Notes under the pieces: generated by a model | The model's database searches: none | What the model saw: only the letters and a program-made list of their open reading frames with translations | Told to the model about the DNA's origin: nothing | Made by a program: the position numbers and the translations under genes | In this document: piece by piece, positions 1 through 32,000 of the stretch | Layout: each line of letters begins with the position of its first letter | Position numbering within the stretch: the first letter of the stretch is position 1 | Assembly: GCF_000012925.1 (NCBI RefSeq) | Contig: NC_007517.1 | Coordinates: forward strand, 2,880,001 to 2,912,000 | Direction of reading: 5' to 3' | Length of the DNA: 32,000 nt | From: Geobacter metallireducens GS-15 | Lineage (GTDB): Bacteria > Desulfobacterota > Desulfuromonadia > Geobacterales > Geobacteraceae

Positions 1-936
<936 letters not shown>

Positions 937-1541
937 TTGCCGCTAACAGCAATCCGCGCATCGGGATCAGTGGTGGAGGCATGGGTGTCGTTTTTGAGTT
1001 TCTCGCCGTGGAAGTCACGCTCCGTGTTCCGACCTACGGGAGGCTGTGGCCCATCCTTGGGCAGGAAGCTCTTGATGGAAGCCCATGCCTCGATGAGGGT
1101 GCCGTCAACACTGAAGTGCTCGTCGGACAACAGCTTTGCCCCTCGGGCTTGCTCAACCACCCTGGCCAGGAGCAACCGTGCCACGTCGGTATCGATCAAC
1201 CGCTCCAGGTTGGTGGAAAACGATGAGTGGTCCCAGACCTTCTCGTCCAAGGCCAGTCCCACAAACCAGCGGAACAGGATGCTGTAGCTGATCTGCTCCA
1301 CCAGCAGACGGTTACTCCTGATGGTGTACAGCGCTTGGAGCAGCAGGGCTTTGAGCAACTGCTCCGGCGGAATCGAGGGCCTGCCGGTGTGGGAATACAT
1401 AGCCTCGAATTGAGGGTTGAGCTCTGCAAGCGACTTGTCGACCATCGTCTTGATCGGACGCAGGGGGTGGTCCTTCGGGACGTACGATTCAAGGGACAGA
1501 TAGAAGAACAGGGCTTCGGTTTTTGTCTCGCTGCCGCGCAT
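937..1541 (-). pseudogene. IS5-family (DUF772/InsH-N type) transposase gene, 3'-truncated by the IS21 insertion
   Basis: The track ORF 909..1541 reads MRGSETKTEALFFYLSLESYVPKDHPLRPI...ILFRWFVGL...HASTTDPDARIAVSG. It then runs into the IS21 end sequence (NVKMTHLGN) and stops. Only about 200 N-terminal residues remain and the DDE catalytic domain is missing. Confidence 0.75.
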
Positions 1542-1645
1542 AACGTTTCTCCTGTAAATTCGTATTGTTACGCGCCAAAATATAGCACAATTCGCTAACT
1601 TATTGAATCAAAAAGGGTTAGTTTTTCAACAACCTGTTAGGGCGG
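937..1645 (-). mobile_element. Remnant of an IS5-family element (left end to disruption point); outer boundary approximate
   Basis: About 100 bp of non-coding sequence lies upstream of the transposase start. It includes GGTTAGTTTTTCAACAACCTGTTAGG (about 1616-1641), which resembles IS-end sequence. The boundary is not proven because no second end is available in the window. Confidence 0.4.
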
Positions 1646-1713
1646 CGCCTAACGACGTGGTTGGGAACTTTGTCTCAAATGTTCATTTTCAAAGGCTGGT
1701 CTACTTTTGCCCC

Positions 1714-2742
1714 TCATTGAAAGTCTCTTGACAACATTAATGACGCTGCTGAAGGATCTATAACAGCACCGTTTAATTCCTTCGCGATTCTATAGCCTTT
1801 TTCTCTAAATTCTGACAATGATTCGGTAACTTGACGTAAAGAAGAAGTGTCTATTATTAGCCGCAATGCAGTCCCATCAAGTTGCGTTACAACATTCCGC
1901 TTGCTTCGCTCTCTGAGCATTATTCCGCTCGATTTGCTGCATATAAAAAAACTTCCTCCATTTCGACATAATTCGCTGGTCATAAAGAGCCCAAACCCAG
2001 AATTGCTCCAGTGTCCCTTGCCTTTATTTGTCTTAGCGCCCCTGTACGCCTTTCCTGATACACCAGGGAGTAGAGCGCAATTCAGGGCATCTTTATCAGT
2101 TTCAATAAGTAAAAAAGGATTGTTTTTCAAACTTTCTTTTATTCCTATTCCGTTGTCCAGAATGGCAATCTCTACCATATGTTTAGTAGGCCAGTACTGG
2201 CCACAGATGCCTATTCTCTTTGCTCCACTATGCTCAACAACATTTCGGAACATCTCACGTAATGAAAATTCAAGTGTGTCGACTAAATCGCCATCATTTC
2301 TCCGGGTCAGCATTTTAGCGAGGTCTCTTGCTTTACTTTCTAATACATCACCAATATGTACTCCTTCAGTATGGGATTCAGATCTTATTTGATCCACATT
2401 GAAAATAGTGATTGGTATATAGTAAGCACTGCCTTTGGCCTGACCAGCGTTGTTCCCAAAATCTAAACCAAAGGATTTAAAAAATCCCATATGTGCAGCA
2501 TAAAGATGAGCGTTATATATATTAAAGCGAGCGACCTTCAACGTGATGCCAGGTGTGTCACCTAGAAAATTTGCAAGATGGTATGATACATACAAGAGAG
2601 CAAAAGGCTCTACCCACGATAACAATATAAAATCGAATATGTATTCTTTTGCAGGTGGAAGTTCGTATATTTGATGAATGAAGGATATTGCATTTTCAAT
2701 GTCGAGACGCGCGGGAACCTGAACCGTTACAGAATTATCCAT
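1714..2742 (-). CDS. Orphan GHKL-type (HATPase_c, RsbW/SpoIIAB-like) ATP-binding protein with uncharacterised N-terminal domain, 342 aa
   Basis: ORF with SD AGAGGAAA 8 nt upstream of the ATG. N-box-like REMFRNVVEHS, G1-like ILDNGIGI and G2-like NSGFGLFM motifs occur in the order expected for a Bergerat ATP-binding fold. The gene is strongly AT-rich (sampled lines give about 28-43% GC) against flanks over 60% GC. Confidence 0.6.
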   Translation of the reverse strand: MDNSVTVQVPARLDIENAISFIHQIYELPPAKEYIFDFILLSWVEPFALLYVSYHLANFLGDTPGITLKVARFNIYNAHLYAAHMGFFKSFGLDFGNNAGQAKGSAYYIPITIFNVDQIRSESHTEGVHIGDVLESKARDLAKMLTRRNDGDLVDTLEFSLREMFRNVVEHSGAKRIGICGQYWPTKHMVEIAILDNGIGIKESLKNNPFLLIETDKDALNCALLPGVSGKAYRGAKTNKGKGHWSNSGFGLFMTSELCRNGGSFFICSKSSGIMLRERSKRNVVTQLDGTALRLIIDTSSLRQVTESLSEFREKGYRIAKELNGAVIDPSAASLMLSRDFQ

Positions 2743-2799
2743 TTAATATTTCCTCTTTGCCCAACGGGCGAGAGTTGACCGGGCAGCTTTTTGGACCGG

Positions 2800-2878
2800 A
2801 AGCTAATTCTGGAAGCTAATTCTGGGGACATCATACTTAATTCTTAAGCTAATTCTGGGGACATCATACTTAATTCTT
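2800..2878. repeat. Tandem direct repeat: 33-bp unit AAGCTAATTCTGGGGACATCATACTTAATTCTT x2 preceded by a 13-bp partial unit
   Basis: Read directly. The partial unit AAGCTAATTCTGG is at 2800-2812. Full identical units are at 2813-2845 and 2846-2878. Confidence 0.95.
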
Positions 2879-3084
2879 CAGGTACGAAAAAAGGGACAGG
2901 CTACTTTTCCACCACATTATATGGCCTTCAATGCTTCTCAAAAAGCAGCCTGGCCCCTTTTCTGCCCCTGCTCAGCAGAAAAACGGCTAACTCCCCCATG
3001 CGCTCTTGAGTTTTCAACCTCTTGCAGCAAGCATCCCTGCATATTGATAGATAGCCTTTCAATTTACAGGGCTCACCACCAACC

Positions 3085-4167
3085 TCAGAACACCGAAAAC
3101 TTCACATACCGCTTGGGATTCTCCTTGATGTCCTTCACTAGGAGATCCAGGTCGTCCACGGTCCGGTTGAGTCGGTCGTAGAGTTCCCGGTCCGACAGGA
3201 GCTTGCCGGCGGTCCCCTCGCCCCTCTGGAGCCGGGCGGTGACCTCTTCCAGGGACTTGAGGGAGGTGTCGGCCCGGTTGATGAGGGTGAGTCCCCGGTC
3301 GTAGAACTCCCGGTCGGCCACGAGCTTGCCCAGGGTGCCATCCTTGGAGAGGAGCCTGCGGTTCAGTTCCCGGACCTCGTCGGCAGCGGTGCCGGCCTTG
3401 CTGGCCACGGCCACAAGCTTGTCGTAGAGTTCCCGGTCGTGGATGAGCTTGCTCATGGTCCCCTCCGACGACTGGATGTCGGTGAGGGTGTTGTCGGCCC
3501 GGTTGAGGATGCTCATGAGCTTCTCGTAGGGCTCCCGGCTCTTGTTAAGCATGCCGAGAGTCCCCTCGCCACGGTTGACGGATACGGCGACGGCGTTCAG
3601 CTCGGTGGTGAGGCGCACCAAGCTGTCATAAAGCTTCGGGTCGCTGGCGAAGCGCCCCAGGGTTCCTTCCCCCCGCTCGGTCTTGGCCACGATGGCGTCC
3701 ACCCGGTCGAAGGCCCTGCCCGCCTTCTGCACCACGTCGTCCAGCTTCGGCATGGGGGTGCCCTGAAGCCTCGTCACCGGCTTCGCCACGATTTCCCGGG
3801 TCGGCGTGATGTCCACGTATTTCTCTCCCATGAGCCCCCGGGTTTTGACGGTTACGACAGAGTCGGCGCCGATCTTCTTCAGGGCCTCCCGGTCCACCTC
3901 TAGGACGATCTCCACCTCGTTGGTGGCCTCGGGGCGTTCGAAATGGATCTGGGTCACGACCCCCACATCGACCCCGGCGAGCCAGACGGGCGCCCCCGCC
4001 TTGAGCCCTGCCACATCGGCCATGATGACCGAGAGCCTCCCCTTGGGGACAAAGAACTTGGTTTTGTCCCCCATGAGGAGAACGCCGCCGGCGAAGAAGG
4101 CCAAGGCCACCAGGATGAAGATTCCACCCTTGAGTTGGGACCACGATACGTTGTCGCTTCGTTTCAT
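3085..4167 (-). CDS. mlaD: MlaD/MCE-domain substrate-binding protein of an Mla-like ABC transporter, with C-terminal repeat region
   Basis: N-terminal TM helix plus an MCE domain (GRLSVIMADVAGLKAGAPVWLAGVDVGVV...GLMGEKYVDITP). Its ATG overlaps the mlaF stop (ATGA at 4164-4167). Confidence 0.85.
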   Translation of the reverse strand: MKRSDNVSWSQLKGGIFILVALAFFAGGVLLMGDKTKFFVPKGRLSVIMADVAGLKAGAPVWLAGVDVGVVTQIHFERPEATNEVEIVLEVDREALKKIGADSVVTVKTRGLMGEKYVDITPTREIVAKPVTRLQGTPMPKLDDVVQKAGRAFDRVDAIVAKTERGEGTLGRFASDPKLYDSLVRLTTELNAVAVSVNRGEGTLGMLNKSREPYEKLMSILNRADNTLTDIQSSEGTMSKLIHDRELYDKLVAVASKAGTAADEVRELNRRLLSKDGTLGKLVADREFYDRGLTLINRADTSLKSLEEVTARLQRGEGTAGKLLSDRELYDRLNRTVDDLDLLVKDIKENPKRYVKFSVF

Positions 4168-4952
4168 GTCGTTGTTGTTTCCGTGTGATTGTTAGTGGTG
4201 TACCTGAACAGTGAACGGTCCGTCGGTGTCAGAAACTCGCGTATTTCCGGTGTATCGCACCGCCTCATCTCCTCTTCCGTCCCCTCGAAGGCGAGCCGGG
4301 CATGGTGGAGGAACGAAAACCTCCGGGAAACGGCAAAGGCGGTCTCCAGGTCGTGGGTCACCATGAGGGTGGTCTTCCCCTCCCCCTGGAGTCGGAGCAT
4401 CAGGTGCCGGATGTTGTAGACCCCGACGGGGTCGAGGCCGGTGGTGGGCTCGTCGAAAAAGATGTACTCCGGCTCCGCCGCCAACCCCCGGGCAATGGCG
4501 ACCCGTTTCTTCATACCGCCGGAGAGCTCGGCCGGATAGAGGTCGATGGTCTGTTCGAGCCCCACGAAGGAGAGCTTTTCGAGCACGATCCGCTCGATTT
4601 CCTTCTCGGAAAGACGCCCCTCCTCGAAGAGGCGGTACCCCACGTTTTCCCCCACGGTCATGGAGTCGAAGAGGGCCCCCCCCTGGAAGACGATAGCGAT
4701 CTTCTTCCTGACCTGGATCAGTTGCCGCTCCCGCATCCCGCAGATGGAGACGCCGTCGATGGAGATGGTTCCACCATCGGGCTTCAATAGCCCCAGCATG
4801 AGCCTCAGGATGGTGGTCTTCCCGGCCCCGCTCATGCCGAGGATGGTCCGGTTCACCCCCGGCTCCAGAAAGAGGTCGAAGCGGTCGAGGATCGTGCGTC
4901 CCCCCACCGCGTAGGAAACCTGGTCCATCCGTATGCCACGTTCGACAGTCAC
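4164..4952 (-). CDS. mlaF: ABC transporter ATP-binding protein (MlaF-like)
   Basis: Walker A GMSGAGKTT, signature LSGGMKKRV, Walker B IFFDEPTTGLD and H-loop VTHD. GTG start at 4952 preceded by AGGTGA. Confidence 0.9.
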   Translation of the reverse strand: MTVERGIRMDQVSYAVGGRTILDRFDLFLEPGVNRTILGMSGAGKTTILRLMLGLLKPDGGTISIDGVSICGMRERQLIQVRKKIAIVFQGGALFDSMTVGENVGYRLFEEGRLSEKEIERIVLEKLSFVGLEQTIDLYPAELSGGMKKRVAIARGLAAEPEYIFFDEPTTGLDPVGVYNIRHLMLRLQGEGKTTLMVTHDLETAFAVSRRFSFLHHARLAFEGTEEEMRRCDTPEIREFLTPTDRSLFRYTTNNHTETTTT

Positions 4953-4956
4953 TCGA

Positions 4957-5718
4957 TCACCTGAAAACTATGAAAATCTTCGTCATAAAGAAATCGCAGA
5001 CGAGCACCATGATGGACGAGACGACCACCGCCCGCTTGGCCGCGGCCCCCACCCCCTCGGCCCCGCCGCTGGTGGTGAGCCCCGCGTACGAGCCGATCAT
5101 GGCGATGAGAAAGCCGAAGACAAAGGGTTTCGCCACCCCTTCGACGAGATCCTGGAAGACCATGAACTGGGAGAGGGATTTCCAGTACATGAGCAGGTTG
5201 ATGTCGTAGCCGGAGGCGATGACGTATCCCCCCAGGAGCGCCAGGGCGTCGGTAACGACGGCCAGAAGCGGCATGGCCACGAGCATTGCCTTGAGCCGCG
5301 AGGTGACGAGCCGTGTGATGATGTCGGTCCCCTCCACCCGCATGGCGTCCACCTGCTCGGTGACGACCATGGTGCCCAGCTCGGCAGTAATGGACGAGCC
5401 GACCCGCCCTGCCACCATGAGGGAGGAGAGGACCGGCCCCAACTCCTTCACCATGGTGACCGCCACCATCCCCCCCACGTAGCTGGTGGCGGCGAAGGGC
5501 TTCAGCTGGATGAGGGCCTGGAGCGCCATGACCATGCCGGTGAAGAGCCCCGTGAGGCAGACGATAAAAAGGGAGCCGACCCCCATCTTGTCCAGTTGGG
5601 TGATGAACTCCCGATAGTACCAGGGCCTGCGGAAAATCCGTACGACGGCCCTGGCCGAAAGGACGAAGAACGCCTGCAATTCCTGGAGAAACCATTTGAC
5701 CGTGCGCTCTGGGTTCAT
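4957..5718 (-). CDS. mlaE: ABC transporter permease (MlaE-like)
   Basis: 253-aa polytopic protein with MlaE-family features (..ELGPVLSSLMVAGRVGSSITAELGTM..). Its ATG overlaps the lon stop (ATGA at 5715-5718). Confidence 0.88.
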   Translation of the reverse strand: MNPERTVKWFLQELQAFFVLSARAVVRIFRRPWYYREFITQLDKMGVGSLFIVCLTGLFTGMVMALQALIQLKPFAATSYVGGMVAVTMVKELGPVLSSLMVAGRVGSSITAELGTMVVTEQVDAMRVEGTDIITRLVTSRLKAMLVAMPLLAVVTDALALLGGYVIASGYDINLLMYWKSLSQFMVFQDLVEGVAKPFVFGFLIAMIGSYAGLTTSGGAEGVGAAAKRAVVVSSIMVLVCDFFMTKIFIVFR

Positions 5719-8039
5719 ACCGGTTGCAGCACCACCTGAACCGCCTCGCGCACGTCATCCACAAAGACGAAGGCGATCTCCCCCTTCACGTCGTCGGGGA
5801 TGTCCTCCAGGTTCTCCCGGTTACGGGCAGGGGCCACCACAGTCTTCACCCCGGCGCGCCGGGCCGCCAGCACCTTCTCCTTGAGCCCGCCGATGGCCAG
5901 GACCCGCCCCGTGAGGCTGATCTCGCCGGTCATGGCCACGTCGCGGCGGGCCGGCCGCACCGACAGGAGCGACACGATGGCGATCACCATGGTGATCCCC
6001 GCCGACGGCCCATCCTTGGGGATGGCGCCGGCCGGCACGTGGATGTGGATATCGGTGTCGGCGAAGGCGGTCTCGCCCACCCCCCACTCGGCGCCATTGG
6101 CCCGCACGAAGGAGAGGGCCGCCCGGGCCGATTCCTTCATGACATCCCCCAGGGAACCGGTGAGGATCAGCTCCCCCTTCCCCTTCATCCGGGTTGCCTC
6201 CACGAAGATGATGTCGCCGCCGGTCTCGGTCCAGGCAAGCCCCGTGACGACCCCCACCCGGTCCTTCTCCGAGGCCACCTCGTTGAAGAAGGTCCGGGGG
6301 CCAAGAAACTCCTCCACCACCGCCGGGGTGATGGTTTCCCGCAGTGGCTTCCCCTGGGTGATCTCCTTGGCCACCTTGCGGCAGACCGAGGCGATGTTCC
6401 GCTGGAGGTTCCGCACCCCCGCCTCCCGGGTGTAGTCCCGGATGATCTTGAAGAGCGCCTCGTCGGCAAAGGCCGGCGGATTTTTCGCCAGACCGTTCTC
6501 CTCGACCTCCCGGGGAACCAGATAGCGGACCGCGATCTTCTCCTTCTCCTCGTCGGTGTAGCCCGAAAGCCGGATCACCTCCATCCGGTCCTTAAGGGCA
6601 GCGGGGACCGGGTCAAGCTGGTTCGCCGTGGTGATGAACATGACGTTGGAGAGATCGAAGGGGACATCCAGGTAGTGGTCGGTAAAGGTGTTGTTTTGCT
6701 CCGGGTCCAGCACCTCCAGGAGTGCGCTGGCCGGATCCCCCCGAAAGTCGAGGCCGATCTTGTCCACCTCGTCCAGCATGAAGACCGGATTGTTGGTGCC
6801 GCAGCGGTAGAGCTCCTGGATGATCCGGCCCGGGAGGGCGCCGATGTAGGTGCGGCGGTGGCCGCGGATCTCCGCCTCGTCCCGCATCCCCCCCAGGGAC
6901 ATCCGGATGAATTTCCGCCCCAGTGCCCGGGCGATGGACTTGCCGAGGCTTGTCTTCCCCACCCCCGGCGGCCCCACGAAGCAGAGGATCGGCCCCTTCA
7001 TTTTCTCCCGCAGGGTCCGGACCGCCAGGTATTCAAGGATCCGCTCCTTCACCTTCTTGAGGTTGTAGTGGTCCTCGTCCAGCACCGCCTCGGCCTTGTT
7101 GATGTCGTTATTGTCCCTGGTGGCGTTCTTCCAGGGCATGCCGGCCAGATAGTCCAGGTAAGTGCGGGCGACCGTGTACTCGGGGGAAGCGGGATTGATC
7201 CGCTCGACCCGCTTCAGTTCCTTGTCAGCGACCTTGCGCACCTCCGAGGGCATGCCGGCCGCATCGATCTTCTTCCGAAGGTCGGTCATCTCGGCGGCGC
7301 GGGTATCCTCCTCCCCCAGTTCCTCCTGGATCTGCTTCATCTGCTCCCGCAGCAGGTACTCCTTCTGGCTCTTGCCGACCCGCTTGGTCACCTCGGCCTG
7401 GACCTCCCCCTTCACCTGGAGCCGCTGCACCTCGCTCGTCAGGTGCATGTAGACCTTCTTGAGCCGCTCCAGGGGGTCGATGGTCTCCAGAAGTTGTTGC
7501 TGCTCATCCAGGGGAAGATTCACGTAGAGGGCCACGAGATCCGCCAGCCGCGCAGGGTTGTCGATGAGATCGATCATCTTCATGACATCCTCGGGGAGGG
7601 GGCGGCCGTAGGAAAGGGCAATCTTGAGGAGGGCATTGAGGCTCTGGACCAAGGCCTCGGAAACCATGGAGCGCTCCACGAACTCGTGGATCGGCTCGCA
7701 GTGGCCCTGAAGGTGATGGTTGAACTCTACCACCTCCGTCACCCGGACCCGGGCAACCCCCTCCAGGACAATCTTCGCCCCCCCTTCGGAGAGATGCTGA
7801 ATCTGGTTGACCTTGCAGAGGGTCCCGACCTCGAAAAAAGGGGGGATACCGCCGGGAGCGGCCTCATCTCGGGGGCGGACGAGGGTCACGAGCTGGTCAT
7901 CTTCCAGCATCTCCTCGAAACGGGCAAGCTCCTCGTCCTTCAGGAACAGGGGAAAAATCATGTAGGGAAAGGCCACGATCTCCCGGACGGGATAAAGCGG
8001 CACGACGGCAGGTATCGTTATCGACACGGTTTCGGACAT
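5715..8039 (-). CDS. lon: ATP-dependent Lon protease (LonA)
   Basis: 774 aa. It has a LON N-domain, AAA+ Walker A GPPGVGKTS, Walker B FMLDEVDK, and a protease domain with PKDGPSAG and a downstream Lys. Confidence 0.96.
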   Translation of the reverse strand: MSETVSITIPAVVPLYPVREIVAFPYMIFPLFLKDEELARFEEMLEDDQLVTLVRPRDEAAPGGIPPFFEVGTLCKVNQIQHLSEGGAKIVLEGVARVRVTEVVEFNHHLQGHCEPIHEFVERSMVSEALVQSLNALLKIALSYGRPLPEDVMKMIDLIDNPARLADLVALYVNLPLDEQQQLLETIDPLERLKKVYMHLTSEVQRLQVKGEVQAEVTKRVGKSQKEYLLREQMKQIQEELGEEDTRAAEMTDLRKKIDAAGMPSEVRKVADKELKRVERINPASPEYTVARTYLDYLAGMPWKNATRDNNDINKAEAVLDEDHYNLKKVKERILEYLAVRTLREKMKGPILCFVGPPGVGKTSLGKSIARALGRKFIRMSLGGMRDEAEIRGHRRTYIGALPGRIIQELYRCGTNNPVFMLDEVDKIGLDFRGDPASALLEVLDPEQNNTFTDHYLDVPFDLSNVMFITTANQLDPVPAALKDRMEVIRLSGYTDEEKEKIAVRYLVPREVEENGLAKNPPAFADEALFKIIRDYTREAGVRNLQRNIASVCRKVAKEITQGKPLRETITPAVVEEFLGPRTFFNEVASEKDRVGVVTGLAWTETGGDIIFVEATRMKGKGELILTGSLGDVMKESARAALSFVRANGAEWGVGETAFADTDIHIHVPAGAIPKDGPSAGITMVIAIVSLLSVRPARRDVAMTGEISLTGRVLAIGGLKEKVLAARRAGVKTVVAPARNRENLEDIPDDVKGEIAFVFVDDVREAVQVVLQPV

Positions 8040-8094
8040 AGTTATCGGATCCTCGGGTCGAACGGGGCTCGGGGTGGCTGGCGGCTACATAATC

Positions 8095-8123
8095 AGACTA
8101 GCCGCTGAGGCCGCTCCTGTCAA
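8095..8123 (-). promoter_or_regulatory. Candidate sigma70 promoter for lon (TTGACA-17 nt-TAGTCT)
   Basis: The minus strand reads ccTTGACAggagcggcctcagcggcTAGTCTgattatg, about 55-60 nt upstream of the lon ATG. This is a motif match only. Confidence 0.3.
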
Positions 8124-8175
8124 GGAACGACGCGGGAAACGAGCCCTGTCGCGGGGATAGCGCCGGAGAGCGGCT

Positions 8176-10101
8176 CTACCCCTCGGCACCGACGGTTTCC
8201 CACTCCTCATACAATCCGGCAATCCGTGCCGTCAGGGCGGCGTGCTCTTCCCCACCCTGCCGGGCCGCTTCCAGATCCTGAAAGAAGGCGGGGTCGGCCA
8301 TCCGCGCCTCCAACTCGGCAAGACGCTCCTCCTCCGCGGCGATGGCCGTCTCCAGCTCTTCCAGCCGCTTCTGGCGCCGCTTCTCGTCCCGCTGACGGGA
8401 CTTCTCCTCCTCCCGCTGGCGCAGCCGCTCTTCTTTTGATTCCGGCACGGAATCCGGGACCGGGGACCGGGGACCGGGGACCGGGGAAATCTGACCATCA
8501 ACCGCGGCCTTCTTCTGGAGATAGTACTCGTAGTCGCCGTGGTAGCTGGTGAGCTGCCCCCCTGCCACCTCCACCACCCGGGTGGCGAGGCCGTCGATGA
8601 AGTAGCGGTCGTGGGAGACGAAGACCACAGTGCCGGGGAAGGTCTTGAGGGCGTCCAGGAGCACGTCCTTGCTGAAGAGGTCCAGGTGGTTGGTGGGCTC
8701 ATCCATGAGGAGCAGGTTCGAAGGGCGCAGGAGCATCTTGGCCAGGGCCAGGCGGTTCCGTTCACCCCCCGAGAGGACCGCCACCTTCTTGTGGATGTCG
8801 TCCCCGGAGAAGAGGAAGGCGCCGAGGATGTCCCGCAGCTGCGGCACCATGGCAAAGGGGGCGTCGGCAAGGAGCTCGTCGTGGACGCTCTTGTCGCTGT
8901 CGAGAACCTGGGCCTGGTCCTGGGCAAAGTAGTCGAGGGCCACGTTGTGCCCCACGATCCGCTCGCCTCCCTCGAAGGGTTTTCCCGCCATAATTCCCAT
9001 GAGGGTTGACTTGCCGGCGCCGTTGTGCCCCACCAGGGCGATCCGCTCCCCCTTCTCCACGGTGAGATCAACGCCGTTCAGGACCACGTTGGGGCCGTAG
9101 GCCTTCACCACGCCGGCAAGCTCCATGGCGATCCGGCCGCTGGCCGGGGGATCGGGGAACCGGAAGCGGATTTTCTTGCGCTCCGGAGGGAGGACGATCC
9201 GCTCGATCTTCTCCAGTTGCTTGATACGGGACTGGACCAGGGACGCCTTGTCGGCCTTGTAGCGGAACCGGCTGATGAAGTCCTCGATCTTCTGGACCTC
9301 CTCGTCCTGGCGCCGCTTCGCCTCCCGCAGGGCCGCCACCCGCTCCTCCCGCTGGACCAGATAGCGGCTGTAGGAGCAGTGGTAGTCGGTGAGGACGCTG
9401 TTCCAGACCTCGGTGATCCGGTGGCAGACCTGGTCCATGAAGAAGCGGTCATGGGAGACGAGAATCACCGAGTGGGGATACTCGCACAGGTACCCCTCCA
9501 GCCAGTTGCGGGCCTCGATGTCCAGGTGGTTGGTGGGCTCGTCCAGCAGGAGCACGTTGGGCTTTTTCAGGAGGAGCTTGGCCAGAGCGATCCGCATCTG
9601 CCACCCGCCGGAGAACTCGCCGCAGTCGCGCCCCCGGTCAGCGGGGAGAAAGCCGAGGCCGTCCAGCACCCGGCATGCCTCCGCCTCCATGGCGTAGCCA
9701 CCCCGCAGCCGGAACTCCTCCTGGAGGTGCCCGTAACGATCAAGAAGCGCACCGTGCTCCGGGTCATCGTGGGGAATTTCCTCAAGGCGCCGGGTAAGGT
9801 CGGCCAGTTCCCGTTCCATCCGCTGGAGGTCGTCCAGGGCCGTCATCACCTCGGCCAGAAGCGGCCTTCCGCGGGTGACGATGCCGTCCTGGGGGAGGTA
9901 GCCGACCGTGGCACCCTTGGCGAAGATCATCTCGCCGGCCGAATGCTCCACGAGCCCGGCGACGATTTTCATGAGGGTCGACTTGCCGGCGCCGTTCTCC
10001 CCCACGAGGCCTACCCGCTCACCCTTTTTCAGGTGCCAGTTGATGCCGGTGAAGAGCGGCCTTCCCGCGAAGTCCTTGGAGAGGTTCTTGAGATGGAGCA
10101 T
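8176..10101 (-). CDS. ABC-F family ATPase (Uup/YheS-like, two ABC domains, charged C-terminal extension)
   Basis: Two Walker A motifs (GENGAGKST, GHNGAGKST), two LSGG signatures and two Walker B motifs (LLLDEPTNHLD, LLMDEPTNHLD), with no TM domain. I place the start at the ATG at 10101 (MLHLKNLSKDF), not the track start at 10149. Confidence 0.9.
   Translation of the reverse strand: MLHLKNLSKDFAGRPLFTGINWHLKKGERVGLVGENGAGKSTLMKIVAGLVEHSAGEMIFAKGATVGYLPQDGIVTRGRPLLAEVMTALDDLQRMERELADLTRRLEEIPHDDPEHGALLDRYGHLQEEFRLRGGYAMEAEACRVLDGLGFLPADRGRDCGEFSGGWQMRIALAKLLLKKPNVLLLDEPTNHLDIEARNWLEGYLCEYPHSVILVSHDRFFMDQVCHRITEVWNSVLTDYHCSYSRYLVQREERVAALREAKRRQDEEVQKIEDFISRFRYKADKASLVQSRIKQLEKIERIVLPPERKKIRFRFPDPPASGRIAMELAGVVKAYGPNVVLNGVDLTVEKGERIALVGHNGAGKSTLMGIMAGKPFEGGERIVGHNVALDYFAQDQAQVLDSDKSVHDELLADAPFAMVPQLRDILGAFLFSGDDIHKKVAVLSGGERNRLALAKMLLRPSNLLLMDEPTNHLDLFSKDVLLDALKTFPGTVVFVSHDRYFIDGLATRVVEVAGGQLTSYHGDYEYYLQKKAAVDGQISPVPGPRSPVPDSVPESKEERLRQREEEKSRQRDEKRRQKRLEELETAIAAEEERLAELEARMADPAFFQDLEAARQGGEEHAALTARIAGLYEEWETVGAEG
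8454..8488. repeat. Five tandem heptamers CCGGGAC CGGGGAC CGGGGAC CGGGGAC CGGGGAA inside the ABC-F coding region
   Basis: Read directly. On the coding (minus) strand it encodes ..SPVPGPRSPVPDS.. between the second ABC domain and the charged tail. Confidence 0.95.
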
Positions 10102-10215
10102 GGAGTTCCGTTCCGTGTTGGAGTGATGGCGCCATTGTAGGGGGGGCAAATCGGCCTTGTCAATGTTCTCACTAACATTCCGCGTCCCTCAATGACCGCA
10201 AATGCCAGTTTTTTC

Positions 10216-10244
10216 TTATTAACAGCAAAAAACTCTGGTATAGT
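10216..10244 (+). promoter_or_regulatory. Candidate sigma70 promoter for rne with extended -10 (TTATTA-17 nt incl. TGG-TATAGT)
   Basis: TGgTATAGT lies at 10236-10244, with a weak -35 at 10216-10221. This would leave a 5' UTR of about 140 nt. Motif match only. Confidence 0.3.
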
Positions 10245-10390
10245 TTATCGATTTTACGCGACTTCAAGGCCCTTCGACTCCGTAGCGGGCCTTTGAATAC
10301 ACATCAATCGGGCTGCCCGGCTCCGTGCCTGGGGCGGCCGACATTTCAGCGGCGCGGGGTGCGCCCCGCCGCCCAAAAGGACAGGAACCT

Positions 10391-12811
10391 ATGGCAAAAA
10401 AGATGCTCATCAACGTGATGCATCCGGAGGAGGCCCGCGTTGCCATCGTCGAAGACGGCAAGCTGGACAATCTGGACATCGAGATCGCGGGGAGCGAACA
10501 GACCCGCGGCAACGTCTACAAGGGGGTCGTGGTCCGGGTGGAGCCGGGGCTCCAGGCGGCCTTCGTGGATATCGGGGCCAAAAGGCTCGGCTTCCTCCAG
10601 ATGGGGGAGATTCACCCCTCCTTCTGGCAGTGGCGCGACGACGTCCCCCCCGAGAACCGCAACCGCCGCCCCCGCATCCAGGAAGTGATCCGCCGGGGCC
10701 AGGAACTCATCGTCCAAGTGGAAAAGGGTGAACGGGACATGAAGGGGGCGGCCCTCACCACGTACATGTCGTTCCCGGGGCGCTACATGGTCCTTATGCC
10801 GGGAAGCGACTCCGCCGGCATCTCCCGCAAGGTGGAGAGCGATGCCGACCGCAAGAAACTGAAGGAGAAGCTCAGCCAGATGGAGATCCCCGAGGGGATC
10901 GGCTATATCGTCCGGACCGAGGCCCTCGGCAAGACCAAGACCGAGCTGAACAAGGACCTCCAGAACCTCCTCACTCTTTACAAGTCGATCCAGGAAAAGG
11001 CGGCCGCCCTCAAGGCCCCGGCCCTCATCCACCAGGAGATGAACGTGGTCATCCGGACCATCCGCGACTACTTCACCGCCGAGATCGACGAAGTGCTCGT
11101 GGACAGCAAGGAGGTCTACAAGGAGGCCCGGGACTTCTTCAAGCAGACCATGCCCAAATACGAGAAACTGGTGAAGCTCCACACGGAGAAGCGCCCCATC
11201 TTCTCCCGCTACCAGATTGAGGAGCAGATCGACCTCATCTACGAGAAGAAGGTCCCTCTAAAATCCGGCGGCTACCTCATCATCGAGCCCACCGAGGCCC
11301 TGGTCTCCATCGACGTCAACTCCGGCAAGACCACCGGGGAGAAGGGGGTGGAGGATACCGCCTACAAGACCAATTTGGAGGCGGCGGAAGAGGCGGCCCG
11401 GCAACTGCGGCTGCGGGACCTGGGGGGGCTCATCGTCCTTGATTTCATCGACATGCGGGACCGCAAGCACAACGCCACCGTGGAGAAGACTCTCAAGGCC
11501 GCCCTCAAGGAGGACAAGGCCCGGGTCGAGGTGGGGCGCATCTCTCAGTTCGGCATGCTGGAGATGTCCCGCCAGCGGATCAAGCAGACCCTTGAGCAGG
11601 GAAGCACCCTCGAATGCCCCCACTGCAGCGGCCGGGGGAAGGTGAAGAGCGTTGAGAGCATGGCCCTCTCCTTCCTCCGCAAGGTCCACGCCGCCGCAGC
11701 CAAGGGAACCGTGGCCGAGGTTCATGGCGGCCTCCCCCTGGAGGTGGCCTACTACCTCCTGAACCGCAAGAAGCGAGAACTGGCCCGGATCGAGGACGAC
11801 TACGACATCGTGGTGACGGTCAAGGGGCGGACTTCGTTCCTCATGAACGAGCTGGAACTGGAGACGGTCAAGCGGGAAAAGCCGGCTCACATCGAGCATC
11901 CGGCCGAAGCGGCGGAGGCGCCGGAAAAGAAGCCGGAAACCGTCATGGAAGCCGCCGAGGCCGTGGAACCCGAGGAGACGGCTCTCCAGGAAGGCGGAGA
12001 AGGGAAAAAGCGCAAGCGTCGCCGCAGCCGCAAGAAAGGAAAGGGAGAGGAAACTCCGGCCGTCTCCCTTGCCGAAGAGCCTTTGCAGGAGGAAGAAGTC
12101 GTCGGGGAGCCTGAAGCCGGTGAGGAACCGGAGGAGATCGAAGAGGGGGTCGAGGCTGCGCCGGGTGAAGAAGCCAAGAAAAAGCGGCGCAGGAGACGGC
12201 GCCGCGGGAAGAAGCCGCGCGCCGGCGAAGCCGGCGAGGTTCCGGCCGCTGAAGTCACCGCTGAGATTGTGACTCCCGAGCCGGCCGTCGAACCCTCCGC
12301 GCCGATTGATGCGGAATCCGCAGCGGAAGCAGAGGAACCAGCAGAACCGGCTGCAGAGGAGGCGAAAAAGAAGCGCCGCCGCCGCAAGCGCCGCAGCGGC
12401 AAGCGAGAGGAGGAGGGACTGGCCGCCGAAGAGGCAGCCACCCCGCAAGAAACAGCCCCAGTGGCGCCGGAGCCTGCGCCTGCATCGGCTGTCGAGCCTG
12501 CACCGGAAGAGCCGAAGCCGAAGAAGACCCGTGCACCGCGTACCAAAAGGGCTGCTGTTGCGGCTTCAGAACCCGCGGAGCCACAGACCGTCGAGGCGGT
12601 ATCCGCCGAACCGGCACCTACTGAAGCGGCACCGGCAAAGCCTGTGCGCAAACGGGCACCCCGCAAGAAAGCCGTCGCGGAGGAGGAAGCCATCGCCCCT
12701 GAGGCGCACGCGCCGGAGCCGACGCCGGAAGCCGAGGCACCGAAACGCAAGCGGGCACCGCGCAAGAAGAAGGAAACCCCTGAAGCTCCGCCTGAGAATG
12801 ATACTCCATGA
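10391..12811 (+). CDS. rne: Ribonuclease E (RNase E/G family catalytic N-terminal half plus long low-complexity scaffold tail)
   Basis: MAKKMLINVMHPEEARVAIVEDGKL.., S1 domain, DNase-I-like region and Zn-link CPHCSGRG. The tail is E/A/P/K/R-rich. I place the start at the ATG at 10391, preceded by AGGACAGGA. The track start at 10325 adds an unlikely extension. Confidence 0.93.
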   Translation: MAKKMLINVMHPEEARVAIVEDGKLDNLDIEIAGSEQTRGNVYKGVVVRVEPGLQAAFVDIGAKRLGFLQMGEIHPSFWQWRDDVPPENRNRRPRIQEVIRRGQELIVQVEKGERDMKGAALTTYMSFPGRYMVLMPGSDSAGISRKVESDADRKKLKEKLSQMEIPEGIGYIVRTEALGKTKTELNKDLQNLLTLYKSIQEKAAALKAPALIHQEMNVVIRTIRDYFTAEIDEVLVDSKEVYKEARDFFKQTMPKYEKLVKLHTEKRPIFSRYQIEEQIDLIYEKKVPLKSGGYLIIEPTEALVSIDVNSGKTTGEKGVEDTAYKTNLEAAEEAARQLRLRDLGGLIVLDFIDMRDRKHNATVEKTLKAALKEDKARVEVGRISQFGMLEMSRQRIKQTLEQGSTLECPHCSGRGKVKSVESMALSFLRKVHAAAAKGTVAEVHGGLPLEVAYYLLNRKKRELARIEDDYDIVVTVKGRTSFLMNELELETVKREKPAHIEHPAEAAEAPEKKPETVMEAAEAVEPEETALQEGGEGKKRKRRRSRKKGKGEETPAVSLAEEPLQEEEVVGEPEAGEEPEEIEEGVEAAPGEEAKKKRRRRRRRGKKPRAGEAGEVPAAEVTAEIVTPEPAVEPSAPIDAESAAEAEEPAEPAAEEAKKKRRRRKRRSGKREEEGLAAEEAATPQETAPVAPEPAPASAVEPAPEEPKPKKTRAPRTKRAAVAASEPAEPQTVEAVSAEPAPTEAAPAKPVRKRAPRKKAVAEEEAIAPEAHAPEPTPEAEAPKRKRAPRKKKETPEAPPENDTP

Positions 12812-12837
12812 CGAACGGACGGTGAGGAGGAACGATC

Positions 12838-13665
12838 ATGATCAACCACATCGCGATAACGGCGCTTGCCGCCCTTCTGATGGTCTCCCCCTGCCTCGCA
12901 GCGGGTCTTGAGGAGATCAGCGCCTACGGCTACGGCGGATACTTTTCCTGGCAGGAGTATACTAACGACGGCAGCCGCATCGTAAGGGAGAGCGGTCCCA
13001 TCTTCGGCGCCGGCGCCGCAGCGAGGGTCGACCTTCTCCAAAGATCCCTCATCCTGCACGGCAAGGCCGAACTGTTCGGGACGGTGGTCGACTACGCAGG
13101 GCAGACGCAGGCCTCCAGCGACCCTGCCGAAAATAACCGGCCCGCCGACTCCGACACCCGCTATTTCGGCGGCAAAATCGAAGGAGATCTGGGGTGGCGA
13201 TTCGCCTTCAGTGGCGGATCGCTGGAGCCCTTCTTCGGGATCGGCTACCGGACGTGGCTCAGGGACATTGCCAGCTCCACCGCCACCACCGAAACAGGCA
13301 GACGCTTTGCGGTGGGAAGTGCCACCGAATACTGGGATACCATCTACACCCGCTACGGGCTCAAGGGCGAACTCCCTATCGGCAACGAAACGGCTATCTT
13401 CCTGGAGGCGGGCGCCAAGTATCCCCTCTACACCCGCAACAGGGCCGAGGACACCTCCGCCGGCGATGTCACCCTCGAACCCCGTTCCGACTGGTCGGCG
13501 TTCGCCGAACTGGGGGTCCGCCACAAGGCGTTTCGCCCTGCCGTCTTTTACGAGGGATTCCGCTTCCGGCGCTCTCCCGTTGAGCAACGAGGCATATACC
13601 AGATACACCAGCCCACGTCTGACTCGGATATTGTGGGTATTTCCCTGGCATACACCTTCCGTTAG
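12838..13665 (+). CDS. Putative outer-membrane beta-barrel protein (signal peptide, C-terminal aromatic beta-signal)
   Basis: Signal-like MINHIAITALAALLMVSPCLAAG, alternating amphipathic strands rich in Y/G, and an ending ..GISLAYTFR. Strong SD GAGGAGG. Begins 26 nt after the rne stop. Confidence 0.7.
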   Translation: MINHIAITALAALLMVSPCLAAGLEEISAYGYGGYFSWQEYTNDGSRIVRESGPIFGAGAAARVDLLQRSLILHGKAELFGTVVDYAGQTQASSDPAENNRPADSDTRYFGGKIEGDLGWRFAFSGGSLEPFFGIGYRTWLRDIASSTATTETGRRFAVGSATEYWDTIYTRYGLKGELPIGNETAIFLEAGAKYPLYTRNRAEDTSAGDVTLEPRSDWSAFAELGVRHKAFRPAVFYEGFRFRRSPVEQRGIYQIHQPTSDSDIVGISLAYTFR

Positions 13666-13684
13666 ATCATTTCATTCCTCGACG

Positions 13685-13712
13685 CGGGGCTTCGCACGAA
13701 GCCCCGTTTTTT
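13685..13712 (+). terminator. Rho-independent terminator after the OMP gene
   Basis: CGGGGCTTCG-ca-CGAAGCCCCG stem followed by TTTTTT. Confidence 0.8.
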
Positions 13713-13943
13713 ACCGCATATCTGTATATCTCTCGCATACACCCTCTGGCTCCTCGACCAATCTTTCGCAATAGCAACACGTTACAACACTCCACCTTCA
13801 GACTGTCGTCCCATTCGCTCCGCGTGTGTGTATCAAAAAATCATACGCTATGCGTCCGCAACTCTTCCAGCCATCCTGTCCAAAGCGACATTTACACAAT
13901 AGTGTCGGCTAGTTACACAAAACACCCCTCACCCTCTCTGGAT

Positions 13944-13959
13944 TGGTATGTACGGTGCA
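13944..13959 (+). promoter_or_regulatory. Candidate sigma54 (-24/-12) promoter TGGTATGTACGGTGCA
   Basis: GG at 13945-13946 and GC at 13957-13958 have the canonical 10-nt separation (consensus TGGCACG-N4-TTGCA). It lies 58 nt upstream of the small-ORF ATG. Motif match only. Confidence 0.3.
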
Positions 13960-14016
13960 ATACTAAGCAGGTGTCTAGCAATGGTTACAGATTCACAACA
14001 AAAGAGGACCACCATT

Positions 14017-14241
14017 ATGCTAGTGGAAATCAGTTTCCCCCTCCTTCAGGATATATCCTCCCCGTTCATATTGAATTGCTTCGGCATCGACGAGTTCCTA
14101 CTGGTCTTTTTCATCGGCCTGGGAACCATTGCCTTCGCCTGCCAACTGGTGCCCGGAGTGCTGTTGTTTGTTTCGATGGTCAGAAGCATCTACTCCTTCC
14201 CCCGCCCCGACACAAGGCCTTCGGCCGAAGGAGTGGAATAG
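14017..14241 (+). CDS. Putative small membrane protein, 74 aa (inner ATG of track ORF 13948..14241)
   Basis: SD AAAGAGGA sits 8 nt upstream of the ATG at 14017. There is one clear hydrophobic helix (FLLVFFIGLGTIAFACQLVPGVLLFVSMV). The ORF is bracketed by a promoter-like motif and a strong terminator. I recognise no family. Confidence 0.4.
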   Translation: MLVEISFPLLQDISSPFILNCFGIDEFLLVFFIGLGTIAFACQLVPGVLLFVSMVRSIYSFPRPDTRPSAEGVE

Positions 14242-14288
14242 ATTGAGGCAAGAAACCTGACGGATGCTTTTCCATTCACGGCTTCAAG

Positions 14289-14325
14289 AGCCGTCCCCGG
14301 GCAGCGGGGACGGCTTTCTTGTTTC
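14289..14325 (+). terminator. Rho-independent terminator
   Basis: An 11-bp stem AGCCGTCCCCG / CGGGGACGGCT (14289-14299 pairs with 14305-14315) with a 5-nt loop, followed by TTCTTGTTT. Confidence 0.75.
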
Positions 14326-14374
14326 CAGTGTCCGCCTCCGTGAAATTGCGCGCCGGTATGATACAGTGTAATCC

Positions 14375-15577
14375 ATGATAACCATCGAAGCATTCAAGGG
14401 GAACTCTGTTCAGGAGCAGCAGGTGGAAATCGTGGAGCGGAAGGGGAAAGGCCATCCCGACTTCATCTGTGACGCGGCCATGGACGCCGTCTCCGTGGCC
14501 CTGTCCCAGGAGTATATCCGGCAGTTCGGCCGCATTCTCCACCACAACATCGACAAGAGCCTCCTTGCGGCGGGAAGCGTGGAAAAGCGCTTCGGCGGCG
14601 GCCGGGTAATCCGTCCCATGGAGCTCATCATCGGTGACCGGGCCACGTTTTCCGTGGGAGATCGGCAGATTCCGGTGACGGAGATCGCCCTGGGCGCCGC
14701 CCGTGAGTGGTTCAGAAAGAACCTCCGTTTCGTGGACCCGGAGCTGCACGTAAATTTCCGTGTGGTGCTGGCGCCGGGATCTGAAGAACTCACCGACATC
14801 TTCGCCCGGCCGGGGGAAGTCATGGCAGCCAACGACACCTCGGCAGCCGTGGGCTACTGGCCCCTCTCGCCGACGGAACTGGCGGTCCTCGCCCTGGAAC
14901 AGCACCTGAATTCCCGGGAGTTCAAGGAGCACTTTCCCGAAACCGGCGAAGACATCAAGGTCATGGGCCTACGCTCGGGGAAAGATCTCGAGCTGACCGT
15001 GGCAATGCCGTTCCTGGCGCGGTTCATCGAATCAGAAGGGGAATACTTCGCCAGAAAGGGCGTGGTTGAGAGAGAGATTGGTGAGTTTCTCACGGGACTC
15101 CCCGGTTTCGGCCGAAAAGGGGTTCGCCTCAACGCCCTTGACGAACCGGGACGGGGACTTGGAGGCGTCTACCTGAGCCTCCTGGGCACCTCGGCGGAAG
15201 ACGCCGATTCGGGCCAGGTTGGTCGCGGCAACCGGGTCAACGGGATCATTGCCCTGGGGCGGCCCCTCGGCACCGAGGCCGCCGCCGGCAAGAACCCGGT
15301 GAGCCATGTGGGAAAAATCTACAACATCCTTGCCCACCGGCTCGCCCAGGAGATTTGCGAGGAACTGGAGGGGGTCAGAGAGGCCCACGTTCTCTTGTTG
15401 AGCCGGATCGGCACCCCCATCGACCGCCCCCGGATGGCGGCGGCCCAGCTGCTGCTGGAAAAGGGAATTCGGCTCGGCAATGTTTCGGCAAAGGCCGAGG
15501 AGATCATCGGCCAGAGGCTGGCTGGTATCAACGGATTCTGCATGGAACTGGCGGCTGGCCGCTATCCGGTCTGCTGA
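14375..15577 (+). CDS. Archaeal-type S-adenosylmethionine synthetase (methionine adenosyltransferase, PF01941-like)
   Basis: Hallmark blocks shared with archaeal MAT as I remember it: VERKGKGHPDFICD, HHNIDK, ANDTSAAVGYWPLS, GEDIKVMG, LLGTSAEDADSGQVGRGNRVNG and GKNPVSHVGKIYNILA. It is not the bacterial MetK fold family. Confidence 0.9.
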   Translation: MITIEAFKGNSVQEQQVEIVERKGKGHPDFICDAAMDAVSVALSQEYIRQFGRILHHNIDKSLLAAGSVEKRFGGGRVIRPMELIIGDRATFSVGDRQIPVTEIALGAAREWFRKNLRFVDPELHVNFRVVLAPGSEELTDIFARPGEVMAANDTSAAVGYWPLSPTELAVLALEQHLNSREFKEHFPETGEDIKVMGLRSGKDLELTVAMPFLARFIESEGEYFARKGVVEREIGEFLTGLPGFGRKGVRLNALDEPGRGLGGVYLSLLGTSAEDADSGQVGRGNRVNGIIALGRPLGTEAAAGKNPVSHVGKIYNILAHRLAQEICEELEGVREAHVLLLSRIGTPIDRPRMAAAQLLLEKGIRLGNVSAKAEEIIGQRLAGINGFCMELAAGRYPVC

Positions 15578-15583
15578 AGGGAA

Positions 15584-17224
15584 TCACATCAGTAAGGACA
15601 AAAGCACCTGGACAATGAGTATCTTCCCGATGGTTGCGACCGGGTAGACCGAGGCGTAGCCGATGTTGGGGAGATCGTTGCCGGTCTGCTCCAGGGCATA
15701 ACCGAGAACCGCGGGTTGGGTCTGGAGGCCGGCCACCATGCCGATGAGGATCCCCATGGGAATCTTGAGGATCCGGTGACCGACCCATAGGGTGGTAAGG
15801 GCTGCAAAGCAGGTGACCACCGCTCCTGCGGCGAAGATGGCGAACCCGCCACCCTTGGCAAGGGTGGAGACGAAGCCGTAGCCGGCCCGGGTGCCGATGC
15901 CGGCCAGGAAGAGGACGAGACCGATCTGGCGCAGTGTCATGTTGGCGCTGTAGGGGAGGCTCCAGATCATTCCTCCCGAGCGGCCGAGAGTTCCGAGGAC
16001 GAGCGCCACGATGAGGGGGCCGCCCGCAAAGCCGAGCTTGAGCGTCACCCCCCCCGGCAGGGGAAACGGCACGATGCCGAGCAACAGCCCCAGAGCAAGT
16101 CCCAGGCTGAAGGTAAGGATGTCCACTTCGGAAACCGCCCGGTAGGAGTCGCCGAACAGGGCCGTCACCTCCCCCATCCGATCCCGGTGGGTGACCACCC
16201 GGACCCGGTCCCCCAACTCCAGCACCATGTCGTCGTGGGGGAGGAAATCGTCGTCACCCCTCCGGACCCTGGTTACCGTGGCGCCGAACCGTTCGAAGAG
16301 ATTCAGGCTCCCCAGCCGCCGGCCGGCCACCCGCGGATTGGAGACGAAGATCCGCCGGTAGTCGAACTCGCTCCGGTCGACGGTAATCTCCTCTTCGCTC
16401 ACCTCGCCGAGAACCTCCGCCACATGCTGCAGTTCCACATCGGTACCGACCGCCAGCACCAGATCCCCCGGGCGGAAGCGGACCTCCGGCCCGGTCAGCA
16501 GACATTCATCCCCGCGCTTGATTCTGCCGAAAACCACGTCCCACTTTTGCTGATGAGAGAGTGCCGCAACGGTCTGTCGTCCGGCCTGGGGCCAAGTGAC
16601 CCGGATTGTTCTGGACCTCAGGCTTTCGGTGGCGGCGCCGGCGATCCTGGTCCGTGCCGCCTCTTCCGCGTAGTCGATCCGCCAGAGCTTCTGGACGAGG
16701 CTGATGGCGAGCACCACCCCCATAACCCCCATGGGATAGGCGATGGAGTAGCCCACGACCGGCTCGGCCAGGAGCTGTTCCATGAGATTTTGCGGCGCCA
16801 CGTGCTTGATGGTTTCAAGGGCGCCGGCAAGGGCCGGGGTATTGGTGAGACTGCCGGCGAAAAGGCCGGCGGTGATTGTGGCCGGAAGGGCAAGAAACCG
16901 CTGGGCAGCTACGGTGAGGGCCGCCGCGAGCACAAGAACGCCGAGAATGAGGAGGTTGTTCCGAACCCCGTCCTCCTTGAGCGACGCCACAAAGGCCGGC
17001 CCGCTGGCGAGCCCGATGGTATAGACAAAGAGGGCAAGCCCCAGGACATAGACAATTTCAGGGAGTTTCAGCTCCGGATGGAGCGCGCCGATGCCAAGGC
17101 CGACAAAGAGGACCGCCGCCACGCCGAGGCTCGACCCCCTGATCCGGATCCGGCCGAGGGGATACCCGATGGCGGCGACGACGAAGAGAAGAAGAAGCGG
17201 ATTGTCGATGAATATTTTGATCAT
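15584..17224 (-). CDS. YidE/YbjL (aspartate:alanine exchanger, AAE) family transporter with two central RCK_C/TrkA_C domains
   Basis: 546 aa. Two roughly 5-TM halves flank a soluble duplicated region (..VTWPQAGRQTVAAL..GDLVLAVG.. and ..VSNPRVAGRRLGSL..GDRVRVV..). Confidence 0.8.
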   Translation of the reverse strand: MIKIFIDNPLLLLFVVAAIGYPLGRIRIRGSSLGVAAVLFVGLGIGALHPELKLPEIVYVLGLALFVYTIGLASGPAFVASLKEDGVRNNLLILGVLVLAAALTVAAQRFLALPATITAGLFAGSLTNTPALAGALETIKHVAPQNLMEQLLAEPVVGYSIAYPMGVMGVVLAISLVQKLWRIDYAEEAARTRIAGAATESLRSRTIRVTWPQAGRQTVAALSHQQKWDVVFGRIKRGDECLLTGPEVRFRPGDLVLAVGTDVELQHVAEVLGEVSEEEITVDRSEFDYRRIFVSNPRVAGRRLGSLNLFERFGATVTRVRRGDDDFLPHDDMVLELGDRVRVVTHRDRMGEVTALFGDSYRAVSEVDILTFSLGLALGLLLGIVPFPLPGGVTLKLGFAGGPLIVALVLGTLGRSGGMIWSLPYSANMTLRQIGLVLFLAGIGTRAGYGFVSTLAKGGGFAIFAAGAVVTCFAALTTLWVGHRILKIPMGILIGMVAGLQTQPAVLGYALEQTGNDLPNIGYASVYPVATIGKILIVQVLLSLLM

Positions 17225-17230
17225 GGGAGG

Positions 17231-17653
17231 TCACATCCGCAAGGTCGGCTTGATGTTGTCGGGGACGAAGCTTTCCGCGATCCGCCACCCCCTTCCCGGC
17301 ACGTAGACCGGTTGGAGCCGACAGGCTATGAAGCCGAGGAGGTCAAAGGGCTCGGGGAGTTCGGGTTCGACCTTCACCACCCGGTAGCCAACCAGGTCCC
17401 CCACGGCAGGATGTCGGAGCGATTCCTTGAGGGTGCAGGCCTCGATCACTTTGCCACCCTCACGGTTGGCAAGCCGTATGAAAAAAAGCTGCTCTCCTTC
17501 CGGGCTCATCCCCCGCCGTTCCTCCACCAGGGCAGGGATAACCGCCTCCAGAAGAATCCGGTTCTCAAGGTTGCGGCACGCATAGTCAAAAGCCGCGTCG
17601 GTACTCCCGAACTCGATTGGCTCGCCGACCTTCTTTCTGAACAGCCCGAACAT
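17231..17653 (-). CDS. Hypothetical protein, 140 aa, no recognisable family
   Basis: Good SD AAGGGGGAA. Tightly packed between smr (9-nt gap) and the transporter (6-nt gap). Composition is protein-like. Confidence 0.65.
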   Translation of the reverse strand: MFGLFRKKVGEPIEFGSTDAAFDYACRNLENRILLEAVIPALVEERRGMSPEGEQLFFIRLANREGGKVIEACTLKESLRHPAVGDLVGYRVVKVEPELPEPFDLLGFIACRLQPVYVPGRGWRIAESFVPDNIKPTLRM

Positions 17654-17662
17654 GGTTCCCCC

Positions 17663-18391
17663 TTAATCGCCCTTCTTGCCCGGCGTCCTGAGAAAGACGA
17701 CAATGGCGCCGCTACCGCCCAGTTCCCGAGGGGCGGGGGCGAACTCGGCCACCTTCCCCTTCCCGCGCTCCCGAAGCCACGAAAGGACCGCGCCCTGGAG
17801 GACCGGCTCCCCCGGAGAGTTATTCCCTTTGCCGGTAATGACGAGAACCGCTTTCTGGTCGCGGCGATGGGCAGCGGCGATGAAGCTCTCCAGACTCTCC
17901 AAAGCTTCTTCCTTGGTAAGTCCGTGAAGGTCAAGCTCCAGGCCGACGCGGATCTGGCCGCTTTTCAGCTGCTTGAGTCGGCTCGTCGGACGGGGGGCCT
18001 CCCCCTTTTCTTCCGGCAGGTGGTCGCTGAAGGTGACATCGAGCCGCAGGTTCGAAATGGCGTTGGCAAACACACGGTGCTCTTCGGCCTCCTGCTGGCG
18101 GCGGATCTCTGCCGCCTCTGCCAGCTCGCGGGGCTCTGGTGCCTTCTCTCCCCCCTTCTTCGGCGAGGGTTCCGCTGCAGGACGGATCCGCCGCACGTCG
18201 GCCATCTCGCGCAGGAAAAGGGAGAGATCGTCGGGCTCGGCGGCTCGCTTTGGTGGTGGAGGGACGGGTGCCTTGGCCGGTGCCGCATCCCGAGCTGTGG
18301 CATCATCGGGTTTGAGCCCCTTGAGGGCAGCGAAGGGACGCGCCGCGAACTCCCTGGGCTTCTGTTCGGTTTTCGAACTCTTCTTTTTCAT
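17663..18391 (-). CDS. Smr-domain protein (SmrB/MutS2-C-terminal-type endonuclease domain)
   Basis: C-terminal LDLHGLTKEEALESL...VLVITGKGNNS...LQGAVLSWL is the Smr signature. The ATG overlaps the upstream stop (ATGA at 18388-18391). Confidence 0.85.
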   Translation of the reverse strand: MKKKSSKTEQKPREFAARPFAALKGLKPDDATARDAAPAKAPVPPPPKRAAEPDDLSLFLREMADVRRIRPAAEPSPKKGGEKAPEPRELAEAAEIRRQQEAEEHRVFANAISNLRLDVTFSDHLPEEKGEAPRPTSRLKQLKSGQIRVGLELDLHGLTKEEALESLESFIAAAHRRDQKAVLVITGKGNNSPGEPVLQGAVLSWLRERGKGKVAEFAPAPRELGGSGAIVVFLRTPGKKGD

Positions 18392-19266
18392 GGGCGGTCA
18401 GGCGCATCCCGGGGAACGAGGACAATCTCGATCCGGCGGTTCTTCGCCCTCCCCTCCTCGGTGTCATTGGAAGCCACCGGACGGTATTCGCCGTTGGCCA
18501 CCGCCACGAGGACCGTCGGGTCTATGCCCTGACCCTGGAGATAGCGCGCCACATTAATGGCCCGGGCCGCCGAAAGCTCCCAGTTGGTGGGGAAGCGTTT
18601 TGTCAGGTTGCCGACAATCTGGACGTTGTCCGTGTGTCCTTCGATACGGATCATCTTGTCCTGAACCCCCTTCAGGATATCAACCACCTTCGCGAGAACC
18701 TCCATCCCCCCCTGTTTCACCTCCGCCTTGCCTGAATCGAAGAGGATGGCATCCACCATGTTGACCGTCAGTTTCCCCTTGAGTTCGGAAATCGTCACCT
18801 GCCCCTGGGCGATCTCCCCCTTCATGCGGTCAAGGAGATCTTCGTAGGTTTTGCTTACCTCCCGGACTTTCTCCTCCCTGGCTTTACGGGTTTCGGCGAT
18901 CTCCGCCTTGAGCCGGGTGTTCTCGGTCTCCAGGTCCGTCACCTTCTGCCTCAGATCGGCGACACTCTGTGACAGGGTATCGGTCTTGGCGCGAAGCACC
19001 TGTTCAAGCTCTTTATTGTCAGCGCCGAGCTTCTCCTTCTCCTTTGCCAGCCCGGCCGCCTCCTCCCTCACCTTGGCAAGCTGAGCCTTCAAGGCGCCAT
19101 TCTCGGCTGAGAGTTTCTGATGCATTTCCTGAAGGGTGGCGGCTTCCCGGCCGAGGGTATCGGCCTCCTCCGCTTTCTTCAGGTATGTACTCTCGGCCAC
19201 AAGGCACCCTGAGAGTGAAAGGCTGGTGAACGCCAGCAGCATTAGAATCACAATCCGCTTTGCCAT
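18388..19266 (-). CDS. OmpA/MotB-family peptidoglycan-binding lipoprotein with long coiled-coil
   Basis: Lipobox LSLSGC, roughly 130 aa of heptad-rich E/K/A/L sequence, and a C-terminal OmpA_C-like domain (GHTDN...NWELSAARA...NRRIEIVL). I place the start at the ATG at 19266, behind SD GAGGAGG, rather than at 19305. Confidence 0.85.
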   Translation of the reverse strand: MAKRIVILMLLAFTSLSLSGCLVAESTYLKKAEEADTLGREAATLQEMHQKLSAENGALKAQLAKVREEAAGLAKEKEKLGADNKELEQVLRAKTDTLSQSVADLRQKVTDLETENTRLKAEIAETRKAREEKVREVSKTYEDLLDRMKGEIAQGQVTISELKGKLTVNMVDAILFDSGKAEVKQGGMEVLAKVVDILKGVQDKMIRIEGHTDNVQIVGNLTKRFPTNWELSAARAINVARYLQGQGIDPTVLVAVANGEYRPVASNDTEEGRAKNRRIEIVLVPRDAPDRP

Positions 19267-19320
19267 TAAAACCTCCTCGGGTACGGAAAAAACCGCAATG
19301 CGCAACGCATCACGGCACGG

Positions 19321-20535
19321 TCATGAGAAAATATACACCGGCACCACGGCCGCCGCAAGCACTAGGGCCTGGGGAATCCAAAGACGACGGAAGACCCGGG
19401 CCATGTCAGCCCCGAAGTATTCCCCCGTCAGCACGAGACAGAGATGGACCGGCGAGAGCATCACCCCGGCGAAACCGCTGCCAAAGGCGAGGGAAAGAAG
19501 CCCCAGGGAGGGAATGTCTCCCCCCATGAGCGGCATCAGGATGGGAAAGGTGATCCCAACGAAGGCCACGGTAAGCCCCGTCATGACCCCCGCCAGGAAC
19601 GGAATGGCCGTAATGATGAAGAGCACTGGCAGGCCGCTCGCCACGAAAAAATGCGATATCCCGTCCAGGGCTCCGGTGAGACGCAGGGTTTCCTGGAAGA
19701 TCATGATCCCGAAAATAAGGGAAAGGGCCTTGACGGAGACACTCTCCCTCAGTGTCGTCACAATTCTGGCCGGTCCGTAGCGGTGAACCGCAAAAAGAAG
19801 CGCTGTCATTCCCCCCATGGCCACCACCGGATTGACCTGCAGCACCACCACAAAGATGAGCGTCGCCAGAATGGGCGCCACTGAAATGATAAAGGTGCTG
19901 AGCGCCCGTCGCTTGCCCACCGTTTCCCCCACGGGCACCGGTGCGGAACCGACTCCCCGGAAGCAGAAGATGACTCCCCAGAAGATCACGGAAACGGCAA
20001 AGGCGCTGTTCGCCAGAACGATCTTCTGGTAGGGAATGCGCGAGAGCCCCGCCACCAGGATAATGCCGGGATAGAGGGGTGAGATGTATTCCCAGGGGTG
20101 ACGGTACCAGTAGTTGATGAACGCCTTCTGGTCAGCGGGGAGCGTCAGGTGGGCAGAGGCCTCCCGCACCATGGGGGCCGAGAAGACCGCTCCCCCCGGG
20201 GAAGGAAGCATCCCGATCATGGCAGGCATGGCGGCCATGATGAGGCGGGAATCGGGGAGAACCTCCGAAAGGCTCGCCACCATCCGCCTCAGGGTACCGG
20301 TCGTGCGGAGGATATGCTCCATGATCATGGTAAAGACAAGGGTGGCCGTCATCTCCAGAGACTTCGGAGACGCAAGGGCTACCCATGCCCCGCCAAGAAA
20401 CTTGAGCGGCGGCGTGAGGTAGGAGAATGCCAGGAACGCCGCCCCCAGGGCCATGACCGCTCCCAGGTGCCACCTGCGGCGCACCATCACGACCACAGCG
20501 ACGAGGACGGCGAGGGTTTTCAGGAGATCAATCAT
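19321..20535 (-). CDS. Polytopic membrane permease, ion-transporter-superfamily-like (possibly DUF401 family)
   Basis: 404 aa with at least 10 hydrophobic segments. The family name comes from memory of similar proteins and is unverified. No obvious SD. Confidence 0.55.
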   Translation of the reverse strand: MIDLLKTLAVLVAVVVMVRRRWHLGAVMALGAAFLAFSYLTPPLKFLGGAWVALASPKSLEMTATLVFTMIMEHILRTTGTLRRMVASLSEVLPDSRLIMAAMPAMIGMLPSPGGAVFSAPMVREASAHLTLPADQKAFINYWYRHPWEYISPLYPGIILVAGLSRIPYQKIVLANSAFAVSVIFWGVIFCFRGVGSAPVPVGETVGKRRALSTFIISVAPILATLIFVVVLQVNPVVAMGGMTALLFAVHRYGPARIVTTLRESVSVKALSLIFGIMIFQETLRLTGALDGISHFFVASGLPVLFIITAIPFLAGVMTGLTVAFVGITFPILMPLMGGDIPSLGLLSLAFGSGFAGVMLSPVHLCLVLTGEYFGADMARVFRRLWIPQALVLAAAVVPVYIFS

Positions 20536-20550
20536 GCACCGTACCGATCA

Positions 20551-20584
20551 AAAGGAAAAAGGGACGCCAAAACCGTCCCTTTTT
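20551..20584 (-). terminator. Bidirectional-looking Rho-independent terminator after the TPR gene
   Basis: GGGACG-ccaaaac-CGTCCC (20561-20579) is flanked by an A-run on one side and a T-run on the other. On the minus strand it reads hairpin then TTTTTCCTTTT. Confidence 0.6.
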
Positions 20585-20615
20585 CCGTAATTACACTGTA
20601 TGCCTCCGAGAGCGG

Positions 20616-21347
20616 CTATCTCCTGACCACCCGCCTCTTCATCCCCCCCATGGCCGCCATCTGCTGCTTCATGACGACACCCTGGCGCTCCAGGTGGAAC
20701 TGCAGCCACATCTCGCCGTAGACCTTCATCTTCATCTTCTTCGTCTCTTCGAGGGACTCCAGATTCGCCTTCAGCTTCTCGTCGCCGGGGAGCTTCTTGA
20801 GTCCCCGTTCCAGAACCGCCTTGGCCTGGCCGATGTCGTCGCACTCGGTCCAGCAGTAGGCGTAGAGCGCCCAGAGAAGGGACTCCTTGGGGCTCCACTG
20901 GACCGCCTTCTCAAAGGTTTCCTTCATCTTGTCGCGCTTGTTCCGCTTCATGTAGGTGACGGCCAGCATCCCCATGGAGACCCAGTTCTTGGCGAAGGAC
21001 TTTTCCAGATAGGGAAACGCGGTTGAGAAGTCCCGCTTCAGAAAATAGATCATGCCGATCTGGGAGTTGATCTGACCATCCACGTACATCTGCCACTTGC
21101 CGTACTTGAATGCCTCCTTAAGCTCGCGGATCGCCTTGTCCACCCGCTGGGCCTGGATGTCGCGGTTGGCGGTCTCCATGATCTCCAGGATCTTCTTCAT
21201 GATGACGCGGGAGATGAGAAGGAACGAGGCGCCGAACAGGATGAGCCCCACGAGAATGGCCCACCACCAGGCCGACGATCCCGCAGCGATGAAGATGATG
21301 ATGATTGCAATGAGGGCGATGCCGCCGGAGATCAGGAAGTTATACAT
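20616..21347 (-). CDS. Membrane-anchored TPR-repeat protein
   Basis: Two N-terminal TM helices, then TPR-like helical repeats (..AIRELKEAFKYGKW.., ..AFPYLEKSFAKN.., ..ETFEKAVQWSPKE.., ..AKAVLERGLKKLP..). Confidence 0.65.
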   Translation of the reverse strand: MYNFLISGGIALIAIIIIFIAAGSSAWWWAILVGLILFGASFLLISRVIMKKILEIMETANRDIQAQRVDKAIRELKEAFKYGKWQMYVDGQINSQIGMIYFLKRDFSTAFPYLEKSFAKNWVSMGMLAVTYMKRNKRDKMKETFEKAVQWSPKESLLWALYAYCWTECDDIGQAKAVLERGLKKLPGDEKLKANLESLEETKKMKMKVYGEMWLQFHLERQGVVMKQQMAAMGGMKRRVVRR

Positions 21348-21388
21348 AAAAATTCATGTCCTTTCATGCTGCGTAGAGCTTGGCCTGT

Positions 21389-22888
21389 TTATCCGTTGTC
21401 GTCGCCGCCGGACACCGGAACCATGGAACCCTTCTTCTCCACGTACTTGGCAACGATGATCCGCTTGCCGGGACGAAGGGCAAGTTTTCCCTTCAGGCTG
21501 TTCCAGGCGGTGAGAATGCGGGACGAGATATTGAATTTCTTTGAAAGCGACGCAATCGTGTCGCCCTTTTTCACGGTGTAGTACTTGTTGAACCCCTTGG
21601 CGCTCTCCTTGCGCGAAACATCGGCCTTCGCGGTCTGGACCGCCGGCTCCCTGTCGGCAACCACCGGCACAAGGAGGGTCCGCCCCCGCACCTTGGCGGA
21701 GAGCTTCAGCTTGTTCACCTCGGCCAGGGCCTGGGGGGTGGTGCCGTAACGGCTGGCGATTGACGCGAGGGTATCCCTTTTCTTGGCCCGGTAGCGGGTG
21801 TAAACAACCCGCTCGGCGTAGCGCTGACCTTCGGGAAGTTGCGCATAGGCCTGCTCAAAGGCCCTCTTCTTGCCAACGGGAATCTTAAGCTCGTAGCCGG
21901 GGTAGTCCGGGGGAGTGCACCAGCGGCGCAGTTCAGGATTCAGCTCCTTGACGACCTGATAGTCCACATTGCAGAGCTTCGCCGCCACCTCCAGATCGGT
22001 GCGGGAGGGAATCGTCACCGTGTCGAACTCGATGGGAGGAAGGTAGGCAACGTCGGCAAAGCCATAACGGGCCGGTTCCTTGGCGATAATGGCGGCGGCC
22101 AGGAGTTTCGGCACGTACTCCTTGGTTTCCCGCTTCAGATATGAACCCTTGGAGATCTCCCAGAAGTCGCGGGTATTGTACCGATCAATGGCCCGCAGGA
22201 TTTTGTTCTCCCCCGCGTTGTACCCTGCTGCCGCCAGGTACCAGTCGTTGTTGAACATGGCGTAGAGCTCTTTCAGGTACAGGGCCGCCGCCACCGTCGA
22301 CTTGAGGGGATCCCGCCGCTCGTCGATCCACTGGTCTATCCGCAGATCATAGCGTTTCCCGGTGCCGGAGATGAACTGCCACGGCCCCACGGCGCTAGCC
22401 ACCGACACCGCGTGGGGGGTGAAGCCGCTCTCGATCATGGCGAGGTAGACCAGATCCTCGGGAAGGCCGTTTTTCTTGAGGACTTCCTTCATCATCGGAA
22501 TATAGCGTTCGGAGCGGGAAAGCCAGCGGGTAAAAGACTTGCGGCCGGATGACTGGAAGTAGCGGATGAAGTACTCCACCTGGCCGTTGAGGGTAAGCGG
22601 AATATCCGAGTCGGGGAGCGGACCCTCGGGAATCTTCAGTTCAAAGTCGTTTTCGGCGGCTCCCTGGTCTTCGATGACGACCAGGTCTCCCATGGAGGGC
22701 TCAAGGGAACCGGACCTGCGGCCGGGGCGAGAGTCGAACCCGGAGGGAACGGCTCCCGAAAGGTCGGGAAGCGAGGAGGAATTACCCAGCGCGGCCAGTT
22801 CCTTGAGGGGTGAGTTACGGGGTTCCGATGCCAGGGCGGGAAGAACCGGAAAGAGACATAGAACGAGGAGGAGAAGAGCTTTTTTCAT
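21389..22888 (-). CDS. Membrane-bound lytic murein transglycosylase (MltD-like: SLT domain plus two LysM domains)
   Basis: Signal peptide MKKALLLLVLCLFPVLPALA, SLT catalytic block LAMIESGF...AVGPWQF...AAYNAG, and two C-terminal LysM repeats (YRAKKRDTLASIASRYG.., YTVKKGDTIASLSKKFN..). I place the start at the ATG at 22888 behind GGAAGG. The track start at 23035 would overlap hflX. Confidence 0.88.
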   Translation of the reverse strand: MKKALLLLVLCLFPVLPALASEPRNSPLKELAALGNSSSLPDLSGAVPSGFDSRPGRRSGSLEPSMGDLVVIEDQGAAENDFELKIPEGPLPDSDIPLTLNGQVEYFIRYFQSSGRKSFTRWLSRSERYIPMMKEVLKKNGLPEDLVYLAMIESGFTPHAVSVASAVGPWQFISGTGKRYDLRIDQWIDERRDPLKSTVAAALYLKELYAMFNNDWYLAAAGYNAGENKILRAIDRYNTRDFWEISKGSYLKRETKEYVPKLLAAAIIAKEPARYGFADVAYLPPIEFDTVTIPSRTDLEVAAKLCNVDYQVVKELNPELRRWCTPPDYPGYELKIPVGKKRAFEQAYAQLPEGQRYAERVVYTRYRAKKRDTLASIASRYGTTPQALAEVNKLKLSAKVRGRTLLVPVVADREPAVQTAKADVSRKESAKGFNKYYTVKKGDTIASLSKKFNISSRILTAWNSLKGKLALRPGKRIIVAKYVEKKGSMVPVSGGDDNG

Positions 22889-22976
22889 GAGAAACCTTCC
22901 ACGCATGGCCATAACGACCGGATGTGGGAAGTAGTGCCGGACGGAACCCGCATTATAGGGAATCGGGGCATTGGTG

Positions 22977-24539
22977 TCAAGATTGGGGGGATGAAGGCCA
23001 GAAACGGCGCTCCATTTCCTGGAGAAGCGACTCAAGGCTTGACGGATTCGTGGCGCTGACGGTGATGGCGTTGAAGCGCCGGGATAGCTGGCGGACCTTC
23101 ATGAAGCCGAGGGGGCTCTTTTTCTTCAACTCCGGTAGAATATCTACTTTGTTGAAGACCATGAGCCGTTGCTTGTCCCCCAGGTCCAGTTCCTCCAGGA
23201 TCGTCTCCACCTGGTGGATCTGCTCCTCCACGCGGGGATTGGTACAGTCCACCAGATGGAGCAGGAGGTCAGCGTCCTGCAGCTCCTCAAGGGTAGCCTT
23301 GAAAGCTCCCATGAGGGACTTGGGAAGGGAGCGGATAAAGCCGACCGTATCAGTGATGATCACCTCCCGTTCCCGGGGGAAGCGGAGCCGCCGGGTCGAG
23401 GTGTCGAGGGTGGCGAAGAGGAGGTTTTCGGTGAAGACGTGGCTCCGGGTGAGGGCATTGAGAAGGGTCGATTTCCCGGCGTTGGTGTAGCCGACGATGG
23501 AGACGATGGGGAGCCCGGCCCGCACCCGTTTCTGGCGGCGCTGCTGGCGTCCCCGCGACAACTCTTCAAGCTCCCGCTCCAGCTTCGCGATCCGATCGCG
23601 GATTCGCCGCCGATCCGTCTCCAGCTTCGTTTCGCCGGGGCCCCTGCCGCCGATCCCCCCCATGAGGCGCGACATCTGCACTCCCCGCCCGGTGAGGCGG
23701 GGGAGGATGTATTTGAGCTGGGCCAGCTCCACCTGCACCTTTCCGTCGAGGCTCGTGGCCCGGCGGGCGAAGATGTCGAGGATGAGCTGGCTCCGGTCGA
23801 TGACCTTGAGTTCGGTCATCTCGGAGATGGAGCGAACCTGGGCCGGGGAAAGCTCCTGGTCGAAGATGAGGATCGTCGCCCCCAACTGGAGCGCCCGGAT
23901 CACCACCTCCCGCATTTTCCCCTCCCCCATGAGGTAGCGGGGGTTGAACTGCCGGGGGCGTTGGATCACCACGTCGAGGACGGCAACCCCGGCGGTGCGG
24001 GCCAGTTCCTTGAGCTCTTCCAGGGAGTCCTCGGCCTCCTCGCGGGACTCTTTCGTGACCGAGATGAGAATGGCCCGCTCTCCCGAAGCAGCAACCTCGC
24101 GCGCCTCGGTGGCCACCGCCTTCTCCAGCTCCCGCTCCAGGTGCGATACCGAGGAACCGAAATCCATGCGGAAGGTGGCAAGGGGTTCGGACGCCTCCAC
24201 CCGGTAGGGATGAGCGGCGCCGGCGGTGGGGGTGAGGGAGGCGGTCTGGATAGCGACCCGGCGGTCGTCCGGGTGAATCTGGAGGATCGCCATGAGGTCG
24301 AAGCGCAGGAGCGCCAGGTCGGTCAGGTCGTCCTCGGAGAAGGACTCCCCCTTGAGGTGGGTGTGGATGTAGCGGAGCCCCCGCAACAGGCGGCGCCCCA
24401 AAGGGTAATCGGAGAGTTCGGGGATGAATATCCCTTTCTCGTCGCCGATAATGACATACTCCACGGCCCCGTGACGGTCGATGAGAACACCGATCTGCCG
24501 CCGGATCTCCCGCGAGATCTCCACCATCCGCCCTGCCAA
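22977..24539 (-). CDS. hflX: GTPase HflX, long form with an N-terminal extension of about 140 aa (true start probably further upstream, see findings)
   Basis: HflX N-domain, coiled linker and G-domain (GYTNAGKSTLLNALT, DTVGF, NKVD). The listed start at 24539 is a TTG with no SD. The frame remains open and protein-like up to 24662. Confidence 0.9.
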   Translation of the reverse strand: MAGRMVEISREIRRQIGVLIDRHGAVEYVIIGDEKGIFIPELSDYPLGRRLLRGLRYIHTHLKGESFSEDDLTDLALLRFDLMAILQIHPDDRRVAIQTASLTPTAGAAHPYRVEASEPLATFRMDFGSSVSHLERELEKAVATEAREVAASGERAILISVTKESREEAEDSLEELKELARTAGVAVLDVVIQRPRQFNPRYLMGEGKMREVVIRALQLGATILIFDQELSPAQVRSISEMTELKVIDRSQLILDIFARRATSLDGKVQVELAQLKYILPRLTGRGVQMSRLMGGIGGRGPGETKLETDRRRIRDRIAKLERELEELSRGRQQRRQKRVRAGLPIVSIVGYTNAGKSTLLNALTRSHVFTENLLFATLDTSTRRLRFPREREVIITDTVGFIRSLPKSLMGAFKATLEELQDADLLLHLVDCTNPRVEEQIHQVETILEELDLGDKQRLMVFNKVDILPELKKKSPLGFMKVRQLSRRFNAITVSATNPSSLESLLQEMERRFWPSSPQS

Positions 24540-24678
24540 CTCGGCGGTGATGAGCTCGTCGGGGGGGACGCGGCGCCGGTAGAGCCGCTCCAGGGATGCG
24601 ATCTGATTCGGCTTCAGGCCGATGAGGTTGCCGTGCAGCTGTTTGATATTCGTTCTCCGCCTTTACCGGTTCCCGGTA

Positions 24679-25449
24679 TTACAGCCCGATGATGTTATAG
24701 CCGCTGTCCACGAAGTGAATCTCGCCGGAAACGCCGCTCGCAAGGGAGCTGGCCAGGTAGACGGCCGCCCCTGCCACCTCGTCCTGGCTGATATTGCGGC
24801 GAAGGGGCGCCTTTTCCGCCACGTGGCCGGCGATCTGATTGAATCCCCCCACCCCGGATGAAGCCAGGGTCTTCAGGGGGCCGGCAGAAATGGCGTTCAC
24901 CCGGATCCCGTCGGAACCCACGGCCTCGGCCAGGTATTTGACGCTCATCTCCAAAGCGGCCTTGGCAACCCCCATCACGTTGTAGTTCGGGAAAACCTTC
25001 TGGCCGCCATAGTAGGTAAGCGCGAGAACACTCCCCTCCCTTCCCGCCATGAAGGGGTGGGCCGCCTTCATGAGGGCAATGAGGGAGTAGGCACTGATAT
25101 CGAGGGCAAGGGCAAACCCCTCGCGGGTCGTATTGAGGAACGATCCCTTGAGCTCCTCCTTGCCGGCGAAGGCGATGGAATGGACGAGGATATCGATCCC
25201 CCCCCACGCCTTTCCTATCTCTTCAAAGACACTCTGTATCTCCGCGTCGTTGCGCACGTCACAGGGGAGCACGAGTGACGCCCCGACGCTCTCCGCCAGG
25301 GGGATCACCCGCTTCGCCACCGTCTCGTTGGCATAGGTTACGGCCAGTTCGGCCCCTTCGCGACGGAACGCCTGGGCAATGGCCCATGCGATGCTCTTCT
25401 CGTTGGCGATACCGAAAATGACCGCCTTCTTGCCATCCAAAAGCCCCAT
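24679..25449 (-). CDS. fabI: Enoyl-[acyl-carrier-protein] reductase (NADH), FabI
   Basis: MGLLDGKKAVIFGIANEKSIAW.., SDR fold with the Y..M...K catalytic pattern (YNVMGVAKAALE). SD AGGAGG. Confidence 0.95.
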   Translation of the reverse strand: MGLLDGKKAVIFGIANEKSIAWAIAQAFRREGAELAVTYANETVAKRVIPLAESVGASLVLPCDVRNDAEIQSVFEEIGKAWGGIDILVHSIAFAGKEELKGSFLNTTREGFALALDISAYSLIALMKAAHPFMAGREGSVLALTYYGGQKVFPNYNVMGVAKAALEMSVKYLAEAVGSDGIRVNAISAGPLKTLASSGVGGFNQIAGHVAEKAPLRRNISQDEVAGAAVYLASSLASGVSGEIHFVDSGYNIIGL

Positions 25450-25683
25450 TCAGATTCCTCCTGAAACAGAGACGGCGCTTTCCGGCGCCATCCATTTCGT
25501 TCCTGACAATGTTGATAATCTTCTCGGCGACAAGGGAGTTCGACGCCCGGTCCGAGAGCCGTCAAGGGAGCCCCGCAGGCTACTCGGGCGCCACAACAAC
25601 AGAGGGGGATAGTAATAAAAAAACCTATTTTTGGCAAGACATATGGGGTATTTGGTGGCAAACTACTCGGAGGGGTAATCACC

Positions 25684-27345
25684 ATGATCGACACGTTCAA
25701 CGCGGTTATCGAGGGAAGTGAGCGTCTGAGCGGTCTCGCCGACGTGGACGAGGTAGTGAAGGACCTGTCCCGGCTGCTCAAGAGGCTGGTCAAGAGCAGA
25801 TGGATTGCCGTTTATTTCTTCGACCGGGAGCGACGCGATTTCGCACCGGCCAGAAGCTACGGCCTTCCTGCCCGCTTCGTCCCCATCTTCCGGGATATGC
25901 CCCTTGTCCCCGACAAGATCCCCCTTCTCAAGGGGCTGCTCCAGAAGAAACAGCATCTGCTCCTGTCCGACCCGAGCGTGTCGCACCTCATTCCCCAGAA
26001 GTTGAGAAAGCTCCTGCGCAACCTGACGCTGCTGGCCGTGCCGATGGTGGCCCGCAACCAGGTAATCGGGGCGGTATTCGTGGCCCGGGCCAGGGAACTC
26101 CCCCCCTTTTCCCCCGATGAAGTGGCGGTGATCCGCGACATGATCTCCCACGCGGCCCTTATCGTCTCCCACATCCAACTCTTCGACGAATCCCTCGACA
26201 TGGCCCTGGATCTGGCGGGGCGAATCGACGTGATCCTTACCCTCGACGAAATCAACAAGGCGATCTCGTCGTCCCTTTCCAGCGACAAGGTCCTGGGAAC
26301 CGCCATGGAGCATGTGGAGCGGATAACGGGGTGCGAATTCGTGGCGATCCTCCAGGTGGAGGGGAGTAAAATGGCGATCATGGCATCCCACGCCGGAGAG
26401 CTTCCGGTCCCCGACATTCTCCGCGCCGGTTCACGACTCCCCCGGGGGCGATGCGCCGCGTGGAATGCCCGTCGCAACGGACGCAGCACGAGCGTCGTCT
26501 TCATGGAGAAAACCGAGGGGATGCCCCCCGTGGATCAGGCACTCTACTCCCTTGGCATCCGGTCGGTTCTGGCCATTCCGCTGGTGGTCCGGAATGAGGT
26601 AAAGGGGGTACTCCTTCTGGGGGACACCGAGGCGGGGAAATTCGCCCGGGGCGAGACCTTCACCATCGAGAAGATCGCATCCCAGATGGCGGTGGCTCTG
26701 GAAAACGCCCGGCTCTACGAAGACATGCGGAGCCTCTTCATCAACACCGTGGCGAGCCTCGCCAACGCCATCGATGCCAAGAGCCCCTGGACCAAGGGGC
26801 ACTCGGAGCGGGTCATGCACATCGCGGCCCGCATCGCGAAGGAAATGGGGTTTTCCGAACAGGAGGTGGAGAAGGTGCGGCTCGGCGGCCTCCTCCACGA
26901 CATCGGCAAGATCGGGGTAATCGAGGCGGTCCTGGAAAAACCGGCGGTCCTCTCCGACGACGAGTTCCCCCCGCTTCGGGCCCACCCGGAGAAGGGGGTT
27001 GCGATTCTCTCTCCCATCGCCCAGTTGAATGACGTTCTCCCCGCCATCCTCCACCACCACGAGCGCTATGATGGCAAAGGCTATCCCAAGGGGCTCAAGG
27101 GTGAGGAAATCCCCCTCTCGGCACGGATCGTTTCGGTTGCCGACTCCTTTGACGCCATGGTGTCGGAGCGCCCCTACAAGAAAGGGTATACCATCGGCGA
27201 GGCCATTGCCGAGTTGCGCAGGGAGGCGGGGAGACAGTTCGACCCGAAGGTGGTGGAGTGCTTCTGCCGTTACCTTGAACGGACCATGGGGAGGGAACTC
27301 TCCGGAGACTTTCCGGAGGCGTTCAAGAAGGTTGCGGGAGGGTAG
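25684..27345 (+). CDS. GAF-domain-containing HD-GYP protein (probable c-di-GMP phosphodiesterase)
   Basis: Two GAF-like regions followed by HD-GYP motifs: GHSERV, LLHDIGKIGV and HHERYDGKGYPKGL. Confidence 0.9.
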   Translation: MIDTFNAVIEGSERLSGLADVDEVVKDLSRLLKRLVKSRWIAVYFFDRERRDFAPARSYGLPARFVPIFRDMPLVPDKIPLLKGLLQKKQHLLLSDPSVSHLIPQKLRKLLRNLTLLAVPMVARNQVIGAVFVARARELPPFSPDEVAVIRDMISHAALIVSHIQLFDESLDMALDLAGRIDVILTLDEINKAISSSLSSDKVLGTAMEHVERITGCEFVAILQVEGSKMAIMASHAGELPVPDILRAGSRLPRGRCAAWNARRNGRSTSVVFMEKTEGMPPVDQALYSLGIRSVLAIPLVVRNEVKGVLLLGDTEAGKFARGETFTIEKIASQMAVALENARLYEDMRSLFINTVASLANAIDAKSPWTKGHSERVMHIAARIAKEMGFSEQEVEKVRLGGLLHDIGKIGVIEAVLEKPAVLSDDEFPPLRAHPEKGVAILSPIAQLNDVLPAILHHHERYDGKGYPKGLKGEEIPLSARIVSVADSFDAMVSERPYKKGYTIGEAIAELRREAGRQFDPKVVECFCRYLERTMGRELSGDFPEAFKKVAGG

Positions 27346-27355
27346 CCCTCGCCCT

Positions 27356-27547
27356 TCATTGCCGGACCTCCTCCCGAAGCCGATCCTCGATGGCGGCAAG
27401 GCGCCGGTCGATGGATTCCAGGAGCACATGGTTCTGTTCCACCTTCCCCTTTATGGCAAGAACCACGAACGGCATGACAAGCCAGACCACCGTCAGGATC
27501 AGGCCGAGAATCCACATCATCACCATGAAACCGCCAACGATTTCCAT
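27356..27547 (-). CDS. Putative small membrane protein, 63 aa (one TM helix plus amphipathic C-terminal helix)
   Basis: MEIVGGFMVMMWILGLILTVVWLVMPFVVLAIKGK then a charged helix. SD GGGGGGAG. A good TTGACA-17-TACCCT promoter lies upstream. Confidence 0.55.
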   Translation of the reverse strand: MEIVGGFMVMMWILGLILTVVWLVMPFVVLAIKGKVEQNHVLLESIDRRLAAIEDRLREEVRQ

Positions 27548-27583
27548 GCTCCCCCCCTTTTATCGCCCGACATCCGCTCTTGA

Positions 27584-27612
27584 AGGGTAATTCCCGCTCC
27601 GCCGAATGTCAA
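27584..27612 (-). promoter_or_regulatory. Candidate sigma70 promoter for the 63-aa ORF (TTGACA-17 nt-TACCCT)
   Basis: The minus strand reads cgaTTGACAttcggcggagcgggaatTACCCTtc, about 35 nt upstream of the ATG. Motif match only. Confidence 0.35.
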
Positions 27613-27679
27613 TCGCAGGGGGCTGCCCCCTGTCATAGCCGGGAAATATTCCTTGCCTTTTTTGCCCCCCGTGCTACCA

Positions 27680-27696
27680 TGCTTAAATTTTAAGCA
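27680..27696. promoter_or_regulatory. Perfect 17-bp palindrome TGCTTAAA-T-TTTAAGCA, candidate operator overlapping the dusB promoter region
   Basis: Read directly. It lies 30-46 nt upstream of the dusB ATG and overlaps -10-like hexamers (TACCAT at 27675-27680, TAAATT at 27684-27689). Confidence 0.3.
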
Positions 27697-27725
27697 CATC
27701 ATCGCCACACGAATAGAAATAACCA

Positions 27726-28700
27726 ATGCTCAACCCCCTGGCCATCGGCCCCCTGACCCTGGCAAACAATCTGATCCTCGCCCCCATGGCGGGAATTACG
27801 AACCTCCCCTTCCGGCTTCTGGCCCGGGAGGAGGGGGCGAGCCTCTGCTTTACCGAGATGGTGAGCGTGAACGGCCTCGTGCGGGAGGGGCGCAAGACCT
27901 TCGAGCTTCTGCGAAGCGTGCCGGAGGACCGTCCCCTGGGGATCCAGCTCTTCGGCGACGACCCGCAGCTTCTGGCCGAAGGGGCACGGATGGTGGAGGG
28001 GCACGGCGACCTCATCGACATCAACATGGGATGCCCGGTCAAGAAGGTGGTCGGCACCGGGGCCGGCAGCGCCCTGTTGCGGGAGCCGGCAAAGGTCCGG
28101 GCCATCATCCGTGAGACCCGCCGCGCCACACGCCTTCCCCTGACCGTCAAGATCCGCAGCGGCTGGGCCTGCGGCGAGGCCAACTTCCTTGATATCGCCC
28201 AGATTGCCGAGGAGGAGGGGTGCGACGCCATCACCCTCCACCCCCGGAGCCGGTCCCAGATGTTCGAGGGGCACGCCGACTGGCAGCAGATCGCCGAGAT
28301 GAAGCAGAGCGTGAAAATCCCCGTCATCGGCAGCGGCGATCTCTTCACCGCCGCCGACGTCACCGCCATGCTGGCCGAAACCGGCTGCGACGGAGTCATG
28401 GTGGCCCGGGGCGCCCTGGGTAACCCGTGGATCTTCCGCCAGGCCCTGGCCCTCCTGGACGGCAGGGAACCGGACGCACCCTCCACCGGGGAGCGGCTCC
28501 GCGCCGCGCTCCGACACCTGGAGCTCTTCACGGAGCTCGCCGGCGAGCGGGTGGCCCTGCGGGAGATGCGCAAGCACTTCAGCTGGTATTCCCACGGTCT
28601 CTCCGGCGCGGCCCAGTTCCGCAAGGCCGTCAACATCATCGAGGGAAAGGAAGCCCTTCTCGAAGCGCTGCACCGCTTCTTCGCGCCGGAGGCGCCATGA
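27726..28700 (+). CDS. dusB: tRNA-dihydrouridine synthase (DusB-like)
   Basis: LAPMAGITNLPFR.., MGCPVKKV and a TIM-barrel Dus family pattern. Its stop overlaps the kinase ATG (ATGA at 28697-28700). Confidence 0.92.
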   Translation: MLNPLAIGPLTLANNLILAPMAGITNLPFRLLAREEGASLCFTEMVSVNGLVREGRKTFELLRSVPEDRPLGIQLFGDDPQLLAEGARMVEGHGDLIDINMGCPVKKVVGTGAGSALLREPAKVRAIIRETRRATRLPLTVKIRSGWACGEANFLDIAQIAEEEGCDAITLHPRSRSQMFEGHADWQQIAEMKQSVKIPVIGSGDLFTAADVTAMLAETGCDGVMVARGALGNPWIFRQALALLDGREPDAPSTGERLRAALRHLELFTELAGERVALREMRKHFSWYSHGLSGAAQFRKAVNIIEGKEALLEALHRFFAPEAP

Positions 28701-29788
28701 GCCCGGAAAGCCCCAACGAAGCGTTCCTTGCCACCATCATCGACAGCGTCGGCGACGGGGTCATCGTCATCGACCTGGGGGGGCGGATCACCCTCATGAA
28801 CCCTGCGGCCGAGGAGATCATCGCCATCTCCCGGCGCCAGGCCATGGGGCACCCCTTCGCGGCCCTCCTCGGCAGTCAGGAGATTCTGGTGGATATGGTC
28901 GCCAAGACCGCCGCCACCGGCATGACCATCTCCGACAACGAGAACATCGTCATCAGGAAGGCGAAGCAGCTTACCCCGGTCGCGGTCACCACGTTTCCGC
29001 TCCTGCGGCAGGACGGCGAGCCCATCGGCACCATCCTCATGCTGCGGGACCTGACGAACATCCGGGAACTGGAAGATGCGGTCCGCCACGCCGACCGGCT
29101 CTCCACCCTCGGCACCCTGGCGGCGGGCCTGGCCCACGAGATCAAGAACCCTCTGGGGGGGATCAAGGGGGCGGCCCAGCTTCTGGAAATGGAGCTCCCC
29201 CCCGAGAGCGAACTGCGGGACAACGTCCGGGTCGTGGTCAGGGAGGTGGACCGGGTCAACCGGATCGTGGAGGAGCTCCTGGCACTCTCATCGCCCCGCA
29301 AGCTCCAACTCACCAAGGTGAACCTCCACAAGATCCTCGGCGACATTGTCACTCTCAGGAAACGGGCCACGGAAGGGAAGTCCGTCACGTTCCAGCAGCA
29401 GTTCGACCCGAGCATCCCGCCGATCCTGGCCGACGAGGGGCTCCTGACCCAGCTCTTCCTGAACCTGATCAAGAACGCCGTGGAGGCGGTGGACGAGCGG
29501 GGCACCATCCGGGTCGCGAGCCGGGTCCTCTCCGACTACAGCATGACCCCGAAGGGGGAGCGCCGCTCCCGCATGGTGGCCGTCGATGTCCGCGACGACG
29601 GCCCCGGTATCCCCAGGGAGCAACTGGAGCAGCTCTTCACCCCCTTCTTCACCACCAAGGCCAAGGGGACCGGACTCGGCCTCGCCATCTGCCAGAAGAT
29701 CGTCACAGAGCACCGGGGCATGCTCAAGGTGGAATCGGACCCGGGCACGGGGACGACGTTCACGGTGATGCTGCCGTTAATTCAGTAA
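28697..29788 (+). CDS. NtrB-type sensor histidine kinase (PAS, HisKA, HATPase_c), cytoplasmic
   Basis: PAS-like N-terminus (IIDSVGDGVIVIDLGGRITLMNPAAEE), H-box LAHEIKNPLGGI, N-box LNLIKNAVEA, G1 DDGPGI and G2 GTGLGLAI. I place the start at the ATG at 28697, coupled to dusB, not at the track start 28427. Confidence 0.9.
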   Translation: MSPESPNEAFLATIIDSVGDGVIVIDLGGRITLMNPAAEEIIAISRRQAMGHPFAALLGSQEILVDMVAKTAATGMTISDNENIVIRKAKQLTPVAVTTFPLLRQDGEPIGTILMLRDLTNIRELEDAVRHADRLSTLGTLAAGLAHEIKNPLGGIKGAAQLLEMELPPESELRDNVRVVVREVDRVNRIVEELLALSSPRKLQLTKVNLHKILGDIVTLRKRATEGKSVTFQQQFDPSIPPILADEGLLTQLFLNLIKNAVEAVDERGTIRVASRVLSDYSMTPKGERRSRMVAVDVRDDGPGIPREQLEQLFTPFFTTKAKGTGLGLAICQKIVTEHRGMLKVESDPGTGTTFTVMLPLIQ

Positions 29789-29789
29789 C

Positions 29790-29867
29790 CAGGGACCAGG
29801 AACCGGGGACCAGTGGAATCAAAGTCAAGCGACTTTCGGTTTTACCGGTCCCCGGTCCCCGGTCCCG
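29790..29867. repeat. Inverted heptamer-array element, copy A: (CNGGRAC)x4, 29-nt spacer, (GGTCCCC)x3
   Basis: Left arm at 29790-29817 and right arm at 29847-29867. 20 of 24 aligned positions are complementary. The spacer holds the mini-hairpin AAAGTC-aagc-GACTTT. Confidence 0.9.
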
Positions 29868-29885
29868 GATTTCCGAGGTTTTATC

Positions 29886-31328
29886 ATGTTATTGCACCGC
29901 ATACTCGTAGCCGACGACGAAGAAAGCATGCGCTGGGTCCTCTCCAAGGCCCTGCGGAAAAAGGGATTTTCCGTGGATCTCGCCCGGGACGGCGAAGAGG
30001 CCCTGCGCCTCATCCAGTCCGGCGACTATGATCTGGCGATCCTTGACATCAAGATGCCCGGCATTTCGGGGCTCGACCTCCTGGACCGGGTGAAGGAGCT
30101 GAAGAGCGACCTCCTCATGGTGATCATGACCGCCGAGGCAAGCATGAAGAACGCCGTGGAGGCCATGAAGCGCGGCGCCTACGACTACATCACCAAGCCC
30201 TTCGACCTGGACGTGATCGACGCCATCATCGAGAAGGTGAACCGGGCCAGGGAGATCACCTCCCAGATGTCGATCCTCCGGGAGGAACTGAAGGACCGCT
30301 ATCTCCTGGAGAAGAACATCGTCGGTAACTCCCCGGCCATGCGGGAGGTCTACAAGACCATCGGCAAGGTGGCTCCCAGCGACGTAACGGTGCTGGTGCA
30401 GGGGGAGTCGGGGACCGGCAAGGAGCTCATCGCCCGGGCCATCCATTTCAACTCCAAACGGATCGGCAAGCCGTTCATTGCCCTCAACTGCGCAGCGATC
30501 CCCAAGGAACTCCTGGAGAGCGAGCTCTTCGGCTTCGAGAAGGGGGCCTTCACCGGCGCCGCGGAGCGCAAACTCGGCAAGTTCGAGCAGGCCAACGGCG
30601 GCACTATCTTCCTGGACGAGATCGGCGACATGCCCCTGGACCTCCAGGCGAAGATCCTGCGGGTCCTCCAGGAGAAGGAGGTGACCCGCACCGGTGGGAG
30701 CCAGAACATCGCCGTGGACGTGCGGATCGTGGCGGCCACCAACCAGAACCTGGAGGAACTGGCCCGGAACAAACAGTTCCGGGAAGACCTCTACTACCGC
30801 CTGAACGTGGTGCCCATCCAGCTGGTGCCGCTGCGGGAGCGCAAGGAGGACATCCCGGCCCTGGTGGAGTACTTCCTCCACAAGACCTGTGCCGAACTGG
30901 AGGTCCCCGGCAGGACCTGCTCCCCCGAGACCATGGCGCTCCTCACCGCCTACTCCTGGCCCGGCAACGTGCGGGAGCTGGAGAACACCATCAAAAGGGC
31001 CGTGATCCTCTCCTCCGACCCGCTCCTCACGCCGGCAGACTTTCCGGGGCTCCGCATCCAGCGCACCGGCGAGGCCGTCGCCACCGACGAGCTGTCGCTT
31101 GAGGCCCTGGTGGACATGAAGCTGCGGGCGAGCCTCACCAATCTCGACAAGATGGAGACCGGCGACATCTACAACCTGGTCCTCAAACAGATCGAACGCC
31201 CCCTCATCCGCTTCGTCCTGGAAAAGACCCGGGGGAACCAAGTGAAGGGCGCCGAAATCCTCGGCATCAACCGGAACACACTCCGGAAGAAGATCCAGGA
31301 ACTGGGCATCGAAATCAGGAGAGACTGA
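29886..31328 (+). CDS. Sigma54-dependent response regulator (NtrC family: REC, AAA+ with GAFTGA, Fis-type HTH)
   Basis: REC with the phospho-acceptor context DLAILDIKMPG. AAA+ with GESGTGKE, GAFTGA and FLDEIGDM. C-terminal HTH NQVKGAEILGINRNTLRKKI. Confidence 0.93.
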   Translation: MLLHRILVADDEESMRWVLSKALRKKGFSVDLARDGEEALRLIQSGDYDLAILDIKMPGISGLDLLDRVKELKSDLLMVIMTAEASMKNAVEAMKRGAYDYITKPFDLDVIDAIIEKVNRAREITSQMSILREELKDRYLLEKNIVGNSPAMREVYKTIGKVAPSDVTVLVQGESGTGKELIARAIHFNSKRIGKPFIALNCAAIPKELLESELFGFEKGAFTGAAERKLGKFEQANGGTIFLDEIGDMPLDLQAKILRVLQEKEVTRTGGSQNIAVDVRIVAATNQNLEELARNKQFREDLYYRLNVVPIQLVPLRERKEDIPALVEYFLHKTCAELEVPGRTCSPETMALLTAYSWPGNVRELENTIKRAVILSSDPLLTPADFPGLRIQRTGEAVATDELSLEALVDMKLRASLTNLDKMETGDIYNLVLKQIERPLIRFVLEKTRGNQVKGAEILGINRNTLRKKIQELGIEIRRD

Positions 31329-31331
31329 AAG

Positions 31332-31458
31332 CCGGGACCGGGGATCAGGGACCGGGGATCAGGAAAAATCAAAAACAGCAACAAGCGAATCGGTACCATG
31401 GCCATCTACGGAGCATTACCGGGTTTTCCCGGTCCCTGGTCCCCGGTCCCCGGTCCCG
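31332..31458. repeat. Inverted heptamer-array element, copy B: (CNGGGAY)x5, 64-nt spacer, (GGTCCCN)x4
   Basis: Left arm at 31332-31366 (CCGGGAC CGGGGAT CAGGGAC CGGGGAT CAGGAAA). Right arm at 31431-31458 (GGTCCCT GGTCCCC GGTCCCC GGTCCCG). About 26 of 31 positions are complementary. The spacer ends are homologous to copy A. Confidence 0.9.
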
Positions 31459-31485
31459 AATTCCGACTGAAAGGAGGAATTACCA

Positions 31486-32000
31486 ATGGGCATCATGGAC
31501 ACGTTTTTTCTCGACCGGAACCAGGCGGTACTCGTCGTCGTGGACGTGCAGGAGAAGCTCTGCGCGGCCATGAACCAGGAGGTCCTGGCACAACTCACGA
31601 AGAACACCGGCATCCTCCTGGAGGCCGCGAAGGAGCTCGGCATCCCGGTGGTGGCCACGGAGCAGTACGTGAAGGGTCTCGGCTGCACCGTGCCGGAGCT
31701 GCGGCAACAGTTCGAGGGAGCAGCCTTCGAGAAGATGGCCTTCAGCTGCTGCGGCGATGAGGCCTTCCTGAACCGGTTGGCGGAGCTGGGGCGGAAGCAG
31801 GTGATCGTCACCGGCATGGAGACCCACGTCTGCGTCCTCCAGACGATCCTGGAGCTCCGGGAGCGGGGATATCACGTCCACCTGGTGAAGGATGCGGTCA
31901 TGAGTCGCAAAAAAGGGAACTGGAAGGTGGGGGTCAACGCCGCAGCAGCGGCCGGCGCGGCCATCACCTCCACCGAGGCGGCCCTGTTCCAGCTCCTGCG
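31486..32000 (+). CDS. Isochorismatase-family hydrolase (partial, continues past the window end)
   Basis: Missing from the ORF track because it runs off the edge. My translation from the ATG at 31486, behind SD AAGGAGG, reads MGIMDTFFLDRNQAVLVVVDVQEKLCAAM...EKMAFSCC...VIVTGMETHVCVLQTILEL.. This shows the D/K/C triad pattern of the cysteine-hydrolase family. Confidence 0.85.
   Translation, partial: MGIMDTFFLDRNQAVLVVVDVQEKLCAAMNQEVLAQLTKNTGILLEAAKELGIPVVATEQYVKGLGCTVPELRQQFEGAAFEKMAFSCCGDEAFLNRLAELGRKQVIVTGMETHVCVLQTILELRERGYHVHLVKDAVMSRKKGNWKVGVNAAAAAGAAITSTEAALFQLL

Follow-up and report, generated by a model that had tools for sequence, protein, structure and literature searches.

The region analysed here (the window) is a 32,000-nt stretch of the Geobacter metallireducens GS-15 genome, from 2,880,000 to 2,911,999. 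Window positions are converted to genome coordinates by adding 2,879,999, on the basis of the element coordinates of Aklujkar et al. (2009, BMC Microbiol 9:109). It contains a gene for a GnfL-like sensor histidine kinase (Gmet_2562), followed by the gene for a sigma-54-dependent response regulator orthologous to GnfM (Gmet_2563) and an isochorismatase-family gene (Table 1). Orthologues of Gmet_2562 are 363 aa long, contain PAS, HisKA and HATPase_c domains and have a 4-nt overlap with the Dus gene that precedes them, whilst homologues of Gmet_2563 with 91% identity carry the NCBI name GnfM. Two inverted pairs of G-rich heptamer arrays lie in the gaps between these genes, and all of the genes flanking them are on the + strand. 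Copy A occupies the kinase-regulator junction, its G-arm beginning 2 nt past the kinase TAA, and copy B lies 3′ of the regulator gene, its G-arm beginning 5 nt past the TGA. A third, single array, overlooked by the initial annotation of this DNA, lies inside an ABC-F gene.

Table 1. Features of the window discussed in the text. Fig S2 and Table S4 are those of Aklujkar et al. (2009).
Feature	Position	Strand	Details
Single array, Gmet_H424	8456..8487	+	GGGACCG x4.6, 100% match; inside minus-strand ABC-F gene Gmet_2545
Gmet_2562, sensor histidine kinase, GnfL-like	28697..29788	+	ORF end 29788; stop TAA 29786-29788; name from Table S4
Copy A G-arm, within Gmet_H425	29790..29813	+	CAGGGAC CAGGAAC CGGGGAC; matches Gmet_H425 row of Fig S2 exactly
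Copy A spacer	29814..29846	+	inner hairpin AAAGTC-aagc-GACTTT at 29821-29836; conserved in L123/L124
Copy A C-arm, within Gmet_H426	29847..29867	+	GGTCCCC GGTCCCC GGTCCCG; minus strand in Aklujkar et al. (2009)
Gmet_2563, sigma-54-dependent response regulator, GnfM orthologue	29886..31328	+	ATG 29886; stop 31326-31328; Table S4
Copy B left direct duplication, 9 bp	31323..31331	+	GACTGAAAG; includes regulator stop TGA
Copy B insert, 134 nt, Gmet_H427/H428	31332..31465	+	G-arm, 70-nt spacer, C-arm, outer tail GAATTCC
Copy B G-arm	31334-31360	+	GGGACC G GGGATC A GGGACC G GGGATC
Copy B C-arm	31431-31457	+	GGTCCC T GGTCCC C GGTCCC C GGTCCC
Copy B right duplication, 9 bp	31466..31474	+	GACTGAAAG; continues into RBS of isochorismatase-family gene
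Isochorismatase-family gene downstream of copy B	ATG 31486	+	RBS AAGGAGG

Repeat structure and predicted folding

Copies A and B were the top-ranked inverted repeats of the whole window; as terminal inverted repeats they have arms of 35-42 nt which are 74-96% complementary. Tandem Repeats Finder reported arrays of period 7 at 8456-8487, 29788-29813, 29845-29866, 31341-31363 and 31428-31457. With as many as 2 mismatches allowed, GGTCCCCGGTCCC was counted 16 times in the window compared with 4.0 ± 2.0 times after shuffling, a count reached by none of 100 shuffles. Three GGGACC-type units are recognisable in the G-arm of copy A, with G-to-A changes in two, and GGGGATC replaces the family unit of the window, GGGGACC, in two units of copy B. 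The initial annotation had given the arm strings, inner hairpin, stop and start of copy A correctly to the base, including the string CAGGGAC CAGGAAC CGGGGAC CAGTGGA for 29790-29817, and the homologous copy that it placed at the other end of the regulator gene is indeed present. It had, however, counted 20 of 24 arm positions of copy A as paired; the arms give 18/20, with two A.C mismatches.

The predicted RNA folds are consistent with the stable mRNA hairpin that had been proposed for copy A. The segment 29780-29885 folds at -56.2 kcal/mol (z = -6.2) and the segment 31325-31486, containing copy B, at -83.3 kcal/mol (z = -6.4) with 27 arm pairs within the predicted stem; in neither case was any shuffle equally stable. 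When strands were compared, the antisense strand was the more stable for copy A (-64.6 versus -56.2 kcal/mol) and the sense strand for copy B (-76.2 versus -71.3 kcal/mol). G.U-compatible mismatches, which would favour one strand under selection on the sense RNA, showed no such bias in copies A and B. The view that copy A is not a classical terminator is upheld, since a terminator and promoter scan of positions 28400-32000 made no call at either copy and the T-run of a Rho-independent terminator follows neither element (only TTT lies past copy A). A search of the whole window against Rfam gave no match at the gathering score, and a relaxed search of positions 29600-31600 returned only generic long-hairpin (miRNA precursor) models, far below their cut-offs.

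Family membership and related genomes

The 45-mers and coordinates of the window arrays correspond exactly to entries Gmet_H424, H425, H426, H427 and H428 of Aklujkar et al. (2009), so that Gmet_H425/H426 make up copy A and Gmet_H427/H428 copy B. These belong to a 49-copy dispersed family of G. metallireducens, of unknown function (Fig S2 and Table S4 of that study), in which Gmet_H425(+)/H426(-) are placed 3′ of Gmet_2562 and 5′ of Gmet_2563, Gmet_H427/H428 are placed 3′ of Gmet_2563 and 5′ of Gmet_2564, and Gmet_H424 is placed within Gmet_2545. Most of the 49 copies are described in the same way, as 3′ of one gene and 5′ of another, and the other contexts include flagellar, cobalamin and thiamine genes and coding linkers. 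At a second kinase/sigma-54 regulator locus, Gmet_3157/3158, arrays are recorded at both ends of the regulator gene. The arms were listed singly as 'four tandem heptanucleotide repeats' and annotated as predicted regulatory RNA or putative global regulatory elements. The objects are the same as ours; their pairing as arms, their insertion polymorphism and their occurrence outside Geobacter are additional to that description. Some four GGGACCR heptamers in tandem define the family, and they often form a convergent pair in which a G-rich arm is separated from a C-rich arm by a variable spacer.

Both copies are absent from loci L121/L122, whose regulator is 98% identical and whose junction A is 38 nt long with no hairpin. 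The site of copy B is empty there and in the G. sulfurreducens-type locus L129, where the 16-nt ancestral sequence gacTGAaaggagg is found. GS-15 instead has GACTGAAAG on either side of the 134-nt insert, so that the ancestral stop/RBS site is duplicated, which leaves the stop codon before the insert and the RBS after it intact. As judged from this comparison of filled and empty sites, copy B was inserted between a stop codon and the next RBS. In a 96% relative (L123/L124) copy A persists, although its arms have decayed, and copy B is absent, and the G. sulfurreducens-type loci have neither copy. We infer that copy A also originated by insertion.

Target-site duplications were sought in 36 pairs of arms. 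Only copy B has one, and in the remaining 35 pairs, including copy A, the longest word shared by the flanks averaged 4.0 nt against a null value of 4.07 nt. Duplication of the target was accordingly rejected as a trait of the family (1/36 pairs).

On balance, we favour the reading that copies A and B are members of an already catalogued dispersed repeat which arrived by insertion, and that they are tolerated hairpins resembling intervening sequences, not a device acting on the kinase and regulator. The arms would be transcribed within the RNA of the dus-gnfL-gnfM-hydrolase operon and would pair into a GC-rich stem of 20-30 bp, looping the insert out of the message. By analogy, RNase III would be expected to cut such a stem and/or 3′ exonucleases to stall at it, and the cistrons could thereby be uncoupled as a side effect. 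The insert itself would be tolerated and largely selfish or neutral, and would not have evolved to set the kinase:regulator ratio. The arrays of this window are published elements which are dispensable in close relatives and should not be taken for a component of the GnfL/GnfM nitrogen-fixation circuit, though they could still perturb the operon mRNA of GS-15.

The alternative is a cis-regulatory mRNA hairpin dedicated to the gnfL-gnfM junction, which would set the kinase:regulator ratio, as the initial annotation had suggested, or mark a processing site specific to this operon. Its stable stem does lie exactly between the stop codon and the RBS. However, the closest relative (98%) and the G. 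sulfurreducens-type loci lack the element, their junctions folding at -5.4 and -9.8 kcal/mol with z about 0; in the 96% relative it is decayed, and it recurs in 49 unrelated contexts. A different heptamer-built hairpin does occupy this junction in several other Geobacteraceae (L125, -56.4 kcal/mol; L130, -53.7 kcal/mol; L128, -30 kcal/mol), and the flanking of the Gmet_3157/3158 regulator gene at both ends would also suit a dedicated role. With the orthologous junctions empty or decayed, we regard such a role as unlikely, and the proposal that the hairpin sets the expression ratio is not supported. The initial annotation had itself named simple presence or absence among close relatives, with no associated transcript end, processing site or expression change, as an outcome that would count against its reading; presence and absence is what the orthologous junctions display, and the result comes near to that outcome.

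A wider class of heptamer repeats

Tandem repeats of heptamers in intergenic DNA have been noted since 1990 (the cyanobacterial STRR repeats) and again in 2015 and 2018, and the STRR1 repeat, which Mazel et al. reportedly described in that year, is said to be the Nostoc heptamer unit. No tandem-repeat period is reported to be more abundant than 7 between the genes of prokaryotes, with 'no clear clue' as to function. Rehm et al. (2015, PLoS One 10:e0144275) described four-unit G-rich heptamer repeats of unexplained function in Xanthomonas (GGGAATC) and Nostoc (GGGGA[C/T]T), with 70-75 convergent plus/minus pairs per genome and few intragenic copies. Position was 83% conserved between two species, and repeat length varied among related species. 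Geobacter is not mentioned in that study. The window arrays share with these repeats the period of 7, a G3-4 tract in each unit and, in copies A and B, a site just past a stop between co-directional genes. Their unit, GGGGACC, departs from the consensus GGGNATC / GGGGA(C/T)T, so that the two are alike by architecture and belong to different sequence families. The GGGACCR family lies within a wider class of four-unit G-rich heptamer repeats located just past stop codons between co-directional genes.

The same G-arm to C-arm architecture was found in Xanthomonadales, Acidobacteriota and other groups. Convergent pairs outnumber divergent pairs by 38 to 5 in the sampled lineages (two overlapping self-matches counted). 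Four units is the mode in every lineage sampled (43/67 arrays in Xanthomonadales), the range extending from 3 to 15 in some. Of the 36 pairs in other phyla, at least 19 have a stop codon no further than 18 nt ahead of a G-arm. Moreover, unrelated loci, some in different phyla, have the same outer and inner flanks; Geobacter and Xanthomonadales have the four-unit GGGACCR pair and its flanks in common, and related forms occur in other phyla. Among 2.9 million viral contigs there were only 34 matches, mostly to single arrays, with no sign of carriage by phages. A literature search using the literal repeat sequence retrieved no paper. The arms are strongly conserved in Xanthomonadales which, together with the 83% positional conservation of Rehm et al. 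(2015), makes a host function possible.

One alternative would be a G-quadruplex formed by the four G3-4 tracts of (GGGGACC)4, with an i-motif on the C-strand, that affects transcription, replication or translation and of which the hairpin is a competing state. Four units, the mode everywhere sampled, is also the quadruplex minimum, and repeats of GGGAATC and GGGGA(C/T)T formed quadruplexes in vitro by circular dichroism (Rehm et al. 2015), whereas a quadruplex of the window unit is predicted from its sequence alone. Copy B conforms to the G3+N1-7 x4 rule in each of its arms and the ABC-F array likewise contains at least four G3 tracts, but each arm of copy A has three at most. A GC stem of 28 bp should also outcompete a quadruplex when both arms are present, and the conserved flanks beyond the G-tracts would be left unexplained. 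The heptamers which surround intervening-sequence-protein genes in other taxa (AGGTAAC, ATGGTTG, TGAGTTG, GATATCA and others) cannot form a quadruplex, yet their arrays keep the period, the unit number and the inverted layout. As an account of the arrays the quadruplex is improbable.

Intervening-sequence-protein genes and the origin of the arrays

The surroundings of 80 intervening-sequence-protein genes (23S_rRNA_IVP, PF05635, a four-helix bundle, Avd-like), chosen without regard to repeats, were searched for arrays. Adjacent arrays of period 7 were found at 36 of the 80. Where arrays lay on both sides they were inverted and enclosed the gene in every case (11/11). Upstream arrays were richer in G than C in 22/24 cases and downstream arrays richer in C than G in 20/23, with gaps to the gene of about 30 nt. 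Between carA and carB, five Xanthomonadales have a cassette of 437-440 nt in which GGGACCR arms surround an intervening-sequence-protein gene. The arms of this cassette are 94% conserved compared with 73% for its interior, and its leader CGGGAAAGGC is the inner-flank consensus of pairs which contain no ORF. The gene-bearing relatives with the same heptamer (L024, L040, L245-L247) encode a four-helix bundle protein and not a transposase, and one genome contains both the gene-bearing and the ORF-less form (L040 and L091).

The cassette resembles the intervening sequences of 23S rRNA in Leptospira and Coxiella (Warrier et al. 2016, PMC4990558). These have a terminal inverted-repeat stem of about 28 bp, the length of four heptamers (4 x 7), and measure about 430-445 nt when they contain the gene, against 437-440 nt for the cassette between carA and carB. 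Short versions without an ORF also exist, as in the window, and both kinds of element are sited where an interruption of the RNA is tolerated. The 28-bp stem of the Coxiella element, which is 428-444 nt long, is cut by RNase III. Excision by RNase III is a property of the rRNA elements and a prediction for the window copies; the former lie in rRNA helices and the latter, which are ORF-less, in intercistronic gaps of mRNA. It is possible, and we propose it only tentatively, that the inverted heptamer arrays are the arms of an intervening-sequence-like cassette whose full form contains the Avd-related protein gene, the ORF-less pairs being miniature derivatives or hairpin landing pads. The protein may recognise the heptads or aid their spread. 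The literature search found no paper linking heptamer arrays to the intervening-sequence protein. The best 120 matches of the protein search were to Xanthomonadales only. A profile built from the 80 proteins did not find the gene in the window or in the Geobacterales loci examined; the link to Geobacter therefore consists of the shared heptamer, flanks and architecture. The wider value of the arrays lies in the repeat class, whose origin and function can now be tested through the GGGACCR pair shared across groups, the filled and empty site with its 9-bp duplication and the enclosed intervening-sequence-protein genes.

Each arm might instead be where a protein binds cooperatively to some four successive 7-bp sites, for which the candidates would be a nucleoid-associated protein or 'global regulator', as put forward by Aklujkar et al. 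(2009), a heptad-binding protein of ribbon-helix-helix type or an oligomeric intervening-sequence protein. There is precedent in the omega repressor, which binds 7-bp heptad arrays, and in MetJ, which binds tandem 8-bp boxes; Avd, the DGR protein related to the intervening-sequence protein, is a nucleic-acid-binding pentamer. The strict 7-nt register with 4-5 units is kept across unrelated heptamers and the arms are better conserved than the gene they enclose, as binding sites might be, and putative global regulatory elements are what Aklujkar et al. (2009) annotated. Against this, no intervening-sequence-protein gene was found in the Geobacter sequence examined, G. metallireducens has no identified candidate for the binding protein, some arrays lie in coding regions and others decay freely in relatives. 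We consider it doubtful that protein binding accounts for the arrays.

Slightly less probable again is local generation of the arrays as a simple-sequence repeat, by polymerase slippage from a seed such as GGGACC|GGTCCC which grew on both sides without transposition. The range of 3 to 15 units in some lineages and the variation in length between related species (Rehm et al. 2015) could be accounted for in this way. So could the minimal GGGACC-GGTCCCCGGTCCCC of X. translucens, to which a full 4+4 pair corresponds at the orthologous junction of P. composti. However, slippage would not be expected to place a whole 134-nt insert, bracketed by a 9-bp duplication, at an ancestral empty site, as at copy B, and neither the same flanks at unrelated loci and across phyla nor the sharp mode of four units is in keeping with it. 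Lastly, mobilisation as a REP/REPIN element by a RAYT (an IS200/IS605-like tyrosine transposase) is extremely improbable, for despite the dispersed intergenic palindromes in inverted doublets between co-directional genes and the general lack of target-site duplications, the GTAG/CGTC tag is absent, each arm is a tandem heptamer array and not itself palindromic, and copy B has its 9-bp duplication.

Insertion of a dispersed, tolerated repeat remains our preferred reading, and it leaves the initial interpretation partly supported. Of the options listed there, a REP/MITE-like mobile repeat comes closest to the evidence: the dispersed family of 49 copies, the presence and absence in relatives and the insertion of copy B with a 9-bp duplication all agree with it, whereas a REP tag, general duplications and a conserved interior are lacking. 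Enterobacterial REP/BIME and Pseudomonas REPINs are likewise palindromes scattered through intergenic DNA, where they follow the 3′ ends of genes in operons. REP hairpins can stabilise upstream mRNA, as at malE-malF. MITEs, Correia elements and Rickettsia palindromic elements are, like the heptamer pairs, short, non-autonomous and multicopy with inverted ends. The window copies have the terminal inverted repeats of a MITE but not its conserved interior or transposase-bearing parent, and the target-site duplication expected of each MITE copy is absent from 35/36 heptamer pairs and present at copy B. Spacer length runs from 18 to 400 nt, and for the most part the spacers of different copies show no relationship, unlike those of classical MITEs, a point against the preferred reading. 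The same applies to the rarity of flanking duplications, to the missing strand bias, to the failure to find an intervening-sequence-protein gene in the Geobacterales loci examined and to the conservation of the arms in Xanthomonadales.

As with in-frame palindromic insertions, some heptamer copies are read as protein, namely in the ABC-F linker, the carA tail and the tail of an intervening-sequence protein. The Gmet_H424 array is translated as SPVPGPRSPVPD within the hypervariable linker of the ABC-F protein; there is no filled and empty comparison for this array because the linker already contains ..RSPVPD.. in orthologues with as little as 83% identity. Elsewhere in the G. metallireducens genome, at 3,272,000-3,272,520, Gmet_H436 and Gmet_H437 are separated by a 394-nt spacer, and Gmet_2891, which lies between them, is a candidate intervening-sequence-protein gene.

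Membership of the published Gmet_H4## family

The arrays in the window match Figure S2 and Table S4 of Aklujkar et al. 2009 exactly, and are thus already known and annotated in print. That genome paper describes 49 'Gmet_H4##' elements, each of four tandem GGGACCG heptamers, both intergenic and intragenic and of unknown function. The Figure S2 45-mers are identical to the window sequence for H424-H428, which puts the window at 2,880,000-2,911,999 of the GS-15 chromosome. Table S4 places H425/H426 (copy A, in the kinase-regulator gap) 3' of Gmet_2562 (sensor histidine kinase) and 5' of Gmet_2563 (sigma-54 response regulator), H427/H428 (copy B) 3' of Gmet_2563 and 5' of Gmet_2564, and H424 within Gmet_2545. 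Copies A and B are therefore members of a dispersed repeat family. Homologs of Gmet_2563 at 91% identity bear the name GnfM, identifying it as the GnfM ortholog, and the operon runs dus, gnfL-like kinase, gnfM, isochorismatase-family gene.

According to Table S4, intergenic copies lie mostly between co-directional genes and several 'intragenic' ones in linkers of fused or multidomain proteins. Plus/minus pairing is common, 0-400 nt apart (Aklujkar et al. 2009). Of 47 rows of the Figure S2 alignment, ~19 have a stop triplet in a common column 5 nt 5' of the first GGGACC. At a second histidine kinase/sigma-54 regulator locus (Gmet_3157/3158, genome 3,553,644-3,555,318), Gmet_H444(+) follows the kinase and Gmet_H445(-) the regulator, a single convergent pair around the entire regulator gene. 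The same table lists 'class 1' paired arrays of four tandem octamers (GTTGCTYN), mostly adjoining ISGme8 (IS110-family) transposase genes, a proximity which suggests insertion targets or ends.

Heptamer arrays and orthologous junctions (window coordinates unless marked genome or locus; junction A, kinase-regulator gap; junction B, regulator to next gene)
Feature	Position	Strand	Description
Copy A, left arm	29790-29817		CAGGGAC CAGGAAC CGGGGAC CAGTGGA
Copy A, inner hairpin	29821-29836
Copy A, right arm	29847-29867		GGTCCCC GGTCCCC GGTCCCG
Kinase stop, end	29788
Regulator ATG	29886
Copy B, G-arm	31334-31360
Copy B, C-arm	31431-31457
Third array	8456-8487		Inside minus-strand ABC-F gene
Gmet_H424	2888448-2888492 (genome)	+	Figure S2
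Gmet_H425	2909777-2909821 (genome)	+	Figure S2
Gmet_H426	2909837-2909881 (genome)	-	Figure S2
Gmet_H427	2911326-2911370 (genome)	+	Figure S2
Gmet_H428	2911421-2911465 (genome)	-	Figure S2
GS-15 junctions	31332-31465 (B)		A: copy A; B: 134-nt insert
L121/L122 junctions (regulator 98%)			A: 38 nt, no stable fold, -5.4 kcal/mol, z = 0.2; B: 16 nt, gacTGAaaggagg...ATG
L123/L124 junctions (regulator 96%)			A: copy A, arms decayed, -35.6 kcal/mol; B: without copy B
L129 junctions (G. sulfurreducens type)			A: no hairpin, -9.8 kcal/mol; B: L121 ancestral sequence
L125 junction A	2900-2995 (locus)		GGGGCT/GGGACT-unit palindrome, -56.4 kcal/mol
L126/L127 junction A	2439-2500 (L126)		CCTTCAG repeats
L128 junction A	2435-2500 (locus)		C-rich remnants
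L130 junctions (Geomobilimonas)	2400-2500 and 3947-4035 (locus)		A: GGGCAAT-type units, -53.7 kcal/mol; regulator-hydrolase junction: unrelated palindrome

Re-reading of the sequence gave the same bases for copy A as the initial annotation, and the homologous copy it had placed at the regulator's other end is a palindrome 3' of the regulator stop; the array in the ABC-F gene was absent from it. Near-matches to GGTCCCCGGTCCC number 16 against 4.0 expected, a count reached by 0/100 shuffles, and the pattern is far above chance. Copies A and B are the strongest inverted repeats of the whole window. Both are predicted to be able to form very stable stems (copy A, -56.2 kcal/mol, z = -6.2; copy B, -83.3 kcal/mol, z = -6.4), in keeping with the hairpin proposed from sequence, and a terminator scan made no call at either, in line with the proposal that copy A is not a classical terminator. 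An Rfam search gave no family match to the elements, and no one-strand RNA selection is visible in the mismatch patterns of copies A and B.

The array Gmet_H424 (gene 8176-10101) is read as SPVPGPRSPVPD in the hypervariable ABC-F linker. Similar ..RSPVPD.. strings are encoded by orthologs as distant as 83% identity, one of which (P0122) has a longer, apparently doubled version; this array is old and tolerated as coding sequence. Unrelated to the heptamer family are nested tandem repeats in AT-rich intergenic sequence at 2798-2878, GGAAGCTAATTCT twice and then the 33-nt unit TAATTCTTAAGCTAATTCTGGGGACATCATACT 2.2 times.

Insertion and turnover at the gnfL-gnfM locus

Orthologous loci were retrieved via GnfM homologs, and junctions A and B were compared and folded (see table). 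Copy B was shown to be a recent insertion. It is bracketed by a 9-bp direct duplication, GACTGAAAG, at 31323-31331 and 31466-31474; the stop codon is retained in the left copy and the ribosome-binding site in the right, and the single-copy ancestral site is present in L121/L122 and L129. In the flanks of 36 pairs, a shared 9-nt word has a null frequency of ~0.001 per pair. No such duplication was found at the other 35 of these pairs, whose flanks match the null, and target duplications are therefore not general.

Close relatives do without copies A and B, and conservation of the gnfL-gnfM operon does not extend to the hairpin. Palindromes differ across Geobacteraceae, and therefore elements have been gained, lost and replaced at junction A, which looks like a hot spot. 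An unrelated palindrome (AGGTAGAGGTAAAGT...) occupies the regulator-hydrolase junction in Geomobilimonas. The initial interpretation thus survives in part. The hairpin stands, as does the suggestion of a REP/MITE-like repeat, since the family is dispersed, present or absent among relatives, and copy B was inserted. A dedicated device setting the kinase:regulator ratio is not supported, because the hairpin is missing at junction A of the 98% relative and L129 and decayed in the 96% relative. In the operon transcript the arms may pair and loop out the insert, like an rRNA intervening sequence. RNase III could plausibly cut such a stem, or the stem could hold up exonucleases, and gnfM may thereby be uncoupled from its neighbours as a by-product.

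Convergent heptamer pairs in other lineages

The same kind of repeat was described in Xanthomonas (GGGAATC) and Nostoc (GGGGA[C/T]T), with 70-75 convergent pairs per genome and a function that 'remains to be elucidated' (Rehm et al. 2015). Mori et al. 2018 note that seven is the most abundant period of prokaryotic intergenic tandem repeats and see 'no clear clue' as to function. Geobacter and GGGGACC are mentioned in neither paper. We scanned one genome per species with GGGACCRGGGACCRGGGACC, giving at least 120 loci, followed by a register-aware rescan. Among the matches listed, pairs occur in Xanthomonas, Pseudoxanthomonas, Stenotrophomonas, Lysobacter relatives, Rhodanobacteraceae, Wenzhouxiangella, Vicinamibacterales and other Acidobacteriota, Thermoanaerobaculia, Geomobilimonas and Geobacter relatives. 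Their common architecture is a G-arm (GGGACC-type array) followed by a C-arm (its inverse), each of ~4 units, with 18-400 nt of spacer in between; orientation is convergent in 38 and divergent in 5 (two overlapping self-matches counted), and 43/67 Xanthomonadales arrays have exactly four units. Also among these matches, the inner flank cGGGAAAAGCC is similar to Geobacter's GGGAAAACC / GGGAAAGGC, and spacers of separate copies are mostly unrelated. In at least 19/36 pairs, a crude gene caller places the end of a high-GC3 ORF within 18 nt 5' of a G-arm on its coding strand.

At one orthologous junction (L065 7239-7328, L070 6600-6640), P. composti carries the complete 4+4 pair around a 36-nt spacer, and X. 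translucens GGGACC-GGTCCCCGGTCCCC only, which is either a seed or a hairpin that has collapsed. Metagenome contig L018 stops (5074) exactly where its ortholog L075 has a pair (4554-4635). Pairs probably break short-read assemblies, and MAG-based counts will then be underestimates.

Intervening-sequence-protein genes within inverted arrays

Orthologous convergent pairs in X. codiaei (L024, 5209-5645) and P. wuyuanensis (L040, 6427-6866) have ~385-nt spacers, each around one gene matching PF05635 (23S_rRNA_IVP, E = 4e-37) and TIGR02436 ('four helix bundle protein') and, faintly, the DGR protein Avd. PF05635-type genes flanked by heptamer arrays were also found in Methylomirabilota (L095, 6139-6600) and Verrucomicrobiota (L094, 1773-2400). 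From the gene side, we took 80 metagenome-contig loci (L165-L244) encoding an intervening-sequence protein, picked by protein pattern alone. A first scan gave period-7 tandem arrays in 48/151 gene flanks and period-8 in 5 more, against 2/109 and 1/109 control regions 650-900 nt away, an enrichment which overstates specificity because the controls are largely coding sequence. Orientation and inversion statistics are free of this problem. In a stricter scan, 36/80 genes had an adjacent array, and two-sided arrays were inverted in 11/11 cases (no more than 1 unit mismatch). Unit number peaked at 4-5; the median gap was 28 nt between array and start codon, and 32 nt between stop codon and array. 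G exceeded C in 22/24 upstream arrays and C exceeded G in 20/23 downstream arrays, and therefore the gene lies within a convergent pair.

We found no paper linking these genes to heptamer arrays, and the association is a lead deserving a proper genome-wide test. Searched with a profile of the 80 proteins, neither the window nor the Geobacter loci examined yielded an intervening-sequence-protein gene; the obvious GS-15 candidate is Gmet_2891 ('conserved hypothetical'), located within the 394-nt spacer that separates H436 and H437. The heptamers vary by locus (GGGATTA, GGGACTG, AGGTAAC, ATGGTTG, TGAGTTG and others). Quadruplex formation, which the Xanthomonas and Nostoc repeats show in vitro (Rehm et al. 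2015), is possible for the G-rich subfamily but weakened as a general principle, as many of the heptamers around these genes have no G-tract and are unable to form quadruplexes, and copy A lacks four G3 tracts.

Lastly, carA and carB are separated by a cassette of 437-440 nt in X. campestris, X. translucens, Lysobacter arvi, X. codiaei and P. wuyuanensis (L245-L247, L024, L040). The carA C-terminal tail reads through its G-arm, a leader (CGGGAAAGGC...) precedes its gene, the C-arm encodes the tail of the intervening-sequence protein (..DPGSPVPGPRSRS / ..PGSPVPGPRSRS), and carB starts 3-6 nt after it. Mean pairwise identity is 94% in the arms and 73% in the interior (gene), and therefore the arms are constrained; the carA tail and carB head have 85% and 92%. 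The leader is the inner-flank consensus of ORF-less pairs, and P. wuyuanensis carries both the gene-bearing cassette and an ORF-less pair (L091). Such ORF-less pairs may have arisen from gene-bearing cassettes by internal deletion, or may have served the gene as landing pads. In size the cassette resembles the Coxiella 23S rRNA intervening sequence (428-444 nt), whose origin was called unclear (PMC4990558). Several of the small proteins are named 'carbamoyl-phosphate synthase large subunit' by JGI, apparently a mis-annotation by neighbourhood.

Follow-up and report, generated by a model that had tools for sequence, protein, structure and literature searches.

Repeats around gnfM and their catalogue identity

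The window, i.e., the whole stretch of 32,000 nt of the Geobacter metallireducens GS-15 genome analyzed here (chromosome positions 2,880,001–2,912,000), contains near its end a co-directional row of a sensor histidine kinase gene, the regulator gene gnfM, and a hydrolase gene, with an inverted heptamer-array element in each of the two spacers (copies A and B). A solo array of the same type lies within a gene further upstream. The features are listed below, with the strand given where one is assigned.

8456..8487, plus strand: solo array Gmet_H424, GGGACCG x4.6, inside the linker of a minus-strand ABC-F ATPase gene
28427..29788, plus strand: sensor histidine kinase gene Gmet_2562, GnfL-type (ORF list; orthologues with PAS/HisKA/HATPase_c; Aklujkar 2009 Table S4)
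29789..29876, no strand: copy A (Gmet_H425/H426), starting right after the kinase stop codon
29886..31328, plus strand: gnfM (Gmet_2563), sigma-54-dependent response regulator of nitrogen-fixation genes (ORF; orthologues named GnfM/NtrC, 91–98% identical)
31323..31331, plus strand: left copy of the target-site duplication, GACTGAAAG, 9 bp, holding the gnfM stop TGA at 31326–31328
31332..31464, no strand: copy B (Gmet_H427 + Gmet_H428), a 133-nt insertion that close relatives lack (empty-site comparison; Aklujkar 2009 Fig S2/Table S4)
31334..31361, plus strand: left, G-rich arm of copy B, four heptamers GGGACCG GGGATCA GGGACCG GGGATCA (repeat finders)
31368..31423, no strand: loop/spacer of copy B, with ends like those of the copy A spacer
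31428..31457, plus strand: right, C-rich arm of copy B, CCCGGTC x4.3, reverse-complementary to the heptamer array
31465..31473, plus strand: right copy of the target-site duplication, GACTGAAAG, re-creating the ribosome-binding site of the next gene (GGAGG, 31473–31477)

The function of GnfL and GnfM has been described (Ueki and Lovley, 2010). The true start of the Gmet_2562 kinase is probably near 28697, since the orthologues have 363 aa.

Both arms of copy B carry four GGGACCR heptamers, in inverted orientation and with the G-rich arm first. The best inverted repeat pairs 31333–31367 with 31424–31458 (86% complementarity over 35 nt, with the arms 56 nt apart), and the left arm consists of GGGACCGGGGATCA x2 at 31334–31361, the two copies being 100% identical. 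The 4+4 units are convergent, the first heptamer lies 5 nt past the gnfM stop, the flanking genes are co-directional, and the ATG of the next gene (hydrolase), at 31486, follows about 27 nt past the right arm. With at most one mismatch, GGGACCGGGGA occurs 15 times in the window vs 2.5 ± 1.6 times in shuffles, and 0/100 shuffles reach 15. Copy A is the older and more degenerate heptamer-armed hairpin; as an inverted repeat, 29782–29823 and 29835–29876 are 74% complementary, and the arms counted from the start of the element are about 29789–29813 and 29845–29868.

An earlier note on this DNA had described a second inverted heptamer-array element directly behind the sigma-54 regulator gene, and the repeat finders agree that it is real. 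The duplicated 14-mer given there as the left arm is the same repeat as GGGACCGGGGATCA x2 in another register; the four G-runs of that arm, which satisfy the G-quadruplex (G4) rule, are indeed present, the right arm equally having at least four G3 runs; and the distance of ~27 nt from the right arm to the next ATG is as claimed. Copy B had also been called a diverged relative of copy A, both bracketing the single ORF 29886..31328. This holds as well: the spacer ends are common to the two copies (ATCAAA..CAAGCGA..CGG and GGTTTT(A/C)CC), with the middle ~30 nt longer in copy B.

The feature is already catalogued, as the Gmet_H427/H428 repeat of G. metallireducens GS-15. The coordinates and sequences of Gmet_H424–H428 match the window at offset 2,880,000, Gmet_H427 being 2911326–2911370 on the plus strand and Gmet_H428 2911421–2911465 on the minus strand (Aklujkar et al., 2009, BMC Microbiol 9:109). 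Gmet_H425–H428 are among the 49 "four GGGACCG repeat" elements of GS-15 (Aklujkar et al., 2009); like these, the copy B arms have four tandem GGGACCG-type heptamers and flanks alignable to the 49-member alignment. The entries of the published list, termed "predicted regulatory RNA elements," are individual arms of 45 nt, whereas here pairs are treated as units; neither insertion polymorphism nor occurrence beyond G. metallireducens is given there. A class of G-rich heptamer repeats with four units, in convergent pairs next to stop codons and with G4 opposed to hairpin, was described later (Rehm et al., 2015, PLoS One 10:e0144275), with GGGAATC in Xanthomonas and GGGGA(C/T)T in Nostoc, and with 70–75 convergent pairs in each genome, placed at most 50 bp from a stop codon where the neighboring genes are co-directional. 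Copy B has the properties of this class (a G3+ heptamer, about four units, convergent arms, at most 50 bp from a stop, co-directional ORFs). The hairpin-versus-G4 idea is not new, having been published in 2015 (Rehm et al., 2015), and there is no novelty in the element as such, which the literature has listed since 2009. A search of Rfam at the gathering score gave no match, either in the window or across 10 related loci, and in E-value mode nothing but far sub-threshold, chance look-alikes of microRNA hairpins.

Insertion of copy B and architecture of the family

The gnfM-to-hydrolase spacer is 157 nt long in GS-15 vs 15–40 nt in five orthologous loci. In three relatives (L121, L122, L125), GACTGAAAG is seen once and is directly followed by GAGG..ATG, whereas in GS-15 a copy of the 9-mer flanks the 133-nt insert at either end, and no third copy is present in the window; under the null, flanking direct repeats of 9 nt or longer occur at a frequency of 0.15%. 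At the level of sequence comparison, the empty sites show that copy B entered as one unit between the gnfM stop and the hydrolase ribosome-binding site, duplicating 9 bp, and, by the same comparison, that its insertion postdates the split from relatives with 98% identical GnfM. Transposition with duplication is established for copy B alone, because none of the other 36 paired elements (copy A and 35 more) is flanked by direct repeats of at least 7 nt, their mean repeat length being equal to the null. The other 44 GS-15 arms were taken from the supplementary table of Aklujkar et al. (2009), in which one alignment column is missing. At site A, copy A is kept with a decayed right arm in one relative (L123), while four others (L121, L122, L124, L125) have other sequence; three different heptamer types are found at this site among close relatives.

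The proposed diverged repeat family is real, with 49 arms in GS-15 and, as a lower bound, hundreds more elsewhere. The family sample comprises at least 120 loci listed from genome contigs, GS-15 itself not being among them. Among the matches listed, the 4+4 design is also seen in Xanthomonadales, Acidobacteriota, Gemmatimonadota, other Geobacterales, and phage contigs; convergent pairs number 45 vs 7 divergent ones; paired arms have three units in 15 cases, four in 49, and five in 8; and solo arrays show a long tail, from 6 to 13 or more units. In most well-called cases the first heptamer is 3–9 nt past a stop codon. Family members adjoin unrelated genes and also sit inside genes; Gmet_H424 in the ABC-F linker is translated as ..SPVPGPRSPVP..., in a linker that is hypervariable among orthologues, several relatives already encoding SPVPGPRS-like motifs. 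The copy B spacer, apart from the ends common with copy A, has no similarity to the spacers of other family members. Covariation of the arms, which the earlier note had put forward as a check, is observed: double changes are seen in 15/32 pairs, and 43 cells change on both sides vs 16.8 ± 3.2 in shuffles, both counts being inflated by within-genome shared ancestry and by register choice. No transposase or other mobilizing gene is seen between the arms among the at least 120 loci, the sole recurrent cargo being a PF05635 gene, which to our knowledge is not a known transposase gene.

These data bear directly on another account, namely an inert simple-sequence repeat whose heptamers expanded in place by replication slippage, the inversion being incidental. 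Differing unit numbers between strains and species in related systems, the long tail of the solo arrays, and the three heptamer types at site A are all in its favor; however, the 133 nt of copy B arrived together, complete, and duplicated their target, the unit number of paired arms peaks sharply at four, convergent orientation is strongly favored, and the arms covary. We regard in-place expansion as very improbable, and for copy B it is largely refuted by the empty sites.

Predicted folds and readings of the heptamer array

Read through with gnfM, copy B is computed to fold into a ~35-bp G+C-rich hairpin starting 5 nt past the stop. The predicted RNA fold has −76.2 kcal/mol (z −5.95), a strong hairpin in keeping with the hairpin fold considered in the earlier note, and the DNA fold −38 kcal/mol (z −4.9); for copy A, the RNA fold has −56.2 kcal/mol (z −6.17).

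In one alternative, raised in the earlier note and in Rehm et al. (2015), a G4 in the nascent RNA or the displaced DNA strand competes with the hairpin and tunes the flanking genes. Both copy B arms have at least four G3+ runs (G4Hunter +1.43 and −1.43), four units are the preferred arm length, and for the solo array Gmet_H424 a G4 is predicted (−34.1 vs −20.1 kcal/mol); moreover, GGGAATC oligonucleotides form G4 by circular dichroism, and transcript ends are enriched at G4-capable repeats (Rehm et al., 2015). Of the G4 claim, the match of the left arm to the G3+N1-7 rule stands, but the potential is not conserved in copy A, where neither arm has four G3 runs (left arm G4Hunter 0.56), and no G4 forms in the predicted minimum-energy fold of copy B, of its left arm alone, or of the left arm with the spacer, while the hairpin of the whole element has −76 kcal/mol. 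The four-unit rule is not explained by G4 either, because elsewhere arms that are often not G-rich keep the inverted design of 4–5 units: around four-helix-bundle genes in other taxa, non-G4-capable arms are built of AGTGAAT, GGTTGAT, CAAGAGC, GACAGAT, and other heptamers, with 4–5 units in inverted layout. On balance, such a switch seems quite improbable.

Equally improbable is a protein-binding DNA array, i.e., iteron-like heptamers for GnfM, a nucleoid protein, or the four-helix-bundle protein. It would account for the regular 7-bp phasing and for a unit number fixed at four; when the genome was published, the repeats were suggested to be regulatory, as "global regulatory elements" (Aklujkar et al., 2009); and the recurring neighborhood of heptamer arrays and PF05635 genes (see below) fits a cognate binding protein. 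The suggested link to the adjacent NtrC-type regulator fails, however, as relatives with 91–98% identical GnfM are without copy B, those with 98% identity also having other sequence at site A, and family members occur beside unrelated genes, within coding sequence, and in the spacers of co-directional genes, not in promoter regions. Furthermore, the GnfM sites defined by footprinting are found upstream of sigma-54 promoters, and no −24/−12 element is near copies A/B: the sigma-54 pattern has no match inside either copy, and its total in the window is below chance. Finally, the heptamer sequence varies between cassettes, and no partner protein is identified. Both the G4 switch and GnfM binding are, hence, poorly supported.

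A REP-like 3′ hairpin, acting without RNase III as a barrier to 3′-to-5′ exonucleases or as a partial factor-dependent terminator, is unlikely, though it deserves more weight than the readings above. In Escherichia coli, REP elements stabilize the mRNA upstream of them, and they reportedly lower translation when the stop codon is no more than about 15 nt away. As the copy B stem starts 5 nt past the stop, it may impede terminating ribosomes and lower GnfM output. Strong predicted hairpins right after stop codons, between co-directional genes, agree with such a role, as does the observation that Xanthomonas transcripts more often end or start at such repeats (Rehm et al., 2015). On the other hand, the REP-defining GTAG motif is not found in the arms, and the target duplication of copy B is not expected of REP-type spread, which leaves none. 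As to termination, a scan found neither an intrinsic terminator nor a sigma-70 promoter at copy A or B; the copy B stem is followed by GAAUUCCGACUG, without a U-tract.

Intervening sequences and comparison with known systems

PF05635/TIGR02436 ORFs lie between GGGACCG arms in two loci of the family sample (L024, L040). More generally, period-7 arrays adjoin the ORF in 58/80 sampled metagenomic loci with a PF05635 gene, at a density of 1.59 per kb near the ORF vs 0.33 per kb elsewhere. Reverse-complement array pairs are seen in 27 of these 80 loci, with a median arm length of 33 nt and with the purine-rich arm upstream of the ORF in 23/26 pairs. In the Coxiella intervening sequence, a 28-bp stem is formed by four heptamers before the S23p ORF (GACAGAT x3 and one degenerate unit) and RNase III cuts within the stem (PMC4990558). 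Cargo-less spacers were also considered as remnants of a four-helix-bundle cassette; no nucleotide similarity is seen, and the weak tblastn hits arise because the arms encode SPVPGPRS.

The most likely reading, in which we place moderate confidence, is that copy B is a mobile hairpin without cargo, resembles an intervening sequence, and is processed within the gnfM mRNA. By analogy, the heptamer stem would behave like the 28-bp heptamer stems of 23S rRNA intervening sequences, which appear to bracket the same four-helix-bundle (PF05635) family as do inverted arrays in many genomes. RNase III, being specific for double strands, would cut the copy B stem; the cut would part the gnfM and hydrolase cistrons, and the stem stubs left behind would alter mRNA stability. 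The element would then be primarily a selfish or neutral passenger and not a dedicated gnfM regulator.

More tentatively, and with doubt prevailing, the Gmet_H4 elements, the Xanthomonas GGGAATC pairs, the cyanobacterial heptamer repeats (among them the STRR repeats), and the 23S rRNA intervening sequences could form one superfamily of mobile heptamer-armed hairpin cassettes. In its full form, a purine-rich array of ~4 x 7 nt and the reverse complement of this array would enclose a four-helix-bundle gene (PF05635, Avd-like); copies without cargo, like copy B, would enter operons, and even coding linkers, with target duplication; RNase III would process all members at the 28–35-bp stem; and the four-helix-bundle protein may act in mobility or in recognition of its own heptamer arms. 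If true, several orphan repeat families would be united with rRNA intervening sequences, and RNase III sites would be predicted within many operons, in this case right downstream of gnfM, the essential regulator gene of nitrogen fixation. Questions on the function and origin of heptamer repeats date from 1990 (cyanobacteria), 2009 (Geobacter), and 2015 (Xanthomonas). New here are the clean empty site with the 9-bp duplication, by which at least one copy moved recently; the 4+4 architecture that crosses phyla and reaches phage contigs; and the finding that "23S rRNA intervening-sequence protein" genes are usually flanked by inverted heptamer arrays. Our literature search found no paper linking these heptamer repeats to intervening sequences.

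Compared with the repeats of Rehm et al. (2015), the elements described here have the same kind of heptamer (G3-4 plus 3–4 nt), the same preference for four units, and the same convergent pairs, but the heptamer is GGGACCR; those repeats were seen as simple-sequence repeats in stable loci, whereas copy B is an insertion, and they were connected there with neither intervening sequences nor PF05635 genes.

Like MITEs, copy B is small (133 nt) and non-coding, with terminal inverted repeats (35-nt arms, no ORF) and a 9-bp target-site duplication, and its family is many-copied. Unlike in MITEs, the inverted repeats are tandem heptamers; the copies share no whole internal sequence, the spacers being unrelated except for copies A and B of the window (partly) and two copies in one other locus (L078); no duplication is visible at the 36 other copies; and a parent insertion sequence or transposase is not known.

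With REP, BIME, and REPIN elements the family has in common extragenic palindromes, inverted doublets, long hairpins, location 3′ of genes in operons, and tens to hundreds of copies. Membership in REP/REPIN is nevertheless rejected: the arms are tandem repeats and not palindromes, they have no GTAG motif, and movement of the RAYT type makes no target duplication such as that of copy B.

Rickettsia palindromic elements are palindromic repeats whose insertions also reach coding sequence, where they are translated. The ABC-F linker array Gmet_H424 and the "within gene" entries of Table S4 resemble them in this respect; however, the sequences are unrelated, and the Rickettsia elements have no heptamers and are restricted to Rickettsia.

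The 23S rRNA intervening sequences differ from copy B in location and content. They lie in helix 25 or 45 of 23S rRNA, whereas copy B is between protein-coding genes, with no rRNA in the window; no S23p/PF05635 ORF is present in copy A, copy B, or the rest of the window, and the copy B loop is 56 nt without an ORF vs about 370–540 nt. The stem, however, is alike: in intervening sequences such as those of Coxiella burnetii and Leptospira it arises from terminal inverted repeats, is ~28 bp long, formed by about four heptamers (as in Coxiella), and cut by RNase III, with the purine-rich arm before the ORF and with sporadic spread and a suspected mobile origin (Warrier et al., 2016), while copy B, with a 35-nt stem of 4 x 7 nt, has the stem of at least 20–28 bp typical of these sequences.

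Prior description and anatomy of the repeats

Copy B and its class of repeats are already known. Aklujkar et al. (2009; PMC2700814) described in G. metallireducens a G+C-rich element of four tandem GGGACCG repeats, tagged Gmet_H4## at 49 intergenic and intragenic sites. Positions in their Figure S2 and Table S4 coincide with those of the window once an offset of exactly 2,880,000 is applied.

Elements of the window listed in Table S4 of PMC2700814
8448–8492: Gmet_H424, inside the ABC ATPase gene Gmet_2545
29777–29821 and 29837–29881: Gmet_H425/H426 (copy A), between kinase Gmet_2562 and regulator Gmet_2563
31326–31370 and 31421–31465: Gmet_H427/H428 (copy B), 3' of Gmet_2563 and 5' of Gmet_2564

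The regulator Gmet_2563 is an orthologue of GnfM. The kinase GnfL and GnfM form the master two-component system of nitrogen-fixation genes, with GnfM being essential in G. sulfurreducens (Ueki and Lovley, 2010). A search of Rfam gave no family matching the Gmet_H4 element. Rehm et al. (2015; PMC4692102) characterised GGGAATC repeats of Xanthomonas and GGGGA(C/T)T repeats of Nostoc; these reside at most 50 bp from a stop codon, with co-directional genes on either side, and Xanthomonas genomes carry 70–75 convergent plus/minus pairs each.

Repeat finders resolve the left arm of copy B into a perfect 14-nt duplication (GGGACCGGGGATCA, twice, at 31334–31361), as the earlier note had claimed, and the right arm, also claimed there, into CCCGGTC × 4.3 at 31428–31457; the inverted repeat pairs 31333–31367 with 31424–31458 (arms of 35 nt, 86% complementary, 56 nt between them). 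The arms of copy A (29782–29823 and 29835–29876) lie 3' of the gene preceding gnfM. The two copies have their spacer ends in common, again as claimed, and the extra middle part of copy B comes to about 30 nt. With at most one mismatch, GGGACCGGGGA occurs 15 times in the window vs. 2.5 ± 1.6 in shuffles, none of 100 of which reaches 15. The initial observation is confirmed, and its interpretation is partly supported.

A third array, GGGACCG × 4.6 at 8456–8487 (Gmet_H424), is located in a minus-strand ABC-F ATPase gene, in the linker that joins the second ABC domain to the C-terminal coiled coil, and is translated as ISPVPGPRSPVPDS. The linker is hypervariable among ABC-F orthologues; several have SPVPGPRS-like motifs, hence the array or its remnants seem to be old there. 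A different repeat at 2798–2878, consisting of GGAAGCTAATTCT × 2 followed by a 33-nt unit (TAATTCTTAAGCTAATTCTGGGGACATCATACT) × 2.2, lies in a 340-nt intergenic region with minus-strand genes on both sides, and probably belongs with the other multicopy sequences that have been catalogued in the GS-15 genome.

Insertion of copy B and the copy A site

We compared the gnfL–gnfM–hydrolase locus in five relatives (L121–L125). The gnfM–hydrolase spacer is 157 nt long in GS-15 vs. 15–40 nt in the relatives. The empty site reads ...GGGACTGAAAGGAGGGTTCACCAGATG in L121 and L122 and ...AAGACTGAAAGGAGGGAGCATCTGATG in L125; the filled site of GS-15 reads ...GAGACTGAAAG[133 nt]GACTGAAAGGAGGAATTACCAATG. The sequence GACTGAAAG is found in the 32-kb window exactly twice, at 31323 and 31465, and among mismatched flank pairs, 0.15% show a flanking direct repeat of at least 9 nt. 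The 9-bp duplication includes the gnfM stop codon; thanks to its second copy, the next gene regains its ribosome-binding site. Copy B was inserted recently and duplicated 9 bp of its target, the signature of a staggered cut, i.e., of transposition. Neither copy A nor any of the other 35 pairs shows a duplication at its flanks.

As copy B is missing from the relatives and is flanked by the duplication, it lies outside the conserved GnfM circuitry. An array binding a protein, GnfM included, is an improbable explanation of the element; for GnfM, it is countered by the absence of copy B in relatives whose GnfM is 98% identical. No −24/−12 element is seen inside or adjoining copies A and B.

Kinase–regulator spacers orthologous to window 29789–29885, with GnfM identity to GS-15
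L121, 2962–3001: 98%; 28 nt including CCTTCAG × 2 (same in L122, 98%)
L123, 2904–3001: 96%; copy A present, GGGACCR arms as in GS-15, right arm decayed
L124, 2906–3001: 91%; another inverted heptamer element of the GGGGCTG/GGGACTC type, with a different loop
L125, 2945–3001: G. sulfurreducens type; unrelated sequence, no heptamer type

By the same comparison, copy A is the older of the two. This one short site holds different heptamer-type sequences among close relatives, which may reflect either repeated insertion or turnover in place.

Spread, covariation and folding

Scanning 185,579 species genomes with the pattern GGGACCRGGGACCRGGGACC yields at least 120 loci, which, along with the 49 Gmet_H4## sites, bear out the proposal of a diverged element family. 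Among the matches listed, about 33 belong to Xanthomonadales in the broad sense (Xanthomonas, Pseudoxanthomonas, Stenotrophomonas, Luteimonas, Rhodanobacteraceae), about 32 to Acidobacteriota (Vicinamibacterales, Thermoanaerobaculia), 12 to Actinomycetota (some resembling coding repeats, e.g., with a 21-nt period in Kitasatospora), 10 to Gemmatimonadota, six each to Geobacterales/Desulfuromonadales and Planctomycetota, and five to Wenzhouxiangella. In Kitasatospora (L001, 1938–2021) and Streptomyces (L090, L096, L098, L108, L110), the arrays are long, run on one strand and have a super-period of 21 nt; they are probably coding Gly/Pro-rich repeats and not members of the hairpin family.

Many matching loci show the anatomy of the window: a stop codon, 3–9 nt, four GGGACCR units, and an GGGAAAAG-like sequence; in many, an 18–212-nt spacer follows the first arm, with the mirror image beyond. 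The 3–9-nt distance from stop codon to first heptamer forms a cluster on one or both sides (crude ORF caller). Among the matches listed, neighbouring GGGACCR arrays are convergent in 45 cases vs. divergent in seven; paired arms have three units in 15, four in 49, and five in eight cases, and solo arrays show a long tail of unit numbers. That the arrays are inert slippage repeats is highly improbable.

Convergent 4+4 GGGACCR pairs are also present in IMG/VR viral contigs (loci L206–L239), and phages are a possible vehicle of the cross-phylum spread. In L209, Geobacter-like flanks and the spacer (..AAAGGCTTTCGGTTTTCC..) are similar to copy A. In L206, L220, and L222, the arms enclose a segment of about 310 nt, coding in appearance.

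Examples of pairs in viral or prophage contigs
L207, 4786–4860
L209, 1706–1767
L230, 885–989
L233, 3107–3162

For the compensatory arm changes raised as a check in the earlier note, 27 paired elements were aligned in register and scored as hairpins. Pairing is observed in 89.2% of cells vs. 84.4% in shuffles, and in at most 62% after sliding one arm by one column. Double-sided changes occur in 15 of 32 pairs; 43 cells are changed on both sides, vs. 16.8 ± 3.2 in shuffles (0/500 reach 43), these counts being inflated by common ancestry within genomes and by the choice of register. The clearest covariation comes from a single genome, Xanthomonas sp. AmX2 (L078), with two copies 1.5 kb apart (4537–4640 and 6005–6108; 48-nt spacers, 92% identical), one having GGGACTC/GAGTCCC and the other GGGACCR/YGGTCCC arms. 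They flank a single gene of about 1.4 kb, the same layout as in the window, where two copies bracket one gene.

The predicted RNA folds are strong for both copy B (−76.2 kcal/mol, z −5.95) and copy A (−56.2 kcal/mol, z −6.17), and the DNA fold of copy B reaches −38 kcal/mol (z −4.9). Competition between hairpin and G4, suggested in the earlier note, re-derives an idea raised explicitly by Rehm et al. (2015), whose repeats form G4 in vitro and whose paper leaves their function open. The hairpin half of it is upheld by these folds; however, the minimum-energy fold of copy B is unchanged, and free of G4, with G-quadruplex energies on, its left arm alone prefers a weak hairpin, and the arms of copy A lack four G3 runs, so that a G4/hairpin switch is unlikely. 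G4 is predicted only in the solo array Gmet_H424. A scan of both copies shows neither a U-tract terminator nor a sigma-70 promoter. A REP-like role of the hairpin, as a barrier to exonucleases or by interfering with translation termination, is less than likely.

Proposed link to rRNA intervening sequences

In two Xanthomonadaceae, X. codiaei (L024) and P. wuyuanensis (L040), a 4+4 GGGACCG pair between carA and carB encloses a 385-nt loop encoding a four-helix-bundle protein of 134–136 aa (TIGR02436, E 1e-33; Pfam PF05635, '23S rRNA-intervening sequence protein', E 1e-36); the distal arm supplies the codons for its C-terminal ..SPVPGPRSRS. Four-helix-bundle genes also adjoin heptamer arrays in other phyla (L094, L095).

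Four-helix-bundle genes, as a rule bracketed by an inverted heptamer-array pair
L024, 5209–5645
L040, 6427–6866
L095, 6140–6570
L126–L205, metagenome loci

Just 3' of its cassette, L095 (a Methylomirabilota MAG) has at 6700–6790 a G-rich array of the GGRGACG type directly followed by CCCCGGT × 4, both falling in the part of an ABC-transporter ATPase ORF that encodes its N-terminal region.

In the reverse test, a generic period-7 detector was applied to 80 metagenomic loci encoding relatives of the L024/L040 protein. Arrays occur in a zone from −200 to +250 nt around the ORF in 58 loci, with a density of 1.59 per kb near the ORF vs. 0.33 per kb over the remainder of these loci and none in shuffled sequence. 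They lie on both sides of the ORF in 28 loci, as reverse complements in 27 of these; arms have a median length of 33 nt (interquartile range 29–36; about 4–5 units), and in 23 of 26 pairs it is the purine-rich arm that precedes the ORF. Almost every locus has a heptamer of its own (GGGATTA, TAGGGTT, CGGTGAA, AGTGAAT, CAAGAGC, GGGGACT, and others). Cargo-less spacers do not resemble the cassettes in nucleotide sequence; copy B may descend from a cargo-bearing form, as suggested by the shared arms. Open-access texts yielded no paper extending heptamer arms to the PF05635 family or tying them to the Geobacter/Xanthomonas repeats. Possibly new are the empty site together with its target duplication, the spread across phyla, and the association between heptamer arms and the PF05635/intervening-sequence family; they bring the long-open question of the nature of these repeats within experimental reach.

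Our preferred, tentative reading, drawn by analogy, is that the stem of about 35 bp, transcribed with gnfM, is a putative RNase III substrate in the manner of the heptamer stems found in intervening sequences; a cut would separate the gnfM cistron from the hydrolase cistron and alter the stability of both, and copy B would be mainly a selfish passenger, whose presence in the narrow interval from stop codon to ribosome-binding site is tolerated. In Coxiella burnetii, the ends of the 23S rRNA intervening sequence pair into a 28-bp stem, its S23p ORF is preceded by three GACAGAT heptamers and a fourth degenerate one, and RNase III of both Coxiella and E. coli cuts inside the stem (PMC4990558). 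This arrangement agrees, as one case, with the array-flanked ORFs.
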